Shown here: in pieces, positions 1-64,000 of the stretch
Layout: each line of letters opens with the position of its first letter
Position numbering within the stretch: the stretch's first letter is position 1
Source of the DNA: an uncultured Candidatus Binatia bacterium
GTDB taxonomy: Bacteria; Desulfobacterota; Binatia; UBA9968; JAJDTQ01
Assembly: GCA_965213675.1 (NCBI GenBank)
Contig: OZ243916.1
Span: 2,432,001-2,496,000 of the forward strand
Reading direction: 5' to 3'
Length of the DNA stretch: 64,000 nt
Position numbers and translations under genes: made by a program
The notes under the pieces: generated by a model
What the model was told of the DNA's origin: nothing
Databases searched by the model: none
Seen by the model: only the letters and a program-made list of their open reading frames with translations

Positions 1-333
1 ACCGGAAGCAGCTCGAAGGTCTTCTCGCCGGTCTCGCGGGCCTCGAACTGAACCCGTGCCTGCTCGCGGACGCGCCCGTAGGTTTCCGGGGAGCCGCGGT
101 CCGGCTTCCAGTCCAACGGAAGGGGCAAACCGGCCAGGCCCCGCAACGTTGTCACGTCGCGCTGCTTCAACTCGTTGATCTGCAGCTTCGAGATTCCCGC
201 CACGAGACAGAGGTGATCGTCGTCGCGACGGCGCTTGTCGCAAGCCTCCCGCCACCTGCACAGGTCGCAATGTTCCACCGGCTCGGGATAGGTCGGTGGC
301 GCTGAGTTCGAAGAATTCGTCTGTCCGTTTCAT
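1..333 (-). pseudogene. TM0106-family RecB-like nuclease, internally deleted and frameshifted, runs off the left edge
   Basis: ATG at 333 gives MKRTDEFFELSATDLS, resembling the TM0106 N-terminal LSAxDL motif. A different frame gives PPTYPEPVEHCDLCRWREACDKRRRDDDHLCLVAGISKLQ, an internal Cys-rich TM0106 segment. Not in the ORF track. Confidence 0.7.
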
Positions 334-367
334 TGCGAATGGCCGGCCCCGTTGAACGATGAGGCGC

Positions 368-763
368 CTACAGCGTCGGCACGACGCCGGATTGGATGAT
401 TCGTGCGTCGCGGGTCAGCACCGTTGCGCCAAGAAGCTGCGCCGAGGCGACGATGACCCGGTCGGCAGGGTCCCGATGAAAGGCGGCGGGAAGGGCGGCC
501 ACCGCCGCTGCAACAGCGGGTGAGATGCCGACCCGCTGCACCAAGGGTGGGGCGGTGGCGGCCTCGAGCCACTCCCTCAGCGGCAAATGGAACGAGAGCC
601 GCTTGAGATTGTACAACGTGGCAATCTCCCACAGGGTGATGTCCGAAACCCACAGCGGATTCTCGGGACCGGCCTGTCGAAGGACTTCCTCCTGCTCCGA
701 CGAAAGACTGCGGTCCGCGCCCATCCAGTCAATCAGAATGTGTGTATCGAGGAGCGCCTTCAC
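368..763 (-). CDS. vapC: PIN-domain VapC toxin
   Basis: LLDTHILI, SDITLWEIA and HRDPADRVIVA PIN motifs; overlaps upstream antitoxin by 4 nt. Confidence 0.9.
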   Translation of the reverse strand: MKALLDTHILIDWMGADRSLSSEQEEVLRQAGPENPLWVSDITLWEIATLYNLKRLSFHLPLREWLEAATAPPLVQRVGISPAVAAAVAALPAAFHRDPADRVIVASAQLLGATVLTRDARIIQSGVVPTL

Positions 764-1008
764 CGCGTCTTCCCTGCCTCGGCTTCCCAGACGCCGGCAT
801 CCAGGACCGGCCCTACGATATCTCCGTGTACCTCCACCGTTCCAAAAAGCGCATGCTGCGGATAGCGGTGCTGCCTGGGGACCGGCGGGACAAGCTGGGC
901 AACCGGCTTGCCGCGTTTCAGGATCGTAACCGCCTGTCCTGTCTGTACGACTTCATCGAGGATGGCCAAGCATTTTGCCTTGAATTCCGAGGCATTGATT
1001 TCTCTCAT
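760..1008 (-). CDS. Phd/YefM-family antitoxin
   Basis: INASEFKAKCLAILDEV...VTILKRGKPVAQLVP. Confidence 0.9.
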   Translation of the reverse strand: MREINASEFKAKCLAILDEVVQTGQAVTILKRGKPVAQLVPPVPRQHRYPQHALFGTVEVHGDIVGPVLDAGVWEAEAGKTR

Positions 1009-1032
1009 ATGACCAGGCTATATGACTAGTCA
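1007..1032. promoter_or_regulatory. Probable autoregulatory operator of the Phd/VapC operon
   Basis: Direct repeat ATATGACCAG (1007-1016) / ATATGACTAG (1020-1029) and perfect palindrome TGACTAGTCA (1023-1032) at the antitoxin start. Confidence 0.5.
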
Positions 1033-1076
1033 ATCGAAATCAACCAAGGCACGGACCATACAGAAGGAGATTCACC

Positions 1077-1889
1077 ATGGCCAACCACATCGCAGGCCCC
1101 CTTTACTACGAGCGCATGGGCCGCACCGGTCCGGTGATGGCGTTCATCCATCCCAACCCCATGGACCAGTCGTGCTGGATCTTCCAGATGGCGCACCTGT
1201 CGACGTGGTATCGGTGCATCGCCATCGACATTCCGGGGTACGGGCGGTCGCCGAAGGCGGCAGCGGGGCTGACCATGGATGACATGGCCGAGGCGTGTTG
1301 GGAGGCGATCGACGACGCGACGCCCGGTGAGGACGCGGTTCTGGTGGGCTCGTCGGTGGGGTCGGCCATCGCTCCGTACATGTATCACCAGCGCCCGGAC
1401 CGGACGAAGGCGATGATCCTGTCGGGCAAGGGGTACTCGACGGACAAGAGCAACTTCCAGCGGCGTATCGACACCTACCGCGCCAACGGCATCGGTTTTC
1501 GCTGGCGGTACACCTTCGAGGACTTGAGCCCGGCGTTCCGCGCCACGCCGCTGGCGCATTTCTTCGCCAACCTGTTCACCGAACGCAACGAGTTCGCGGA
1601 CGTGGACACGATCTGCCACCAGTTCGGGGCGCTTCAGGAACAGGAGCCCGAGGGCCATTACTCCGGCCTCGCCTGCCCGGTCATCATCCTCACCGGCAGC
1701 GAGGACAACGCCCATCCACGGGCGTTTGCCCTGCAGGAGCAAATTCCGGGTTGCGAGTTGAAGGTGTTGCCCGGCGCCGGGCATGCCTGCCAGATCGAGC
1801 AGCCCTGGCTGTTCGACCGCTTCATGATCGAGTTTCTGACCAAGCACGACCTTTTCCCGGGGACGCCTGAACCATCGGCCGGGTCCTAA
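1077..1889 (+). CDS. Alpha/beta hydrolase, paralog 1
   Basis: DIPGYGRS, nucleophile elbow GSSVG, GSEDN, GAGH; RBS AAGGAG. Confidence 0.9.
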   Translation: MANHIAGPLYYERMGRTGPVMAFIHPNPMDQSCWIFQMAHLSTWYRCIAIDIPGYGRSPKAAAGLTMDDMAEACWEAIDDATPGEDAVLVGSSVGSAIAPYMYHQRPDRTKAMILSGKGYSTDKSNFQRRIDTYRANGIGFRWRYTFEDLSPAFRATPLAHFFANLFTERNEFADVDTICHQFGALQEQEPEGHYSGLACPVIILTGSEDNAHPRAFALQEQIPGCELKVLPGAGHACQIEQPWLFDRFMIEFLTKHDLFPGTPEPSAGS

Positions 1890-1955
1890 CGAATATCGAA
1901 TGATCGTCAGTATCCAGCGTTCAGAAGTTGGGAACCACCGAAACGGAGGAATATC

Positions 1956-2771
1956 ATGGCGAACAACGTTGAAGGACCCCTCTACTACGAGCGCATGGGC
2001 CGCACCGGTCCCGTGATGGCGTTCATCCATCCCAACCCCATGGACCAGTCGTGCTGGATCTTCCAGATGGCGCACCTGTCGACCTGGTATCGGTGCATCG
2101 CCATCGACATTCCGGGGTACGGCCGGTCGCCCAAGGCCGCGGAGGGGCTGACCATGGACGACATGGCGGACGGGTGCTGGGAAGCCATCGACGACGCGCT
2201 GCCGGGCGAGACCGCCATCTTGGTGGGCTGTTCGGTGGGATCTTCCCTGGCTCCGTACATGTATCACCGGCGTCCCGACCGGACAGCGGCGATGATCTTG
2301 TCGGGAACGGGCTACACGCCCGAGAAAGCGTTCGCCGCCCGGCGCATTGCCGCATACGGCGCCAAGGGCATCGGCTATCGCTGGGCGTATACGTTCGAGG
2401 ATCTGAGTCCTGCATTTCGCACGACGCCGATGGCACACTTCTTCGCCAACCTCTTCGCGGAACGCAACGACTTCGCGGACGTCGATACCATCCTCCGCCA
2501 GTTCCGGGCGATGCAGGCGCCGGAACCCGACGGCCACCACTCCAACATCTCCTGTCCGGTCACCATCCTGAGCGGCAGCGAGGACAACTCCCATCCCACC
2601 GCGGCCGCGCTGCAGGAGCGGATACCGGGCTGCGAAATGAAGGTGCTGCCCGGAGCCGGGCATGCCTGCCAGATCGAGCAGCCTTGGCTGTTCAACCGCT
2701 TCATGATCGAGTTCCTCGACAAGCACGGCTTGTTTCCCGGGACGCCCAAACCGCTGCCCGGGAGCTTCTGA
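1956..2771 (+). CDS. Alpha/beta hydrolase, paralog 2 (tandem duplicate)
   Basis: GCSVG, GSEDN, GAGH; N-terminal part nearly identical to paralog 1; RBS GGAGG. Confidence 0.9.
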   Translation: MANNVEGPLYYERMGRTGPVMAFIHPNPMDQSCWIFQMAHLSTWYRCIAIDIPGYGRSPKAAEGLTMDDMADGCWEAIDDALPGETAILVGCSVGSSLAPYMYHRRPDRTAAMILSGTGYTPEKAFAARRIAAYGAKGIGYRWAYTFEDLSPAFRTTPMAHFFANLFAERNDFADVDTILRQFRAMQAPEPDGHHSNISCPVTILSGSEDNSHPTAAALQERIPGCEMKVLPGAGHACQIEQPWLFNRFMIEFLDKHGLFPGTPKPLPGSF

Positions 2772-2873
2772 CAGAACCCTCCGAGACTCCGCATGGACGA
2801 CCGGAGGGCGCCGTGTTAACCTTCCGGCAAGGCACACTTCCGTCTACTCAACCCCTTTGGGAGGGCCTCGGAC

Positions 2874-4496
2874 ATGCTCGAAGCGACGGCAAGGCATCGC
2901 CTCGGAACATCCACCCGAACGCTGGTCATCGTGCTCTTCGCCGCACTGCTGCTGGCCATCCCCTCCGCCCACGCTGACAAGAACACCCTCCAGCGGGGCA
3001 ACGGCGCGGAGCCGGAGACCCTCGACGTGCACAAGTCGTCGGGCGTTCCGGCCGCCGGCATCCAGCGCGACCTCTTCGAGGGTCTCGTGGCGGAAGCCGC
3101 CGACGGCTCCCTGATCCCGGGCGTGGCGGAGAGCTGGACCCTGAGCGATGACGGCACGGTCTACACGTTCCGCCTCCGCAGGAACGCCAAGTGGTCCAAC
3201 GGCGATCCGGTCACGGCTCACGACTTCGTCTTCGCGTTGAGGCGGGGCGTGGATCCGGCGGTGGGCTCCGGCTACGCCTTCATCCTCTGGCCCATCGCCA
3301 ACGGCGAGGAGATCACCAAGGGCAAGATCAAGGAGATCCACCGGCTCGGGGCGGAAGCCGTCGACGCGCACACCCTGAAGGTGACCCTGAAGGCGCCGAC
3401 GCCCTACTTCATCGGCATGCTCACGCATCCACATGCGTATCCCGTGCATCCCAGGACGCTGGAGCGCCACGGAGACAAGTGGACCCGGGCCGGCAACCTG
3501 GTTTCCAACGGTGCCTACCGCCTGACCGAATGGGTGCCCCAGAGCCACATCCGTCTGGAGCGCAACCCGCACTATTGGGACGCGGCCAACGTGGGTATCG
3601 ATGCCGTGGTCTTCCACCCCACGGAGAACACGAGCACCGAGCTCAAGCGGTTCCGGAGCGGCGAGCTGGACATCACCTATGACGTGCCCCCCGACCAGAT
3701 CGCGTGGGTGGAGAAGAACTTCGGGGCGCAGTTCCGCAACACCGCGTATCTCGGCACCTACTACTATGCCCTCAACCTGACCCAAGCACCGTTCCGCGAC
3801 CGCCCGGGACTGCGCAACGCGCTGGCCATGACCATCGACCGGGAAATCCTCACCGGCAAGGTCACCAAGGGCGGCGAGATCCCCGCCTACGCCTGGGTCC
3901 CCCCGGGCGTCAATCGGTACGCGGGAGCCGCGGTACCCTGGAAGGGACTGTCCAAGGCCGAGCGTCTCGCCCGGGCAAGGAAGCTTTACGCCGAAGCGGG
4001 ATACTCGAAGGAGAACCCTCTGAAGGTGCAGATCCTGTACAACACCAGCGACAACCACAAGCGCATCGCCATAGCCATCTCGGGAATGTGGAAACAGGCC
4101 CTGGGCGTCCAGACGGAACTCTTCAACCAGGAGTGGAAGGTCTATCTCACGACCCGCCGCGCCATGCAGTTCGACGTGCTCCGGGCCGGCTGGATCGGCG
4201 ACTACAACGACGCCAATACCTTCCTCGAACTGCTCAAGGGCGGCGTCGGCTCCATGAACCCCGCGGGGTATGCCAACCCGGAGTACGACGCCCTCATGCG
4301 CAAGGCGGAGACCGAGACCGACCTGGAAGTCCGGGCGAAGCTCATGCAGAAGGCGGAGAGCATCCTGTTGAACGACATCCCCATCATCCCAATCTACCAC
4401 TACACCACCCAGCATCTGGTGAGCCCGCGGGTCAAGGGGTGGAAGGACAACGTCATGGACGTGCACCCGACGCGGCATCTGTCGCTGATACCGTGA
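2874..4496 (+). CDS. oppA: Oligopeptide ABC transporter substrate-binding protein
   Basis: Signal peptide, NGAEPETLD, YTFRLRRNAKWSNGDPVTAHDF, RAGWIGDY. Confidence 0.92.
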   Translation: MLEATARHRLGTSTRTLVIVLFAALLLAIPSAHADKNTLQRGNGAEPETLDVHKSSGVPAAGIQRDLFEGLVAEAADGSLIPGVAESWTLSDDGTVYTFRLRRNAKWSNGDPVTAHDFVFALRRGVDPAVGSGYAFILWPIANGEEITKGKIKEIHRLGAEAVDAHTLKVTLKAPTPYFIGMLTHPHAYPVHPRTLERHGDKWTRAGNLVSNGAYRLTEWVPQSHIRLERNPHYWDAANVGIDAVVFHPTENTSTELKRFRSGELDITYDVPPDQIAWVEKNFGAQFRNTAYLGTYYYALNLTQAPFRDRPGLRNALAMTIDREILTGKVTKGGEIPAYAWVPPGVNRYAGAAVPWKGLSKAERLARARKLYAEAGYSKENPLKVQILYNTSDNHKRIAIAISGMWKQALGVQTELFNQEWKVYLTTRRAMQFDVLRAGWIGDYNDANTFLELLKGGVGSMNPAGYANPEYDALMRKAETETDLEVRAKLMQKAESILLNDIPIIPIYHYTTQHLVSPRVKGWKDNVMDVHPTRHLSLIP

Positions 4497-4638
4497 CGCC
4501 TCCGGCGTCGCATCGGAGCCCGCGCGCGGCAACGTCGTCGTCCATCGGGAACGCCAGCGGGCCACCCCTCGCCAAGGCCGGAGGCGCCCGTTCCCCGGAG
4601 GACTGACCGCCGGAACATCATCCCGGACTTTCAGGACC

Positions 4639-5565
4639 TTGTGGATCTACGTGATACGGCGGCTGGCGTCGGCGCTGCCGACGCTGTTCATCATCGTCGC
4701 CATCGCCTTCTTCATGATCCGGCTGGCGCCCGGCGGTCCCTTCGATCGGGAACGGGTGGTGCCGCCCGAGATCTCGGCCAACCTGAACCGCGTCTACCAT
4801 CTTGACGAACCCCTGCCGCAACAATTCGTTCGCTACCTCAAGGGCCTCGCGCGCGGCGACTTCGGGCCATCCTTCAAATACCGGGACTTCACCGTCACCG
4901 AGTTGATCGCCGCCGGATTCCCGGTGTCGCTCAAGATCGGCCTTTCGGCCATGGCCGCGGCGGTGCTGGTCGGGGTCGGCCTTGGCGCGTGGGCGGCGCG
5001 GCGGCGCAACTCCGCGGTGGCCCACCTGGTCATGGGACTCGCCATGACCGGCATCGCGGTGCCCAACTTCGTGGTGGCGCCGCTGCTGTCCCTCGTCATC
5101 GGCGTGTACCTGAACCTCCTGCCCGTGGGCGGCCTCGGAGACGGCGGCGTGCGCCACCTGCTGCTGCCGGTGATTTCCCTGGCGCTGCCGCAGGTGGCCT
5201 TCATTGCGCGCCTCGCGCGCGGCAGCATGATCGAAGTGCTGGACGCCGACTTCATCCGCACCGCCCGCGCCAAGGGACTCACGGAACGGCGCATCGTACT
5301 CCGTCACGCCCTCAAGAACGCCCTCACGCCGGTGGTCTCCTACCTCGGACCGGCCACCGCCGCCATCGTCACCGGGTCGGTGGTGATCGAGCAGATCTTC
5401 GGCATCCCCGGCCTCGGCCGCTACTTCGTTCAGGGCGCCCTCAACCGCGACTACACCCTGGTGATGGGGGTGGTGGTCACCTATGGCGCGCTCATCATCG
5501 CCCTCAATCTGATCGTGGACCTGCTCTACGGTGTCCTCGACCCGCGGGTGCGCTCCCATGAATAG
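4639..5565 (+). CDS. oppB: Oligopeptide ABC transporter permease
   Basis: APGGPFD, DFIRTARAKGL EAA loop, NRDYTLV. Confidence 0.92.
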   Translation: MWIYVIRRLASALPTLFIIVAIAFFMIRLAPGGPFDRERVVPPEISANLNRVYHLDEPLPQQFVRYLKGLARGDFGPSFKYRDFTVTELIAAGFPVSLKIGLSAMAAAVLVGVGLGAWAARRRNSAVAHLVMGLAMTGIAVPNFVVAPLLSLVIGVYLNLLPVGGLGDGGVRHLLLPVISLALPQVAFIARLARGSMIEVLDADFIRTARAKGLTERRIVLRHALKNALTPVVSYLGPATAAIVTGSVVIEQIFGIPGLGRYFVQGALNRDYTLVMGVVVTYGALIIALNLIVDLLYGVLDPRVRSHE

Positions 5566-5606
5566 CGTCGTGATGCAATCCACGGGAGCGCAGCCGAAGG
5601 AGGGTC

Positions 5607-6503
5607 ATGACTGAATCCGCGACCGTGACCGGGAGCCGCCAGGCCGCGACCGCCGTCGGGCGCGGGCCCTGGCGCGACACCGCCTCCCGCCTCCGGCGGA
5701 ACCGCGCCGCCATGGCCGGCCTTGTGACGCTGGCCGCTCTCGCCGTCCTCTCGGTCGCCGTCCCCATGCTCTCCCCCCACGCCATCGACGACATCTTCTG
5801 GGACGCCATCGGCACCGGCCCTTCCCTTGCCAGCGGCCACCTGTTCGGCACCGACGCCAACGGCCGGGATCTGTTCCTGCGCACGCTGTACGCCGGGCGT
5901 ATTTCCCTCTCGGTGGGCCTCGCCGCTTCGGTGGTGAGCGTGGTGGTGGGGGTGTTCTGGGGCACCGTTTCCGGCTATGCCGGCGGCGCCGCCGACTCCC
6001 TCATGATGCGCTTCGTGGACATCCTCTACGCGCTGCCCTTCATGTTCTTCGTCATCCTGCTGATGGTCTACTTCGGGCGCCACGTGGTGCTGATCTTCGT
6101 GGCCATCGGCATGGTGGAGTGGCTCGACATGGCGCGCATCGTGCGCGGCGAGACCCTATCCCTCAAGCGCCGGGAATTCGTGGAAGCGGCCCGGGCCATG
6201 GGCGCGCCGTCCATGTGGATCGTGCTGCGGCATGTCATCCCCAACGTCGTGGGACCCGTGGCGGTCTTCGCCACCCTCACCGTCCCCCGGGCCATCCTGT
6301 TCGAGAGTTTCCTGAGCTTCCTCGGCCTGGGCATCCAGGAACCCATGACAAGCTGGGGCGTCCTCATCAGCGAGGGCGCGACCCAGATGGAAACCCAACC
6401 CTGGGCACTGGTCTTTCCCGCCACGTTCCTCGCCGCCACGCTCTTCAGCCTCAACTTCCTCGGCGACGGCCTGCGCGACGCGCTGGATCCGAAGCAGCGA
6501 TAG
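5607..6503 (+). CDS. oppC: Oligopeptide ABC transporter permease
   Basis: FGTDANGRD, EFVEAARAMG, ESFLSFLGLG, GDGLRDALDP. Confidence 0.92.
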   Translation: MTESATVTGSRQAATAVGRGPWRDTASRLRRNRAAMAGLVTLAALAVLSVAVPMLSPHAIDDIFWDAIGTGPSLASGHLFGTDANGRDLFLRTLYAGRISLSVGLAASVVSVVVGVFWGTVSGYAGGAADSLMMRFVDILYALPFMFFVILLMVYFGRHVVLIFVAIGMVEWLDMARIVRGETLSLKRREFVEAARAMGAPSMWIVLRHVIPNVVGPVAVFATLTVPRAILFESFLSFLGLGIQEPMTSWGVLISEGATQMETQPWALVFPATFLAATLFSLNFLGDGLRDALDPKQR

Positions 6504-6565
6504 CCGACCCTACTTGACCTATTAAAGAGACTATACTACATAAAAATTATTTGGGATCAATCCTA

Positions 6566-6859
6566 TTGAGGATCATTGCCAAACGTGCTCTGAGGGAGTT
6601 CTGGCAGCGTTATCCGGACGCTGAGAGTTGGCTTCGCGCATGGTACGACCAAGTCAGGCGAGCGGACTGGGATTCACCCGCCAGCATACGACGGGAACAC
6701 CCTCGCGCGAGCATCGTCGGGAGTGACCGAGTCGTCTTCAGGTTCAAAGGGAACGAATATCGAATGATCGTCAGGGTATTTTACCCGGGGCGTCTCATCT
6801 ACATACGGTTTATCGGCACCCACACCGAATATGACCGTGTCAATGTGGAGGAGGTGTAA
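6566..6859 (+). CDS. higB: HigB (RelE-superfamily) toxin
   Basis: (M)RIIAKRALREFW...RVVFRFKGNEYRMIV...IRFIGTHTEYD; start probably TTG 6566 (track start 6551). Confidence 0.88.
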   Translation: MRIIAKRALREFWQRYPDAESWLRAWYDQVRRADWDSPASIRREHPRASIVGSDRVVFRFKGNEYRMIVRVFYPGRLIYIRFIGTHTEYDRVNVEEV

Positions 6860-6860
6860 C

Positions 6861-8099
6861 ATGGCCAGCATCAAGCCAATCCGCACCGAAGGGGATTACG
6901 AAGCAGCTCTTGCTCGGATCGACGAGCTTATGGATGCCTTGTCGGGTCCGGAGGGGCAGGTGGAGGATGCCGACGACCCGGACAGGGTCGAGCTCGATGT
7001 CCTCACCGATCTGGTGGAGTTCTACGAGGAACGGCATCACCCCGTCAGTCTTCCCAGCGCCGTCGCCGCCATCGAGTATCGCATGGACCAGCAAGGCCTG
7101 ACACAGCGCGACCTCATACCCCACATCGGGAGCCGCAGCAAAGTCGCGGAGGTCCTGTCGGGCAAGCGGGACATCACCATGTCGATGGCACGCGCACTCA
7201 ACCGACATTTGAACATCCCTGCCGATGTGTTGCTCCAGAAGCCGGGCAGTAACCTGGATGCCGCGTTCAATGATCTGGCGCCGCGCCGATTTCCACTCAA
7301 GGAGATGGCCAAGCGGGGATGGATTCCGGAATTGCCTGACTTGGCCGACCGGGCCGAAGAGTTGATCGGCGGGTTGATTCATCGAGCGGGAGGGTTCGCC
7401 GCCGTCCCGCTGTACCGCAAGAACGACAACCGTCGAGTCAACGCCAAGACCAACGAATACGCGCTCAAGGCATGGTGCTGGCATGTAATGGCCTCGGCCA
7501 ACGAGCGCAAGTCAGAGGTCCCCTACGAGCCCGGTGTCGTCACTATGGACTTTCTCCGCCGTGTCGCACAGTTCAGCCCCCATGAAGACGGCCCCCTCCA
7601 GGCAAGGGACTTCCTGAGAGAGCACGGCATCGGCATCGAATTTGTGCGGCACCTGCCGAGAACCTATCTTGACGGCGCTGCATTGCGGCTCGCCAGCGGT
7701 AGGCCAGTCATAGGACTGACGCTACGCTACGACCGCATCGACAACTTCTGGTTCTGCCTGATGCACGAACTGGCCCACGTTGGGCTGCACCTTGACGGCA
7801 ATGAAGACGACTCCTTCATCGATGACCTGACACTCCGGGACACGGTCGGCGCGACGGACCCGACAGAAACGCAGGCCGACCAATGGGCCGAAGAAGCGTT
7901 CATCCCGCTCGACGTTTGGAAAACAACCGAGGTTCGGAAGCATCCCACGCCTTTCGCCGTCATGAGTCTGGCGAATGCTTCGCAGATTCATCCAGCCATC
8001 GTCGCAGGCAGAATTCGGCATGAACGGCAGAATTACCGGCTGTTGTCGCAGTTCGTCGGCACGGGCAAGGTACGGAGACAGTTGGGTGCAACAGCATGA
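6861..8099 (+). CDS. HigA-type HTH antitoxin fused to an ImmA/IrrE (DUF955) Zn-metallopeptidase
   Basis: IKPIRTEGDYEAALARI HigA N-terminus, XRE HTH GLTQRDL...SKVAEVLSGKR, LTLRYDRIDNFWFCLMHELAH (HExxH), ETQADQWA. Confidence 0.88.
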   Translation: MASIKPIRTEGDYEAALARIDELMDALSGPEGQVEDADDPDRVELDVLTDLVEFYEERHHPVSLPSAVAAIEYRMDQQGLTQRDLIPHIGSRSKVAEVLSGKRDITMSMARALNRHLNIPADVLLQKPGSNLDAAFNDLAPRRFPLKEMAKRGWIPELPDLADRAEELIGGLIHRAGGFAAVPLYRKNDNRRVNAKTNEYALKAWCWHVMASANERKSEVPYEPGVVTMDFLRRVAQFSPHEDGPLQARDFLREHGIGIEFVRHLPRTYLDGAALRLASGRPVIGLTLRYDRIDNFWFCLMHELAHVGLHLDGNEDDSFIDDLTLRDTVGATDPTETQADQWAEEAFIPLDVWKTTEVRKHPTPFAVMSLANASQIHPAIVAGRIRHERQNYRLLSQFVGTGKVRRQLGATA

Positions 8100-8139
8100 A
8101 GTTGCTGCACGGAAATAGCTCAGGTGGCGTTCCCCGGGT

Positions 8140-8631
8140 TTGGTGGACAGATTAGTTAAGCTGCCGGTGCCATCCGTTCGAAGCCAGCTGGTGTCTGGTA
8201 GCCGAGGGTGGAGTGGACGGGCAGCCCTGTATCAGAGCGTGAAGGGCGTGGGAGAGCTCACCGCGGCAACCCTGCTCGGGTACTTGCCCGAACTGGGCCA
8301 AGGGTGCGGCAAGGGCTTGACCTCCTTGGCAGGCTTGGCACCATGGTCTCACGACAGCGGCAAGCGCCAAGGCTACCGCGCCATCCGTGGAGGCCGTGGC
8401 ACCGTCCGTCGGGCCTTGTACATGGCCGCGCTGTCTGCCATACGCTGCAACCCCGAACTCAGCGGTTTCTATCGCCGGCTGCGGCACCGCGGTAAGCCTG
8501 GAAAGGTCGCCCTCGTGGCCGTCATGCGCAAGCTCTTGTTGCTACTCCATGCCATCGCACGCCGCAGTACCCCATGGGTACCCTCCCTCCGCCCTGAAAC
8601 CACTTAGCCCTTGTTTCCCATCACAGATACT
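8140..8631 (+). mobile_element. Truncated IS110-family element: C-terminal transposase half plus apparent right end
   Basis: GVGELTA, LAGLAPWSHDSGK, RRALYMAA, GKPGKVALVAVMRKLL; N-terminal DEDD RuvC domain absent; ends ...CACAGATACT. Confidence 0.85.
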
Positions 8632-8746
8632 CCCGCGAAAGCTTGCCCTCGACCTCGATCGGGGGCGGGAATCCAGGGGTGGGGCGGCGGAAATCCAGCC
8701 TTTCCCCGCCTCGCCTCACCTGGATTCCCGCCTTCGCGGGAATGGC
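8631..8746. repeat. REP-like palindromic element (ATTCCC-N8-GGGAAT type), left tip missing
   Basis: GCGGGAATCCAGG (8665-8677) is the inverse of CCTGGATTCCCGC (8719-8731); TCCCGCGAAAG pairs with CTTCGCGGGAATG; same family as 24717-24826. Confidence 0.8.
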
Positions 8747-8781
8747 GGAATGAGAGCATCGGACTTTTGTAGAGCCCCGCG

Positions 8782-9116
8782 TCAAGCCGTCGCCAAGACG
8801 TGGGAGAGAGCCTTCCTGACGGCGCGAGCGTCCCACGCCGACAACGCGCCGATCCTGCGAACGATCAGACCGTCATCGACGGTGAAGAGCTTGAACCGAA
8901 CCTTGCAGGGGACATTGAGGCCCACTTCTTGCCAATCCTGAAGCGCCACGTCGCTCGGCCAGGGACACTCACCGAGGTAATCATGGCCGCGATCGATTGC
9001 TCGTGAGCGGCGTTGGAGTCCGCCGAAGAGACGACCAGAGCCGGCCGGCGCTTGCTGGTCTGGCGGTCCGTGAAGGGGAAAGGGACAACGATCACGTCGA
9101 ACGCGTCAAAGGTCAC
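8782..9116 (-). pseudogene. PemK/MazF-family toxin, frameshifted near 8960-8970
   Basis: VPFPFTDRQTSKRRPALVVS...AMITS, then continues in another frame as WPSDVALQDWQEVGLNVPCKVRFKLFTVD...LATA* (TGA at 8784-8782). Confidence 0.8.
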
Positions 9117-9330
9117 GCCACGCTTCCTCGTCCTCTGGAGAGACCCATTCGCTGAGAACTCCGGAGAGGCCCTTCAGGTAGTCGTCCTCTGCCGGAATGA
9201 CCTTGCGAACCACGACATGATCAGCCGCGATCTCGAAAGTGATCAGGTCACCCTCCCGGAGGTTCGCCGCTTGGCGGATCTTCTTGGGAATGGTCGTCTT
9301 CCCGCGTGAGGTAATCCTGGCGAGTTCCAT
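9106..9330 (-). CDS. AbrB/MazE-family antitoxin
   Basis: MELARITSRGKTTIPKKIRQAANLREGD...EWVSPEDEEAWRDL; overlaps toxin start. Confidence 0.85.
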   Translation of the reverse strand: MELARITSRGKTTIPKKIRQAANLREGDLITFEIAADHVVVRKVIPAEDDYLKGLSGVLSEWVSPEDEEAWRDL

Positions 9331-9440
9331 TTTCCTGCCTCCCAATATTCGGAAAATAAGTAATACAGAAATGCAGCGCAACCATGGGCTACCATCCCGG
9401 TCCGGACTCCCATGGTTGACCGGCTCGCTCCGCTTCCCCT

Positions 9441-10685
9441 ATGGTGGCGGCCATGCTGCGGCCCTACCTGAGACGCGCCCATGCCCGCGCCGAGAAGCGC
9501 TGGGCCCGGGAGGTGGAGCGGTGCGTGACGGTGGACCATCTGCGCCAGGTGATGGAAAAGCGCGTGCCGCCCATCGTCCGGGAATATTACCGCGGCGGGG
9601 CGGATGACGAGATCACGCTGCGGGACAACGTCGAGGCCTTCCGGCGGGAACGGTTCAAGCCGCGGTCCGGTGTGCGCCTGGACTCGGTGGAGCTCCGCAC
9701 CGGCATCCTCGGGCACGAGATCGCGCTGCCCGTGATCGCCGGGCCCATCGGCAGCCCCCGGATGATCTGGCCCCGGGGCGAGGCCGTCGCCGCCCGGGCC
9801 GCGGGCGAAGCCGGCACCATCTGCACGCTCTCGACGCTCACCGGCACCGACCTGGAGGAAGTCCGGGGCGCCACCCAGGGACCGTGCTGGTTCCAGCTCT
9901 ACCTCATCGGGGGCGAGGACGTGGCCGCGCGCGCCATCGCGAGAGCCAGAAACGCGGGCTACTCCGCCCTCGTCCTCACCATCGATACCGCGGTCCCCGG
10001 GAACCGGGCGCACCACGAGTGGCTCGGCGCCGGGCGCGCCATCAACGGGACACCGGCCCAGAAGCTCCGGTTCGCGCCGCAGATGCTGCGGCACCTCTCC
10101 TGGCTCAAGAGCTACTGCCACGACGGCGGGATGATGCGGTTCCGCAACGTCATCCTCGAGGACGGCACACCCATGCCGTACACCGACATCGGCACACAAC
10201 TCCGCGCTTCCGCGGTCACTTGGGAACATATTCCCTGGGTCCGGGCCCGCTGGGGCGAGGCGCCGATCATCATCAAGGGCGTCCAATGCGTCGAAGACGC
10301 CCAACTCGCCGTCGAGCACGGCGCCGGCGCCATCGTCGTCTCCAATCACGGCGGCCGGCAACTCGACCGCGTCTACCCCACGCTCCACATGTTGAAGGAG
10401 ATTGCGCCGGCGTTGCAGGGTTCCGGCGTGAAGATTCTGCTGGACGGCGGAATCCGGTCCGGCGCGGACGTCGTCATCGCCTTGGCGCATGGAGCCCACG
10501 CCGTACTCGCGGGGCGCGCCTACGTCTACGGTCTCGGCGCGGGCGGTTTCGCGGGTGTCCGCAAGGCGTTCTCGATCATGAGGAAGGAGATCGAGGATAC
10601 CCTGCGGCTCCTGGGCTGTGCCTCCATCCATGAACTGCGGGCGGAAGACCACCTGCTACCCCATCCCTTCCGGATCCGCGCCTGA
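9441..10685 (+). CDS. FMN-dependent alpha-hydroxy-acid oxidase/dehydrogenase (LldD-like)
   Basis: GGADDEITLRDN, WFQLY, IIKG, SNHGGRQLD, DGGIRSGAD. Confidence 0.9.
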   Translation: MVAAMLRPYLRRAHARAEKRWAREVERCVTVDHLRQVMEKRVPPIVREYYRGGADDEITLRDNVEAFRRERFKPRSGVRLDSVELRTGILGHEIALPVIAGPIGSPRMIWPRGEAVAARAAGEAGTICTLSTLTGTDLEEVRGATQGPCWFQLYLIGGEDVAARAIARARNAGYSALVLTIDTAVPGNRAHHEWLGAGRAINGTPAQKLRFAPQMLRHLSWLKSYCHDGGMMRFRNVILEDGTPMPYTDIGTQLRASAVTWEHIPWVRARWGEAPIIIKGVQCVEDAQLAVEHGAGAIVVSNHGGRQLDRVYPTLHMLKEIAPALQGSGVKILLDGGIRSGADVVIALAHGAHAVLAGRAYVYGLGAGGFAGVRKAFSIMRKEIEDTLRLLGCASIHELRAEDHLLPHPFRIRA

Positions 10686-10880
10686 ACGCCGTCGGGATGC
10701 GGTTGTCCGGGACAGGAGCCATTTCCTTTGCCAGACCGTGTGCGCGGCGCGGAATGAGCCGGGTTCCCGAAACCCGCTGCATTTCGCGTATGCTCGATTC
10801 GTCAATGTCCTCGCCGATGCCGTTCGCGAATCGTCCATAGTCAATGATCGTTTACGTTTTCGCGCGATGGCTGCAGCAAA

Positions 10881-10918
10881 AGGATCATACAACCACGTAT
10901 ACCCGGCTGTATGATCCT
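10881..10918. promoter_or_regulatory. Inverted repeat upstream of the TetR gene, candidate operator
   Basis: AGGATCATACA-N16-TGTATGATCCT, perfect 11-bp arms in an AT-rich intergenic region. Confidence 0.45.
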
Positions 10919-10991
10919 GCAACAAATTTTGCTAGATTCGAGATCATGCCCTCATGGTTGTCAACAGATACTCAAAAGTGGAGTTGATTAA

Positions 10992-11597
10992 ATGGGTAGA
11001 CCGAAGGAATTTGACGAAACCGAAGCGCTGATGAAAGCCATGCAACTGTTCTGGGTGCATGGGTACAAGGCGACCTCGATACAGGATCTCGTGGATGGCA
11101 TGGGCATCGGCCGCGGCAGCCTCTACGGGACCTTCGGCGGCAAACGGTCGCTCTTCATGAGAGCGCTGCGCCACTACGACAGGGAACGGGAGGAACAACT
11201 GGTTCAGTTCGCGGAGGAGAAGGAACCCTGCGAAGCGGTACTTGCCACATTCGAAGGGGTGGTCGACTCGGTGCTGTCCGACGGTGGCCGCGACGGATGC
11301 TTCCTGGTCAACACCGCACTTGAGTTATCGGCGCACGATGCGGAGATCGCCTCCGTGGTCGCGAGTGGATTCGCGGATTCCGAGAGCTTCTACCGCATGA
11401 TGATCGAGCGCGGCAAGGCCAGCAAGGCGATTCCCAAGGACGTGGACGCGCCCGCCACCGCCCGAGCATTGTTGACGCTGTTGCTTGGATTGTTCGTGCT
11501 TTCGCGCAGCCGCCCCGAAGCGGTCCTGCTGCGATCCGTGGTCAAGCAGGCGGACGCAATGATCCACGGAGCCAACGGCTCCACTCCACCCCGCTGA
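10992..11597 (+). CDS. TetR/AcrR-family regulator (ComR/NemR-like)
   Basis: MGRPKEFD...FWVHGYKATSIQDLVDGMGIGRGSLYGTFGGK; GCFLVN. Confidence 0.9.
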   Translation: MGRPKEFDETEALMKAMQLFWVHGYKATSIQDLVDGMGIGRGSLYGTFGGKRSLFMRALRHYDREREEQLVQFAEEKEPCEAVLATFEGVVDSVLSDGGRDGCFLVNTALELSAHDAEIASVVASGFADSESFYRMMIERGKASKAIPKDVDAPATARALLTLLLGLFVLSRSRPEAVLLRSVVKQADAMIHGANGSTPPR

Positions 11598-11656
11598 GAC
11601 ACCGATCACCCCAAGTCCGAAATCCGCTTTCGGGCTGTCCGGGGAATCCATCCTGC

Positions 11657-13540
11657 TCACGACCGGGCCGTCGCACGTTGTGCGTCCGCCATCAGGTCGT
11701 CGGGCAAATCGTCGAATGACGTATAGTTGAGCGCGTAGAGGCGCGCATACAGACCCTTCCGCTCGGTCAACTGCCGGTGGGTGCCGGTTTCCACGATCCG
11801 GCCGTCCTGCAGCACGAGGATGCGGTCGGCGTCGCGCACGGTGGCGAGGCGATGGGCGATGACGATTCCGGTGCGCCCCTCCAGGAGCGCGGCGAGTCCG
11901 ATCTGAATCTGCCGCTCGGTGTAGGAATCGATGTTGGCGGTGGCCTCGTCGAGCACCAGCACCCGGGCGTCCGCCACCAATGCCCGGGCGAAGCTCAAGA
12001 GCTGGCGCTGTCCCAGAGACAGGTTGCCGCCCCCCTGCTCCAGCACCGTGTCGTAGCCGTCCGGCCAGCGCATGATGAAGTCGTGGGCGCCGACGATGCG
12101 AGCCGCCCGCTCGACATCGCGGTCGGCAGCGTCAATGGTGCGGAAACGGATGTTCTCGCGGATGGTGCCGGTAAACAGGAACGGGTCCTGCAACACCATG
12201 GCGATGTGCCGGCCCAGGGACGCCGCCGTGTAGTCGCGCACGTCGCGCCCGTCGAGCAGGATGGCGCCATCCCACACGTCGTAGAAGCGGTGCAGCAACG
12301 ACGTGGTGCTGGTCTTGCCGGAGCCGGTGGGTCCCACCAGCGCCACCGTCTCTCCCGGTTCGATGGTGAAGTTGATGTCCTTGAGCACCGGCTGGTTCTT
12401 TTCGTAACCGAAGGTGACGTCGCGGAACTCGATGCGGCCCTCGATATTCTCCGGAGCAATGGCGTCGGGGCGGTCGTTGATGGCCAGCGGCACGTCCAGC
12501 ACCTCGAAAATGCGCTGGCCCGAGGCCATGGCCCGCTGCATGACACTGTACTGGATGGTGAGGGAACGGATCGGGTCGAAGAACCGTTGCACGTAGAACA
12601 CGAAGGCGACCATGATGCCGATATCCAGAGTGCCACCGAGCACCTGGGCGCCGCCCACCACGATGACCACGCCCCAGGCCGCGCCGGTGAGCGTGTCGAC
12701 GATGGGCACCATGACCTGTGCGTACTGGGCCGAGCGCAGATGCGCGTTCAGGTTCTCGGTGGCCTTCTCGTCGTAAAGCACGAAGTTGGTCGCCTCGCGC
12801 CGCATGCCCTGGACCGTGCGAACCGCATGAATGCCCTCGGCCAGGGCGCCGTTGGCGATGGAATTGGTCTCGCGCGCGCGCCGGAAAGCCGCGCGCGCCC
12901 GGGGCAGCCATACCAGGCGGACAAAGAACAGCACGGGCACCACCGACAACGTCAGCAGCCCCAGTTGGAAGTCGAGCCACAACATGATGACGACAATGCC
13001 GAACAGCAGCACGAGATCGCCCAGGGCGGTGATGGAGTTCTCCAGAAACTCCTGGAGCGAGTAAACGTCCCCTTGCAGCCGCGACATCATGCGGCCCACC
13101 TCTGTCTTGTCCATGAAGGCCATGGCGACGTACTGGAGGTGGGCGAACATGGCCCGGCGCAAATCGAAGATGACCTCCTCGCCGGTGCGGCTCACCAGCC
13201 AGTCCTGAACGAAGCTGCTGGCGTAGTTCACCAGGACCATCGCAAAGAAGATCATCACGATGAAACCCAGTAGCGCGCTGTCGCCCGGTTCGATGGCGTG
13301 GTCGATGGCGTGGCGGATGATCAGGGGAATCGCCAACTGCGCCCCGGTGAAGAGCACCAAAGCAACGATGGCGGCATAGAGACGCCGCCGGTACGGATGG
13401 ACGTAGGCAAAGAAGCGCCGCACCACATGCCGGTCGAAGGCGGCGCCGAACATCTCCTCGTCGCGGCTGATCTGCGATCCCACCACGGCCCGGGGCGGAC
13501 GTCCCCGCCCTTCCCACGCCCTGGCCGCCGGGGTCGTCAT
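11657..13540 (-). CDS. ABC exporter TMD-NBD half transporter, subunit 2
   Basis: GPTGSGKT, LSLGQRQ, VLDEATANID, IAHRL. Confidence 0.92.
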   Translation of the reverse strand: MTTPAARAWEGRGRPPRAVVGSQISRDEEMFGAAFDRHVVRRFFAYVHPYRRRLYAAIVALVLFTGAQLAIPLIIRHAIDHAIEPGDSALLGFIVMIFFAMVLVNYASSFVQDWLVSRTGEEVIFDLRRAMFAHLQYVAMAFMDKTEVGRMMSRLQGDVYSLQEFLENSITALGDLVLLFGIVVIMLWLDFQLGLLTLSVVPVLFFVRLVWLPRARAAFRRARETNSIANGALAEGIHAVRTVQGMRREATNFVLYDEKATENLNAHLRSAQYAQVMVPIVDTLTGAAWGVVIVVGGAQVLGGTLDIGIMVAFVFYVQRFFDPIRSLTIQYSVMQRAMASGQRIFEVLDVPLAINDRPDAIAPENIEGRIEFRDVTFGYEKNQPVLKDINFTIEPGETVALVGPTGSGKTSTTSLLHRFYDVWDGAILLDGRDVRDYTAASLGRHIAMVLQDPFLFTGTIRENIRFRTIDAADRDVERAARIVGAHDFIMRWPDGYDTVLEQGGGNLSLGQRQLLSFARALVADARVLVLDEATANIDSYTERQIQIGLAALLEGRTGIVIAHRLATVRDADRILVLQDGRIVETGTHRQLTERKGLYARLYALNYTSFDDLPDDLMADAQRATARS

Positions 13541-13613
13541 GCGCCGCTCCCTTCCGGCCCGCCGCAGCCGTCTGTCCGGCGCGGGCGGTCCCTGCGGTCG
13601 TTGGCCGCCGGAG

Positions 13614-15572
13614 TCATGCGTCCGCTGCCTCGCGCGCCCCGGTCACGCCCGCTTCCGCGACGCGGTCCACGACATCCTGCAGGGGACCGTCGAGAGTCTG
13701 CAGGGCGAACAGCGCCGCGTAGCGGCCGCCCAGGGCCACCAGCGCGTCATGCGAGCCGCGCTCGACGATGCGGCCGCCCTCGATGAAAAGGATCTCGTCG
13801 GCATGGCGCAAGCCTCCGAGGCGGTGCGACACGATGAGGGTGGCGCAGTTGGCCGCGTGCGCGCCCAGCGCTTCACGGATGCGCTGCTCGGTGCCGGCGT
13901 CGATGGCGGCCATGGAGTCATCGAGCACCAGCACGGCCGGGCGCAGCATGGCGGTGCGCGCGATGGCCACCCGTTGCTTCTGCCCGCCCGAAAGCGACAC
14001 CCCCCGTTCTCCCACCAGCGTACCGTAGCGGTCCGGCAACTGATCGATGAATCCATCGATCTGGGCGATGGCGGCGGAGTCCCGGATCGTCCCCTCCTCC
14101 GCCCACGGATCGCCGTAGGCGATGTTGTTCTCGAGCGAGGACGTGAACAGGAACGGGTCTTGTTGTACCACGCGCACGGTGTGGCGCAGGGAATCGAGCG
14201 TCACGTCCCGGATATCGTGGCCGTCGATGAGGATGCGCCCGCCGGTCACGTCGTAGTAGCGCGGCAGCAGGCGCGCGATGGTCGATTTGCCGCTGCCGGG
14301 CGGGCCGACGATGCCGAGGGTCCTGCCCCGTTCCAACCGGAACGAGACGCCGTCCAGCACCGCGGGGGCGCCCTCCACCGGATAGGCGAAGGAGACGTCC
14401 TTGAACTCCACGACACCGTCCGTCACCTGCAGCGGCCGGGCGTCCTCCCGGTGGCGTATGGGCGGTTCCAGATCGAGCACCGCGAACAGCCGCGCGCCGC
14501 AGGTGGAAGCGCGGGCAAAGGCGTTCACCACCATGCCGAGCTGGCGCACGGGCTGCTGAAGAATGGTCATGAAGGCGAGAAACTCCGTGAGGGTGCCCAC
14601 GGTGATGACGCCTTGAATGGCGCGCGAGCCGCCGACCCACAGCACCAGTCCCATGGCCACGAAAAACGCGAAATTCATGGATGTGGCCGAGCCCACCCGG
14701 GTGCGGATGCGCCGCGCCGCCAGGGCGAAGGCATGGTCCGAGGCCTCCTGGTACTTGTCGAGCTCGTGGCGCTCCGCCCCGAACGCCCGCACCACCCGGA
14801 TGCCGGTGAGGTTTTCGTCCATGATGCGGCCCAGCACCGCCATGCGCTCCTGCAGCGCGAACCACATCTCACGCAGCCGCAAGCGAACGGTGGTGGAGCG
14901 CCACGCCACGAACGGCACGAAGCTGAGACTCAGGATGCCAAGGAACACGTCGGTGGAGAGCAGCCGGTAGGCGCCGACGCCGATGAGGATGAGGAACAGC
15001 AGCACCCGCAGCACGCCCATGTTCATGAACGAGCGCACCCCCTCCAGATCCAGCATGCCGCGGGTGATCAGTTCGCCCGTATGCACCCGGTCGTGGAAGG
15101 AGAAGTTCAGGCGCTGGAGCTTGTCGTAGAAGGCCAGCCGGAGCCGGTAGGCGAGATGATGCCCCAGGGTCTCGCCGCAATAGTTGTGCGTCAGGGTGAA
15201 CAGACCGCGCAAGGTGGCGATGCCCAGCAGCGTCAACGCGGTGCCGTAAAGATAATCCCACGCCGCCTCGTTCGACACCGAGACGCTTCCCAGGACGCCC
15301 CCGGCGCCGTCCACCGCGTTCCCCAGATACTCCGGGATCATGAGTTGGAAGACCGCCGCCACCACGGTCGCGACGGCGCCCAGCGCAAGGCGCAGCCGCT
15401 GCCGCGCCGCGAGCTTGAAGATGCGCCACAGGACCGCGAGATCATCCGCGCCGTCGCGGTCCTTGTCGATGTCCATGCCGGCGTAAGCGCGCGCGTACAC
15501 CTTCTTTTCGGGCGGCGGCTCCGCGCCGTTGCCGGAAGCCGCTCCGTTCGCCTGGGTGTCCATCGTGGCCAT
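13614..15572 (-). CDS. ABC exporter TMD-NBD half transporter, subunit 1
   Basis: GPPGSGKS, LSGGQKQ, VLDDSMAAID; start likely 15572 or 15563, not 16691. Confidence 0.9.
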   Translation of the reverse strand: MATMDTQANGAASGNGAEPPPEKKVYARAYAGMDIDKDRDGADDLAVLWRIFKLAARQRLRLALGAVATVVAAVFQLMIPEYLGNAVDGAGGVLGSVSVSNEAAWDYLYGTALTLLGIATLRGLFTLTHNYCGETLGHHLAYRLRLAFYDKLQRLNFSFHDRVHTGELITRGMLDLEGVRSFMNMGVLRVLLFLILIGVGAYRLLSTDVFLGILSLSFVPFVAWRSTTVRLRLREMWFALQERMAVLGRIMDENLTGIRVVRAFGAERHELDKYQEASDHAFALAARRIRTRVGSATSMNFAFFVAMGLVLWVGGSRAIQGVITVGTLTEFLAFMTILQQPVRQLGMVVNAFARASTCGARLFAVLDLEPPIRHREDARPLQVTDGVVEFKDVSFAYPVEGAPAVLDGVSFRLERGRTLGIVGPPGSGKSTIARLLPRYYDVTGGRILIDGHDIRDVTLDSLRHTVRVVQQDPFLFTSSLENNIAYGDPWAEEGTIRDSAAIAQIDGFIDQLPDRYGTLVGERGVSLSGGQKQRVAIARTAMLRPAVLVLDDSMAAIDAGTEQRIREALGAHAANCATLIVSHRLGGLRHADEILFIEGGRIVERGSHDALVALGGRYAALFALQTLDGPLQDVVDRVAEAGVTGAREAADA

Positions 15573-15574
15573 GT

Positions 15575-15604
15575 GTGGCAATGCGGCGCGTGGCAATGCG
15601 GCGC
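15575..15604. repeat. 15-bp tandem duplication
   Basis: GTGGCAATGCGGCGC twice, immediately upstream of the ABC exporter start. Confidence 0.7.
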
Positions 15605-15706
15605 GCCGTTTCCCTCGCCGGACCCGCGGCGCGCCACCGACCAGTCGACCGTGGTTCAAGATAGTTCCTGCGCGGGCGCTGGTCAAACCGGACGTTTTCG
15701 GGAAAC

Positions 15707-16522
15707 CTACAGGAACCGGTCCAGCAGCATCATCAGCACCGCGAGCACAACCACCCCCACGACCACCGCCTGGAGCCGGCGCGGCTCCATCCGCTTGCAC
15801 AGCGCGGCGCCATAGTGAACCCCCGCCAACGACCCCGCGGACATCAATGCGGCGGCGGCGACGTCCACGTCGTGCGCGCCTTGGCCCCGGCCGATGAGGG
15901 CGTACAGCGTGGACATGACCGTCATCAGCAGCAACGCGACGAAAATCGACGTGCCCACGTAACGCGACGTCTCCCGGTAGAACAACAGCAGCGCGGGGAT
16001 GATCAGGATGCCGCCCCCGACGGAGGTCATGCCCATCACCGCCCCCACGAGGAAGATACACGGGAACTTCACCACCGCGCCCCGCCGCGAAGAAAGGAAA
16101 CGCGTATCCAACCGGTTGTAGTCGAAGAGCAGCGCCACCAGCGCGAAGCTGATGGATGCCATGACCATGTAGCTGACGATCTCCTGGAGCACCTCGACCC
16201 CGCTCGGAGAAAGCGAGACCCGGCTCCACTTCACCGCCAGGGCGCCCACCAGCACGCCGGGGACGGCGGCCAGAAAGAACCGAATGCCCACGTCGAGGTT
16301 CAGGGTCCCCTGCCGGTAGTGCCGGATGCCGGCCCAGATCTTTGTGAGAACGCCGTACAGTCCGGCCGTCCCCACTGCCGCGATGGGCTCCAGCTTGACG
16401 ACCAGCAGCAGGAACGGAACCGTCAGCACCCCGCCGCCGATGCCGGTCAGCCCGATGAGAAAACCCAGGACCACGCCGGAGACGACGAGCACGATGATGT
16501 CGGAGACGATGATCTCGGGCAT
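15707..16522 (-). CDS. Sulfite exporter TauE/SafE-family membrane protein
   Basis: GLTGIGGG and GMTSVGGG internal repeat, multiple TM helices. Confidence 0.88.
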   Translation of the reverse strand: MPEIIVSDIIVLVVSGVVLGFLIGLTGIGGGVLTVPFLLLVVKLEPIAAVGTAGLYGVLTKIWAGIRHYRQGTLNLDVGIRFFLAAVPGVLVGALAVKWSRVSLSPSGVEVLQEIVSYMVMASISFALVALLFDYNRLDTRFLSSRRGAVVKFPCIFLVGAVMGMTSVGGGILIIPALLLFYRETSRYVGTSIFVALLLMTVMSTLYALIGRGQGAHDVDVAAAALMSAGSLAGVHYGAALCKRMEPRRLQAVVVGVVVLAVLMMLLDRFL

Positions 16523-16734
16523 GGTGGTTCAGGCCGCGAGCCGCAGCGAAACCCACGGACCCATCGGCAGGCTTGCGGTCGTCGGGGCGGGATCGGGGAG
16601 TCCCTACACTCTTAGCCCATGCGCCTCGGTCGTGTCCAGGATGGCCGGGAGTCGCGTTTGTCCGGCGCAGGGTGAGACCTGGAGAATCCATGGAACCGTG
16701 TTGACAGGCTCCACCGGCCGGCGGTACGAACTGC

Positions 16735-16901
16735 CCAGTGCCGTGTCCCGTAAATTCCTACGACAAGATGCGCAGGAATTTTTTGTTGCCGGCAAGGCGC
16801 GATGACGAGCAGTAGCGGGCACCACGTGAGGAAGAGCCACGCAGCCGACGACAAAAAGTCCTCCGCAGATTATGACGCGAATTAACCAGACACCACACTA
16901 G
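16735..16901. repeat. 167-bp MITE-like hairpin element
   Basis: Imperfect TIRs CCAGTGCCGTGTCCCGTAAATTC / GAATTAACCAGACACCACACTAG; inner arms pair; partial diverged copy at 30729-30781. Confidence 0.7.
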
Positions 16902-16915
16902 AACGCGGGCAGCTC

Positions 16916-17920
16916 ATGGATTACGGCGTATTCGATCATCTCGACCGCGGCGACCTGCCGCTGACGGAGTACTACGAGGCGCGTCTCAAGCTCGTGGAGG
17001 CATACGACCGGACGGGGTTCTACGCTTACCACTTGGCGGAACACCACTCGACGCCCCTCGGCATGGCGCCCTCGCCGAGCGTGTTCCTCGCTGCGGTGGC
17101 CCAGCGCACCCAACGGCTGCGCTTCGGCCCCATGGTCTACGCGCTACCGCTGTACCATCCCATCCGGCTGATCGAGGAGATCTGCATGCTCGACCAGATG
17201 AGCGGCGGGCGGCTCGACATGGGATTCGGGCGCGGCGCGTCGCCCATCGAGCTGGCGGCGTACGGCCAGGACCCGCAGCAGGCCCAGCGCATCTACGCGG
17301 AGGGCGTGGACCTCATCCTCCAGGGACTCACAAAACAGACACTCGACTTCGCCGGGGAATTCTTCAACTTCCGGGACGTGCCCATGGAGTTGCAACCGCG
17401 ACAACGGCCCCATCCGCCCTTGTGGTACGGCGTCCACTCCACCGAGAGCGCCGAACGGGCGGCCCGGCGCCGGCTTCACATCGTGAGCCTGGATCCCGCG
17501 GAACCCACCCGCCACTTCACCGACCGGTTCCGCAAGGTCTGGAGCGAAGTTCACGCCAATGACGCGAACCTGCCCAAGATCGGCTTGGGCCGCTTCATCG
17601 TGGTGGCCGACGACGATACCGCCGCTCTGCGCATCGCCCGGCGCGCCTACCCGGTGTGGCACCGGAGCTTCACCCACCTGTTCCGCCTCCGGGGCAGTTC
17701 GCCGACCCACCCGCGCCCGCCGGACTTCGACGGCGCCATTGCCTCCGGCCAGGGCATTGCCGGCGGCCCGGCCACCGTAAAGACCCTCCTCCGTTCACAA
17801 CTCCAGCGCGCCGGCGCCAACTATTTCATCGGCCAGTTCGCCTTCGGCGACATCTCCCTCGACGAAGCGCTCCGGTCCGTGGACCTCTTTGCCGGGCACG
17901 TGGCGCCCGACCTGGACTGA
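16916..17920 (+). CDS. LLM-class flavin-dependent oxidoreductase (luciferase-like)
   Basis: AEHHSTP, PSPSVFLAAVAQRT, HPIRLIEE, GRLDMGFGRG, QRPHPPLW. Confidence 0.9.
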   Translation: MDYGVFDHLDRGDLPLTEYYEARLKLVEAYDRTGFYAYHLAEHHSTPLGMAPSPSVFLAAVAQRTQRLRFGPMVYALPLYHPIRLIEEICMLDQMSGGRLDMGFGRGASPIELAAYGQDPQQAQRIYAEGVDLILQGLTKQTLDFAGEFFNFRDVPMELQPRQRPHPPLWYGVHSTESAERAARRRLHIVSLDPAEPTRHFTDRFRKVWSEVHANDANLPKIGLGRFIVVADDDTAALRIARRAYPVWHRSFTHLFRLRGSSPTHPRPPDFDGAIASGQGIAGGPATVKTLLRSQLQRAGANYFIGQFAFGDISLDEALRSVDLFAGHVAPDLD

Positions 17921-17964
17921 CCGGCGCCGGGATCGGCACATCGGTGCGGCTCTCGGCGTCTCGT

Positions 17965-19326
17965 TCAGAAGAGGACATCCCAGCACTCTTCCAGCGTGGC
18001 GACGCCGGCCAACTCGGGTTGCCGGACATGCGCGAGCTGCCGGCAGTTCCCCTGCGGCAGGATACACCTGCGGAACCCGAGCTTGCCGGCCTCGGCCACC
18101 CGCGCCTCGGCCCGGCTCACGGTGCGGATTTCCCCGGCCAGTCCGACCTCGCCGGCGAGGATCGTGTACGGGTCCACCGGCCGGTCCAGCGCGCTCGACG
18201 CCACTCCCGCGGCGATGCCCAGATCCACCGCGGGTTCCGACACGCTGACGCCGCCAGCGACGTTGATGAACACGTCCTTGTCGTAGAAATTCATCCCCTT
18301 GCGTTTCTCCAGAATGGCCAGGATCAGCGCCACCCGATTGGTGTCGACGCCGATGCACGTGCGCCGTGGCAACGTCAGGAAGGAGCGCGTCACCAGCGAC
18401 TGGATCTCCACCAGGATCGGGCGGGTCCCTTCCATGCTGGGGACCACGACGGAGCCGGAACCACCCAAGGGGCGCTCGGACAGAAAGATCTGCGAGGGAT
18501 TGGGCACCTCGCGGAGACCCGCTTCCTGCATCTCGAACACGCCGATCTCGTTGGTGGAGCCGAAGCGGTTCTTCACCGCGCGCAGGATGCGGAAGCTGTG
18601 GCCGCGCTCGCCTTCGAAATAGAGCACCGTGTCCACCATGTGTTCCAGGACACGCGGGCCGGCGATGGCGCCGTCCTTGGTCACGTGCCCCACCAGGAAG
18701 GTGCCGATGCCGCTCTTCTTGGCCAGGGAGATCAGCGCGCTGGAACATTCCCGGACCTGTCCGATGCTTCCCGGCGCCGACGGGATGGCCGCCGTGTGCA
18801 TGGTCTGGATGGAGTCCACTACCAGTACCGCGGGCTTCACCGCCCTGACCTGCTCCAGGATGCGCTCCAGGGACGTCTCGCTCAGCACCAGCAGGTTTGA
18901 AGCGCCCAGGGCGATTCGCCGGGCGCGCATCTTGACCTGCGGCTCGGACTCCTCGCCCGAAACGTAGAGGCAGGAAGGCCCGTCCTGGCTCAGGGCCGCC
19001 ACCGCCTGGAGGAGCAGCGTGGACTTGCCGATGCCGGGGTCGCCACCGATGAGCACCGCGGAGCCGTCCACCAGACCGCCGCCAAGCACCCGGTCGAACT
19101 CCTCGATGCCGGAACGCAGGCGCCGGTCGGTGTCCGCGGTCACCGCATGGATGGAGGAAGGCGCGTGCGCCGGCCCGGCCTCCGCGCCGCCACGCGCCCC
19201 CGGTTCCACCGTGACCGCTTCTTCCACCAGCGAATTCCACTGCCCGCAGTCCGGGCACCGCCCGAGCCACTTGGGCGACTGAAAACCGCAGTTCTGACAC
19301 TCGTGGATGACCCGCGCTCGCGCCAT
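17965..19326 (-). CDS. radA: DNA repair protein RadA/Sms
   Basis: Zn finger CQNCG...CPDC, GDPGIGKS, KNRFG, Lon-like C-terminus. Confidence 0.97.
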   Translation of the reverse strand: MARARVIHECQNCGFQSPKWLGRCPDCGQWNSLVEEAVTVEPGARGGAEAGPAHAPSSIHAVTADTDRRLRSGIEEFDRVLGGGLVDGSAVLIGGDPGIGKSTLLLQAVAALSQDGPSCLYVSGEESEPQVKMRARRIALGASNLLVLSETSLERILEQVRAVKPAVLVVDSIQTMHTAAIPSAPGSIGQVRECSSALISLAKKSGIGTFLVGHVTKDGAIAGPRVLEHMVDTVLYFEGERGHSFRILRAVKNRFGSTNEIGVFEMQEAGLREVPNPSQIFLSERPLGGSGSVVVPSMEGTRPILVEIQSLVTRSFLTLPRRTCIGVDTNRVALILAILEKRKGMNFYDKDVFINVAGGVSVSEPAVDLGIAAGVASSALDRPVDPYTILAGEVGLAGEIRTVSRAEARVAEAGKLGFRRCILPQGNCRQLAHVRQPELAGVATLEECWDVLF

Positions 19327-19411
19327 GCGCTACTCCCTTGCAACACTCCCCCTTGTGTGGCTTTCCATTATAGACTGCCCGGCGGCAGGACTGGTAACCT
19401 TTCCCTGAGAC

Positions 19412-20530
19412 ATGCCCGTCTATCTCCACATCGACATGGACTCCTTCTACGTGTCCGTGGAGCGCGTACTCGACCCGTCGCTGGAAGGCAAGCCGGTGAT
19501 GGTCGGCGGCGCCGGCCGCGGGGTGGTGACCTCGGCGTCGTACGAGGCGCGCCAGTACGGAGTGCGTTCCGCCATGCCGGGTTTTCAGGCGCGCAAGCTC
19601 TGCCCCCACGGCATCTTCGTTCCCGGCCGGCGCGAGATCTACGGCGAGTTTTCCCGGAAAGTGTTCGACCTGCTGCGCTCGTTCTCGCCGAACGTGCGCG
19701 CGTACTCCATCGACGAAGGGCTCGTCGATCTCACTGGCACGGAAAAGCTGATGGGGCATCCCGTGGGCACGGCCCACGAGATCATCGGACGCATCCAGCA
19801 GGAGTTGGGACTGCCGTCGTCCGGCGGACTCGCCACGCACCCGACCCTGGCCAAGATCGCCGCCACCGCGGTGAAGCCCCGGGGCCTGCTCTTCGTGCCG
19901 CCCGGCTCCGAGGAGCGTTTCCTGGGACCGCTGGATGTATCGGTGATCCCCGGCGTCGGCCCCAAGACGCACCGCGAACTGGTGAACCGCGGCATCGCCA
20001 CGGTGGCCCAGCTACTGGCCCATCCCCGGCTGGGCAAGCGCTATCTGAACCTGGAGCGGGGGGACGACGCCCATCGCGCACACGAGCACTCGATCGGAAG
20101 CGAGACCACGCTGTCGCAGCCGCTTGCGGAACCGGCTGCCATGGAACAGGTGCTGGGCGGGCTCGTGGGCGACGTGGCCGCGCGGCTGCGCCGCCAGGGC
20201 GGGCGCGCCCGGCGCATCACCGTCAAGATTCGCTATTCCGATTTCAAGACCATCACCCGGTCGCACACCCTGAAGGCGCCCACCTGCTTCGACGTGGACA
20301 TCCTCAAGGTGGCGTGCGACCTTCTCGCGCGCAACCTGACGCCGGGCCGACCCGTGCGCCTCCTCGGAATCAGCGCCAGCGGCATCGCCACCGAAGGCTG
20401 GCAGGATTCGCTATTCGACCACCGCGAGCGCGCCTCCATGGACAAGCTCTACAAGGGCATCGACAAGCTGCAGGACAAGTACGGCAAGGGGACCGTCACG
20501 CTGGGGGCGGGGAGGGGCCGTTCGCGCTGA
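19412..20530 (+). CDS. dinB: DNA polymerase IV
   Basis: HIDMDSFY, SYEAR, SIDE, KPRG, VRLLGI. Confidence 0.95.
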   Translation: MPVYLHIDMDSFYVSVERVLDPSLEGKPVMVGGAGRGVVTSASYEARQYGVRSAMPGFQARKLCPHGIFVPGRREIYGEFSRKVFDLLRSFSPNVRAYSIDEGLVDLTGTEKLMGHPVGTAHEIIGRIQQELGLPSSGGLATHPTLAKIAATAVKPRGLLFVPPGSEERFLGPLDVSVIPGVGPKTHRELVNRGIATVAQLLAHPRLGKRYLNLERGDDAHRAHEHSIGSETTLSQPLAEPAAMEQVLGGLVGDVAARLRRQGGRARRITVKIRYSDFKTITRSHTLKAPTCFDVDILKVACDLLARNLTPGRPVRLLGISASGIATEGWQDSLFDHRERASMDKLYKGIDKLQDKYGKGTVTLGAGRGRSR

Positions 20531-20613
20531 CGGGACTCCCACCGCGTTGGCGTTGCTTGCACGGGTACGAATTGTCAGGTAGGGGAAGTTCCTCGCTCAA
20601 GGAGGACCCAGAC

Positions 20614-23373
20614 ATGATGCGTTTCTCGCTACCGTCTACCCGCTTGGCCTGCGCCGCTGCGTTGTCCGTGTTCCTTGTGTCCTTGACCTCCGTGACCGCC
20701 GTCCGTGCCGAATCCACGGAGATCGAATTCCGCGCTCCCGCCTATGACTATTCCTGGCTGACGGCCGAACGCTATCGCGCAGGACTGGCTTCGCGGACAT
20801 CGCAAATCGAAGAAGCCGAGAAGGCGGTGCGGGCTGCGGAGCGCGAACTCGCGACGGCGCGCACGCAACTCGACGCGGCCAAGGACGAGGTGTCGGGAGC
20901 GTGGAGACAGTACTTGGTGGCGCGCGGCTCCGGCGACCTTGACGCGTTGGTGGCAGCGTGGCAGGCAGTCGGCGGCGCGATCAACGCGTATGGGGAAACG
21001 CGCGACTGGGTGCGGAACAAGCTCTCGGCATTGGAGGGCGAGCGCGAGACACTCACCTATGAAAGGTTCTGGAAAGCCCAATTGGAAAATGATTGGCGGG
21101 ACGCGCAGGCACAACGGAGCGTCGGGCACTATTCCGTCGCGCAGGACATCGCCCGCTGCCGGCGGGGCGGCGGACGCGTCTGCTTGCCGAGCCGTCTGCT
21201 TGCTTCGGACACCCGCTTCACCGTGTTTCAGCCAGTGTTGGAGATGGTCGGGGTCCACCATGCCCACGCCAAGGGCTTGACCGGCGCGGGCGTGCGGGTC
21301 GCCATCGAAGACGACGCCGTGAATTACCGGCTCCCGGAATTTTCCGGAAGGGTTTCCTTCGAAGGCGCCAGGCTCGTCTACCCGCGCCCGCTGACGCGGA
21401 CAGCGCCTTTTTCGGCAAGGAAGTGGTCGTACAACGACGCGGCGTATAACCCATGGGAAACCGAAGATCCGCACATCATGGAATCCCTTACGGTCGATGC
21501 CATCGTCACGCTTGATGATGATGGCTGGACCGAGGAAATATGGCTGGAGAACGAACATGACGACGTGAATCCAGAGGATCGATGGGTCGTGATTCCCGCG
21601 GTCGAATCCGAGAACGGGCCCTCCCACGGGACACGCGTTGCGTCAGTCGCGGTAGGACGCGACTTTGGGGTGGCGCCCGGGGCGACGCTGATCCCCGTCT
21701 TCAGGGACTTTTCCCGATCCGGACAGCGCGAACAGGATACATGGTCTCGTTATCTCCTCAACGAACTCACGCGCGCTTCGGAATCGGTTCGGCAACAATT
21801 GGACGAAAACCTGGCCAAGTCCGTTCGCGCGGACTACGCCAATTACGACGTGATCAATCGCAGCTTCGGCATCGGCGTATTCAATCAGGCAGCGGTTCAG
21901 CAGGTGCTCGATGACGGCACCAACTGGTGGGGCGACGAGTTGCGCCGCCTCCTGCCGCTGATGTGGCGCGCGTACATGCAGACCGACGTCCACCCGGACG
22001 ACCGCGCCGTGGTGGTCTATGCGACTGGGAACTCGAAAGAGGAGTGGGGCGGGCTTGGAGCCGACCTTCCATTCCACGAACGCCATTTGCGCGGCCATCA
22101 TCTTTCGGTGATGGCCGTCGATGATGAAGGCGCGCATTCGTTCTACACCAACTTCTGCGGCCCACTGCCGTCGGACTGGGATGCCGAGCGCTGGGGACGG
22201 CACTATTGTGTGGCGGCGCCGGGCATCGTCAACGCGGCCGCGAACCTCCCCGGTTATGCCTACCAGGGAACCCAGGGCACTTCGTTCGCGGCGCCCGTCG
22301 TCACCGGCGCGGTGGCCTTGCTCATGGAGCATTTTCGCGGCCAGCTCGGCAATACCGAGGTCGCAAAGCGCATCGTCAACACGGCCAACAATCGCGGGCG
22401 CTATGCGCAAATGGAGATTTACGGAGCCGGCCTGCTCGATATCGAGGCGGCATTGAAGCCCGTGGGCCGGACGTTCACGGGAACGCCTTCGGTGCGCCGG
22501 CCAGCCTTGTCCACGGTGCTCTACGCGCCTCCGGCCCTGGGCGCCCTCGGTCAACGGTTCGCCAGGGCCGGGGTCGAAGTGGCGAGCCTGGATCGTCTCG
22601 GAGCGCCGTTCTGGTCCACGCCCGAACGTCACGTTCGCACCGGTGTGCAACTGTCGGCTACGATCCCCGGGTTCGCCGAGGCGCATCAAGCCATCCACGG
22701 CGAACGGCATCTCGGTTTCACGCCGGGGACCGTGGCCTTGGCACCGGCAGCTCCGACCGCGCCGGGAGCGCTCGCACCTGTCCGGCTGCTGATGGGGAGC
22801 AACCGGATGGGCCTGGAACAGGCTCCTGGCGCCGGTTTCCGCTGGGGCATCCTGGGAGACGGCTCATCCTGGCAAGGGGGCCGCGTCTCGGGCGCGTTTG
22901 GCGACGATGTGCGATCCATTACCACCTGGATCGGGCGCGGCGCCCGGTTCGAATTGGGCGAAGCCTGGAGTGTCCATGCATCGGCCACCGTGGGATACGG
23001 GCGCGCCTTTCTCGGGTCCGGCACCATGCTGAACACCGACCCCTACCTGATGTCGGCATGGAATGTCGCGCTGGAGCGGGGAGAAAGAGGTGGCGGGACC
23101 TGGTCGCGCTTCTCGCTGTCGCAACCGCTACGGGCCGAAACGGGCAACGCCACCCTCACCTATCTTTCCGGTCTCGATGATGGCAACCCTGTCTATGACC
23201 GGACGACCGTGCCCCTGGCGCCGGCGGGGCGCGAGATGGAGTTGTCCCTGACCCACGAGAGCGCGCTCGGTTGGGGACGTGGCGTCTTCAAGGTTGCCCA
23301 CGCGTGGAACGCCGGCCACGAGACCGGCAGAAGCAGGTTCTCCGTTGGCGCGGCGTACCGGATTGCGTGGTGA
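20614..23373 (+). CDS. Secreted S8 (subtilisin-like) peptidase with N-terminal coiled coil and C-terminal beta-barrel-like region
   Basis: RBS AAGGAGG, signal peptide, VAIEDD / SHGTRVA / ATGN / GTSFAAP, ends YRIAW. Confidence 0.85.
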   Translation: MMRFSLPSTRLACAAALSVFLVSLTSVTAVRAESTEIEFRAPAYDYSWLTAERYRAGLASRTSQIEEAEKAVRAAERELATARTQLDAAKDEVSGAWRQYLVARGSGDLDALVAAWQAVGGAINAYGETRDWVRNKLSALEGERETLTYERFWKAQLENDWRDAQAQRSVGHYSVAQDIARCRRGGGRVCLPSRLLASDTRFTVFQPVLEMVGVHHAHAKGLTGAGVRVAIEDDAVNYRLPEFSGRVSFEGARLVYPRPLTRTAPFSARKWSYNDAAYNPWETEDPHIMESLTVDAIVTLDDDGWTEEIWLENEHDDVNPEDRWVVIPAVESENGPSHGTRVASVAVGRDFGVAPGATLIPVFRDFSRSGQREQDTWSRYLLNELTRASESVRQQLDENLAKSVRADYANYDVINRSFGIGVFNQAAVQQVLDDGTNWWGDELRRLLPLMWRAYMQTDVHPDDRAVVVYATGNSKEEWGGLGADLPFHERHLRGHHLSVMAVDDEGAHSFYTNFCGPLPSDWDAERWGRHYCVAAPGIVNAAANLPGYAYQGTQGTSFAAPVVTGAVALLMEHFRGQLGNTEVAKRIVNTANNRGRYAQMEIYGAGLLDIEAALKPVGRTFTGTPSVRRPALSTVLYAPPALGALGQRFARAGVEVASLDRLGAPFWSTPERHVRTGVQLSATIPGFAEAHQAIHGERHLGFTPGTVALAPAAPTAPGALAPVRLLMGSNRMGLEQAPGAGFRWGILGDGSSWQGGRVSGAFGDDVRSITTWIGRGARFELGEAWSVHASATVGYGRAFLGSGTMLNTDPYLMSAWNVALERGERGGGTWSRFSLSQPLRAETGNATLTYLSGLDDGNPVYDRTTVPLAPAGREMELSLTHESALGWGRGVFKVAHAWNAGHETGRSRFSVGAAYRIAW

Positions 23374-23572
23374 GCGCCGGAGGACAAGGCTCTCGCGGGG
23401 GTCCGGCATCATGGATAGCCTCTGCCTCTCGCCACGATTCGATAAATCCGGCAGGCTACGGGTTGTGACGCGGCACACAAACACCAAGCTCAGGGCGAAC
23501 AGCCAACTTGTCGAGCCGTGACTGCCCTGCGGCAACGGACCAGAGCTGCCGCTTGAGACCTGAACATCAACC

Positions 23573-24607
23573 GTGACCGAATCATCACCACAACACCCTT
23601 TCCTCACCGCGTGCCGGCGCGGCAAGACCCCCTATACTCCGGTGTGGCTCATGCGCCAGGCCGGGCGCTACATGAAGGAGTACCGCGACGTGCGGGCCAA
23701 GGTCGGCTTCCTGGAGCTGTGCAAGACGCCCGACCTCGTGGCCGAGGTGACGGTGACGCCGGTGGAGCGCCTCAACGTGGACGCCGCCATTCTGTTCGCC
23801 GACATCCTGCTGCTGCTGGAACCCATGGGAGTGGGGCTGGAATACGCCAGCGGCGGCCCGGTGATCCAGCGGCCGGTGAGGACGGGCACGGACATTGACG
23901 CGCTGCGCGACCCGGTCCCCGAAGAGTCCCTGGCCTACGTGTACGCGGCGGTCCGCAGCACCCGCGCCGCGCTGGCCGGTCGCGTGCCGCTAATCGGCTT
24001 CTGCGGCGCCCCGTTCACGCTGGCCTCCTACCTGATCGAGGGCGGCGCGTCGCGCAACTACATCCACACCAAACGGCTCTTCCACACCGATCCCGGCGCC
24101 TGGAACGCGCTCATGGACCGGCTCGTGGACGCCACCCTTGCCTACGTCAACGCCCAGATCGCGGCCGGCATCGACGCCCTCCAGGTCTTCGATAGCTGGG
24201 TGGGCTGCCTTGCGCCCGGCGACTACCGCGAGCACGTCCTGCCGCACATGCGCCGGCTGATGGCGCATGTCACCCCCGGCGTTCCGCTCATCCACTTCGG
24301 CACCGCCACCAGCGGACTGCTGGAGCTCATGCGCGAGGCCGGCAGCGACGTGATGGGCGTGGACTGGCGCATCGATCTGGACGAGGCGTGGCGCCGCGTG
24401 GGCCACGACGTCGCCGTCCAGGGCAACCTCGACCCCGTGGCCCTGTTCGCGCCGCCCGCCGAGATTCGCCGCCGCGTCCGGGACATCCTCCAGCGCGCCG
24501 GCGGCCGCCCCGGCCACATCTTCAACCTCGGCCACGGCATTCTACCCGAAACCCCGGTGGACCACGTGCGGGCCATGGTGGACGCCGTGCACGAACTGAG
24601 CCGGTAG
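23573..24607 (+). CDS. hemE: Uroporphyrinogen decarboxylase
   Basis: PVWLMRQAGRY, AAILFADIL, QGNLDP, HIFNLGHG. Confidence 0.97.
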   Translation: MTESSPQHPFLTACRRGKTPYTPVWLMRQAGRYMKEYRDVRAKVGFLELCKTPDLVAEVTVTPVERLNVDAAILFADILLLLEPMGVGLEYASGGPVIQRPVRTGTDIDALRDPVPEESLAYVYAAVRSTRAALAGRVPLIGFCGAPFTLASYLIEGGASRNYIHTKRLFHTDPGAWNALMDRLVDATLAYVNAQIAAGIDALQVFDSWVGCLAPGDYREHVLPHMRRLMAHVTPGVPLIHFGTATSGLLELMREAGSDVMGVDWRIDLDEAWRRVGHDVAVQGNLDPVALFAPPAEIRRRVRDILQRAGGRPGHIFNLGHGILPETPVDHVRAMVDAVHELSR

Positions 24608-24716
24608 GGAGACATCCTTGCTCCGGCAACCCGGCCTCCTCCGCCATTTCATCCGCCTTTCCGTCGTTCCCCCCACCTCCTCCGTCATTCCCACTTCTTG
24701 CCTCATCCATATTTCC

Positions 24717-24826
24717 TTTTTCGTCATTCCCGCGGAAGCGGGAATCCAGGAGTGGGGCGGGGCGAGCAGGACCGTGGTGCCCCTCCCCCACCCCTGGATT
24801 CCCGCTTCCGCGGGAATGACGAAAAA
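24717..24826. repeat. Complete REP-like palindrome with 34-bp perfect arms
   Basis: TTTTTCGTCATTCCCGCGGAAGCGGGAATCCAGG (24717-24750) and its exact inverse (24793-24826), flanked by degenerate short tandem repeats. Confidence 0.9.
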
Positions 24827-24936
24827 GCAGGTCGGCATGGCGGAGCAGGTCGGAATGAGGGGGGACGTAGGTATGGCGGGGGAGGCTGGAATGGCGTAAA
24901 TCGCGGGTATTCGGGATTGACAGCCCGCCCACACCA

Positions 24937-26424
24937 ATGACCAGGGACATCATCGTTATCGGCGGAGGCATCTCAGGTCTGGCCGCCGCGCACCGGCTGA
25001 CCGAGTTGAGCCGCGCCGGTGCCGCCGAACTGCGGGTCACGCTGCTGGAGGCCTCTGACCGTATCGGCGGCGTTATCGCCACCGAACATGCCAACGACCT
25101 CCTCCTGGAGCTGGGTCCCGACTCCTACATCACCGACAAGCCCGCCGCCCTGCGCCTCTGTGAACGCCTGGGCCTTGCCAACCGCCTCATTGCGCCGCGA
25201 GGCCTCGACGGGCTGAAGCTCTACACGGTTCACCGCGGCCGCCTGGAAGCGCTTCCCGAGGGGTTCCTGCTGATGGCCCCCACCCGGGTGGGTTCGGTGC
25301 TGCGGAGCCCTCTGTTCTCCTGGAGCGGCAAGCTGCGCATGGGGATGGAACCGTTGATCCCACGCCACTCCGGTGACGGCGACGAGAGCCTCGCCTCTTT
25401 CGTGCGACGGCGGTTGGGCCGGGAAGTCCTGGAGCGCGTGGCGCAGCCCCTGATCGGCGGCATCTACGCCTCGGACCCGGAACACTTGAGCCTCGCCGCC
25501 ACCATGCCCCGCTTCCCCGGGATGGAACGCGACCACGGCAGCGTCATCCTGGGGAGCCGCCGGGCGCAACAACGCCGCGCGCGCTCGGCGCGGGAGACCG
25601 GCGCCCGGTGGAGCCTGTTCGTCAGCATCGACGGCGGCATGGAGGTGCTGGTGCGGAGCATCGAGGAAGCCCTCGGTGCGGGAGTGATACGCTTGGGCGA
25701 AGCGGTCCGGGCGCTGACCTGGAACGCGGAGGCCCGCCGCTGGCGCGTGGCCACGGCGCGTTCCGGTTCGGAGCCCGGTTCCGGCGACGGACTTGAGGGC
25801 GTGGGCGGCGGCGTGGAACCGAACTCCGGCGGGCTGGAGGCCGACGCCGTCATCTGCGCGTTGCCGGCGCCTGCCGCCGCCAACGCACTGACGACCCTGG
25901 ACCCCGAGTTGGCCAGGGAACTGAAGGCCATACCCGTCTCATCCACCGCCACCGTCAACCTCGCATACCGCCGGAGCGATATCGCCCATCCCCTGGACGG
26001 CTACGGTTTCGTGGTTCCCCACGCCGAAGGCCGAAAGATCATGGCCTGCACGTTCAGCAGCGTGAAGTACGCGGGAAGGGCCCCCGAAGACACCGCGCTG
26101 CTGCGCTGCTTCGTCGGCGGCGCCCTGCAACCCCATCTGCTCGACCAGACCGACGCGGCCATGGAAGCGCAAGTGCGCGACGACCTCGGCGCCCTGCTCG
26201 GGATATCCGGGGAACCGATCCTGTGCCGCACGACCCGCTACCCCGACAGCATGCCCCAGTACAACGTCGGGCACCTGGAAAGCGTGGGAAGAATCGAGAG
26301 CAGGCTCAAGCACTTTCCCACCCTCGCCCTCGCCGGCAAGAGCTACCGGGGAGTCGGCATTGCCGACTGCGTCGCGAGCGGCGAGATTGCCGCGGAAGAA
26401 ATCGCAAGGGGGCTTGAAGTCTGA
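24937..26424 (+). CDS. hemY: HemY-type proto/coproporphyrinogen oxidase
   Basis: IIVIGGGISGL, ELGPDS, QPLIGGIYA, MPQYNVGH, GVGIADC. Confidence 0.93.
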   Translation: MTRDIIVIGGGISGLAAAHRLTELSRAGAAELRVTLLEASDRIGGVIATEHANDLLLELGPDSYITDKPAALRLCERLGLANRLIAPRGLDGLKLYTVHRGRLEALPEGFLLMAPTRVGSVLRSPLFSWSGKLRMGMEPLIPRHSGDGDESLASFVRRRLGREVLERVAQPLIGGIYASDPEHLSLAATMPRFPGMERDHGSVILGSRRAQQRRARSARETGARWSLFVSIDGGMEVLVRSIEEALGAGVIRLGEAVRALTWNAEARRWRVATARSGSEPGSGDGLEGVGGGVEPNSGGLEADAVICALPAPAAANALTTLDPELARELKAIPVSSTATVNLAYRRSDIAHPLDGYGFVVPHAEGRKIMACTFSSVKYAGRAPEDTALLRCFVGGALQPHLLDQTDAAMEAQVRDDLGALLGISGEPILCRTTRYPDSMPQYNVGHLESVGRIESRLKHFPTLALAGKSYRGVGIADCVASGEIAAEEIARGLEV

Positions 26425-26427
26425 GGT

Positions 26428-26847
26428 CTATCCGTTTCGGATCCGCTGCCTGCTCAGCGTCGGCTCGAAGAGCATCTGAATCACGACGCCGTCCGGATCC
26501 GCGCAGTAGAACGAGGCGCTGCCGTCGCGGTGGCGCTTGAAGGGCTTGATGATGGGGATCTGGCGGGCGCGGAACACGGCTTCAAGTTCCTGTACGCGGT
26601 CGATGTCGGAGACGATGAAGCCCAAGTGGTCGAGGGAGGAGGTGGCGGCATTGGTCGCCCGGCCTTCGGGGGATTCGTGGAGGGCGAGGTTGTCGGAACC
26701 GGAGCTCAGGTACGCGTTCTGGGGATCGGGCTGCCACACGACTTCCATGCCCAGGACATCCTGGTAGAAGGCTTTGGAGCGCTCGACGTCCTTGACGTTG
26801 AGGGCGATGTGACGCATTCCCATGAGGCCGCTGAGCGCCTTGGGCAT
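26428..26847 (-). CDS. VOC/glyoxalase-family protein
   Basis: HIALNVKDVERSKAFY, DHLGF, FYCADPDG. Confidence 0.88.
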   Translation of the reverse strand: MPKALSGLMGMRHIALNVKDVERSKAFYQDVLGMEVVWQPDPQNAYLSSGSDNLALHESPEGRATNAATSSLDHLGFIVSDIDRVQELEAVFRARQIPIIKPFKRHRDGSASFYCADPDGVVIQMLFEPTLSRQRIRNG

Positions 26848-26940
26848 GGTGTCGGTCCTTGTTGGATTGATACGAGAAACCTGTCCGCGTAACCGTAGCC
26901 CGCGTGGGCGACGGGCTGGTCGCCCGGCACGGACAGACGG

Positions 26941-27798
26941 CTAACCGCCCAAGGCATCCTGGATGGCGCGGGCGGTGTTGAGCCGGGCCAGATGGGCGCG
27001 GAACTCGCCGGAGGCGTGGATGTCGTCCAGGGCTTCAACGCCGTCGGCCACCCCGGCCGCGGCCGCGGTGATGGCGTCGGCCGTCAGCGCCTTGCCCCGA
27101 AGCGCATCTTCCACCGCGGTGGCGCGGAAGGGCGCGCCGGCCAGGCCGGTGACGCCGATGCCGATGTCGGTGCAGGTGTCTCCGTCGGTTTGCAGGCACA
27201 CCGCGATGCCGACGATGGCGAAACCCGAGGCCTTCTGCTTGACCTTGCGATAGGCGGCGCGGGTGCCGGCGGCGGGCACGACCACGCTCAAACCCGTCAG
27301 GATCTCGGTCGGTCCGATGGCGGTGGTCAGTGGGCCGAGGAAAAAGTCCCCGGCGGCCACCGTGCGCGAGCCGCCGCTGCTCGTCAACTCCAACCCGGCG
27401 CCCATGGCCAGCAGTGCCGCGGGCCAGTCGGCGGCCGGGTCGCCGTGGACCACGCTGCCGCCGATGGTGCCGCGGTTGCGCACCTGGGGGTCGCCGATGC
27501 TGCCGGCCACCTTGGTCAGCAGCGCGCAATTTGCGTTGACATCGCTCGACGTCTCCACTTGGTGATGGGTCACCAGGGCGCCGACGCGGAGCGCGCCGCC
27601 GGCCAACTGGATCTGCCGCAGGGAGTCCAGCCGCTTGAGGTCGATGACCACCTCCGGCTGGGCCAGCCTGAGCTTCATCATCGGCAACAGACTGTGGCCG
27701 CCGGCCATCACCTTGGCGTTGTCGCCGCCCGCCGCCAGGCTGGCGGCCGCGGCCTCCAGGCTGTCCGGAACGATATAGTCGAAGGCTGCTGGTATCAT
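26941..27798 (-). CDS. Molybdo-flavoenzyme FAD subunit (CoxM/CutM-like)
   Basis: MIPAAFDY, AGGHSLLPMMKLR, QVRNRGTIGG. Confidence 0.93.
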   Translation of the reverse strand: MIPAAFDYIVPDSLEAAAASLAAGGDNAKVMAGGHSLLPMMKLRLAQPEVVIDLKRLDSLRQIQLAGGALRVGALVTHHQVETSSDVNANCALLTKVAGSIGDPQVRNRGTIGGSVVHGDPAADWPAALLAMGAGLELTSSGGSRTVAAGDFFLGPLTTAIGPTEILTGLSVVVPAAGTRAAYRKVKQKASGFAIVGIAVCLQTDGDTCTDIGIGVTGLAGAPFRATAVEDALRGKALTADAITAAAAGVADGVEALDDIHASGEFRAHLARLNTARAIQDALGG

Positions 27799-27850
27799 GA
27801 TTGGCTCTCTCGCTATGGGATCGCTTGCGGATCCGTCGCTTGACAGTGGC

Positions 27851-30178
27851 CTACTTCGCGCCGCCCTGGCACAGGCGCCAGATCTTTTCTGGCTTGAGCG
27901 GCATGTCGATGTGTTTGACTCCGAACGGGGCCAGCGCGTCGACCACGGCGTTGACGATGGAAGGCGTGGAGCCGATGGTGCCGGCCTCGCCCACGCCCTT
28001 GACGCCCAGGGGATTCACCGGCGACGGGGTCTCGGTGCGATCGAACTCCAGCGCCGGCAGGTCCTCGGCCCGGGCCACGGCGTAGTCCATGAGGCTGCCG
28101 GTGAGGAGCTGGCCGTCCTCGTCATAGACCACCTCTTCGAGGAGCGCCTGTCCCAACCCCTGGGCGATGCCGCCCTGCACCTGACCGTCCACGATCAGCG
28201 GGTTGATGACCTTGCCGCAGTCGTCCACCGCCACGTACTTCCGGATCTCGACTGCGCCGCTCTGGGTGTCCACCTCCACCACGCACACGTGGGTGCCGAA
28301 GGGAAATGTGAAGTTCGACGGCTCGAACACCGACGTGGCCTGAAGACCCGGCTCCATGCCCGCGGGCAGCTTGGTGGCCACGTGCGCCTGCAGCGCCACT
28401 TCCTGGATGGTGATGCCCTTATCGGGCACTCCCTTGACCGTGAACCTGCCGTCCTCAAACTCCAGGTCGTCGGTGCTGCACTCCAGCACGTTGGCGGCGA
28501 TGGCCTCGGCCTTTTCCCGAACCTTCTGGGTCGCCATGTACACCGCGGTGCCGCCCACGGAGATGCCGCGGCTGCCGAAGGTGCCGATGCCATTGGGCAC
28601 CACGGCCGTGTCCCCGTGCAGCACGGCCACATCCTCGATGGGAAGCCCGAGATCGTCGGCGACGATCTGCGCGAAGGTGGTCTCCTCACCCTGGCCGTGG
28701 GGCGACACGCCCGTCAGCACCGTGGCCTTGCCGGTGAAGTCCATGCGCACGGTGCCGCTCTCCCAGCCCCCCGCGGGCAGCGCCGCCGAGGGTCCCATGG
28801 CGCAGATTTCGACGTAGGTGGAAAAGCCGATGCCCAGGTAGCGGCCTTCCGCCCGGAGCCGCTTCTGCTCGGCGCGCAGATCCTCGTAGCCCACCATGGC
28901 CAGGGCCCGGTCCAGCGCCGCCTGATAGTTGCCGCTGTCGTAGGCGAGCCCGGTGGCCACCTGCAGCGGAAAGTCCGCAGGCTGGGCGAAGTTCTTCCGG
29001 CGCACCGCCACCGGGTCCATGTCCAGTTCGCGGGCGATGAGGTCCAGGGTGCGCTCGATCACCAGGGTGGCCTCGGGCCGGCCGGCGCCGCGGTAGGCGT
29101 CGGTGGCCACCTTGTTGGTGAAACCGCCGGTGGAGGTGAATTTCAAGGTCGGGATCTTGTAGGAACCGCTGATCATCAGGCCGGTGAGCGGCGGCATTCC
29201 CGGCGTCAGCAGTTGGTGATAGGCGCCGGTGTCCAGCAGGCTGTCGTAGGTGACGCCCAGGATGGTGCCGTCCCGTTTCACCGCCGCTTCCACGGTGCCC
29301 ACCTGCCCGCGTCCGTGGATGGTCGCCTGCATGTTCTCCCGCCGGCCTTCAATCCACTTCACCGTGCCCTTGAGCTTCATGGCCAGATAGGCCAGCAAGC
29401 CCTCCTCCCGGTAGACGTTGAGCTTGCAGCCGAAGCCGCCACCCACCTCCGGGGCGATGATGCGAATACGGTGTTCCGGGTAGTTGAGCATGAGCGCCAG
29501 CATGGCCCGGAGAAGGTGCGGGATCTGGGTCGAACTCCAGACCGTCAGCTCGTCCTCGCCGGGGAAGTACCGCGCCACCACACCGCGAGTCTCCACCGGA
29601 ATGGGCGCAAGCCGCTGGTGGACAAACTTCTGCTTGACGATGACGTCCGCCTCGGCGCGGGCCTTGTCCATGTCCCCGGTGCCGCACGCGAAGGTGAAGG
29701 CCTGGTTGCTGTCCCACTGGGAATGGACCAGCGGCGCGCCCGGCTGCAACGCCTTCTCCAGATCCGAGACCGCGGGCAACGGCTCGTAGTCCACCTCGAT
29801 GAGGTCCAGGGCGTCCCGGACGGTGTACGCGTCCCCGGCCACCGCCACGGCCACGGGCTCGCCCACGTAGCGCACCTCGTCCTGAGCCAGCACCGGATGC
29901 GGCGGCGTGCGCAGCGTCGGATTGGCTGCGGCGCAGGGCACCGAGCCCACGCTGTCGCCGATGTCCGCGCCGGTGACGACGGTGACGACACCGGAAAGCG
30001 CCTGGGCGGCGTCCGTGTGGATGCCCTTGATGCGGGCGTGGGCATGAGGACTTCGCAGGATGGCCGCGTGCATCACGTCCGCCATGCGGAGATCGTCCAC
30101 GTAGTGCGAAAGCCCCTGCACCAGACGGGGGTCTTCGCGCCGCTTGACCTTGGTTCCTACAAGCTTGCTTACCGGCAT
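27851..30178 (-). CDS. Molybdo-flavoenzyme large subunit (form II CoxL-like, xanthine dehydrogenase family)
   Basis: VGGGFGCK, AYRGAGR, HGQG, GTFGSR, KGVGEAG. Confidence 0.93.
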   Translation of the reverse strand: MPVSKLVGTKVKRREDPRLVQGLSHYVDDLRMADVMHAAILRSPHAHARIKGIHTDAAQALSGVVTVVTGADIGDSVGSVPCAAANPTLRTPPHPVLAQDEVRYVGEPVAVAVAGDAYTVRDALDLIEVDYEPLPAVSDLEKALQPGAPLVHSQWDSNQAFTFACGTGDMDKARAEADVIVKQKFVHQRLAPIPVETRGVVARYFPGEDELTVWSSTQIPHLLRAMLALMLNYPEHRIRIIAPEVGGGFGCKLNVYREEGLLAYLAMKLKGTVKWIEGRRENMQATIHGRGQVGTVEAAVKRDGTILGVTYDSLLDTGAYHQLLTPGMPPLTGLMISGSYKIPTLKFTSTGGFTNKVATDAYRGAGRPEATLVIERTLDLIARELDMDPVAVRRKNFAQPADFPLQVATGLAYDSGNYQAALDRALAMVGYEDLRAEQKRLRAEGRYLGIGFSTYVEICAMGPSAALPAGGWESGTVRMDFTGKATVLTGVSPHGQGEETTFAQIVADDLGLPIEDVAVLHGDTAVVPNGIGTFGSRGISVGGTAVYMATQKVREKAEAIAANVLECSTDDLEFEDGRFTVKGVPDKGITIQEVALQAHVATKLPAGMEPGLQATSVFEPSNFTFPFGTHVCVVEVDTQSGAVEIRKYVAVDDCGKVINPLIVDGQVQGGIAQGLGQALLEEVVYDEDGQLLTGSLMDYAVARAEDLPALEFDRTETPSPVNPLGVKGVGEAGTIGSTPSIVNAVVDALAPFGVKHIDMPLKPEKIWRLCQGGAK

Positions 30179-30181
30179 GGC

Positions 30182-30664
30182 TTACGTCCCAGCTTTCATT
30201 TGTTCCGCGGCCTGCTTCACCGCGTCGACGATATGCTTGTACCCGGTGCACCGGCAGATGTTGCCTTCGAGCCCGTGGCGAATCTCCGCTTCCGATGGGC
30301 TCGGGTTCTCCTGGAGAAGCTGCCGCGTGGCCATGATCATGCCCGGCGTGCAGAAACCGCATTGGAGGCCGTGGCAATCCCAGAAGGCTTGCTGTATCGG
30401 ATGCAGCCCGTCATCGGTGGCCAGGGACTCGATGGTCTCCACCTCGCATCCATCCGCCTGCACCGCCAGCAGGGTGCAGGACTTCACCGCGGCCCCGTCC
30501 ACCATGACCGTGCAGGCCCCGCACAGGCTCGTCTCGCAACCGACATGGGTCCCGGTGAGGGCCAGCGCTTCCCGCAGGTAGTGAACCAGCAACAGGCGCG
30601 GCTGCACCTCGTCCGTGCGGTTGACGCCGTTGACTCGAACCTCGATCTTGATGGTATTGCTCAT
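30182..30664 (-). CDS. Molybdo-flavoenzyme 2Fe-2S subunit (CoxS-like)
   Basis: GCETSLCGACT, QCGFCTPG, GNICRCTGY; start MSNTIK at 30664. Confidence 0.93.
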   Translation of the reverse strand: MSNTIKIEVRVNGVNRTDEVQPRLLLVHYLREALALTGTHVGCETSLCGACTVMVDGAAVKSCTLLAVQADGCEVETIESLATDDGLHPIQQAFWDCHGLQCGFCTPGMIMATRQLLQENPSPSEAEIRHGLEGNICRCTGYKHIVDAVKQAAEQMKAGT

Positions 30665-30728
30665 GGTCCTCCGTCCTCTTGCGATCACAATATACTTGGT
30701 CCAAAGTCAGGTCAACAATTTTTTCGGC

Positions 30729-30781
30729 GCAACAAAACGCCTGCGCAGCTTGCCGCAGGAACCTGCGGGACACGACACCAA
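30729..30781. repeat. Partial, diverged, inverted copy of the left end of the 16735-16901 element
   Basis: GCAACAAAACGCCTGCGCAGCTTGCCGCAGGAACCTGCGGGACACGACACC aligns to the reverse complement of about 16735-16790. Confidence 0.65.
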
Positions 30782-30844
30782 GCCGTTGGCGCGGGATGGG
30801 GAAAGCCCGCGGCGGCGCGCATACAGGAAACCAGGAGAAAACTC

Positions 30845-31792
30845 ATGAAAGTATTCATCACCGGAGCCGGCATGCTCGGATGTCACGTGGCCAGAGAACT
30901 GGTGCGCGCGCGGCACTCGGTCCACCTCTACGACGTGAACCCCGATCCCGCCTACGTCGCGGCCATCGCGGGAAAGCAGCGCGTGACCACGGTGCGCGGC
31001 GACCTCCTGGACCTGCCGAATCTGATGCGCGCGCTGGCCCAAGCCAGGCCAGCCGTACTGGTGCATACCGCCGGACTCATCGGCGGCCAGGTGGAGAGCC
31101 CGCCCTACCGCGGCTTCCGCACCAACACCGTGGGTTCGGTGAACGTGTTCGAGGCCTGTCAACTCGCCGGAGTGAAGCGGCTGGTGCACGTCAGCACCTT
31201 CGGGGTCTACGACTGGGCCAACATCCGCAAGGGTCCGGTCAAGGAGGACGCGCCGCGCTGGGGCAACCGCTTCTACCCCGCCACCAAGGTCGCCAACGAG
31301 GTGATGCTGGACGCCTACGAGAACCACTACGGCATGGAATGCGTGCGCATCCGCCCCAGCGGCGTGTATGGCCCTGGCCACTACCGCGGCGGCTCCGGCG
31401 GCGGCATCGCCATGAACGACCTGGTGCGCGCATGCTTGGGGGAGGGGCCGGTGGTGCTTGAGAAGCGGCACGTGGGCCCCAACGATTTCATCTACGCTGC
31501 GGACGTGGGTCGCGGCATCGCCCTGGCCTGCACCGCCAAGGACGCGCCCGGCAAGGCGTTCAACATCGCCGTGGGAACGAACTACGGCCCGAAGGACTTT
31601 CTCAAGGCGCTGGGCAAGCTACTGCCGGGGCGGGCCATCGAGTTGGCCGAGGGCGCGGACCAAGGGAAGGGCCGCCCGCGCGTGGACCTTTCCGCGGCCA
31701 GGAGCATCCTCGGCTACGAGCCGCAATACACGCTGGAAAAGGGGCTCGCGGACTACATGAAGGTGGTGCGGCGCCACGGCTTCTGGCATTGA
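30845..31792 (+). CDS. NAD-dependent epimerase/dehydratase (extended SDR)
   Basis: MKVFITGAGMLG, HTAG, YPATK (YxxxK); RBS AGGAG. Confidence 0.88.
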   Translation: MKVFITGAGMLGCHVARELVRARHSVHLYDVNPDPAYVAAIAGKQRVTTVRGDLLDLPNLMRALAQARPAVLVHTAGLIGGQVESPPYRGFRTNTVGSVNVFEACQLAGVKRLVHVSTFGVYDWANIRKGPVKEDAPRWGNRFYPATKVANEVMLDAYENHYGMECVRIRPSGVYGPGHYRGGSGGGIAMNDLVRACLGEGPVVLEKRHVGPNDFIYAADVGRGIALACTAKDAPGKAFNIAVGTNYGPKDFLKALGKLLPGRAIELAEGADQGKGRPRVDLSAARSILGYEPQYTLEKGLADYMKVVRRHGFWH

Positions 31793-31807
31793 GCCCGCGA
31801 CGGGATG

Positions 31808-31830
31808 GGAACCCCGCTTTCGCGGGAACG
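31808..31830. repeat. Degenerate half copy of the REP-like element
   Basis: GGAACCCCGCTTTCGCGGGAACG between convergent genes. Confidence 0.5.
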
Positions 31831-31877
31831 GGGGCCCGCACGATTCAGGCGGCGGGCCCGTGTCCGGGTCGAGGAGC

Positions 31878-32552
31878 CTACGCAGGCTTTCCCGCGCGGG
31901 ACGCAAAGCCCTGGAGGATGCCATCGACGTCCACCCCGAGTTCACGCCCCTCCCGGATGACGCCCTCCTTCTGGCTGCTCCAGCTCTGGACGAACATGTT
32001 CTCCAGAAACTCGCGGTTGGCGGGGTCCTCGGCGAAGCGCGCAAGCTTCTCCATGACCATGTCTTCGTGACCCTCCTCGTCGTCCACGATGTCCTTGGCG
32101 AGTTGCCGCACCGCCGGGTCCGGAGTGGTGTCGCGCATGTGCTCCATGAACACCACCGCGGACTTCTCCGCGATGTTGCACAACCGGAACGCGCGCACGT
32201 CGCCGGTGAGAAACTGGCCGAAGTAACCGTCGTAAGCCGCCACGGGAACATCGTCGCCGGCGCCACGGCCGTCGAGGTACTCCCGGATCAGCGCGTGGTG
32301 CTTGTACTCGTCGGCGGCCTGCTCCGCCACGTGGGCGCGTTCGTGGGGCTCCAACTCGTCGTACTGCAACAGCGCCTTGGTGAACGCCACCGCGTGAGCC
32401 AACTCTTTCTTCGCCTGCCGCTGCATCAGCGCGACGAACTGCGGCGAATCCGGATCCAACTCGGCCAGCGCCTTGCGGATGGCGATGACGGGCCCCTCCA
32501 ACTCATCGTGGTAGCGGCGCCCCAACGATTCAACGAACTCCCGTCCGGTCAT
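31878..32552 (-). CDS. Ferritin-like diiron-carboxylate protein
   Basis: Helical; E...DEYKH and AE...DEEGH ExxH pairs. Confidence 0.75.
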   Translation of the reverse strand: MTGREFVESLGRRYHDELEGPVIAIRKALAELDPDSPQFVALMQRQAKKELAHAVAFTKALLQYDELEPHERAHVAEQAADEYKHHALIREYLDGRGAGDDVPVAAYDGYFGQFLTGDVRAFRLCNIAEKSAVVFMEHMRDTTPDPAVRQLAKDIVDDEEGHEDMVMEKLARFAEDPANREFLENMFVQSWSSQKEGVIREGRELGVDVDGILQGFASRAGKPA

Positions 32553-32734
32553 GACATGTTTCCCCCGAGTCAGTGTCGACTCGATCAAACTACCGGCCAG
32601 GCTCTTGTCATGTCAATCTGTTTGCCGCGCACAACGGTACTGTTACAAGAGAGCAACAGGATGCGGTTGCCGCGGGCGCCACAGGCGGCCGCACCGCCGT
32701 CGACGTCGCGGCCGGTTCGGAAAGGAGACTCCAC

Positions 32735-33112
32735 ATGGCGAAGGATGATGCGCGCAAGGCTTTTGCAGATGTCTCGCTCGGGTCCGGGAACAAGGCCTAC
32801 GACATCATCGCCGATCTCGACCCGGAGTACGCCCGGCACCTGACCGGCCTGTTCGTGGACGGGACCTTCGGGCGTGAAGGCGCCCTGGAGCGGAAGACCA
32901 AGGAACTCATCATGGTGGGCATCACCTGCGCCCTCAACCGGCCCCGGGGAGTGCGCCTCCATAGCGAGCGGGCGCTCAAGCTCGGCGCGACGCCGCGGCA
33001 GGTGCTGGAGGCGGTGGAAGTGGCCGTGATCCCCGGGGGCATGCCGGGACTGTGGCTCGGGGTGGAGACGTTGGACGCGATTCTGCGCGAGCAGGGTCTG
33101 GAGTTCAAATGA
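32735..33112 (+). CDS. Carboxymuconolactone decarboxylase/AhpD-like protein
   Basis: LERKTKELIMVG, HSERALKLGAT; RBS AAGGAG. Confidence 0.85.
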   Translation: MAKDDARKAFADVSLGSGNKAYDIIADLDPEYARHLTGLFVDGTFGREGALERKTKELIMVGITCALNRPRGVRLHSERALKLGATPRQVLEAVEVAVIPGGMPGLWLGVETLDAILREQGLEFK

Positions 33113-34311
33113 GTGAATCCCGCGGTCCGCTGCACGGGGTCCGGGTACTGGACCTGACGCGGGTTCTGGCGGGCCCCTACTGTACCATGTTCCTCGGCGA
33201 CCTCGGTGCGGAGGTGGTCAAAATCGAGCAACCGGGCACAGGCGACGACACGCGGAGTTGGGGACCGCCGTTCCAGGGCGGCGAGAGCGCCTATTTCCTG
33301 TGCGTCAACCGCAACAAGCGGAGTGTCACCCTGGATCTCCGGACCCCGGACGGCATCGCGCTGCTGCGCCGGCTGGCGCTGCGGGCGGACGTGCTCATGG
33401 AGAACTTCCGGCCAGGCACCCTCGCCGGTTGGGGCCTTTCCGAAGCAGAGGTCCGGCGGGAGAACCCAGGGTTGATCTATGCGTCGCTTTCGGCTTTCGG
33501 CGCCAGCGGTCCGCTGAAGGACCGGCCTGGCTACGACCTCGCCATCCAGGCCTGGGGCGGGCTCATGAGCATCACCGGCCCGGCCGGCGGCGAGCCCTCG
33601 AAGGTCGGCGTCGCCATCATCGACGTCGTCGCGGGCCTGATGCTGGGGCAATCCATCGCCGCGGCCCTCTACGCTCGGGAGAAGACCGGTGAAGGGCAAC
33701 GGGTCGAAACCTCTCTCATGGAGGCAGCCGTGGCGAGCCTCATCAATGCCGGGAGCAATTATCTCGTTACCGGCCAGGCGCCCGGGCGCTGGGGCAATGC
33801 GCACCCCAACATCGTGCCGTACCAGAGCTTTCCCACCGCGGACGGCCACTTGGTGGTGGCCACGGCCAACGAGGCCATCTGGGCGCGGTTTTGCCGGGCG
33901 GCGGGGCGGCCGGAGTTGGTGGAAGACCCCCGCTTCGACACCAATGCGCGCCGGGTGGCGAACCGGGACGTCCTCATCACACTCCTGAACGAGCTGTTCC
34001 GCACACGCCCGCAGCATGAATGGATCGAGCTTCTTAACGACGCGGGTGTGCCGTGTTCGCCGGTCCAGGACATCCGGGAAGTCTTCGAATCCCCGCAGGT
34101 GCGCGCCACCGGCATGCTGCAGGAGATCGACCACCCCACCGCCGGCCGGGTGCGCATGGCCGGGCCGCCGGTGAAGTTCTCCGCCACCCCGGCCTCGGTC
34201 CGGCTGGCGCCGCCGCTCTTGGGAGAACACAACGAACAAGTGCTCAGGGAATGGCTTGAGTTGGACGATGCGGAGCTGGTTGAAGTCCGTAATCAGGGCA
34301 CCCTCGGTTGA
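33109..34311 (+). CDS. Class III CoA-transferase (CaiB/BaiF)
   Basis: VLDLTRVLAGP, GAEVVKIE, NRNKRS, ENFRPG. Confidence 0.93.
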   Translation: MSESRGPLHGVRVLDLTRVLAGPYCTMFLGDLGAEVVKIEQPGTGDDTRSWGPPFQGGESAYFLCVNRNKRSVTLDLRTPDGIALLRRLALRADVLMENFRPGTLAGWGLSEAEVRRENPGLIYASLSAFGASGPLKDRPGYDLAIQAWGGLMSITGPAGGEPSKVGVAIIDVVAGLMLGQSIAAALYAREKTGEGQRVETSLMEAAVASLINAGSNYLVTGQAPGRWGNAHPNIVPYQSFPTADGHLVVATANEAIWARFCRAAGRPELVEDPRFDTNARRVANRDVLITLLNELFRTRPQHEWIELLNDAGVPCSPVQDIREVFESPQVRATGMLQEIDHPTAGRVRMAGPPVKFSATPASVRLAPPLLGEHNEQVLREWLELDDAELVEVRNQGTLG

Positions 34312-34436
34312 CAAGCAGGGCGATCCCCCGTTGATCGAGCCTCGGCGCCGGCGCGTTGGTTTCCGGGGAAAGCGACCTCAACACAGAACAACCCTCAGAT
34401 TCTTGTGCGAATGATCCGGACAGGACACTGAACCAG

Positions 34437-34886
34437 ATGCGACAGGGAATGCACTTTGAAGAGTACCGCCCGGGGGACGTTTTCCGCACCGCCCGGCGCA
34501 CCGTGACGGAGACCGACGTCGTGCAGTTCGTGAACCTGGTCGGACTCATGGAACCGCTTTTCATCGATGCCGAGTACATGCGCGACGAAACCGAGTACGG
34601 TGAGCGCATTGCCCCCGGCAGCCTGACCTTCGCGCTGGCCGAGGGACTGACCACCCAGACCGGGATGCTGCACGGGACGGGGCTGGCCTTTGTGGGGCTC
34701 GAAGGCATGCGGCTGTTCCGTCCGGTGAAGGTGGGCGACACCATCTCCGTGGAGATCGAAGTGCTGGACGGGCGCGGGACCAGTTCGCGCCGCGCGGGCA
34801 TCGTCCGTTGCCGCCATGTCGTGGCCAACCAGCGCGGGGAGGCGGTGATGGACTATACCGTGAAACGTCTGATCCGCGGGCGGTAA
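34437..34886 (+). CDS. MaoC-like hotdog-fold dehydratase
   Basis: RRTVTETD, PLFIDAEY, PVKVGDTI, NQRGE. Confidence 0.85.
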   Translation: MRQGMHFEEYRPGDVFRTARRTVTETDVVQFVNLVGLMEPLFIDAEYMRDETEYGERIAPGSLTFALAEGLTTQTGMLHGTGLAFVGLEGMRLFRPVKVGDTISVEIEVLDGRGTSSRRAGIVRCRHVVANQRGEAVMDYTVKRLIRGR

Positions 34887-35036
34887 CGCCGACCCGCGGT
34901 CGCCCCCGAACACGGACCGTTGCCATGCCGTGCGGGACATTCCCGAGTACACGGTCAGGCTGTCAATGGGCAGTCAGTGTTTCGGTGACGCGCAACTCTG
35001 GCGAGACCGACGCGGACGGAACCCGCGGCTCGGATG

Positions 35037-36101
35037 CTATTGCCCGCGGGACTCGCCGGCAGGCCCATCGGTGAAAAGCACCTTGCGGAGTTGCACGATG
35101 AACTTGGGATCCAGCTCGAAAAGCCTCCCAACGGTCTTCTCGATGGCCGCGCCGTCCAGCGGGCGGACGTCCAAACCCAACCTGTTGGCCTCGGCGACAA
35201 ACGCCGGATCGGCCATGGTGTCGGCAAACGCCTTGCGCAGCCGGGTTATCTGCGCCTCCGGCGTCCCCGGAGGAAGCGTGTACGCCCGCGCCAGTTTCGC
35301 CGGGTCGTGGACCCCGTATACGAGCAGCATCCGGGCGTTCCCGGACCCTGCCAGGTCCACCGCGTTGGGGACGGATGGCAGGTCGGCATGGGGCTCGGCC
35401 ATGGCCTGAAGCACCACCCGGGCTCCTCCCGTGGCAAGCATCTTGTCCCACGTCTTCCTGACCGACCGCCAGTGCCAGCAACCGCCCGCGACTTCCTGTC
35501 TGACGGCGGCCAGTCGGAGCTTCTCCAGGCCCTTGTAACCTGGGATGAGCCGCACCGGCAGGGCCAGCGCAGCGGCGACGACACGGGACATGCTCGTGGC
35601 GGCTTCGTTGCGCCCGATGCCGCCCAGCTTGACGGGCCTCTTGCCGCCCGCCCAACCGGCCAGGTCGCCGATGCCGCTCGCCTTGGTGAGGACGCACACC
35701 GGATGCAGGGGCGCCACCGCGCCCACCCAGCCGAACCGCCGTGTGTCCACCCTCACGTCCGTCCGTCCGAAGATCTGTTTGTGGATGAGGTCGCCCGACC
35801 AGAGGCCCACCGTGCGGCCGTCGGGTCTGGCTTCGCGGTACAGGTACTCCGCGGCCACGCTGGTGCCGCCGCCGGCCAGGTTGCGCACCACCACGCGGGG
35901 GCGTTCGGGCAAATGACGCCCGATGTGACGCGCCAGAAGGCGGGTGTCGCTGTCGAACACGCCGCCCGCGCCGCCACCCACGACGAAGGTGAGGGCGCCC
36001 TCGCCCGCACCGGCGGCGAACGACGTGAGCGCCAGCCACAAGGCGGCTGCCAGAATACCTCTGGAGGACATCCCCACCACAGCTCCGGGTCGTTGCGTCA
36101 C
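35037..36101 (-). CDS. Tripartite tricarboxylate transporter substrate-binding protein (TctC/Bug-like)
   Basis: GGGAGGVFD, VRNLAGGG, PDGRT, LPPGTP. Confidence 0.85.
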   Translation of the reverse strand: MTQRPGAVVGMSSRGILAAALWLALTSFAAGAGEGALTFVVGGGAGGVFDSDTRLLARHIGRHLPERPRVVVRNLAGGGTSVAAEYLYREARPDGRTVGLWSGDLIHKQIFGRTDVRVDTRRFGWVGAVAPLHPVCVLTKASGIGDLAGWAGGKRPVKLGGIGRNEAATSMSRVVAAALALPVRLIPGYKGLEKLRLAAVRQEVAGGCWHWRSVRKTWDKMLATGGARVVLQAMAEPHADLPSVPNAVDLAGSGNARMLLVYGVHDPAKLARAYTLPPGTPEAQITRLRKAFADTMADPAFVAEANRLGLDVRPLDGAAIEKTVGRLFELDPKFIVQLRKVLFTDGPAGESRGQ

Positions 36102-36140
36102 TCACCTGCGGCGCTGGCGCCCGGCCGAGAGGCGCGGGCG

Positions 36141-37283
36141 TTACGCCCCGTTGAGCCGCGGCATGACCTCCTTGTGGAACAGGTTCAGGGAGTCGATGAC
36201 CTTGTCGTGGGCGAGATTGCCGATGTGGAACATGCCCATGAAGTGCTCGGCGCCGATCTGGCTCATCTGCTGGTTGACCTGCGCCGCCACCGTATCGGGG
36301 CTGCCCGCGATGACGAAACCGGTGTCGATGAGCTGTTCCCAGCTCATCGGATGGAAGTTGACGCGCTCTTCATTGCCCGGACGGAAGTAGCCGCCGGACC
36401 TGGCGCTCACCATGGCCGCCTTGACCCGCTGCTGGTCGGCGGCGACGTCGGTCTTGGCCTCGTTGAAGCCGCGGTTCCACAGCGTGAAGAAGTAGCGCAA
36501 CGGCGGCTCCGCTATCGCCCGCGCCTGCTCGTCGGTCTCGGCCACATGGATGTGGCGGCAAAGGATGAAGTTCTCGGGGCCGCTCTCCCATCCGCCGTCT
36601 CCTGCCACCTTGCGGTAGTAGTTGAAGGTGTCCTCGATCTGGTCCGTGGTCTGGTAGACCTGCGCGATGGGGATCCTGCGCGCGCAGCACCACTCGATGG
36701 ACTCGGCGCTGCGCGCCGCCACCCAGATGGGCGGGTGCGGCTGCTGTACCGGGCGCGGCCAAATGGCGCATTTTTCGAACTGGAAGAAATCGCCCTCATA
36801 GCTCCACACCGGCTCGGTCCAGGCCTTCATGATGACGTCGAAGGCCTCGCCGAACCGTCCGCGGGATTCCTGGGGCTTGACGTTGTACCACAGGTATTCC
36901 GAGGGAATGCCGCGGACAAAGCCCGCGATCAGGCGGCCCGCGGAGAGGCAGTCGATCATGGCGTACTCTTCCGCCACCCGCACCGGGTGCTGGCGCAGCG
37001 GCAGGATGTTCCCGAGTACGCCGATCTTGATGCGGCTGGTCTTCTGACTCAGCGCCGCGGCGATGAGGTTGGGCGACGGCATGGTGCCGTAGGCGCTGTA
37101 ATGGTGCTCGTTGAAGACCACCCCCTCGAAGCCCAACTCCTCACAATAGGCCATCTCTTCCAGGTGTTCCCGGTAGTTGCGCGAGCCCACCGGCGGATCG
37201 AAGTAGGTGCTTGGCACGGGCGTTCCCGGAACGTCCTCGGGCACGTCCGGATAGGCCAGCAGGTCGAAATTGTAGACTTTCAT
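36141..37283 (-). CDS. LLM-class flavin-dependent oxidoreductase
   Basis: NEHHYSAYGTMPSPN, PVRVAEE, PRPVQQPHPPIW. Confidence 0.9.
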   Translation of the reverse strand: MKVYNFDLLAYPDVPEDVPGTPVPSTYFDPPVGSRNYREHLEEMAYCEELGFEGVVFNEHHYSAYGTMPSPNLIAAALSQKTSRIKIGVLGNILPLRQHPVRVAEEYAMIDCLSAGRLIAGFVRGIPSEYLWYNVKPQESRGRFGEAFDVIMKAWTEPVWSYEGDFFQFEKCAIWPRPVQQPHPPIWVAARSAESIEWCCARRIPIAQVYQTTDQIEDTFNYYRKVAGDGGWESGPENFILCRHIHVAETDEQARAIAEPPLRYFFTLWNRGFNEAKTDVAADQQRVKAAMVSARSGGYFRPGNEERVNFHPMSWEQLIDTGFVIAGSPDTVAAQVNQQMSQIGAEHFMGMFHIGNLAHDKVIDSLNLFHKEVMPRLNGA

Positions 37284-37405
37284 GGGGGTCGATCTCCTTT
37301 GCGGGCGGCCTCCCGGCCAAGCGACGCCGTATCGGGGCCGGAGGACTAAACTATTCCCATCCCGCTCCGACTGTCAATCACGGCGCCGAGGCGACAGCGC
37401 CTGCT

Positions 37406-39427
37406 CTATCCCGTGAACATCTCCACAAGCGTTCCCGGCGGGAACGGCAGGCTCAACGCGTACTCGAAGACCACGTAGAATCCGGCCCAGGCCAACAGCG
37501 TCAGGATGATGCTGATGGGCCATTTCTCGCCAGCGCCCACCTTGAGGAACAGCAACGTGCACAGCGGCACGGTGATGGGGAAGCCCAGCAGCCAGATGGA
37601 AGCGAAGAACCCCAGAATCCAGCCCACGATGGTCACCGTCCGCCGCATGGCCAACGGGTCCGCTCCCGTGGTGGTCGCCGCCTTGCGCTGTTTCAGGAAC
37701 CCCATGACGTCGATTTCAAGTTGCGCCAGGCAGAACACGATGCCCGGGAAACCGATGACCCAAGGGAACAGGCTGGCGCGATAGCCCCAGTCCCGCGCCG
37801 CCCATACGCCCCAGACGAATCCCGCCAGGAGCACCGCGTCGAAAACGATGTTCCAGACGGTGATGGCCTTGGGCGCTTCGGCTTCGTCCACCTCCGGAAC
37901 GGGGACCGGCGCGGCCACGGCTCCGGCGGCCTGATGTCTGGCGTAGCGCCGCCGCTGGTAGATGGGATAGAGGATGCCCGCCAGAATGATCGCCGCGATG
38001 ACCAGAACCCCCGGGAAGCCCACCCACACCCAGCCGTAGTTGTCCGTGGCCAGGAACAGATTCTTCTCCGCCAGCGAGCCCAGCACGAGCCCCAGCAGGA
38101 GCGGCGGGCGCGGCCAGTCGAGCTGCACCATGACCCAGCCCACGAGCCCGAAGGCCAGCACCACGATGAGGTCCTCGAAGGCGTTGTTCTGGGCGAAGCC
38201 GCCCAGATAGATGAGCACAAGCAGGAACGGCAGCACCAGGCTGCCGCGCACCTCGGTGATGCGCGCCAGTTGCTTGAGAAAGATGAAGCAGATGGAGACC
38301 GTGATGATGTTCGAGACCACCACGATCCACACGAACGAGAACGTGAGCTCGAGGTTCCCGCCCCGACTGGCCGGCTCCAGCATGGGCGGACCGGGAACGA
38401 GGCCCTGGATGATGAACGCCCCCAGGAGGATCGCCATGGTGACGCTGCCAGGCACGCCGAAGGCGATGGTGGGCACCAGCGCGCCGCCGAGGTTCGAGTT
38501 GTTGGCCGCGCCGGGTCCCAGCACGCCTTCCACCGCCCCCTTGCCGAAGCGTTCCTTGTCGGGCGTGCTTTGCACGGCGTGGGCGTAGGCGACCCATTGG
38601 GAGACAGCGCCGCCCATGCCGGGGATGACGCCGATGTAGGTGCCGATGGCGCTGCAGCGCAGCACCAGACCCCAGTGGCGGAAAGTGTCCTTGACCCCCT
38701 CCATGACCCCGCCCAGCTTCTCCACCTTCTCTTCCGCGATGCTGGACCCCTTGACCCAGAGTTCGATGACCTCGGGAATGGCGAACAGGCCGAGGGTCAC
38801 CGGCACCAGCTTGATGCCGTCCCAGAGGTATAGACTGTCGAAGGTGAAACGCTCGATACCCGATATGGGATCGAGCCCGACGGTAGCCAGCATGAGTCCC
38901 AGCGCCGCCGCCGTCAGCCCGCGGACGACGGCCTCGCCGCTCAAGGCGGCCAGGAACGTCACCCCCAGAAGCGCCAGCATGAAGAACTCCGGCGAGCCGA
39001 TGGCGAGCACCAGCGGCCGGACGATGGGGATGGCCAACGCCAGCGCGAAGGCGCCGAAGATGGCGCCCACGAGGGAACTCATGAGCGAGGCGCCGAGGGC
39101 GCGACCGGCCTCGCCCTTCTTGGCCATGGGATGGCCGTCCACGATGGTGGACGCGGTGATGGCCTCGCCCGGGATGCCGAACAGGATGGAGGTGATGTCG
39201 CCGGTGGTGGCGGTAACCGCGGACATGCCCAGGAGGAAGGCGAAGGCCTCCACCGCCTCCATCTTGAAGATGAACGGCAGCATCAGCGCCAGCGTGACCG
39301 GCCCGCCGAGCCCCGGCAGTATGCCCACGGCGAAGCCGATGACGATGCCCAGCATCATCAGCGTGAAGGTCGTTGCCGTAAAGACTTGTGCCAGGCCAGA
39401 CCCGAAGGCCTGAAGCATTTCACCCAT
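37406..39427 (-). CDS. Tripartite tricarboxylate transporter permease, TctA-TctB fusion
   Basis: GILPGLG, SILFGIPG, DGHPMAKKG, AANN, plus C-terminal 4-TM TctB-like region ending LSLPFPPG. Confidence 0.88.
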   Translation of the reverse strand: MGEMLQAFGSGLAQVFTATTFTLMMLGIVIGFAVGILPGLGGPVTLALMLPFIFKMEAVEAFAFLLGMSAVTATTGDITSILFGIPGEAITASTIVDGHPMAKKGEAGRALGASLMSSLVGAIFGAFALALAIPIVRPLVLAIGSPEFFMLALLGVTFLAALSGEAVVRGLTAAALGLMLATVGLDPISGIERFTFDSLYLWDGIKLVPVTLGLFAIPEVIELWVKGSSIAEEKVEKLGGVMEGVKDTFRHWGLVLRCSAIGTYIGVIPGMGGAVSQWVAYAHAVQSTPDKERFGKGAVEGVLGPGAANNSNLGGALVPTIAFGVPGSVTMAILLGAFIIQGLVPGPPMLEPASRGGNLELTFSFVWIVVVSNIITVSICFIFLKQLARITEVRGSLVLPFLLVLIYLGGFAQNNAFEDLIVVLAFGLVGWVMVQLDWPRPPLLLGLVLGSLAEKNLFLATDNYGWVWVGFPGVLVIAAIILAGILYPIYQRRRYARHQAAGAVAAPVPVPEVDEAEAPKAITVWNIVFDAVLLAGFVWGVWAARDWGYRASLFPWVIGFPGIVFCLAQLEIDVMGFLKQRKAATTTGADPLAMRRTVTIVGWILGFFASIWLLGFPITVPLCTLLFLKVGAGEKWPISIILTLLAWAGFYVVFEYALSLPFPPGTLVEMFTG

Positions 39428-39645
39428 GGTTCATGACTTTCCGTGAGGACTTTCCGTCAAAACAGGAACACCGATCCTGGAAACGTCCCCGAGGACCGGC
39501 TCGGTTCGACGGGATGATGACCGGCGTTATCGAAGCAGAGCAATGCCCGAAGAAGGTAAAGAGATTATGCCACGTAAAGAGAGTATGCCGCCGCGCACGG
39601 ATCGCACCGAGGGTCTGCGTGCTGTACGAGCGACTGGCACACGGC

Positions 39646-39686
39646 GAGCCGCCTCCCGGCGCTCGTGCACTGCCGGGAGGCGGCTC
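39646..39686. terminator. GC-rich hairpin downstream of the tctC-like gene (stabiliser or terminator)
   Basis: GAGCCGCCTCCCGGC-N11-GCCGGGAGGCGGCTC, 15-bp perfect stem; no U-tract. Confidence 0.5.
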
Positions 39687-39703
39687 CTTCCACGCGAGCG
39701 TGG

Positions 39704-40738
39704 TTAGTTCTTGGGAATCAAGACTTTCTTCAACAGCGACTTCGTGGCATCGTCCATGTCGTAGAGCGCCGCCATCTTCTTCGCCACCGAGCCGGCGTCC
39801 TGCGGATTCACCTCGATCTTCGATTTTCCCGCATCCGCGATCAGTGCGGGGTCCTTGAGGGTGTCCGCAAATGCTTTCTGGAGCATCTGAAGGCGATCCG
39901 CCGGCACTCCCGGCGGCACCGTGTACGGCCGCGAGAGAGCGCGATAGACATCCGCGGCAACCCCCAGCAGCTTCTTGCCGGTGTCATCCTTGGCCAGGCT
40001 TGTCGCCAGCGCCACATCCTTCAGTTCGGGATGGCTCTCGGGACCCACCTGCAGCACCGGCTTGACGTTGCCGCTCTCAATGCCCTGCCTCCAGGTCGGC
40101 TTGATGGACTGCCACGCCCAGCAACCGCCGTCGATCTCGCCTTTCTCCGCCGCCACCCGGATGATCGCGGTGCCGCTGTAGCCCTCGATGATCTGCATCG
40201 GCAGGCCCGTCGCGGCCTTGATCAGCTTGGGCACATCGTCGGTGGTCGAGCCCGGACCGGTGGCGCCGATCTTGATGGGCCGCTTGGAGTTCATCCAGTC
40301 CTTGATGTTGTTGATGCCGCTGGCCTTGGTCAGTGCGCAGGTATTGTCGTCGGTGACCGGGGCGCCGAGATAGCCGAATTTGCGACCGTCGAACTGGGTT
40401 CCCTTCTTGCCGAGAACGTTCTGCAGGACCAGCGGACCAATCCAGCTGCCGATGGTCAGCCCGTCAGGCTTGGCCTTGTTGTAAATGAAGTTGGCGGCGA
40501 TCAAGCTGCCCGCGCCGGTCCGGTTCTGAACCACGGTTCTGGGGTTGCCAGCCACATGCTTGCCGAAATGGCGGGCGATGAGCCGCGTGTAGGTGTCAAA
40601 ACCCCCGCCCGGGGAGAATCCGACCACGAAACGAATGGTCTTGCCCTTGAAAAAGTCATCCGCGCCCAGGGACAGGGACGGTACCCACACAAGGACAAGC
40701 GCCGAAAGCATCAAGATTCGGAATAACCGATGGACCAT
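39704..40738 (-). CDS. Tripartite tricarboxylate transporter substrate-binding protein (TctC/Bug-like)
   Basis: Signal peptide, FFKGKTIRFVVGFSPGGGFD, KPDGLT. Confidence 0.9.
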   Translation of the reverse strand: MVHRLFRILMLSALVLVWVPSLSLGADDFFKGKTIRFVVGFSPGGGFDTYTRLIARHFGKHVAGNPRTVVQNRTGAGSLIAANFIYNKAKPDGLTIGSWIGPLVLQNVLGKKGTQFDGRKFGYLGAPVTDDNTCALTKASGINNIKDWMNSKRPIKIGATGPGSTTDDVPKLIKAATGLPMQIIEGYSGTAIIRVAAEKGEIDGGCWAWQSIKPTWRQGIESGNVKPVLQVGPESHPELKDVALATSLAKDDTGKKLLGVAADVYRALSRPYTVPPGVPADRLQMLQKAFADTLKDPALIADAGKSKIEVNPQDAGSVAKKMAALYDMDDATKSLLKKVLIPKN

Positions 40739-41109
40739 TACAAGCCTCCTACGCTTTGTCTTCGGCGTCTCGCCGGGGCACGCTTCATCAATGGCCATGG
40801 ACCGTCCGCGTGACCGCGTCCATTCCGTTGATTCGTGTCTCCGCACGGTGAGACCCCACACCAACAATATTGAACAGAAGTTTGTCGCACAAATCACCAC
40901 CAAAGGAAAGCGCGCGCCGGCGCGTGCATACGTTTCAGCGCCGGCGGCAATTTGCTCTCCGAGGCGGAATATGAGAAACATCTGTCCGTGGCGTTTCCCA
41001 ACGCCCGCGACGAGCGCGTCCTGAGCGAGATCTTCAAGGACAAGGACCGGGTTCTCCGGATGAACCTGCGATTCAACTCATCGATTCCCTCTGCTGACAA
41101 GGAGAACCC

Positions 41110-41433
41110 GTGAACCGTTTCTGCCTGGTGTGTCAGAACGTCGATTGCAAGAGCCGCGGCGCCGAGCAGCTCATGAAGGAACTTCAGGAGCGCGTGGCGG
41201 CCAAGGGGATCAAGGACGTGGAGGTGCGTTCCTACATGTGTTTCGGCGCCTGTCAGGAAGGCCCCAACATGGTCCTCTACCCCGACAGGTTCTGGTACGC
41301 CGGCGTCAAGACGGAAGATGTGGACGACATCGTCGAGCACATGGCCGGCGGCCCGGCGGTGGAGCGGCTGGACAAGATCGACCCCTCCCTCAAGGAACTC
41401 ATTTACCAGTTGCTCGACACCGGGGTATTTTGA
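41110..41433 (+). CDS. Thioredoxin-like [2Fe-2S] ferredoxin (NuoE C-terminal-like)
   Basis: VCQNVDC, CFGACQEGPNMVLYPD. Confidence 0.88.
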   Translation: MNRFCLVCQNVDCKSRGAEQLMKELQERVAAKGIKDVEVRSYMCFGACQEGPNMVLYPDRFWYAGVKTEDVDDIVEHMAGGPAVERLDKIDPSLKELIYQLLDTGVF

Positions 41434-41438
41434 CGGCC

Positions 41439-42671
41439 ATGGAAGGCATCCTGTTCCCGCGTGGCGTGCCCGAGGGGCTCGAAGGACTGGAAGCGTACCG
41501 GGCGCGCGGCGGCTATCAATCCGTGGAGCGGCTCGCCGCCGTGTCCCCCGACGACGTCATCGCCAAGGTGACGGCTTCGGGCCTGCGCGGCCGCGGCGGC
41601 GCCGGTTTCCCCACCGGCCGGAAGCTTGCCCTCACTCGGGAATCCCCCGAAGCACCCCATTATGTCGTCATGAACGGCGGCGAGGACGAGCCCGGCAGCA
41701 AGAAGGACCGCGTGCTCATGGAGAATGTCCCCCATCTCATCGTCGATGGGATCATTCTCGCGGCCTATGCGGTGCAGGCGGAGAAAGCCTGGCTCTACAT
41801 CAATCACGGGTACGAGGCCGCCACCCGCGCGGTGGCGGCGGCCGTCGAAGAAGCGCGGCAGGCCGGGTACTGCGGCGAGAATGTCGCCGGTTCCGGTTTC
41901 AACCTCGACATCGTCATGGTGGCGGCCCCGTCGAACTATGTCGCCGGCGAGGACACCGCGGCCCTGGAAGTGATCGAGGGAAAGGACCCGCTGCCGCGGC
42001 AGAAACCCCCATTCCCGGTGACCGAGGGGCTCTTCGGCAAACCCAGTCTGGTGAACAACGTCGAGACCCTGGCCAACATGGCCCCCATCGTCAACAAGGG
42101 GCCGGAAGCCTACCGTTCCTTCGGCACCGCGGACAGCCCCGGCACCATGGTCTTCTCGCTGGGGGACGAGATGGAGCGGCCCGGGGTCTACGAACTGCCC
42201 CTCGGCACCCCGTTGCGCCAACTCCTGGAGGAATGCGGCGGCGGCTTGAAGGGCGGCAAGACCATCAAGGCCATCCTTCCCGGCGGTCCGTCGTCGGGGT
42301 TCCTGCTGCCGGACAAGCTCGACGTGCCGCTGGATCACGCGTCCGTGCGCGAAGCGGGCTCGTCCATCGGCTGCGGCGTCGTCAAGGTGCTCACCGAGGA
42401 CGATTCGGTGCTGGATGAGGTGGCGCGCATCGCGGATTTCTTCGCCCGGGAGTCCTGCGGCCAGTGTCCCGCCTGCCGCATGGAAACCAACATGCTGGCG
42501 GCGTTGCTCAAGAAGGTTCAGGCAGGGCAGGGAAACGACGCGCTGGTGGAGCAGTTCGGGAAGGTGATCGCCTTCAACAAGGGCAAGGGGTTCTGCAGCC
42601 TGATCGATATGCCGGGGCCGCCCATCGAGAGCGCCGTCCGGCTATTCCCCGAAGAGTTCCGCGGCGCGTGA
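41439..42671 (+). CDS. NuoF/HoxF-like FMN, NAD(P)H-binding [4Fe-4S] protein
   Basis: SGLRGRGGAGFPTG, EPGSKKDR, VNNVETL, PGGPS, ESCGQCPACR...C. Confidence 0.9.
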   Translation: MEGILFPRGVPEGLEGLEAYRARGGYQSVERLAAVSPDDVIAKVTASGLRGRGGAGFPTGRKLALTRESPEAPHYVVMNGGEDEPGSKKDRVLMENVPHLIVDGIILAAYAVQAEKAWLYINHGYEAATRAVAAAVEEARQAGYCGENVAGSGFNLDIVMVAAPSNYVAGEDTAALEVIEGKDPLPRQKPPFPVTEGLFGKPSLVNNVETLANMAPIVNKGPEAYRSFGTADSPGTMVFSLGDEMERPGVYELPLGTPLRQLLEECGGGLKGGKTIKAILPGGPSSGFLLPDKLDVPLDHASVREAGSSIGCGVVKVLTEDDSVLDEVARIADFFARESCGQCPACRMETNMLAALLKKVQAGQGNDALVEQFGKVIAFNKGKGFCSLIDMPGPPIESAVRLFPEEFRGA

Positions 42672-42720
42672 CGGGCGGCGGCCCGGCCCGTCGCCGGGAT
42701 CCGGTCACACCGGGGTTCCG

Positions 42721-42906
42721 TCACATATTGAGGCTCTTCTTCGGCACGTTGAAGACCACGCCCTCCCCGTCTCTCACGAGACAGAGATCGTTGCTCCACT
42801 CCTTGACCACCTCCACCTCGTCTCCGGGAGAAAAGGTGGTTTCCTCGATGGAGGCGTTCTTGTTCGCCTGATACTTGAACGTAAATGCTTCCTTGACCGT
42901 GGCCAT
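42721..42906 (-). CDS. Small hypothetical protein, SH3-like
   Basis: 61 aa, RBS GGAGG, pattern FSPGDEVEVVKEW...LVRD...VFNVP. Confidence 0.7.
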   Translation of the reverse strand: MATVKEAFTFKYQANKNASIEETTFSPGDEVEVVKEWSNDLCLVRDGEGVVFNVPKKSLNM

Positions 42907-43030
42907 CCGAGGCCCCTCCCTTCACTGTGTTGTCACGCTCCGGTTGGCGTTGTTGGTCCGCCGGTCGCCCCCCGTGCCGGACCACCGCCGGCGTGTCTGG
43001 CGTCTGAAGCCGGTCCCGCGTGTCCTCGCG

Positions 43031-43726
43031 TCAACGCAGCGCGCCAAGTTCCCGCCAACTGCCGCGGCGGGTGGAATGGCGCAACGCCTGGTCGAGACGC
43101 TCCAGAAACGCCTCCCGCGGCACCTCCCGGGCGCCGAGACTCCGCATGTGGGACGTTGTAACTTGAGCGTCGATGAAATGGAAGTCCCAGCCGGCGAGCC
43201 GCTCCACCAGCCGCGCCAGCGCGACCTTGGAAGCGTCCGTCGCCCGGTGAAACATGGACTCGCCGAAAAAGCCGCGTCCGAGGGCGATGCCGTAGAGGCC
43301 GCCCGCCAACTCGCTGCCGCGCCAGCATTCGGCCGAGTGGGCCAGACCCGCGTCGTGCAGCCGGACGTAGGCCTGCTCCATCTCCGGCGTGATCCACGTG
43401 CCGTCCTGGCCGCGCCGGTCCACGGAGGCGCACGCCCGGATCACGCCGCGGAAGTCGGCGTCGAAGGTCACCTCGAACCGCCCTTGGTTCAGCACCCGCC
43501 GCAGCCGCCGCGAGACGTGGAAGTCGTCGAGATCGAGGACAAAGCGCGGGTCGGGCGACCACCACAGGACGGGTTGGCCCTCGCTGTACCAAGGGAAGAT
43601 GCCCAGGGAGTACGCCAGCAGGAGCCGCGCGCTGTCGAGGTCGCCTCCCACCGCCAGAAGCCCGCTGGGCTCGGCATCGCGTGGGTCCGGGAAGGCGAGT
43701 TCACGACTCAGGCGATAGACCGGCAT
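43031..43726 (-). CDS. aat: Leucyl/phenylalanyl-tRNA-protein transferase
   Basis: GLLAVGGDL, GIFPW, WWSPDPR, GTWIT, FFGESMF. Confidence 0.95.
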   Translation of the reverse strand: MPVYRLSRELAFPDPRDAEPSGLLAVGGDLDSARLLLAYSLGIFPWYSEGQPVLWWSPDPRFVLDLDDFHVSRRLRRVLNQGRFEVTFDADFRGVIRACASVDRRGQDGTWITPEMEQAYVRLHDAGLAHSAECWRGSELAGGLYGIALGRGFFGESMFHRATDASKVALARLVERLAGWDFHFIDAQVTTSHMRSLGAREVPREAFLERLDQALRHSTRRGSWRELGALR

Positions 43727-43860
43727 GCGGCAACCATGATGAATCGAGGCCCGGGATGCAAGGAATCGGATGACGCTTCCCGTGCCTTGGCTCATTGCCA
43801 TTTGCAGGGACTCAAGGCTTCGTTTTTTCCTGCCGGACTTGTTCTGCCGGACCAACCACG

Positions 43861-43889
43861 TTGACGAGCCGGCCGGATCGGGGCACAAT
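43861..43889 (+). promoter_or_regulatory. Candidate sigma70 promoter
   Basis: TTGACG-N17-CACAAT upstream of the VOC gene. Confidence 0.4.
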
Positions 43890-43927
43890 CGCGTCTCATC
43901 GTTCCGTGTGGCCGACGGGGAAACACC

Positions 43928-44296
43928 ATGTTCAAGAGAATCGACCATGTAGCGCTTCATGTCGCAGACCTGGATCGTGCCATCGCCTTCTATGAAGACA
44001 ACTTCGGCTTCCGGAAGTATTTTCAGCATCGGTCCAACGCCGGGATGCAGATCGCGTACCTCAGGCTTGGCGACACCGTGCTGGAACTGACGCACAAGAG
44101 CGACGGCTCCATGACCGGCTTCCACTTCTGCCTGGAGACCGACAACTTCGATGAAACCGTGGCCGATTTGCAGCGGCGCGGAGTGCCGCTGCTGCGCGCC
44201 CCCCACGACACCGCGGCGCGGGAGCCGCGCGAGGAAGGCTGGCGCCGGGTGGTCTTCGGCGGCCCGGACGGCGAGCAGATCGAGTTGCGCGGTTAG
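43928..44296 (+). CDS. VOC/glyoxalase-family protein
   Basis: IDHVALHVADLDRAIAFY, GPDGEQIEL. Confidence 0.88.
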   Translation: MFKRIDHVALHVADLDRAIAFYEDNFGFRKYFQHRSNAGMQIAYLRLGDTVLELTHKSDGSMTGFHFCLETDNFDETVADLQRRGVPLLRAPHDTAAREPREEGWRRVVFGGPDGEQIELRG

Positions 44297-44414
44297 GACA
44301 CTGTCGGGATTCAGGATTCAGGCTGCCGGTGTCCTTTCACCGTAGGGGACAGCCGCCGGCAGGACATGGCGTGTCGGACCACACACGGGAAAACGCGAGC
44401 GCGGACCAACGATC

Positions 44415-44723
44415 ATGGCAGACCAGGAACCTCAGGCCATCCGGCTGGATTGCCCCTGTTGCGGGGCGACGCTGATCATCGACCCGTCCTTGGCGGTGGT
44501 GCTGCGGCACGAGGCGCCGCCACCGCAGCACAAGGCGCCGGACCTCAAGGACGCGGGCCGGATGCTTCGAGAAGAAGCGACCCAGCGCGATCAGAAATAC
44601 CAGCACATCCTCGACGCGGAAAAGGACAAGGGCAAGGTACTCGACCGCAAGTTTCAGGAACTGTTCAAAAAGGCCCGGGACGAGCCCATCAAGAAGCCGC
44701 TGAAGGACATCGACCTCGACTGA
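44415..44723 (+). CDS. Hypothetical protein (CPCC knuckle plus charged helix)
   Basis: Coding-like codon usage; LDCPCCGATL; ends DIDLD. Confidence 0.75.
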   Translation: MADQEPQAIRLDCPCCGATLIIDPSLAVVLRHEAPPPQHKAPDLKDAGRMLREEATQRDQKYQHILDAEKDKGKVLDRKFQELFKKARDEPIKKPLKDIDLD

Positions 44724-44816
44724 TGTGGGTCCGGCTGGACCTTCGCGCCCCATCACTGTTCCCACCGCGTGGACTGGCCTCCATTGGGCAACGCCGGATC
44801 ACGGTCGATCCTCACC

Positions 44817-45401
44817 TCACCACGAACTCACCGCCGTCGCCTCGTACCCGTAGACCAGTTCCAGCAACTGCTTCACCATGCGCGCCGTGGCGCCCCAGAT
44901 ATCCCAGTCCTGGTACTGAAAGTGGTAGATGGGTTCCGCGCGCCGGGACCGGCGTGTGTCCAGCGTCAGCGCGTCCTGCCGCAGCAACGCGGCCACCGGC
45001 ACGGAGAACACCGCGGCAGTCTCCCGCGGATCGGGATGGAACTCGTAGGGATGGGGGATCAGACCGACGAACGGGGTCACCAGGAAATTGTACCCGGCCA
45101 TCACCTGATCGAGCTGACCCACGATGCGCACATGATCGGGGTGGATGCCGATCTCTTCCCGGCTCTCCCGGAGCGCCGCCGCCAGCGCGCCGTCATCTTC
45201 CGGGTCGACGCTGCCGCCCGGAAACGCCACCTGGCCGCTATGGGAACTGAGGTGGGCGGCGCGCAGGGTGAGGATCAGATAATCGCCGTCCGCGCGCTCC
45301 TGGATCGGCGCCAGAACCGCGGCGGGACGGAAATCGTCTCCAGCCACGGCCTTGGGCGTCCGGGTCCGGAGGATCTTGAACCTGTCGAGGTGCGCGTTCA
45401 C
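44817..45401 (-). CDS. Nudix CoA pyrophosphatase
   Basis: AAVL, LTLR...HSGQVAFPGG, ALRESREEIG, IWGATA. Confidence 0.92.
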   Translation of the reverse strand: MNAHLDRFKILRTRTPKAVAGDDFRPAAVLAPIQERADGDYLILTLRAAHLSSHSGQVAFPGGSVDPEDDGALAAALRESREEIGIHPDHVRIVGQLDQVMAGYNFLVTPFVGLIPHPYEFHPDPRETAAVFSVPVAALLRQDALTLDTRRSRRAEPIYHFQYQDWDIWGATARMVKQLLELVYGYEATAVSSW

Positions 45402-45411
45402 GAACTTCCGG

Positions 45412-45741
45412 CTACGCCTCCCGCTTCAGCGACTCCGGAAAGTAGCGGGACGGGACCCACACTTTCGCATCGAAGTTGGCGCATCCGAGAATTCGCAGTT
45501 CACGCATGATGCGGATGTAGTCCGGTGACTCGATGAAGCCCTGCCACGCCTGGAGCGAGTCGAACTCGATCTGGATGGCGACCTGGGGGCTGACTTCCAG
45601 AGGGTTGCGGAGGTTGCGGATTTCCCGGACTCCGGGGGCGGCCAGGGTCATCGGCAGCCAATCGTTCTTGGCCTTGTTGCTGTAGATGGTGAGGTTGGCC
45701 TTCTGATCGGGCAGATCCCACTGAACAATGTAATAGACCAT
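45412..45741 (-). CDS. Hypothetical protein, possible EthD-like dimeric alpha/beta barrel
   Basis: In operon after the SDR; PGVREIR, IEFDSLQAW. Confidence 0.65.
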   Translation of the reverse strand: MVYYIVQWDLPDQKANLTIYSNKAKNDWLPMTLAAPGVREIRNLRNPLEVSPQVAIQIEFDSLQAWQGFIESPDYIRIMRELRILGCANFDAKVWVPSRYFPESLKREA

Positions 45742-45774
45742 GCTTGTTCCTTGTCTGAACCTGACGCCGGCACC

Positions 45775-46566
45775 TTACATGAGGGTCCGCACGAGTCCGC
45801 CGTCGATGACGATGGCCGTGCCGGTGATGTAACTGGCGCGGTCAGAGCCGAGGAACACCACCAGGTCGGCCACCTCCCCGGACTGTCCAAACCGTTTCAC
45901 GGAGATCTCGTCCCGGCTCTGCTGCTGAACCTGCTCCAGCGGCAGGTTGAGCCGCTTGGACCGGGCCACGTTGAGGCTGTGATGGCGTTGGGTGTCGATG
46001 CGGCCGGGCAACACGGTGTTGATCAGGATGTTGTCCGGTCCCAACTCGCGCGACAGCGTCCGCGCCCAGCCCACGACGCCCGTGCGGAACGTGTTGGACA
46101 GGATCAGGCCGGGAATGGGCTCCTTCACGCCGTACGAAGTGATGTTGATGATGCGTCCCGCCCCCACCTTCTTCATGTACGGCACGGCCTCGCGGGTGAG
46201 CCGGACGGTACCCATGAGACTCAGGTTGTAGGCCGCCATCCAGTCGTCCTCGCTCAGGGCGTCGAAGGTCCCGAAGCTCGGGCCGCCGGCGTTGTTCACC
46301 ACCACGTCCACGCGCCCGAAGGCGTCGACGCTCCTTGTCATATAGTTGCGGATATCGTCGTGGCTGGACATGTCCGCCACCGTGGCCAGAACCTCGCCGC
46401 CGGTGGACTGGCGGATCTCCTCCGCGGCCCGCTCCAACGCCTCGCCGCCGCGGGCGCATAGGCTCACCTTGGCTCCTTCGCGGGCGAAGCCTTCGGCAAT
46501 GGCCCGTCCCATGCCCTGGCTCGCGCCCGCCACCAGCGCCACCTTGCCTGTCAAACCCAGATCCAT
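45775..46566 (-). CDS. SDR-family oxidoreductase
   Basis: GASQGMG, VNNAGGP, LSNTFR variant active site, PGRIDT. Confidence 0.92.
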   Translation of the reverse strand: MDLGLTGKVALVAGASQGMGRAIAEGFAREGAKVSLCARGGEALERAAEEIRQSTGGEVLATVADMSSHDDIRNYMTRSVDAFGRVDVVVNNAGGPSFGTFDALSEDDWMAAYNLSLMGTVRLTREAVPYMKKVGAGRIINITSYGVKEPIPGLILSNTFRTGVVGWARTLSRELGPDNILINTVLPGRIDTQRHHSLNVARSKRLNLPLEQVQQQSRDEISVKRFGQSGEVADLVVFLGSDRASYITGTAIVIDGGLVRTLM

Positions 46567-46638
46567 CCAAAGCTCCTTGTCGTGTTCAGCGCATCCGCGG
46601 GGTCGCGGGCAGACATCCCGCCCCGGAGACCCCCGCGT

Positions 46639-46884
46639 TCACTTCTGCGTCCAGTAAATGTTGCCGTCGAATTCCGAATCCAGCCGCATCAAGTAAAGCG
46701 CCAGCATCCCGTGGGCGCCCAGCGGCCGCAACTGCCGCGGATCCCGGGTCTTGACCGCGGCCGCTTCCTCGTCGCTCAGGTCGTAACCGGACAATGCCGC
46801 ATCGAGGTCGGACCTGGCTTGGTCCACGGCGCCGGGCTTCATCTTCAGGTCGAACAGGAATCGGTTCAGGTGGTATCGACTCAT
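46639..46884 (-). CDS. LigA-like small subunit of ring-cleavage dioxygenase
   Basis: YHLNRFLFDL...YDLSDEE...LGAHGML; downstream of the LigB-like gene. Confidence 0.78.
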   Translation of the reverse strand: MSRYHLNRFLFDLKMKPGAVDQARSDLDAALSGYDLSDEEAAAVKTRDPRQLRPLGAHGMLALYLMRLDSEFDGNIYWTQK

Positions 46885-46931
46885 GGTGCTCTCAGGCGCT
46901 TGCGGCAGCGGAATCGGCCGGACGACAGGCG

Positions 46932-47795
46932 TCAGAGCTTCCAACTGGCGAAGCCCCAACCGGTGGCGACGTGGTCGGGCATGTAGAAGGTTTCGGCGGC
47001 CGGCGTGTCGCCTACCGCGCCCACCGTGACCATCCAGTTCAGGAACTCGGTGTTCCCCGACTGGCGCAATTGCTCCAGCGTCAGGTCGGCCAGCGTGGCG
47101 CCCTGACCCGCGCGCATCTGCCGCAGCAACTCCTCATCGAAGCTGGTATCGATCTCGCCTATCCGGGGGGAACCCGGGAAATGCGACAGCCCGCCGGTGG
47201 CGAGCATGGCCACCCGTTCGGGCGCGGCGTCCGCCACCTGCCGGATCAACTGTCCCAGCGCATGGCACCGCGCCGGGGACGGCAGCGGGTCGATCCAGGT
47301 GTTGACGAAAATCGGCAGGATCGGGATTGCCGGCTCCGGCAGCAGGAAATGCAGCGGCACGACCTGGGTATGCTGCAGCTCGATGTTCTCGCCGAAGGAC
47401 AAGTCAAGGCCGGCGTCGACCCCGGCCTTCAGGATGGCCCGGCCGAGTCCGGCATGGTTGCGATAGTGGAACCGGTGGCGGGTGAACTGCCCGCGCACCT
47501 CGTCCGCCAGCGTCACGAAAAACGTGGGTATGTTGTTGAAGAAGAAGTTGACGAACTGGTCGTTGGCGACCACGATCAGCGCGTCGGGCCGGGCGGCTTC
47601 GAGGTCGGCGCGAAGCACGGAAAAGGCGTGCTCGGCATCCTGACGCAGCCTCTGCTGCGCCTCCAGGGACGGCCTGCTCCCAGCCGCCTGTGGCGCCATG
47701 CGGTAGTGGAGCGTCATGAACTCTTCCCACTCCGCGCCCGGCTCGAGCAGTATGTTGGGAGCGTGGCTTGCGGCCACGGCGGCGACGAATGGCAT
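46932..47795 (-). CDS. LigB-like class III extradiol dioxygenase
   Basis: ASHAP, PDALIVVAND, TGGLSH, GNTEFLNW. Confidence 0.85.
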   Translation of the reverse strand: MPFVAAVAASHAPNILLEPGAEWEEFMTLHYRMAPQAAGSRPSLEAQQRLRQDAEHAFSVLRADLEAARPDALIVVANDQFVNFFFNNIPTFFVTLADEVRGQFTRHRFHYRNHAGLGRAILKAGVDAGLDLSFGENIELQHTQVVPLHFLLPEPAIPILPIFVNTWIDPLPSPARCHALGQLIRQVADAAPERVAMLATGGLSHFPGSPRIGEIDTSFDEELLRQMRAGQGATLADLTLEQLRQSGNTEFLNWMVTVGAVGDTPAAETFYMPDHVATGWGFASWKL

Positions 47796-47938
47796 CTTGA
47801 ACGGGCCCCCCTCCAAAGGAGTGGCAAAAGATGGTATAAGCCGGTCCAAGAAATTTCAACCAGCTTCAGCCAGCGCTTCAACGTGCCCTATTGCCTGTGT
47901 GCGTTCGTGGAACGCAGCCCTCAACGACGGGAGAATCC

Positions 47939-48913
47939 ATGCGGAAACGGTTCTGGTGCATTCTCGTGGCCTGCGGACTCGTGGCTCTCGCCGCCCCTTC
48001 CATGGGGGAGTCCTGGGAGCCCGCCACCACGGTTTTCGAATACCGGGAGCCCGCGGGAGGCGCGACGAGCCAGGACGCCGTCTCCACGATCATCGGGAAC
48101 CACGCGACATACGTCGCCCAACGCAGGGACACCCTGCTCGACGTCGCCCGCCGCAACCACCTCGGCTATACGGAGTTGCGCCTGGCCAACCCCGGCGTGG
48201 ATCCGTGGCTGCCCGGCGAGGGCGCGCGGATCGCGGTCCCGTCCGAGTGGATCCTTCCCGATGCCCCGCGCAAGGGCATCGTCCTGAACATTCCCGAGAT
48301 GAGGCTGTACTACTACCTGCCGGACTCCAAGGTCATGACCTTCCCGCTCGGAGTGGGTGTGGAGGGTCAGCACACGCCGGCGGGGAAATACCGCATCCGC
48401 CAGAAACGCGAGAATCCCACCTGGTACGTGCCGGTCTCGATCCAGAAGGAACGGGGCGAGGACCACCCCAAGGTGGTGCCTCCCGGGCCCGACAACCCCT
48501 TGGGCGAGTACTGGATGCGCCTGTCCCACACCAGCTATGGCATCCACGGCACCAACAACTCGTGGGCCATCGGCCGCCGCGTGACCCACGGCTGCATCCG
48601 CCTCTACCCCGAGGACATCGCCTATCTGTATTCGCTGGTTCCGGAGGGGACGCCGGCGCGCGTGATCTACCAGCACGCCAAGGTGGGTTTCCGGGACGGC
48701 ACCGCCTACTTCCAGGTCCACCGCTACGGCCGGGCCACCGACAGCGAACTCATGGCCATCCTCATCAGGCAAGTCGTCAAGCTCAAGCTCGACGTCGACC
48801 TGCGCAGGTTGCGGGAACTTCTGATCGACCTGCCCGACGGCGCCATGACCCCCCTGCCGCCACGGAAAGCCAAGCCCTTGGTGGAGAAAACTGTCGCGGG
48901 AACCGCCTCCTGA
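47939..48913 (+). CDS. L,D-transpeptidase (LysM plus YkuD)
   Basis: ANPGVDPWLP, PPGPDNPLG, YGIHGTN, THGCIRL. Confidence 0.93.
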   Translation: MRKRFWCILVACGLVALAAPSMGESWEPATTVFEYREPAGGATSQDAVSTIIGNHATYVAQRRDTLLDVARRNHLGYTELRLANPGVDPWLPGEGARIAVPSEWILPDAPRKGIVLNIPEMRLYYYLPDSKVMTFPLGVGVEGQHTPAGKYRIRQKRENPTWYVPVSIQKERGEDHPKVVPPGPDNPLGEYWMRLSHTSYGIHGTNNSWAIGRRVTHGCIRLYPEDIAYLYSLVPEGTPARVIYQHAKVGFRDGTAYFQVHRYGRATDSELMAILIRQVVKLKLDVDLRRLRELLIDLPDGAMTPLPPRKAKPLVEKTVAGTAS

Positions 48914-48960
48914 AACAACCGCGACACCCGTGAGAACACCCGCCCTGTGAAAACGCGGGA

Positions 48961-49815
48961 TCAGGTCCGGTACTTCTCGTCCAGGGCGTACTTCTCCTCG
49001 AGCCCCACGATGTCGTGAAAGTCGTCGAACGGCAGCAGGCCGTCCATGAGGGCCTCGGCCGTGCCGTGTTCCCGCAGTTGCGCGTAATACTTCTGCAGCG
49101 CCATGGCCGCGGAATAGAGCGGACCCACGGGCCACACGATCAACGCGAAGCCCAAGTCCCGCAACTCCGCCGGCGTCATGAGCGGTGTGACCCCGCGCTC
49201 GATCATGTTGGCCACCAGCGGACCGGGAATGGCGCGGGCGATGTCGCGCATCTCCTCGCGCGTCTCCGGCGCCTCGATGAACACCGCGTCCGCGCCGTTC
49301 TCCTTGAAGGCGAGGCCGCGCTGGATGGCCTCGTCGAGGCCCAGGGCCTGGCGCGCGTCGGTGCGGGCCACGACGAAGAGGTCCCCGTCCCCCCGCGCCG
49401 CCACCGCGGCGTTGAGCTTCTTCAGGTATTCGTCCAGCGGCACCACCTGCTTGCCGCGCATGTGGCCGCAGCGCTTGGGCCACACCTGGTCCTCCAGGAA
49501 CATGCCCGCGGCCCCCGCCCGCTTGAGTTCGTTGACCGTGCGCACCACGTTCACCGCGTTGCCGTACCCCGTGTCCGAATCCACGATCACCGGCGTCCGC
49601 ACCGCCCCACAGATGCGGTAGATGGTGCTCAGCATCTCCGTCTGCGTGAGAATGCCGAAATCCGGCTCCCCGAGAAACGTCGCCGAAATCCCGTACCCCG
49701 TGGTGAAGATCACGTCGAACCCCGCCCGCGCCGCAATGCGCGCGCTCAGAGCGTCGTACACACCGGGCATGACCAGGGTTCCGTTGCGGTCCAGCGCTTC
49801 CTTGACTCTGCTCAT
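48961..49815 (-). CDS. Isocitrate lyase/PEP mutase-family lyase (PrpB or dimethylmalate lyase-like)
   Basis: YDALSA, DSDTGYG, EDQVWPKRCGH, ARTDA. Confidence 0.9.
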   Translation of the reverse strand: MSRVKEALDRNGTLVMPGVYDALSARIAARAGFDVIFTTGYGISATFLGEPDFGILTQTEMLSTIYRICGAVRTPVIVDSDTGYGNAVNVVRTVNELKRAGAAGMFLEDQVWPKRCGHMRGKQVVPLDEYLKKLNAAVAARGDGDLFVVARTDARQALGLDEAIQRGLAFKENGADAVFIEAPETREEMRDIARAIPGPLVANMIERGVTPLMTPAELRDLGFALIVWPVGPLYSAAMALQKYYAQLREHGTAEALMDGLLPFDDFHDIVGLEEKYALDEKYRT

Positions 49816-50001
49816 GAAGGGGCTCCAGTCTATGCGGTGTTGGAGATTTTTCGGGAAGATCTATGGAACGACGGCAATGCTACACGGACAGATAGCCGGG
49901 AAGCAGCGTTGGCGAGCCTTGAGTCCGGTCATTGCAGGGAAGCCATCACCAGGAACCGCATGACAGCGGCAGTTCCCCGCAAAGCCAGGCAGGCCTCTCC
50001 G

Positions 50002-50286
50002 TCATTCCGCGGGGATCTCCACGATCACGTCGCCCAACACCTTGGCGACGCAGCCCAACCGGTCGGCGTCGTCGGATTCGAGCATGGACAGGGTGAGTTC
50101 TTCGTTGTCGTCCATGGGGCTCAGGTTGTTCAGGCCGGCGAGGATCTTCACCTTGTCGGTGCCACAGATGGCCTCGGTGCAGTCGTGGCGCAGGGTCACG
50201 CCGTTGCGGATGGCGGCCACCAGGATGGTGGTGCCATCGTCGACCTCGAAGCTCTGTCCCAAGGGCATGAAAGTGACTCTTGGCAT
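50002..50286 (-). CDS. [2Fe-2S] ferredoxin with third Cys replaced by Asp
   Basis: HDCTEAICGTD...RLGC. Confidence 0.82.
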   Translation of the reverse strand: MPRVTFMPLGQSFEVDDGTTILVAAIRNGVTLRHDCTEAICGTDKVKILAGLNNLSPMDDNEELTLSMLESDDADRLGCVAKVLGDVIVEIPAE

Positions 50287-50544
50287 GGCGGGGTTGTAGG
50301 AGACGCTTGCCGGGTTGTCAAGTTAAGCCCCATGCGTCCCGCGCCCGATCAGGCGTCTCACGACGTTCCCGCACGGGCGGGTTTTACGACTCCAGGTTCT
50401 TGAGGCGCCTGGTACACCGTCCTTGAACGCCGTTCCGTCCGCACCGATCAGGGCGTGACCTGATCTTTGTCGGACGGCAGTGATATCTCCTTGCCCATGC
50501 CGTCGGTGCGCCTTACCCCTTGTCGTTCAGGAGCCAATGCGTGG

Positions 50545-52296
50545 TCATCGACTGCCTCGCCGGTCATCGAAATACTCGACAAGCGCTGACCGGCCGACGA
50601 TTTCGACGATCCGTACGCGCAATCTGGTCCCCTCGGCGTCGGTCAATTGCAGTTCCTCGCCGGGGATGAATTGGACCGGCTGTTGTTTGCCCTCGTCGAT
50701 CACGATGTTCGACGCATAGAGATAAGTCCGGTCAAGATTATCGCGGATGGGATTCAGCCTGCCCTTCAATCCTGGCAGGTTACCGGTCCCCTCTGGAATA
50801 ATTACGCTCCCGCCCTCCGGCAAGGCATCCAGATTGATCGCAAGTGCCCGCTCACTCGGTGTCCAATCCTGCTCCAGATGCGCGGCCTGTCCGGGCGCGG
50901 ACGCGAACACGGTCATGGGCAGCGTTGTCGTGTGCAGATCGACCGCCGCCTCACCTTGTTCGTCCGTGGTGGCGCGTATCCAGGTCTTGTTCGGAAAAAG
51001 CACGAGGAGATCGGTGCCCGGCAAGGGCTGGCCCCCGGAACGCACCGAGATGACGGCCCGGGCAGGACTTCGTTCCTGCATCGCTGCGGGAATGACAAGA
51101 AGGACCTCCGAATCGTCGACGACCCGGTAATTTGGATATTTGCCGCACAACTCCCATGTTTCGCGTTGGATAATGAGGACACCGTCGCCGCGGCGCTCCA
51201 TGAAGTAACGCCTGTCTCCGCCGCCACGGGTCCCGCCGACAGGCATCCGCGCCAAAACGCAGGTCAGGGCCTCGTTGCGGGTCGACTGCCGCGAGCCCAT
51301 GCTCTCCACGGTCAGGTTGTTGGGCAAGGAGCCGGGCGATTGGATCTCCAGGCGATCATCGAACATTGACAAGCGAATCTTGCTTCCCCTTATGGAATAG
51401 TCGCGGTGGACCACTGCGTTGACCAATGCCTCGAACACGGCTCTTTCGCTATACTGGGGCAGATCCGAACGGGCCGGATCCTTCCGTGCCGCGACCTGCA
51501 TGTTCCTAACGGCGAACGCAACCGCGCCGGCGATCTGTTCGTTCAGCGGGCCGGTGATCTCCTGCGCATCGATCTGGCCGGATGCACGGTCTTGGCCCCG
51601 GTATCTGGTCGCCGTGATGCAGGCGTTGGGAAGCCATTGTTCCGGATTCGGAGTGCACAACAACACTCCGGCGACAGTGGCGCGAAGAACCCCAGCCTCG
51701 TCGTCAACCAGGAGCGCCAATTTTTCGAGCGCCGCCTCAGGTTCGGCCGCGCCCTCGGCGCTCAGCAACGGTTTCCAGAGCGCCTCGACCAATGTCCTGA
51801 ATCCGGTGTCCGGCACCGGTTGCTTGTCGAACCACAGAAAGCGGGCCTGCGACCGCCGTTGCGCCAGGCGCAACCGCTCGTCGCCCCCCATAAGTCGCTT
51901 TGAGGCGCCCACACGGATGTAATTCCCGCCGGGGCTCTCATGCACGGAATCACTCTCCGGCACTTCGGCCAGCAGCACCAACCTGCCGTCGGACAGTTCG
52001 GTGTGATGTGTGCGGATGCGAACGGGCGGCTTGATCGTATCGGTGCTCACCTCGACCAGAAGGGCATCCAGGTTAGCGATCTGCGCGCGCGACATGCCGA
52101 TGATCTTGCCGTCGTCGGCAACGCCGGCGAGCACTACGCCTCCGGCGGCGTTGGCGAAGGCCGCGATTTCGTCGGCCCAGGCGCCGCGGGTCGGTCGTCT
52201 CGGACGATCACCAGCGAACTCGACCTGCTTGAACTCCCAGCCGCTGTCTTCGCCCGCCCGCAACCGGCTTTCGATATCCTCGACGCGGTAGTTCAT
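50545..52296 (-). CDS. Schlafen/AlbA_2 plus HATPase_c_4 (RecG C-terminal-like) protein with extra beta-rich C-terminal domain
   Basis: GEDSGWEFK, IAAFANAAGG, EALVNAVVHRDY, LEIQSPGSLP, RN, MERRGDG; about 170-aa beta-rich tail. Confidence 0.85.
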   Translation of the reverse strand: MNYRVEDIESRLRAGEDSGWEFKQVEFAGDRPRRPTRGAWADEIAAFANAAGGVVLAGVADDGKIIGMSRAQIANLDALLVEVSTDTIKPPVRIRTHHTELSDGRLVLLAEVPESDSVHESPGGNYIRVGASKRLMGGDERLRLAQRRSQARFLWFDKQPVPDTGFRTLVEALWKPLLSAEGAAEPEAALEKLALLVDDEAGVLRATVAGVLLCTPNPEQWLPNACITATRYRGQDRASGQIDAQEITGPLNEQIAGAVAFAVRNMQVAARKDPARSDLPQYSERAVFEALVNAVVHRDYSIRGSKIRLSMFDDRLEIQSPGSLPNNLTVESMGSRQSTRNEALTCVLARMPVGGTRGGGDRRYFMERRGDGVLIIQRETWELCGKYPNYRVVDDSEVLLVIPAAMQERSPARAVISVRSGGQPLPGTDLLVLFPNKTWIRATTDEQGEAAVDLHTTTLPMTVFASAPGQAAHLEQDWTPSERALAINLDALPEGGSVIIPEGTGNLPGLKGRLNPIRDNLDRTYLYASNIVIDEGKQQPVQFIPGEELQLTDAEGTRLRVRIVEIVGRSALVEYFDDRRGSR

Positions 52297-52819
52297 CTCT
52301 CTAAAATTCCAGCGACCCTTGCAGGTCCCCACGTGTGTCGTGAATTGCTGTCGCCTGACGGGTCCGTTCCGACCATACCGCGATCAGGCCGTCATAGGAG
52401 GCCTCCAGGCGTTCCTCCTCTTGTTGACACAACGGACCCCCGATCTTTCCAAACACGTACAACATACTGGTTTATTGGCGTTTTCTTCAGATGCATCTCA
52501 AGCCGTCGTCGTCACCGTAAGCGAATCGCAAGCGGTTTGAATACCACAACGGCGTCAATCAGCGTGTGCCCGAACCTGCCCCCAATAAGACCCCCATTAG
52601 AACCCGATTGAACCCCCATTGGACCCCAATCGCTGCAACGAGCCCTACTAGGTTTCTCCCGATCGGATTCCGTCATAGCTGGCCAGATCCGTCAAAACTG
52701 CCGATCCTGACATCCTCCCGGTCACTCAGCTTCCCCTTCAGACGATGTCTGTTGGCTAAGACCATCGTGCTCAAAGACCAAAAACGTTACGTGGCTTCGA
52801 ATCAGGTTACAAGATTCGC

Positions 52820-53070
52820 GGCGTAGCGGGTTGTCGTCAGGCTCGCCTTCAGCGCGGCCAGTGTCGCCGCTGCTTTGCCTCCGGGGGAGACCTTGATGTG
52901 AATGTTGCTGCGCTGGAGAACTCCGCCTATGTCGGAGTCGTTCCTCGCGCCGGAGCGCAGGCGCTTAATGGTAGTCGCCTTGTTTCCGAAGGCTTCGAGA
53001 AAGGCGAAAGGGAACTCGGCGGCTCCAGCGCAAGAGCCGAAATGGCCTCTTCTATCTCAACGGCTTTCAT
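52820..53070 (-). pseudogene. N-terminal remnant of an MmeI-like (type IIL) restriction-methyltransferase
   Basis: MKAVEIEEAISALALEP, frameshift, then AEFPFAFLEAFGNKATTIKRLRSGARNDSDIGGVLQRSNIHI...LAALKAS, then stop; not in the ORF track. Confidence 0.72.
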
Positions 53071-53182
53071 TGGTCATCACAGAGCACAGACAGCCAGTCG
53101 GCTACGCTGACGCAACTCCAACCCACCGGCTCAGACGTCGCAACAGACGCCGAAACCGTTGGGTGATTTATCCCACCTTGCA

Positions 53183-55081
53183 TCACCCCGCCACGTCTGG
53201 GATGGCATCGTCAACCGTCTCATCCGGCACGTCCACTTCAGGCTCGTTGGTCGCCTCACCGCCATAGACAGTTTGACCGGTGGCTTCTTCAATCAGTCCA
53301 AGCAGGGCCGCTTGGCGTGCATGACAAAAGCCTTCGAAGTCGTCTGCCCGAAGTAGTTCCGGATCGATCAGATGCGTCCGCAGGAAACCGTCGATGTCGG
53401 CGGCAGGAATCGGCGGCGAGCCAACTCCACCGCGTTCGAGGCGCGCCAAATACTCTGAGGGCGCCGCGCCACCCAGCATGCGGTTGGTGCGGGCCGTTAG
53501 CGGCGTTTTGTTGATGATCGAATCATAAACGTCCGGGGATTTCCCCTTTCGTCGGCACCAATCGCGCGGGAAAACATGATGGATGTCGACACTCTCTTCG
53601 AAGAAAACCGTCTGGTCAAAGTCCTGGCTGGACCGGAAATCCCTGGCACCCTTGGCCATGAGCAGGGCGTTGATGCCCTTGTAGGCGGCTGACAGCCGGG
53701 TGCGCATAGTACGAAGGCGATCGACTCGGAAGATCGGATCCTCCATGGTCGAGGGGGAATCTCCACCGGCAAGCCAAATCGGCACCTCGACAATATCTCT
53801 GGCGATTCGAGACTCCACGGCTGAACCGTAGAGTTCGCCGAACACGCCACACCAGTACCAGCGTGCAATGCGTGCGCGAGTCTCGGCGTTTTCCCACAGG
53901 TCGCCAATGGTCATGAGGATCGCGGCGAGCGGCACAAATTGGCTCTGGTAAGGGAGGTCCTGGACCCGATAAATCCGCTGCATTCGCAAGAACTTCACCG
54001 CCGTCTCGAAACCCTTCTCAACGGGGTCGGCGTGCAATTTGTACGCATCGAGCGGCAGGTTGAGCAGGGACTGGCGTGTGGCACTGACCGATGGCAGATC
54101 GTGACGTCCCGGATCCTCGGCAGACCGCTCAACGCGCACGTCGCGCGTGTGGATCAGCGAGATTGCCTGTAGAAAATCGGTCGGGGCGATCTTCTCAAGA
54201 AGGCCATAGTCCTGGTCGGCTGCACGCCCGAAGGTGGAAAGGCGGTTCTTGCGACCCGATCCAGCGCTTTCGCCCAACCAGTCCTTGCGCAACTCAAAGC
54301 CTTGGGCCGAATACATCGCGGTCACCAACTCGAACGCGTCGAGAGGCTTGCCGCCGGTGTTGACCTTCTCGAAGACCAAACAGACGGCCTCGCGCGACGT
54401 GTCTTTAGCGAGTTCGATCACGGGGACTTGGTAGTTCTTGAAGTTCTGTAAGACCTCGTCCTTGAAACGCTTGAATAGTTCACGCTTTTCGGCTCTCCCG
54501 CGCGCGATCCAGTAGTCGCCGAAGCCGTCCTGCCAAGCGTCCCAGTCGAACGCTTGGTTGACCGGGAACATCCCCTCTCTGTACTCGGACTCATGTGAAG
54601 AGAGATCCAGGAGAACAGTGCGGCCAAAGTCTGCCCGTTGAATGCGATCCTCGGGGACTCCGACCACAGCGTCCTCGCGGTTGCGCTGTGGATCAAGCGC
54701 CGCTTCGATGTCGAGGTAGAACCAGCGTTTCACCTTCTTGTGCCGCGCCGTGACCGTTTCCACGATACGCTGCCGCATGCAGGTCTGATAGAGGGAGGTC
54801 ATGCGCTGCTGTCCGTCCAGCAGCAGATGACGCGCTGCATGTGTTTCCGCGTCGTCTGGAGCCCCCTGTATCGGTCGAGCCTTGAATTCGACCGTTCCCC
54901 CGGTCTCGAGGGTCATCAAGGCCCCCACAGGGAAGGCCAAGGAGACGGAGGTAATCAGGCTGCGGATGCGTTCTTCGTCCCAGACCCAGCTTCTCTGGAA
55001 GTCCGGAAGTTTGATGGTCCCGCGCTGACAGTCGCGCAAGAGTTCCTCAAGGCGTACAGGATTTGTCGTAAAGCTCGCCAT
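53183..55081 (-). CDS. DUF262 (GmrSD-like) protein with C-terminal HNH-like domain
   Basis: LPDFQRSWVW, LLDGQQR, FEKVNTGG, DIHHVFP...INKTPL..TN. Confidence 0.88.
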   Translation of the reverse strand: MASFTTNPVRLEELLRDCQRGTIKLPDFQRSWVWDEERIRSLITSVSLAFPVGALMTLETGGTVEFKARPIQGAPDDAETHAARHLLLDGQQRMTSLYQTCMRQRIVETVTARHKKVKRWFYLDIEAALDPQRNREDAVVGVPEDRIQRADFGRTVLLDLSSHESEYREGMFPVNQAFDWDAWQDGFGDYWIARGRAEKRELFKRFKDEVLQNFKNYQVPVIELAKDTSREAVCLVFEKVNTGGKPLDAFELVTAMYSAQGFELRKDWLGESAGSGRKNRLSTFGRAADQDYGLLEKIAPTDFLQAISLIHTRDVRVERSAEDPGRHDLPSVSATRQSLLNLPLDAYKLHADPVEKGFETAVKFLRMQRIYRVQDLPYQSQFVPLAAILMTIGDLWENAETRARIARWYWCGVFGELYGSAVESRIARDIVEVPIWLAGGDSPSTMEDPIFRVDRLRTMRTRLSAAYKGINALLMAKGARDFRSSQDFDQTVFFEESVDIHHVFPRDWCRRKGKSPDVYDSIINKTPLTARTNRMLGGAAPSEYLARLERGGVGSPPIPAADIDGFLRTHLIDPELLRADDFEGFCHARQAALLGLIEEATGQTVYGGEATNEPEVDVPDETVDDAIPDVAG

Positions 55082-55220
55082 CCGATGGTTCCTCATACAG
55101 CGCGCGTCTGAACGGACTACGTGCCGAATCGACCCGAAAGTTCTCGAGAGTCCCCCATCAACGTAGACTCGAAGAGGCCTACCTATACTGCCTCGACACC
55201 GGTCAGGAAGACAACATTCT

Positions 55221-55946
55221 TTACAGATCCACCACCAGCCCGTCTTCCGCGGTCTCGACCGGTAGCGTGTGGCGCCGGGCCAGCATCTCCTCGCCCATGT
55301 GCGTCAGGATCAGCCGCTTGCACTCCAGGTGCTCCCAGTGCGCGGCAACCTCCGCGTAGCTCATGTGCGACGGTGACGGGTGGTCGTAGTGGCAACACTC
55401 GCAGATGAACAGGTCCGCGCCCCGGCCGTGGGTGATGAACTGGTCCGTCCAGCTCGAATCGCCGGAGAAGAGCACGGTGCGGCCCGCCACCCTGACCCTG
55501 AGTCCGAGCGAGACCGCGTCGGTCTGGTGCGGCACCCGGAAGCCCAGGACCTCTGCGCCGGCTACGGCGGCGGTGGTGTCCGGCTCCAGCGCCCGAAACA
55601 CGGCGAAGGGCAGCTCCTTTTCGCCGTACATGAGCCTCATGAGATCGCGCACGCGCTGTTCGGTGCCCGGCGGGCCGGCCACCTCCAGCGGCCGGCTCCG
55701 GGGCTTGTTGTACAGGTAGTGGATGAAGAAGAACGGCAGTCCGCCGAAGTGATCGCCGTGCAGGTGACTCAGGATGACCGCGTCGAGATCGGCGGGGTCC
55801 AGACCTGCGCGCCTCAGGGCGGGGAGCGTGCAGGGACCGCAATCCAGCAGCAACAGGCGCGACCGATGCTCCAGCAGGTACGCGCTGTGGTTGCGGCCGC
55901 CGCTGCCGAAGGCGTCGCCGCATCCGAGGAAGTGGACTTTCACCAA
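55221..55946 (-). CDS. MBL-fold metallohydrolase (RNase Z/ElaC-like)
   Basis: LGCGDAFGSGGR, SHLHGDH, FSGD, LTHM. Confidence 0.9.
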   Translation of the reverse strand: MVKVHFLGCGDAFGSGGRNHSAYLLEHRSRLLLLDCGPCTLPALRRAGLDPADLDAVILSHLHGDHFGGLPFFFIHYLYNKPRSRPLEVAGPPGTEQRVRDLMRLMYGEKELPFAVFRALEPDTTAAVAGAEVLGFRVPHQTDAVSLGLRVRVAGRTVLFSGDSSWTDQFITHGRGADLFICECCHYDHPSPSHMSYAEVAAHWEHLECKRLILTHMGEEMLARRHTLPVETAEDGLVVDL

Positions 55947-56222
55947 GCCTGAGGGCCTCTCCGTGTCGTCGCGAATTTACCGCGAGGCATGGGGATGGTC
56001 CGTACAGGGGCCGCCGGCGGTCTTGCCAGGGCGTGCCCAAGGGCGGCCAGCGGTCGCCTCTGCACAGACAGACTCGTAGACTAGCAGCGCCGAAGCGACC
56101 TTGGCAACGCGTGCCGGGTCTGCCACATTCCCCGGAGGATGCCGGTCTTGCCTGGTGGCAGCGGCAGCTCGGCGAAGCGTGATCGAACGAACTTCACACG
56201 GCGGCTCCTTGAAGTTGACCTC

Positions 56223-59200
56223 ATGAAAATAGTTCTCGGCCCTTGGCACCCGCACCTTGAAGACGCCCTGGCGGATGAAATCCGCCAGCGGCGCGCGTGC
56301 GACCGCCTCGCCCCGCTGCTGTTGGTGGTGCCGTCCGATACGTTGCGCCGGCGCATCGAGGTCCTGCTGGCGCAAGAGCACAACCTCCACCTCTTGAACT
56401 TCGAACTGCTCACCTTCTCCCAACTCAGCCTGAGGCTCTACCAGGAGACCCACGGCGCGGTGGAACCGACGCGGCGGAGCGGGACCTTTATGGAAGAGGC
56501 CCTGAAGCGCGTGATTCCGGCTCAAGGCCGCTTCGCGGGCATTGCGGACAACGATGGCGCGTGTGCGGCGCTGTGGCAGACCCTGCGGGACCTCAAGGAC
56601 GCCGGGGTGGATCCCGATGCGGCCCTGGATGCGCTGCGGGAAGGGCTGTTCGCGAACCGCCACGTTTCCGCTCCGCATGACGACTTCCGGGAAGAACGCG
56701 GGGCGTCACGGGAAGGGCGTATCGGCAACCGCGATCACGACTCCCTGCAGGCTCTCTTCGAATTGCACCGCGAGGTGCAGCGCCGCTTTCCCGAATGGGA
56801 CGCACGCGACCGCCAGGACCTCGACGCCCAGGTCGTGCCGCTGGCGCCGCTCTCACGCTGGCTCGGGCAATTCGAACGCATCTACTACTACGGATTCTAC
56901 GACCTGACCCAGACCCAGTTGGACTTGTTGCGGAGCGTCGCCAGCGCCTGGCCCGTCACGCTGTTCTACCCGCTTGTCCGGGCGGACGCGGACTGGTCCT
57001 TCGCCGAAACATTCTTCGATCAATACTTGGTGGGACTGGCCGGGGCAGACGAAATCGTGGACCTGATCGGCGGCGTTGCCGCGACGGGGGACGACGCCGA
57101 AGCCGCGTCGCCGGCCGACACGGAACACGACGCGCCCGACGGCGGCGAACCCACCGCGCTCCGGGCAGGCAGCCACCCGGCCCGGGACAGCCGGCGCGGC
57201 CGGGCGCCCCGCCGCGAGGAGCTCAGTTGCGCCAGTCCGCGCGACGAGGTGCGCACCGCGGCCAAGCTGATCCTCGGGCTGGTGGAAGAAGAGGGCTTCC
57301 AATGGAGCCGGGTGGGCGTGACCGCGCGCACCCTGGATGGCTATCTTCCCTGGATCCGGGAGATCTTGCCCGCCCACGGCATCCCCTTCCACACGCCGGC
57401 GCGGGAGTCGCTGGCCCGGTCCCAGGGGGTGCGCGGCCTGCTGGCGCTGCTGGAACTGCCGGTGCGCGACTACCCGCGCGCCGGGGTCATCGATCTCCTG
57501 GCGTCCCACCGCTTCAACTTCAAGGCCGTGCTCGGACCCCAAGCCCACGCCCGGCCTGACCTGTGGGACGTGGCCACGCGGCTCCTGGGCATCGGGCGCG
57601 GCATGAGCGAATGGCGCCGGCTGGAGCGCTTCGGCGACACCGGGCTGGCGTACCGGCGCGAGCACGACGAGGACACGGACCAGCCCCGGCGCATCAAGGC
57701 CGAGGACATCCGCGCGCTGCTGCAGGCCGTGGAGGCGTTGCATGCGGAATTGAGCGCGCTGCCGCCGCACGGCGCGTGGTCGGAACTCGCGGGGCGCTGC
57801 CGCGCGCTCATGGACCGCTTCCTGGTACCCGTTTGGGACGAACGGGAACGGGGCATGACAGGCGCCATCGACAGCGTCCTGGACGAGCTGGCCGATCTGG
57901 ACCGCGTCGCCGCCCGCGTGGCGCTCCCGGCGTTTGCGGTGGCCCTGCGCAAGGGCCTGGAGCGGAGCTCGGTGCCGATCATAGGCCAAGCCGAGACCGG
58001 CGTCGCCGTGCTGGACGCCACCGCCGCCCGCGGTCTCCCCTTCGATGCCCTCTTTGTGCTGGGGATGAACGAGGGGACGTTCCCCCGCGCCATTCGCGAG
58101 GACCCCTTTCTTCCCGACCGCGCCCGGAACGTGTTCCAGACCGCACTAGGCTACAAGGTCGCTTCGAAGCTTGCGGGATACGACGAAGAGCGGCTCCTGT
58201 TCGCGCTGCTCACCAGCGCGGCGGCCAAACGCCTCTACTGCACCTGGCCGCGCGAGGACGCAGGGGAACGCGTGCTGGCGCGGTCGTGGTACCTGGAGCC
58301 GGACCGGCTGGAACCGGACGGCCCGAACGCGATCAGCACGGACGTGGCCACGCAGGTATTGCCGAAGAGCCTTCTGGGCCGAAACCCGCCGGCCCCCTTC
58401 GACCAGGACCGTTGGCTCCTGCCCGAAGAGTTGGCGGTACGCCGGGCGCTTTCGGGAAAGGACCCGCGCCCGCCCCTGCGCGCGGCCGGCGTCTCCATGG
58501 ACAGCTTCGAACGAAGCCTGAACGCGGTCCGCGCGCTGGAGGACAGCCGCGGCGCGCCGGGACCGTTCGACGGCGACACCGGCCCGCTGGTCGAAGCCTG
58601 GGCGGACGTGCTCAAGCGCGGCGTGTCGCCCTCGATGCTGGAGGCCTACGGGCGCTGCCCGTTCCAGTACTTCGCCAGCCGCGTGCTCCGCCTGGAACGG
58701 TTGGAGCGTCCGGAAGGCAAGGCGCCGGTGGGAGCCCTGGAATTGGGCGCGCTCTGTCACGAGATCCTGGAAGGCTTTTACGAAGACGCCGAGCAAGCCC
58801 TCCGGTCGGACTGGCGCGAGCGATTGGACCGCGTTGCCGCCCGAGTCCTGTCCGGCTTCGCGGAACGCAACCCCACGGGCTATCCCGCGGCGTGGGAGGT
58901 GGCCAAGGAAGAACTCGTGGACCTGCTGCGGCGGGAGGTCGAGGCGGATCGGCAGGCAATGAACGAACAGGGCTTCCGCCCCGTAGCGCTCGAACTGGAG
59001 CGAAGCGTGGACCTGGCCGCGGCGCTCGATACGGACTGGCCGGAACAGCTCCGGCACATCCGCCTTCAAGGACGGCTGGACCGCGTCGACTACAGCGAAG
59101 CCGACGGCCGTTACCGGATCGTGGACTACAAGTACAAGAGCGGCCGAAAGCCTAAGCCCGTGGACCAAGACCCCGCGCGCTCCGCGATCCGCGGGGAAAG

Positions 59201-59570
59201 GCTGCAACTGCCCCTCTACGTGCTGCTGGCGACCGGCCACCGGGACCACCGGCTCAACGTGCCTGCCACGGCCCAAGTGGACGCGGCCTGGCACTTTTTC
59301 GGTCCCCGTTGGGAAGACGGGCCGCTGTCCACCCGGGAGTTCGAGGGGCAGTCGTGGCGGGAGGCTGTGGGAGAACAGATTCGGGACACGATGACGCGCC
59401 TGCTGACGGGTGTGCGGGCGGGAGCGTTTCCCATGGTGCCCGGCGAGTATTGCGATCATTGCCAGGTATCGGAGATCTGCCGAGCGAAGCACCTTCCATC
59501 GGCCATGCGCGCGCGGCGGCATCCCACGGCGGAAGCGTTGACGCAGATGCGGAAGGCCAAGCCTGTTTAG
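56223..59570 (+). CDS. addB: AddB-like subunit: inactive helicase plus PD-(D/E)XK nuclease with Fe-S staple
   Basis: GFYDLT, LGMNEGTFP, RCPFQYF, GRLDRVD, IVDYK, LQLPLY, CDHC.....C. Confidence 0.85.
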   Translation: MKIVLGPWHPHLEDALADEIRQRRACDRLAPLLLVVPSDTLRRRIEVLLAQEHNLHLLNFELLTFSQLSLRLYQETHGAVEPTRRSGTFMEEALKRVIPAQGRFAGIADNDGACAALWQTLRDLKDAGVDPDAALDALREGLFANRHVSAPHDDFREERGASREGRIGNRDHDSLQALFELHREVQRRFPEWDARDRQDLDAQVVPLAPLSRWLGQFERIYYYGFYDLTQTQLDLLRSVASAWPVTLFYPLVRADADWSFAETFFDQYLVGLAGADEIVDLIGGVAATGDDAEAASPADTEHDAPDGGEPTALRAGSHPARDSRRGRAPRREELSCASPRDEVRTAAKLILGLVEEEGFQWSRVGVTARTLDGYLPWIREILPAHGIPFHTPARESLARSQGVRGLLALLELPVRDYPRAGVIDLLASHRFNFKAVLGPQAHARPDLWDVATRLLGIGRGMSEWRRLERFGDTGLAYRREHDEDTDQPRRIKAEDIRALLQAVEALHAELSALPPHGAWSELAGRCRALMDRFLVPVWDERERGMTGAIDSVLDELADLDRVAARVALPAFAVALRKGLERSSVPIIGQAETGVAVLDATAARGLPFDALFVLGMNEGTFPRAIREDPFLPDRARNVFQTALGYKVASKLAGYDEERLLFALLTSAAAKRLYCTWPREDAGERVLARSWYLEPDRLEPDGPNAISTDVATQVLPKSLLGRNPPAPFDQDRWLLPEELAVRRALSGKDPRPPLRAAGVSMDSFERSLNAVRALEDSRGAPGPFDGDTGPLVEAWADVLKRGVSPSMLEAYGRCPFQYFASRVLRLERLERPEGKAPVGALELGALCHEILEGFYEDAEQALRSDWRERLDRVAARVLSGFAERNPTGYPAAWEVAKEELVDLLRREVEADRQAMNEQGFRPVALELERSVDLAAALDTDWPEQLRHIRLQGRLDRVDYSEADGRYRIVDYKYKSGRKPKPVDQDPARSAIRGERLQLPLYVLLATGHRDHRLNVPATAQVDAAWHFFGPRWEDGPLSTREFEGQSWREAVGEQIRDTMTRLLTGVRAGAFPMVPGEYCDHCQVSEICRAKHLPSAMRARRHPTAEALTQMRKAKPV

Positions 59571-59581
59571 AAGGACCGGCC

Positions 59582-62500
59582 ATGATGCTTCCGCCCCCGG
59601 ACGATCACGAAAGACGCGCCGCCACCACCACCTTCGACCGCAACGTGGTGGTGACCGCGGGCGCGGGCACCGGCAAGACGACGCTCCTGGTGGAGCGTTG
59701 CGTCAACCTGCTGATTCGCGAGCCCGCGCCGTTGAAGGTGACCGACTTGGTGGCGCTGACCTTTACCAACAAGGCCGCCAACGAGATGAAGGCGCGCCTG
59801 CGCGAGCGCCTGGAAGATCTCGCCGGGGACAACGCGGCGCTGGTGTCCGAGCGCTCCGGGGTCGATGCGGAGCCGGCGTTCGAAGACTCCGGGGTCGATG
59901 ACCTGGAAGCGTTCCGGCGGCGCTACGAAATCACGCGCGACGACGTGGGCAAGCGCGCCGGCGAGGCGCTTCAACACCTGGAACGCGCTCACATCGGCAC
60001 CATTCACCATTTTACGGCCTCGCTGCTCCGGCTCTACCCGCTGGAGTCCGGACTGGACCCCGGGTTCCGGGACGGCGACGAACGGCTGCTGAAGGGACAC
60101 TTCGACAACGCCTGGGCACTTTGGCTCGACGGCGAGCTGTCGAGCACGGGTCCCCGGACCGGCGAGTGGAAGCAAGCCCTCGCCCGCTTCCCCCTGGATC
60201 AGCTCGGCGCCCTCGCGCGGCAACTGTGCGCGGAAGACGTGGACCTGGATCGGCTCCAGAGTGCCGGCGCCGGGGACGCCACCCACCCAGATCTCCGGGG
60301 ATGGCTGAGGTGGCTGAATGCCACGGCCAGAGACCTCGCCGAACGTTATCCACCGCCCGGCGCGAACGCGCTGGAGAAGGCGCTGCACGTGGCGGTGAAC
60401 ATCGTGAGGGCGGCGGCCAGCGGCAGCGCCACGCCGACCGCGGACGAACTCCGGCTGCTGGAGGCCAACATCAGCCATCGTCCCAAGGATTGGGACCCGG
60501 AGGACCACGAACGCGCGCGGGAACTCATCGCCGACGCCCGCCGACTGGCCGCGGTGGACCCGCAGGAACTGGCGCGTCTGTGCGCCTTGCTGGCGCCCTT
60601 CGCCCGGGAGACCCGCGCGGACCTGGCCCGCAAGGGGCTGGTGACCTTCGACGGCCTGCTGGTGCGCGCCCGGGACCTGCTGCGCGACCACCCGCGCATC
60701 CGGGAGGACCTGAAGGACCGATTCAAGGCCGTCCTGGTGGACGAGTTCCAAGACACCGATCCGCTCCAGTACGAGATCCTGCTGTGGCTGTGCGAGGAAC
60801 GCAGGCAACGCGCCGGTCACTGGCGCGACATACGTCTTGCCCCGGGCAAGCTGTTCGTGGTGGGGGACCCCAAGCAATCCATCTACGGTTTTCGCGGCGC
60901 CGACATCGAAGCCTACCTGAAAGTGGTGCAGGAAGTGATCGCGCACCAGGACGGAGCGCAACACCCCCTCACCGCCAACTTCAGAAGCGACCCCCGGATT
61001 CTGGAAGTCGTGAACGACATCTTCGGGCGGCTGATCGAGGAAAAGGCCGGCCTCCAGCCCGAATACACCGGCCTTCAGCCGGGAATCCAGCGACCAGCCG
61101 GAACGCCGGGTCCGGAACGAGACCGCCCGCCGGTGCGGGTGCGCCGGGTCACGACGGCAGGGAAATTGAACGCGGAACAGGCGCGCCGGGTGGAAGCGGA
61201 ATCCCTGGCCCGCTGGCTCGACGAGGAGGTGCTGGGGGGCCGGACCCTCGTGCGTGATCCGAACGGTAAGGAAATACCTGCCGAGCCAGGGCACGTGGCC
61301 TTTCTCTTTCGCGGCCTCACCAACGTGGCCATCTATCTGGAGGCGCTTCGCCGTCGCGGCATCGGCTACGTGGTGACGGGCGAACGGAGCTTCTTCGACG
61401 CCCCGGAGATCCAGGGCGTGGTGAATCTGCTGCGGGCCATCGACAACCCCCACGACCGGCTGGCGCTGGTGGGTGTGCTGCGCTCGCCGTTGGGCGGACA
61501 CGACGACACCGAGATCTACGCCCTCGCCCGCAATCGCCTGCTGGACTACCGCGCCGCGACGTGGGCCACCGGCGCGGACCTTCCCGGCACGACTCGGGAC
61601 CTGTATGAACGGCTTCTCAAGTTGCACCAGGAGGCCCGGTTCCTGGAAGCCGGACAAGCGGTAGCGCTCGTTTTACGGGAACTGCCGCTGTCCGTTTTGG
61701 CGGCGAGCACGGGGGCGGGCGCACAGGCCGTGGCCAATATCGAGAAAGTCCGCCTCGTGGCCGAGGAGACCGGCGCCGACGGTAGCGGCACGCTGAAGGA
61801 CGTGGTCGCCGAACTGGAACGGCGCATGCTGGAGCGCGAGCCCGAGTCCGAGAGCCCCTTGGCAGAGGAGGGTCTGGACGCCGTGCGCATCATGAGCATC
61901 CACGCGGCCAAGGGCCTGGAATTTCCCATCATGGTGTTGGCCGATGTCCTGGCGGTGACCGGAAGAGGCGGGCGGGAGGACGTGCACATACAACGGGATT
62001 GGGCCACCGGTCTCACGGGCTTCCGTGTCGGCGACCTGTGGAATCTCCCGGGCGTCTACATCGAGGGGAAACGGCGCCAGCGGAATGAGGCCGAACGCCG
62101 CCGCATCCTCTACGTGGCCATGACCCGGCCGCGGGAACAGTTGGTGATATCGTTCGCGAACCAGGGCGACGGAAAGGCTCGGAGCGACAGCCTGCTGGCC
62201 CTGATCGAGGAGGGCGCCAAGGCCGAACTGACCCACGCCGGCCACGAGGACCATCCCATCGTCGTCCCAACCGGCGTGGGAGAGATGGAAATCGAAGTGG
62301 TCGTGGAGCAGCCGGAAGCCCTTGGCGACAGCCGCTACGAGGAGAATCAGGCCGCGGATGCCGATGACGGGTCGGGGTTCAAGGATATGTGGCACCGGCG
62401 GCGCGAAGTCTGGGAAGAACGCAATCAACAGATCGTGTTCCGCTCGCCGACGGGGTCCAAGCCCGCGGGGGAGGCTGCCGAAGCCGAAGCGAAACGCCGG

Positions 62501-63055
62501 CCCGCCCGGCGGCGGTCCGGAGCCCGCGACCTCGATCGCGACACCGCGCTCAAGCTCGGCGTCGTGGCGCACAGCGTGCTCGAACACTGGGACTTCCAGA
62601 CAACGCGCGTCGCGGAGGACCTCGACGACGCCATCGCCCTGCACACAGCCGCCCTCCCGACCGAGGAGCGCGCGATTGTCGTCCGTGAACTGAAGAACAT
62701 CTGGCCCATCTTCACGGAGTCCGCGGTCTACGACGAGCTTCGCACCGCCCGCATCGTGGGTCGTGAAATGCCCTTCCTCATGCCCTGGAACGGGCAACAG
62801 ATCATGGAGGGGCGGATCGACCTCGTCTACGAGCGCGACGGGCGGCTCTACGTAGCCGATTACAAGACCGACCGGCTCACCGCCGAGGAAATCGGCCAGG
62901 CCATGAGCCAGTACGAACACCAGGCGTCGGTCTACAGCGAAGCCGTCCGGCGCGGCCTGGAGCGGGATGTGGCCGCCTTCCGGCTGATCCTGTTGCGGCT
63001 TGGCCGGGCCGTGGAGGTGCCGCTGAAGGCCAACGGCGGCAGCGACGTGCCGTGA
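59582..63055 (+). CDS. addA: AddA-like UvrD helicase-nuclease
   Basis: AGAGTGKT, TFTNKAANEM, VDEFQDT, VGDPKQSIYGFRGAD, HAAKGLEF, YVAMTR, GRIDL...DYKT. Confidence 0.9.
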   Translation: MMLPPPDDHERRAATTTFDRNVVVTAGAGTGKTTLLVERCVNLLIREPAPLKVTDLVALTFTNKAANEMKARLRERLEDLAGDNAALVSERSGVDAEPAFEDSGVDDLEAFRRRYEITRDDVGKRAGEALQHLERAHIGTIHHFTASLLRLYPLESGLDPGFRDGDERLLKGHFDNAWALWLDGELSSTGPRTGEWKQALARFPLDQLGALARQLCAEDVDLDRLQSAGAGDATHPDLRGWLRWLNATARDLAERYPPPGANALEKALHVAVNIVRAAASGSATPTADELRLLEANISHRPKDWDPEDHERARELIADARRLAAVDPQELARLCALLAPFARETRADLARKGLVTFDGLLVRARDLLRDHPRIREDLKDRFKAVLVDEFQDTDPLQYEILLWLCEERRQRAGHWRDIRLAPGKLFVVGDPKQSIYGFRGADIEAYLKVVQEVIAHQDGAQHPLTANFRSDPRILEVVNDIFGRLIEEKAGLQPEYTGLQPGIQRPAGTPGPERDRPPVRVRRVTTAGKLNAEQARRVEAESLARWLDEEVLGGRTLVRDPNGKEIPAEPGHVAFLFRGLTNVAIYLEALRRRGIGYVVTGERSFFDAPEIQGVVNLLRAIDNPHDRLALVGVLRSPLGGHDDTEIYALARNRLLDYRAATWATGADLPGTTRDLYERLLKLHQEARFLEAGQAVALVLRELPLSVLAASTGAGAQAVANIEKVRLVAEETGADGSGTLKDVVAELERRMLEREPESESPLAEEGLDAVRIMSIHAAKGLEFPIMVLADVLAVTGRGGREDVHIQRDWATGLTGFRVGDLWNLPGVYIEGKRRQRNEAERRRILYVAMTRPREQLVISFANQGDGKARSDSLLALIEEGAKAELTHAGHEDHPIVVPTGVGEMEIEVVVEQPEALGDSRYEENQAADADDGSGFKDMWHRRREVWEERNQQIVFRSPTGSKPAGEAAEAEAKRRPARRRSGARDLDRDTALKLGVVAHSVLEHWDFQTTRVAEDLDDAIALHTAALPTEERAIVVRELKNIWPIFTESAVYDELRTARIVGREMPFLMPWNGQQIMEGRIDLVYERDGRLYVADYKTDRLTAEEIGQAMSQYEHQASVYSEAVRRGLERDVAAFRLILLRLGRAVEVPLKANGGSDVP

Positions 63056-63205
63056 GAAGCGTTCGCCGCGGTGCATCGCGTCTCGCACGTATCTCCCGAC
63101 TCTCCCGAGAAAACGACACGGCGCGGCATCGTGGGCGTTGGATCGTTCGTGGAGCATCCTTCGCGGAGAGCACGGCCCGCGCCGCCCGCGACACCTCGTG
63201 AAGCC

Positions 63206-63991
63206 ATGAGAACCACCCCCCACATCACCGCCGAAGGAATGCTGGCCCGTCTCCGAGTCAAGCGGGGCGCCTTGGGTAAAGTGGCGCTGGTGGCCGGCCC
63301 GCGGGAACGCGGCGCGCGGCTGCGCGCCTCCCTGGAAAACCCGCGCAAGACCCTCGCCTTCCAGGACTACGAGATGCACACGGGCGAACTGGACGGGCGC
63401 CGCGTCACCGCCGGCAACGGCGGGCGCTACTCCGCGGACACGGCCATCACCACGGAACTGCTGTGCGCCGCCGGCGTGGAGACGCTGGTGCGGGTGGGTA
63501 GCTGCGGGTCGCTCCAGGAAACCGTGAAGCTCGGCGACATCGTCATCGTCACCGCCGCGGTCCGCGGCGACGGCGCGAGCCCCCGCTACGTCACCGACGA
63601 CTTCGACACGCTGTTCCGCCCGAACGCACCGGAACCGCACGGAGGGGACGCGCAACGCGCCCTGCCCCACCCGCGCGTGACGGAAGCGCTCACACGCGCC
63701 GCCGAGAGCCTCCACGTGCCGGTGCATCACGGCGCCGTGTTCACCACCGACGCCCTTTTCCGCGAAACCCCGCGACTCCTGGCGGCCCTCGAGGCGGAGG
63801 GAACCGCAGCCATCGACATGGTAACCGCCGCCTTCCTGACCGTGGCGCAAGCCAAGGGCGCGTGCGCCGGCGCCATCCTCGCGGTGTCGGACGAATGCGT
63901 CAGCGGCAAGCTGGGCTTCCACGGCGCCGCCTTCCGCCAAGCCGAGCAACGCATCATGGCAATCGCCCTCAAGGCACTGGCGTGGCTGTGA
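63206..63991 (+). CDS. Nucleoside phosphorylase family (Udp/DeoD-like), divergent active site
   Basis: RVGSCGSL, AVRGDGAS..Y, TTDALFRE, IDMVTA, AVSD. Confidence 0.85.
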   Translation: MRTTPHITAEGMLARLRVKRGALGKVALVAGPRERGARLRASLENPRKTLAFQDYEMHTGELDGRRVTAGNGGRYSADTAITTELLCAAGVETLVRVGSCGSLQETVKLGDIVIVTAAVRGDGASPRYVTDDFDTLFRPNAPEPHGGDAQRALPHPRVTEALTRAAESLHVPVHHGAVFTTDALFRETPRLLAALEAEGTAAIDMVTAAFLTVAQAKGACAGAILAVSDECVSGKLGFHGAAFRQAEQRIMAIALKALAWL

Positions 63992-64000
63992 CGCGCCAAG

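Follow-up and report, generated by a model that had tools for sequence, protein, structure and literature searches.

Genetic context of the Schlafen-GHKL-D1-D2 gene

The genome of an uncultured Candidatus Binatia bacterium carries, within the 64,000-nucleotide stretch of contig OZ243916.1 analysed here (the window), a strain-specific islet that encodes a Schlafen-GHKL protein with an all-beta tail of two predicted domains, D1 and D2. The islet and its genes are as follows.

50287..55220, no strand: strain-specific islet (~4.9 kb) between a 2Fe-2S ferredoxin gene and a metallo-beta-lactamase-fold gene
50545..52296, minus strand: Schlafen-GHKL-D1-D2 gene (P0001), 583 aa, a single open reading frame from 52296 to 50545
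52802..53070, minus strand: 5' remnant of an MmeI-like (type IIL restriction-modification) gene, frameshifted and truncated, ~270 bp (MmeI_N E = 4e-4, below the cut-off)
53183..55096, minus strand: intact GmrSD-like (DUF262) gene, 637 aa, with a DGQQR motif (Pfam GmrSD_N, 100 bits)

The G+C content of the islet is ~0.59-0.62 versus ~0.65-0.66 in most of the window. In a hand count from the listed matches, the gap between the ferredoxin and metallo-beta-lactamase-fold genes is shorter than 600 bp in 19 of the 23 scorable genus relatives (27 searched), and the remaining four hold other inserts of 2-7 kb. Relatives carry the islet genes at other sites, with 93-94% DNA identity (G169, G621, G618). 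The initial annotation placed P0001 downstream of GmrSD-like and MmeI-like genes; the first is intact and matches HEC-05, SspE and NsnA in PADLOC, whereas the second is only the frameshifted remnant. A relative (G618, L122:1-3577) encodes the GmrSD protein (94% DNA identity) ahead of an mmeI start fused to Type_ISP_C, followed by a different Schlafen-GHKL gene. The slot behind GmrSD and the mmeI 5' end thus takes interchangeable Schlafen genes.

Both sides of the ferredoxin gene (50002-50286 in the window) are a defence hotspot in the genus. Seven regions of relatives were chosen for inserts on either side of this gene (L225-L231), and five of them hold defence matches. Their contents include a DUF499-DUF3780-DUF1156-PLD helicase cluster, a type II restriction-modification system with a ThsB-like TIR protein, a Ppl-like protein with a Schlafen-GHKL protein, a dCTP deaminase and an NsnA/PD-T4-2-like protein. 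A DUF262 pair was also seen there, flanked by ferredoxin gene duplicates.

Elsewhere, the window encodes HigB with a 412-aa HTH protein that match PADLOC PD-Lambda-2 A/B (6551-8096; E = 8e-38 and 7e-132), a Phd-PIN toxin-antitoxin pair (371-1008), an orphan PrlF/MazE-type antitoxin (9109-9381) and an AddB-like and AddA-like helicase-nuclease pair (56139-63055).

Schlafen nuclease and GHKL ATPase domains

An in-frame GTG at 52332 would extend P0001 to 595 aa; we prefer the 583-aa start because close homologues begin with MNYR. The protein is organised as follows.

51889..52251, minus strand: Schlafen/AlbA_2 nuclease domain, residues 16-136 (Pfam PF04326)
51085..51432, minus strand: GHKL (Bergerat) ATPase core, residues 289-404, with E289-x3-N293, H297-R-D-Y and G370-x-G372
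50821..51063, minus strand: D1, residues 412-492, a predicted transthyretin-like/CarboxypepD_reg-type beta-sandwich
50566..50820, minus strand: D2, residues 493-577, a predicted, unnamed, conserved all-beta domain

Pfam recognises SLFN_AlbA_2 at residues 16-136 (64.5 bits, cut-off 25.3) and, directly C-terminal to it, the GHKL domain as HATPase_c_4 (PF13749, residues 304-392, 59.9 bits, cut-off 26). The sequence GEDSGWEFK holds the triad E16-x4-E21-x-K23, and AAFAN at residues 45-49 forms a SAFAN-like box. P0001 has neither a signal peptide nor a membrane segment (the best 19-residue Kyte-Doolittle mean is 1.3). The initial annotation had described an AlbA_2 domain with E-x4-E-x-K and AFAN motifs, a central HATPase_c_4 region and no signal peptide, all of which hold.

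The ATPase motifs vary less than the nuclease triad: E289, N293, G370 and G372 are invariant in 46 aligned homologues and the H297-R-D-Y positions at least near-invariant, versus a Schlafen triad that is intact in 37 and broken in nine. Among 113 close homologues the GHKL motif is kept in all and the nuclease triad lost in 22. All regions of the gene are under purifying selection, with dN/dS of 0.13-0.25 in each of five regions across 11 close genes.

The pairing of Schlafen and GHKL domains is already known: Kuzmenko et al. (bioRxiv 10.64898/2026.05.29.728809) call it the "Schlatpase" supradomain and count it in 58.6% of 103,533 prokaryotic Schlafens. According to the accessible part of that preprint, the Schlatpase of RzAgo binds and hydrolyses ATP; ATP binding at E314/N318 leads to tetramers that rebuild a bilobed nuclease, and the protein cleaves tRNA and protects, with both nuclease and ATPase sites required. 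P0001 resembles this SLFN-pAgo protein in its PF04326 and PF13749 domains, the Ex4(E/D)xK motif, the SAFAN-like box, the E-x3-N motif and the exchange with restriction-modification operons; E289/N293 are matched to E314/N318 by E-x3-N spacing only. Unlike SLFN-pAgo, P0001 has no PAZ-MID-PIWI core, is 583 aa long and has D1-D2 as its C-terminal partner. The PADLOC pAgo model accordingly covers only residues 43-412 of P0001 (model positions 60-444).

Over its N-terminal 400 residues, P0001 is also similar to pSlfn1 and pSlfn2 (Schlafen-HisKinase with or without HTH) and to PDB 3LMM (E = 2.6e-7), but it lacks the HTH of pSlfn2 (Schlafen-GHKL-HTH) and carries a 170-aa beta module instead. Of the seven systems whose tests are described in the accessible part of Perez Taboada et al. 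(PMC13056530), two protected E. coli, the DUF262 and Ig-like fusions; the HisKinase (GHKL) fusions, with pSlfn1 and pSlfn2 members among them, gave no defence.

P0001 could instead be a DNA-binding ATPase or regulator, in keeping with an earlier annotation ("RecG C-terminal / putative DNA-binding protein"), and be carried along as a passenger of restriction-modification operons with little or no nuclease role. The source annotations indeed read "putative DNA binding domain-containing protein", the triad is missing from roughly one in five homologues, and the published GHKL fusions did not protect. Yet P0001 has no HTH, its triad is intact as in about four fifths of homologues, and in RzAgo the Schlafen-GHKL pair has been proven to act as a tRNase switch. 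We regard a passenger role as very unlikely.

A conserved two-domain all-beta tail

Residues 405-583 have no Pfam match. The structural model of the tail (pLDDT 96.5) contains two all-beta domains and no helix of four or more residues, and the tail is by this prediction a conserved two-domain all-beta module. An HTH at the C-terminus was considered and rejected on the same model. In the model, D1 has a prealbumin-like (transthyretin-like) beta-sandwich fold and can be likened to the transthyretin-like domain of carboxypeptidase D. PF13620 (CarboxypepD_reg) does not match P0001 itself, and it matches 37 of the best 150 homologues, mostly below the cut-off. The beta-rich tail of about 170 aa and its transthyretin/carboxypeptidase-regulatory-like first part had been anticipated in the initial annotation, and both are seen in the model. 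A known HTH or a chance fusion, which would have spoken against that annotation, is excluded by the conserved all-beta module and its promiscuous fusions.

D2 has no match in Pfam, PADLOC, NCBIfam or PHROGs. An FHA identity was rejected, since D2 showed no profile homology that included the phosphothreonine motifs (GR and SxxH). Proteins of the HmuY family have conserved His/Met haem ligands. D2 weakly resembles the beta core of HmuY, but HmuY is twice as large and D2 does not have these ligands (no His or Met column exceeds 25% in the homologue alignment); any homology would be tentative. Six Schlafen proteins of the pSlfn23 group carry an "HmuY-related" domain (PMC13056530, Supplementary Table 2), a possible parallel to D2.

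Conservation is higher in D2 than in the nuclease: mean identity is 0.59 (core 0.68) versus 0.51 for the Schlafen domain. The conserved polar and aromatic residues N515, D519, R523, Y525, Y527, N530 and Q539 look like a binding surface, judging from the alignment.

Spread and fusion partners of the module

The D1-D2 module occurs in at least 553 clusters at 50% identity. Fusion partners were surveyed with Pfam in the best 150 of the 553 representatives. Within these 150, the module is combined with HATPase_c_4 in 28, TIR/SEFIR in 12, AAA_14/DUF4143 in eight, protein kinases in three, caspase-like, trypsin-like and GHKL-less Schlafen domains in two each, and PIN, M48, N6-methylase and HsdR_N domains in one each. 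Of the others among the 150, many are fragments, and certain odd fusions may be decayed genes. A search started from a TIR fusion additionally recovered Fic fusions and Big_2 lipoproteins. A Fic-like_C winged HTH comes C-terminal to the module in five proteins, of which four have GHKL on its N-terminal side. Compact TIR-D1-D2 proteins are found in Vibrio, Ahniella, Sulfurimonas, Microcystis and Cyanobium and a PIN-D1-D2 protein in Aphanizomenon, and a Sinorhizobium plasmid carries the module among TIR and AbiE genes.

On a quick tree of 96 hand-labelled modules (of 97; one was skipped), partner labels change 30 times versus a minimum of 12, which indicates repeated partner swapping; TIR alone accounts for 13 changes, and a TIR/PIN pair is sister at SH 99. 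The module is patchy: it occurs in 9 of 201 genomes in the class, and the class to which G203 belongs has it in 4 of 400 (G203 counted). One genome has up to eight matches. Binatia, Bryobacterales, Paracoccaceae and two gammaproteobacterial groups share tails that are 76-91% identical, and this spread points to horizontal transfer.

Several fusions stand out individually. P0210 (ENA contig, 695 aa) combines a kinase, a Thr/Ala-rich linker and two D1-D2 repeats and, from its look, may be of eukaryotic origin. Two gammaproteobacterial genomes encode TIR-D1-D2 directly behind a TacA-GNAT toxin-antitoxin pair (L117:7015-8821, L118:8085-9887), inside a phenol hydroxylase/meta-cleavage (aromatic-catabolism) cluster. 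In L023:5364-8273, P0440 and P0174, a Type I restriction-modification methyltransferase is in-frame with (Schlafen-)GHKL-D1-D2. These fusions may be deletion products and echo the RM-Schlatpase exchanges described in the RzAgo preprint (bioRxiv 10.64898/2026.05.29.728809).

A hydrophobic segment precedes the module in 22 of the best 150 representatives, including a receptor layout of kinase-TM-(D1-D2)x2, and some carriers are Big_2 lipoproteins lacking an effector. The module is therefore not specific to defence. It could bind a conserved cue unrelated to phage, such as a small hydrophobic molecule, a cell-envelope fragment or a host-derived molecule, in which case the Schlafen enzyme would act as a switch for stress or dormancy, perhaps one that suits a host-associated lifestyle. 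We consider this improbable.

Relatives with and without the tail

Tail presence was surveyed in 60 matches, 30 of which had loci. The tail is kept in all 12 Schlatpases at ≥59% identity (five genomes), and six of 10 members of the same subfamily at 42-48% identity end right after GHKL. The Schlafen-GHKL core can hence stand alone. The same relatives bear on the notion that the tail simply sits in place of a winged HTH, which does not survive: since the nearest tail-less relatives end after GHKL, no HTH was replaced in the P0001 lineage, and in DUF4062-GHKL type proteins the module lies between GHKL and a retained Fic-like_C winged HTH. Four further Schlatpase-like GHKL paralogue regions occur in G000 (C1 near 630000, 2190000 and 2711000; C14 near 14500), none with the tail.

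TIR, caspase, kinase and Schlafen enzymes are typically switched on through clustering. This property of its partners, together with the tandem D1-D2 repeats of some carriers and the tail-less relatives, would suit a tail that serves as an adaptor, stabiliser or self-association module of a defence Schlatpase whose core itself senses infection (e.g., nucleotide levels or DNA). Most other published Schlatpases likewise have no further domain, or an HTH only, in the accessible part of Kuzmenko et al. (bioRxiv 10.64898/2026.05.29.728809). However, the tail is retained by every close copy under purifying selection, and the conserved D2 residues resemble a binding surface. An adaptor tail is an unlikely explanation in our judgement.

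Defence neighbourhoods of relatives

The neighbourhoods of 74 non-redundant loci (from 97, leaving out the window, L090, L092 and L093) are enriched in defence components. Of 120 adjacent genes, 35 had PADLOC matches at E ≤ 1e-10, as opposed to 13 of 116 genes at a distance of over 5 kb within these loci (Fisher p = 6e-4). In these counts genes were called by our own script, each match stands for a component and not for a complete system, and the loci, being related, are not independent. After removal of ABC and ankyrin matches the counts are 33 versus 11; 85 of the 120 adjacent genes have no match. Of 40 control genes from the window, 34 were submitted and six of these matched, two when ABC and ankyrin matches are removed.

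In three relatives (L001, L004 and L020, about 94% DNA identity) the gene lies between hmaB and hmaC, and others adjoin restriction-modification genes; the P0001 copy itself is outside Hma genes. Payne et al. (bioRxiv 10.1101/2024.01.29.577857) used hma embedding to find new defences, and seven of nine tested Hma-embedded candidates (HEC) were defensive. The GmrSD neighbour of P0001 is HEC-05-like, but P0001 is not among HEC-01 to 09, and neither "Schlafen" nor "AlbA" appears in the main text of that preprint.

Proposed function

P0001 can be compared with pSlfn5/RorSlfn5, which likewise combines a Schlafen tRNase family domain with a C-terminal beta-sandwich in a single gene and in which the Ig-like domain is the phage sensor (PMC13056530). 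As far as pSlfn5 is described there, it differs in having no GHKL and a fast-diverging, integrin-like Ig sensor, whereas P0001 has GHKL, a transthyretin-like D1 and a conserved D2. No GHKL (His_Kinase_A) form with Ig, transthyretin or CarboxypepD_reg domains is present among the 55 architectures of Supplementary Table 2. In the part of the literature covered, we found no description of the Schlafen-GHKL-D1-D2 architecture or of the D1-D2 module; the tail and this architecture would be what is new.

The initial annotation read P0001 as a nuclease effector with an ATPase-like switch in a defence context, a reading well supported by the motifs, the published RzAgo mechanism and the neighbourhoods. 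The tail, which it took for a novel phage-sensing domain, proves wider in scope as a promiscuous two-domain module. We infer that P0001 probably protects against phage. Counted against this are the GHKL fusions that gave no protection in the accessible results of PMC13056530, triad loss in homologues and the unmatched neighbours. For the D1-D2 tail as the trigger sensor the balance is roughly even, with tail-less relatives, a D2 more conserved than the nuclease and exported or lipoprotein contexts on the opposing side.

We propose, giving it an even chance, that P0001 is a single-gene Schlatpase-type anti-phage effector whose D1-D2 tail acts as a ligand-binding gate. D1 would be a rigid transthyretin-like stalk that holds D2, and D2 would bind the ligand through its conserved surface. 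Binding would license ATP-driven assembly of the GHKL domains, so that Schlafen domains pair and cleave tRNA; in P0001, the tetramer formed with ATP and the tRNase activity would follow the RzAgo precedent. D2 is conserved between effectors of different kinds and also functions extracellularly, so its ligand is probably a conserved one that occurs both inside and outside the cell; a virion structural protein would be one example.

More broadly, and tentatively, since we think it somewhat unlikely, D1-D2 could be an undescribed pattern-recognition module with one conserved ligand across several phyla, placed inside the cell on Schlafen-GHKL, TIR, PIN, Fic, kinase and protease effectors and outside on receptor-like kinases, lipoproteins and secreted proteases.

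The majority of prokaryotic Schlafens are Schlafen-GHKL proteins, and in the accessible literature their triggers are not established outside the Argonaute fusion, while the plain versions tested gave no protection. The D1-D2 family supplies a candidate trigger module. Natural pairs with and without the tail make it testable, and the module's presence on compact TIR proteins of Vibrio, Microcystis, Cyanobium and Sinorhizobium, all culturable, removes the need for the uncultured host. Should it prove to be a sensor, the module would be a new recognition domain common to at least eight enzyme types; if the broader proposal is true, one recognition domain would serve both surface and cytoplasmic immunity.
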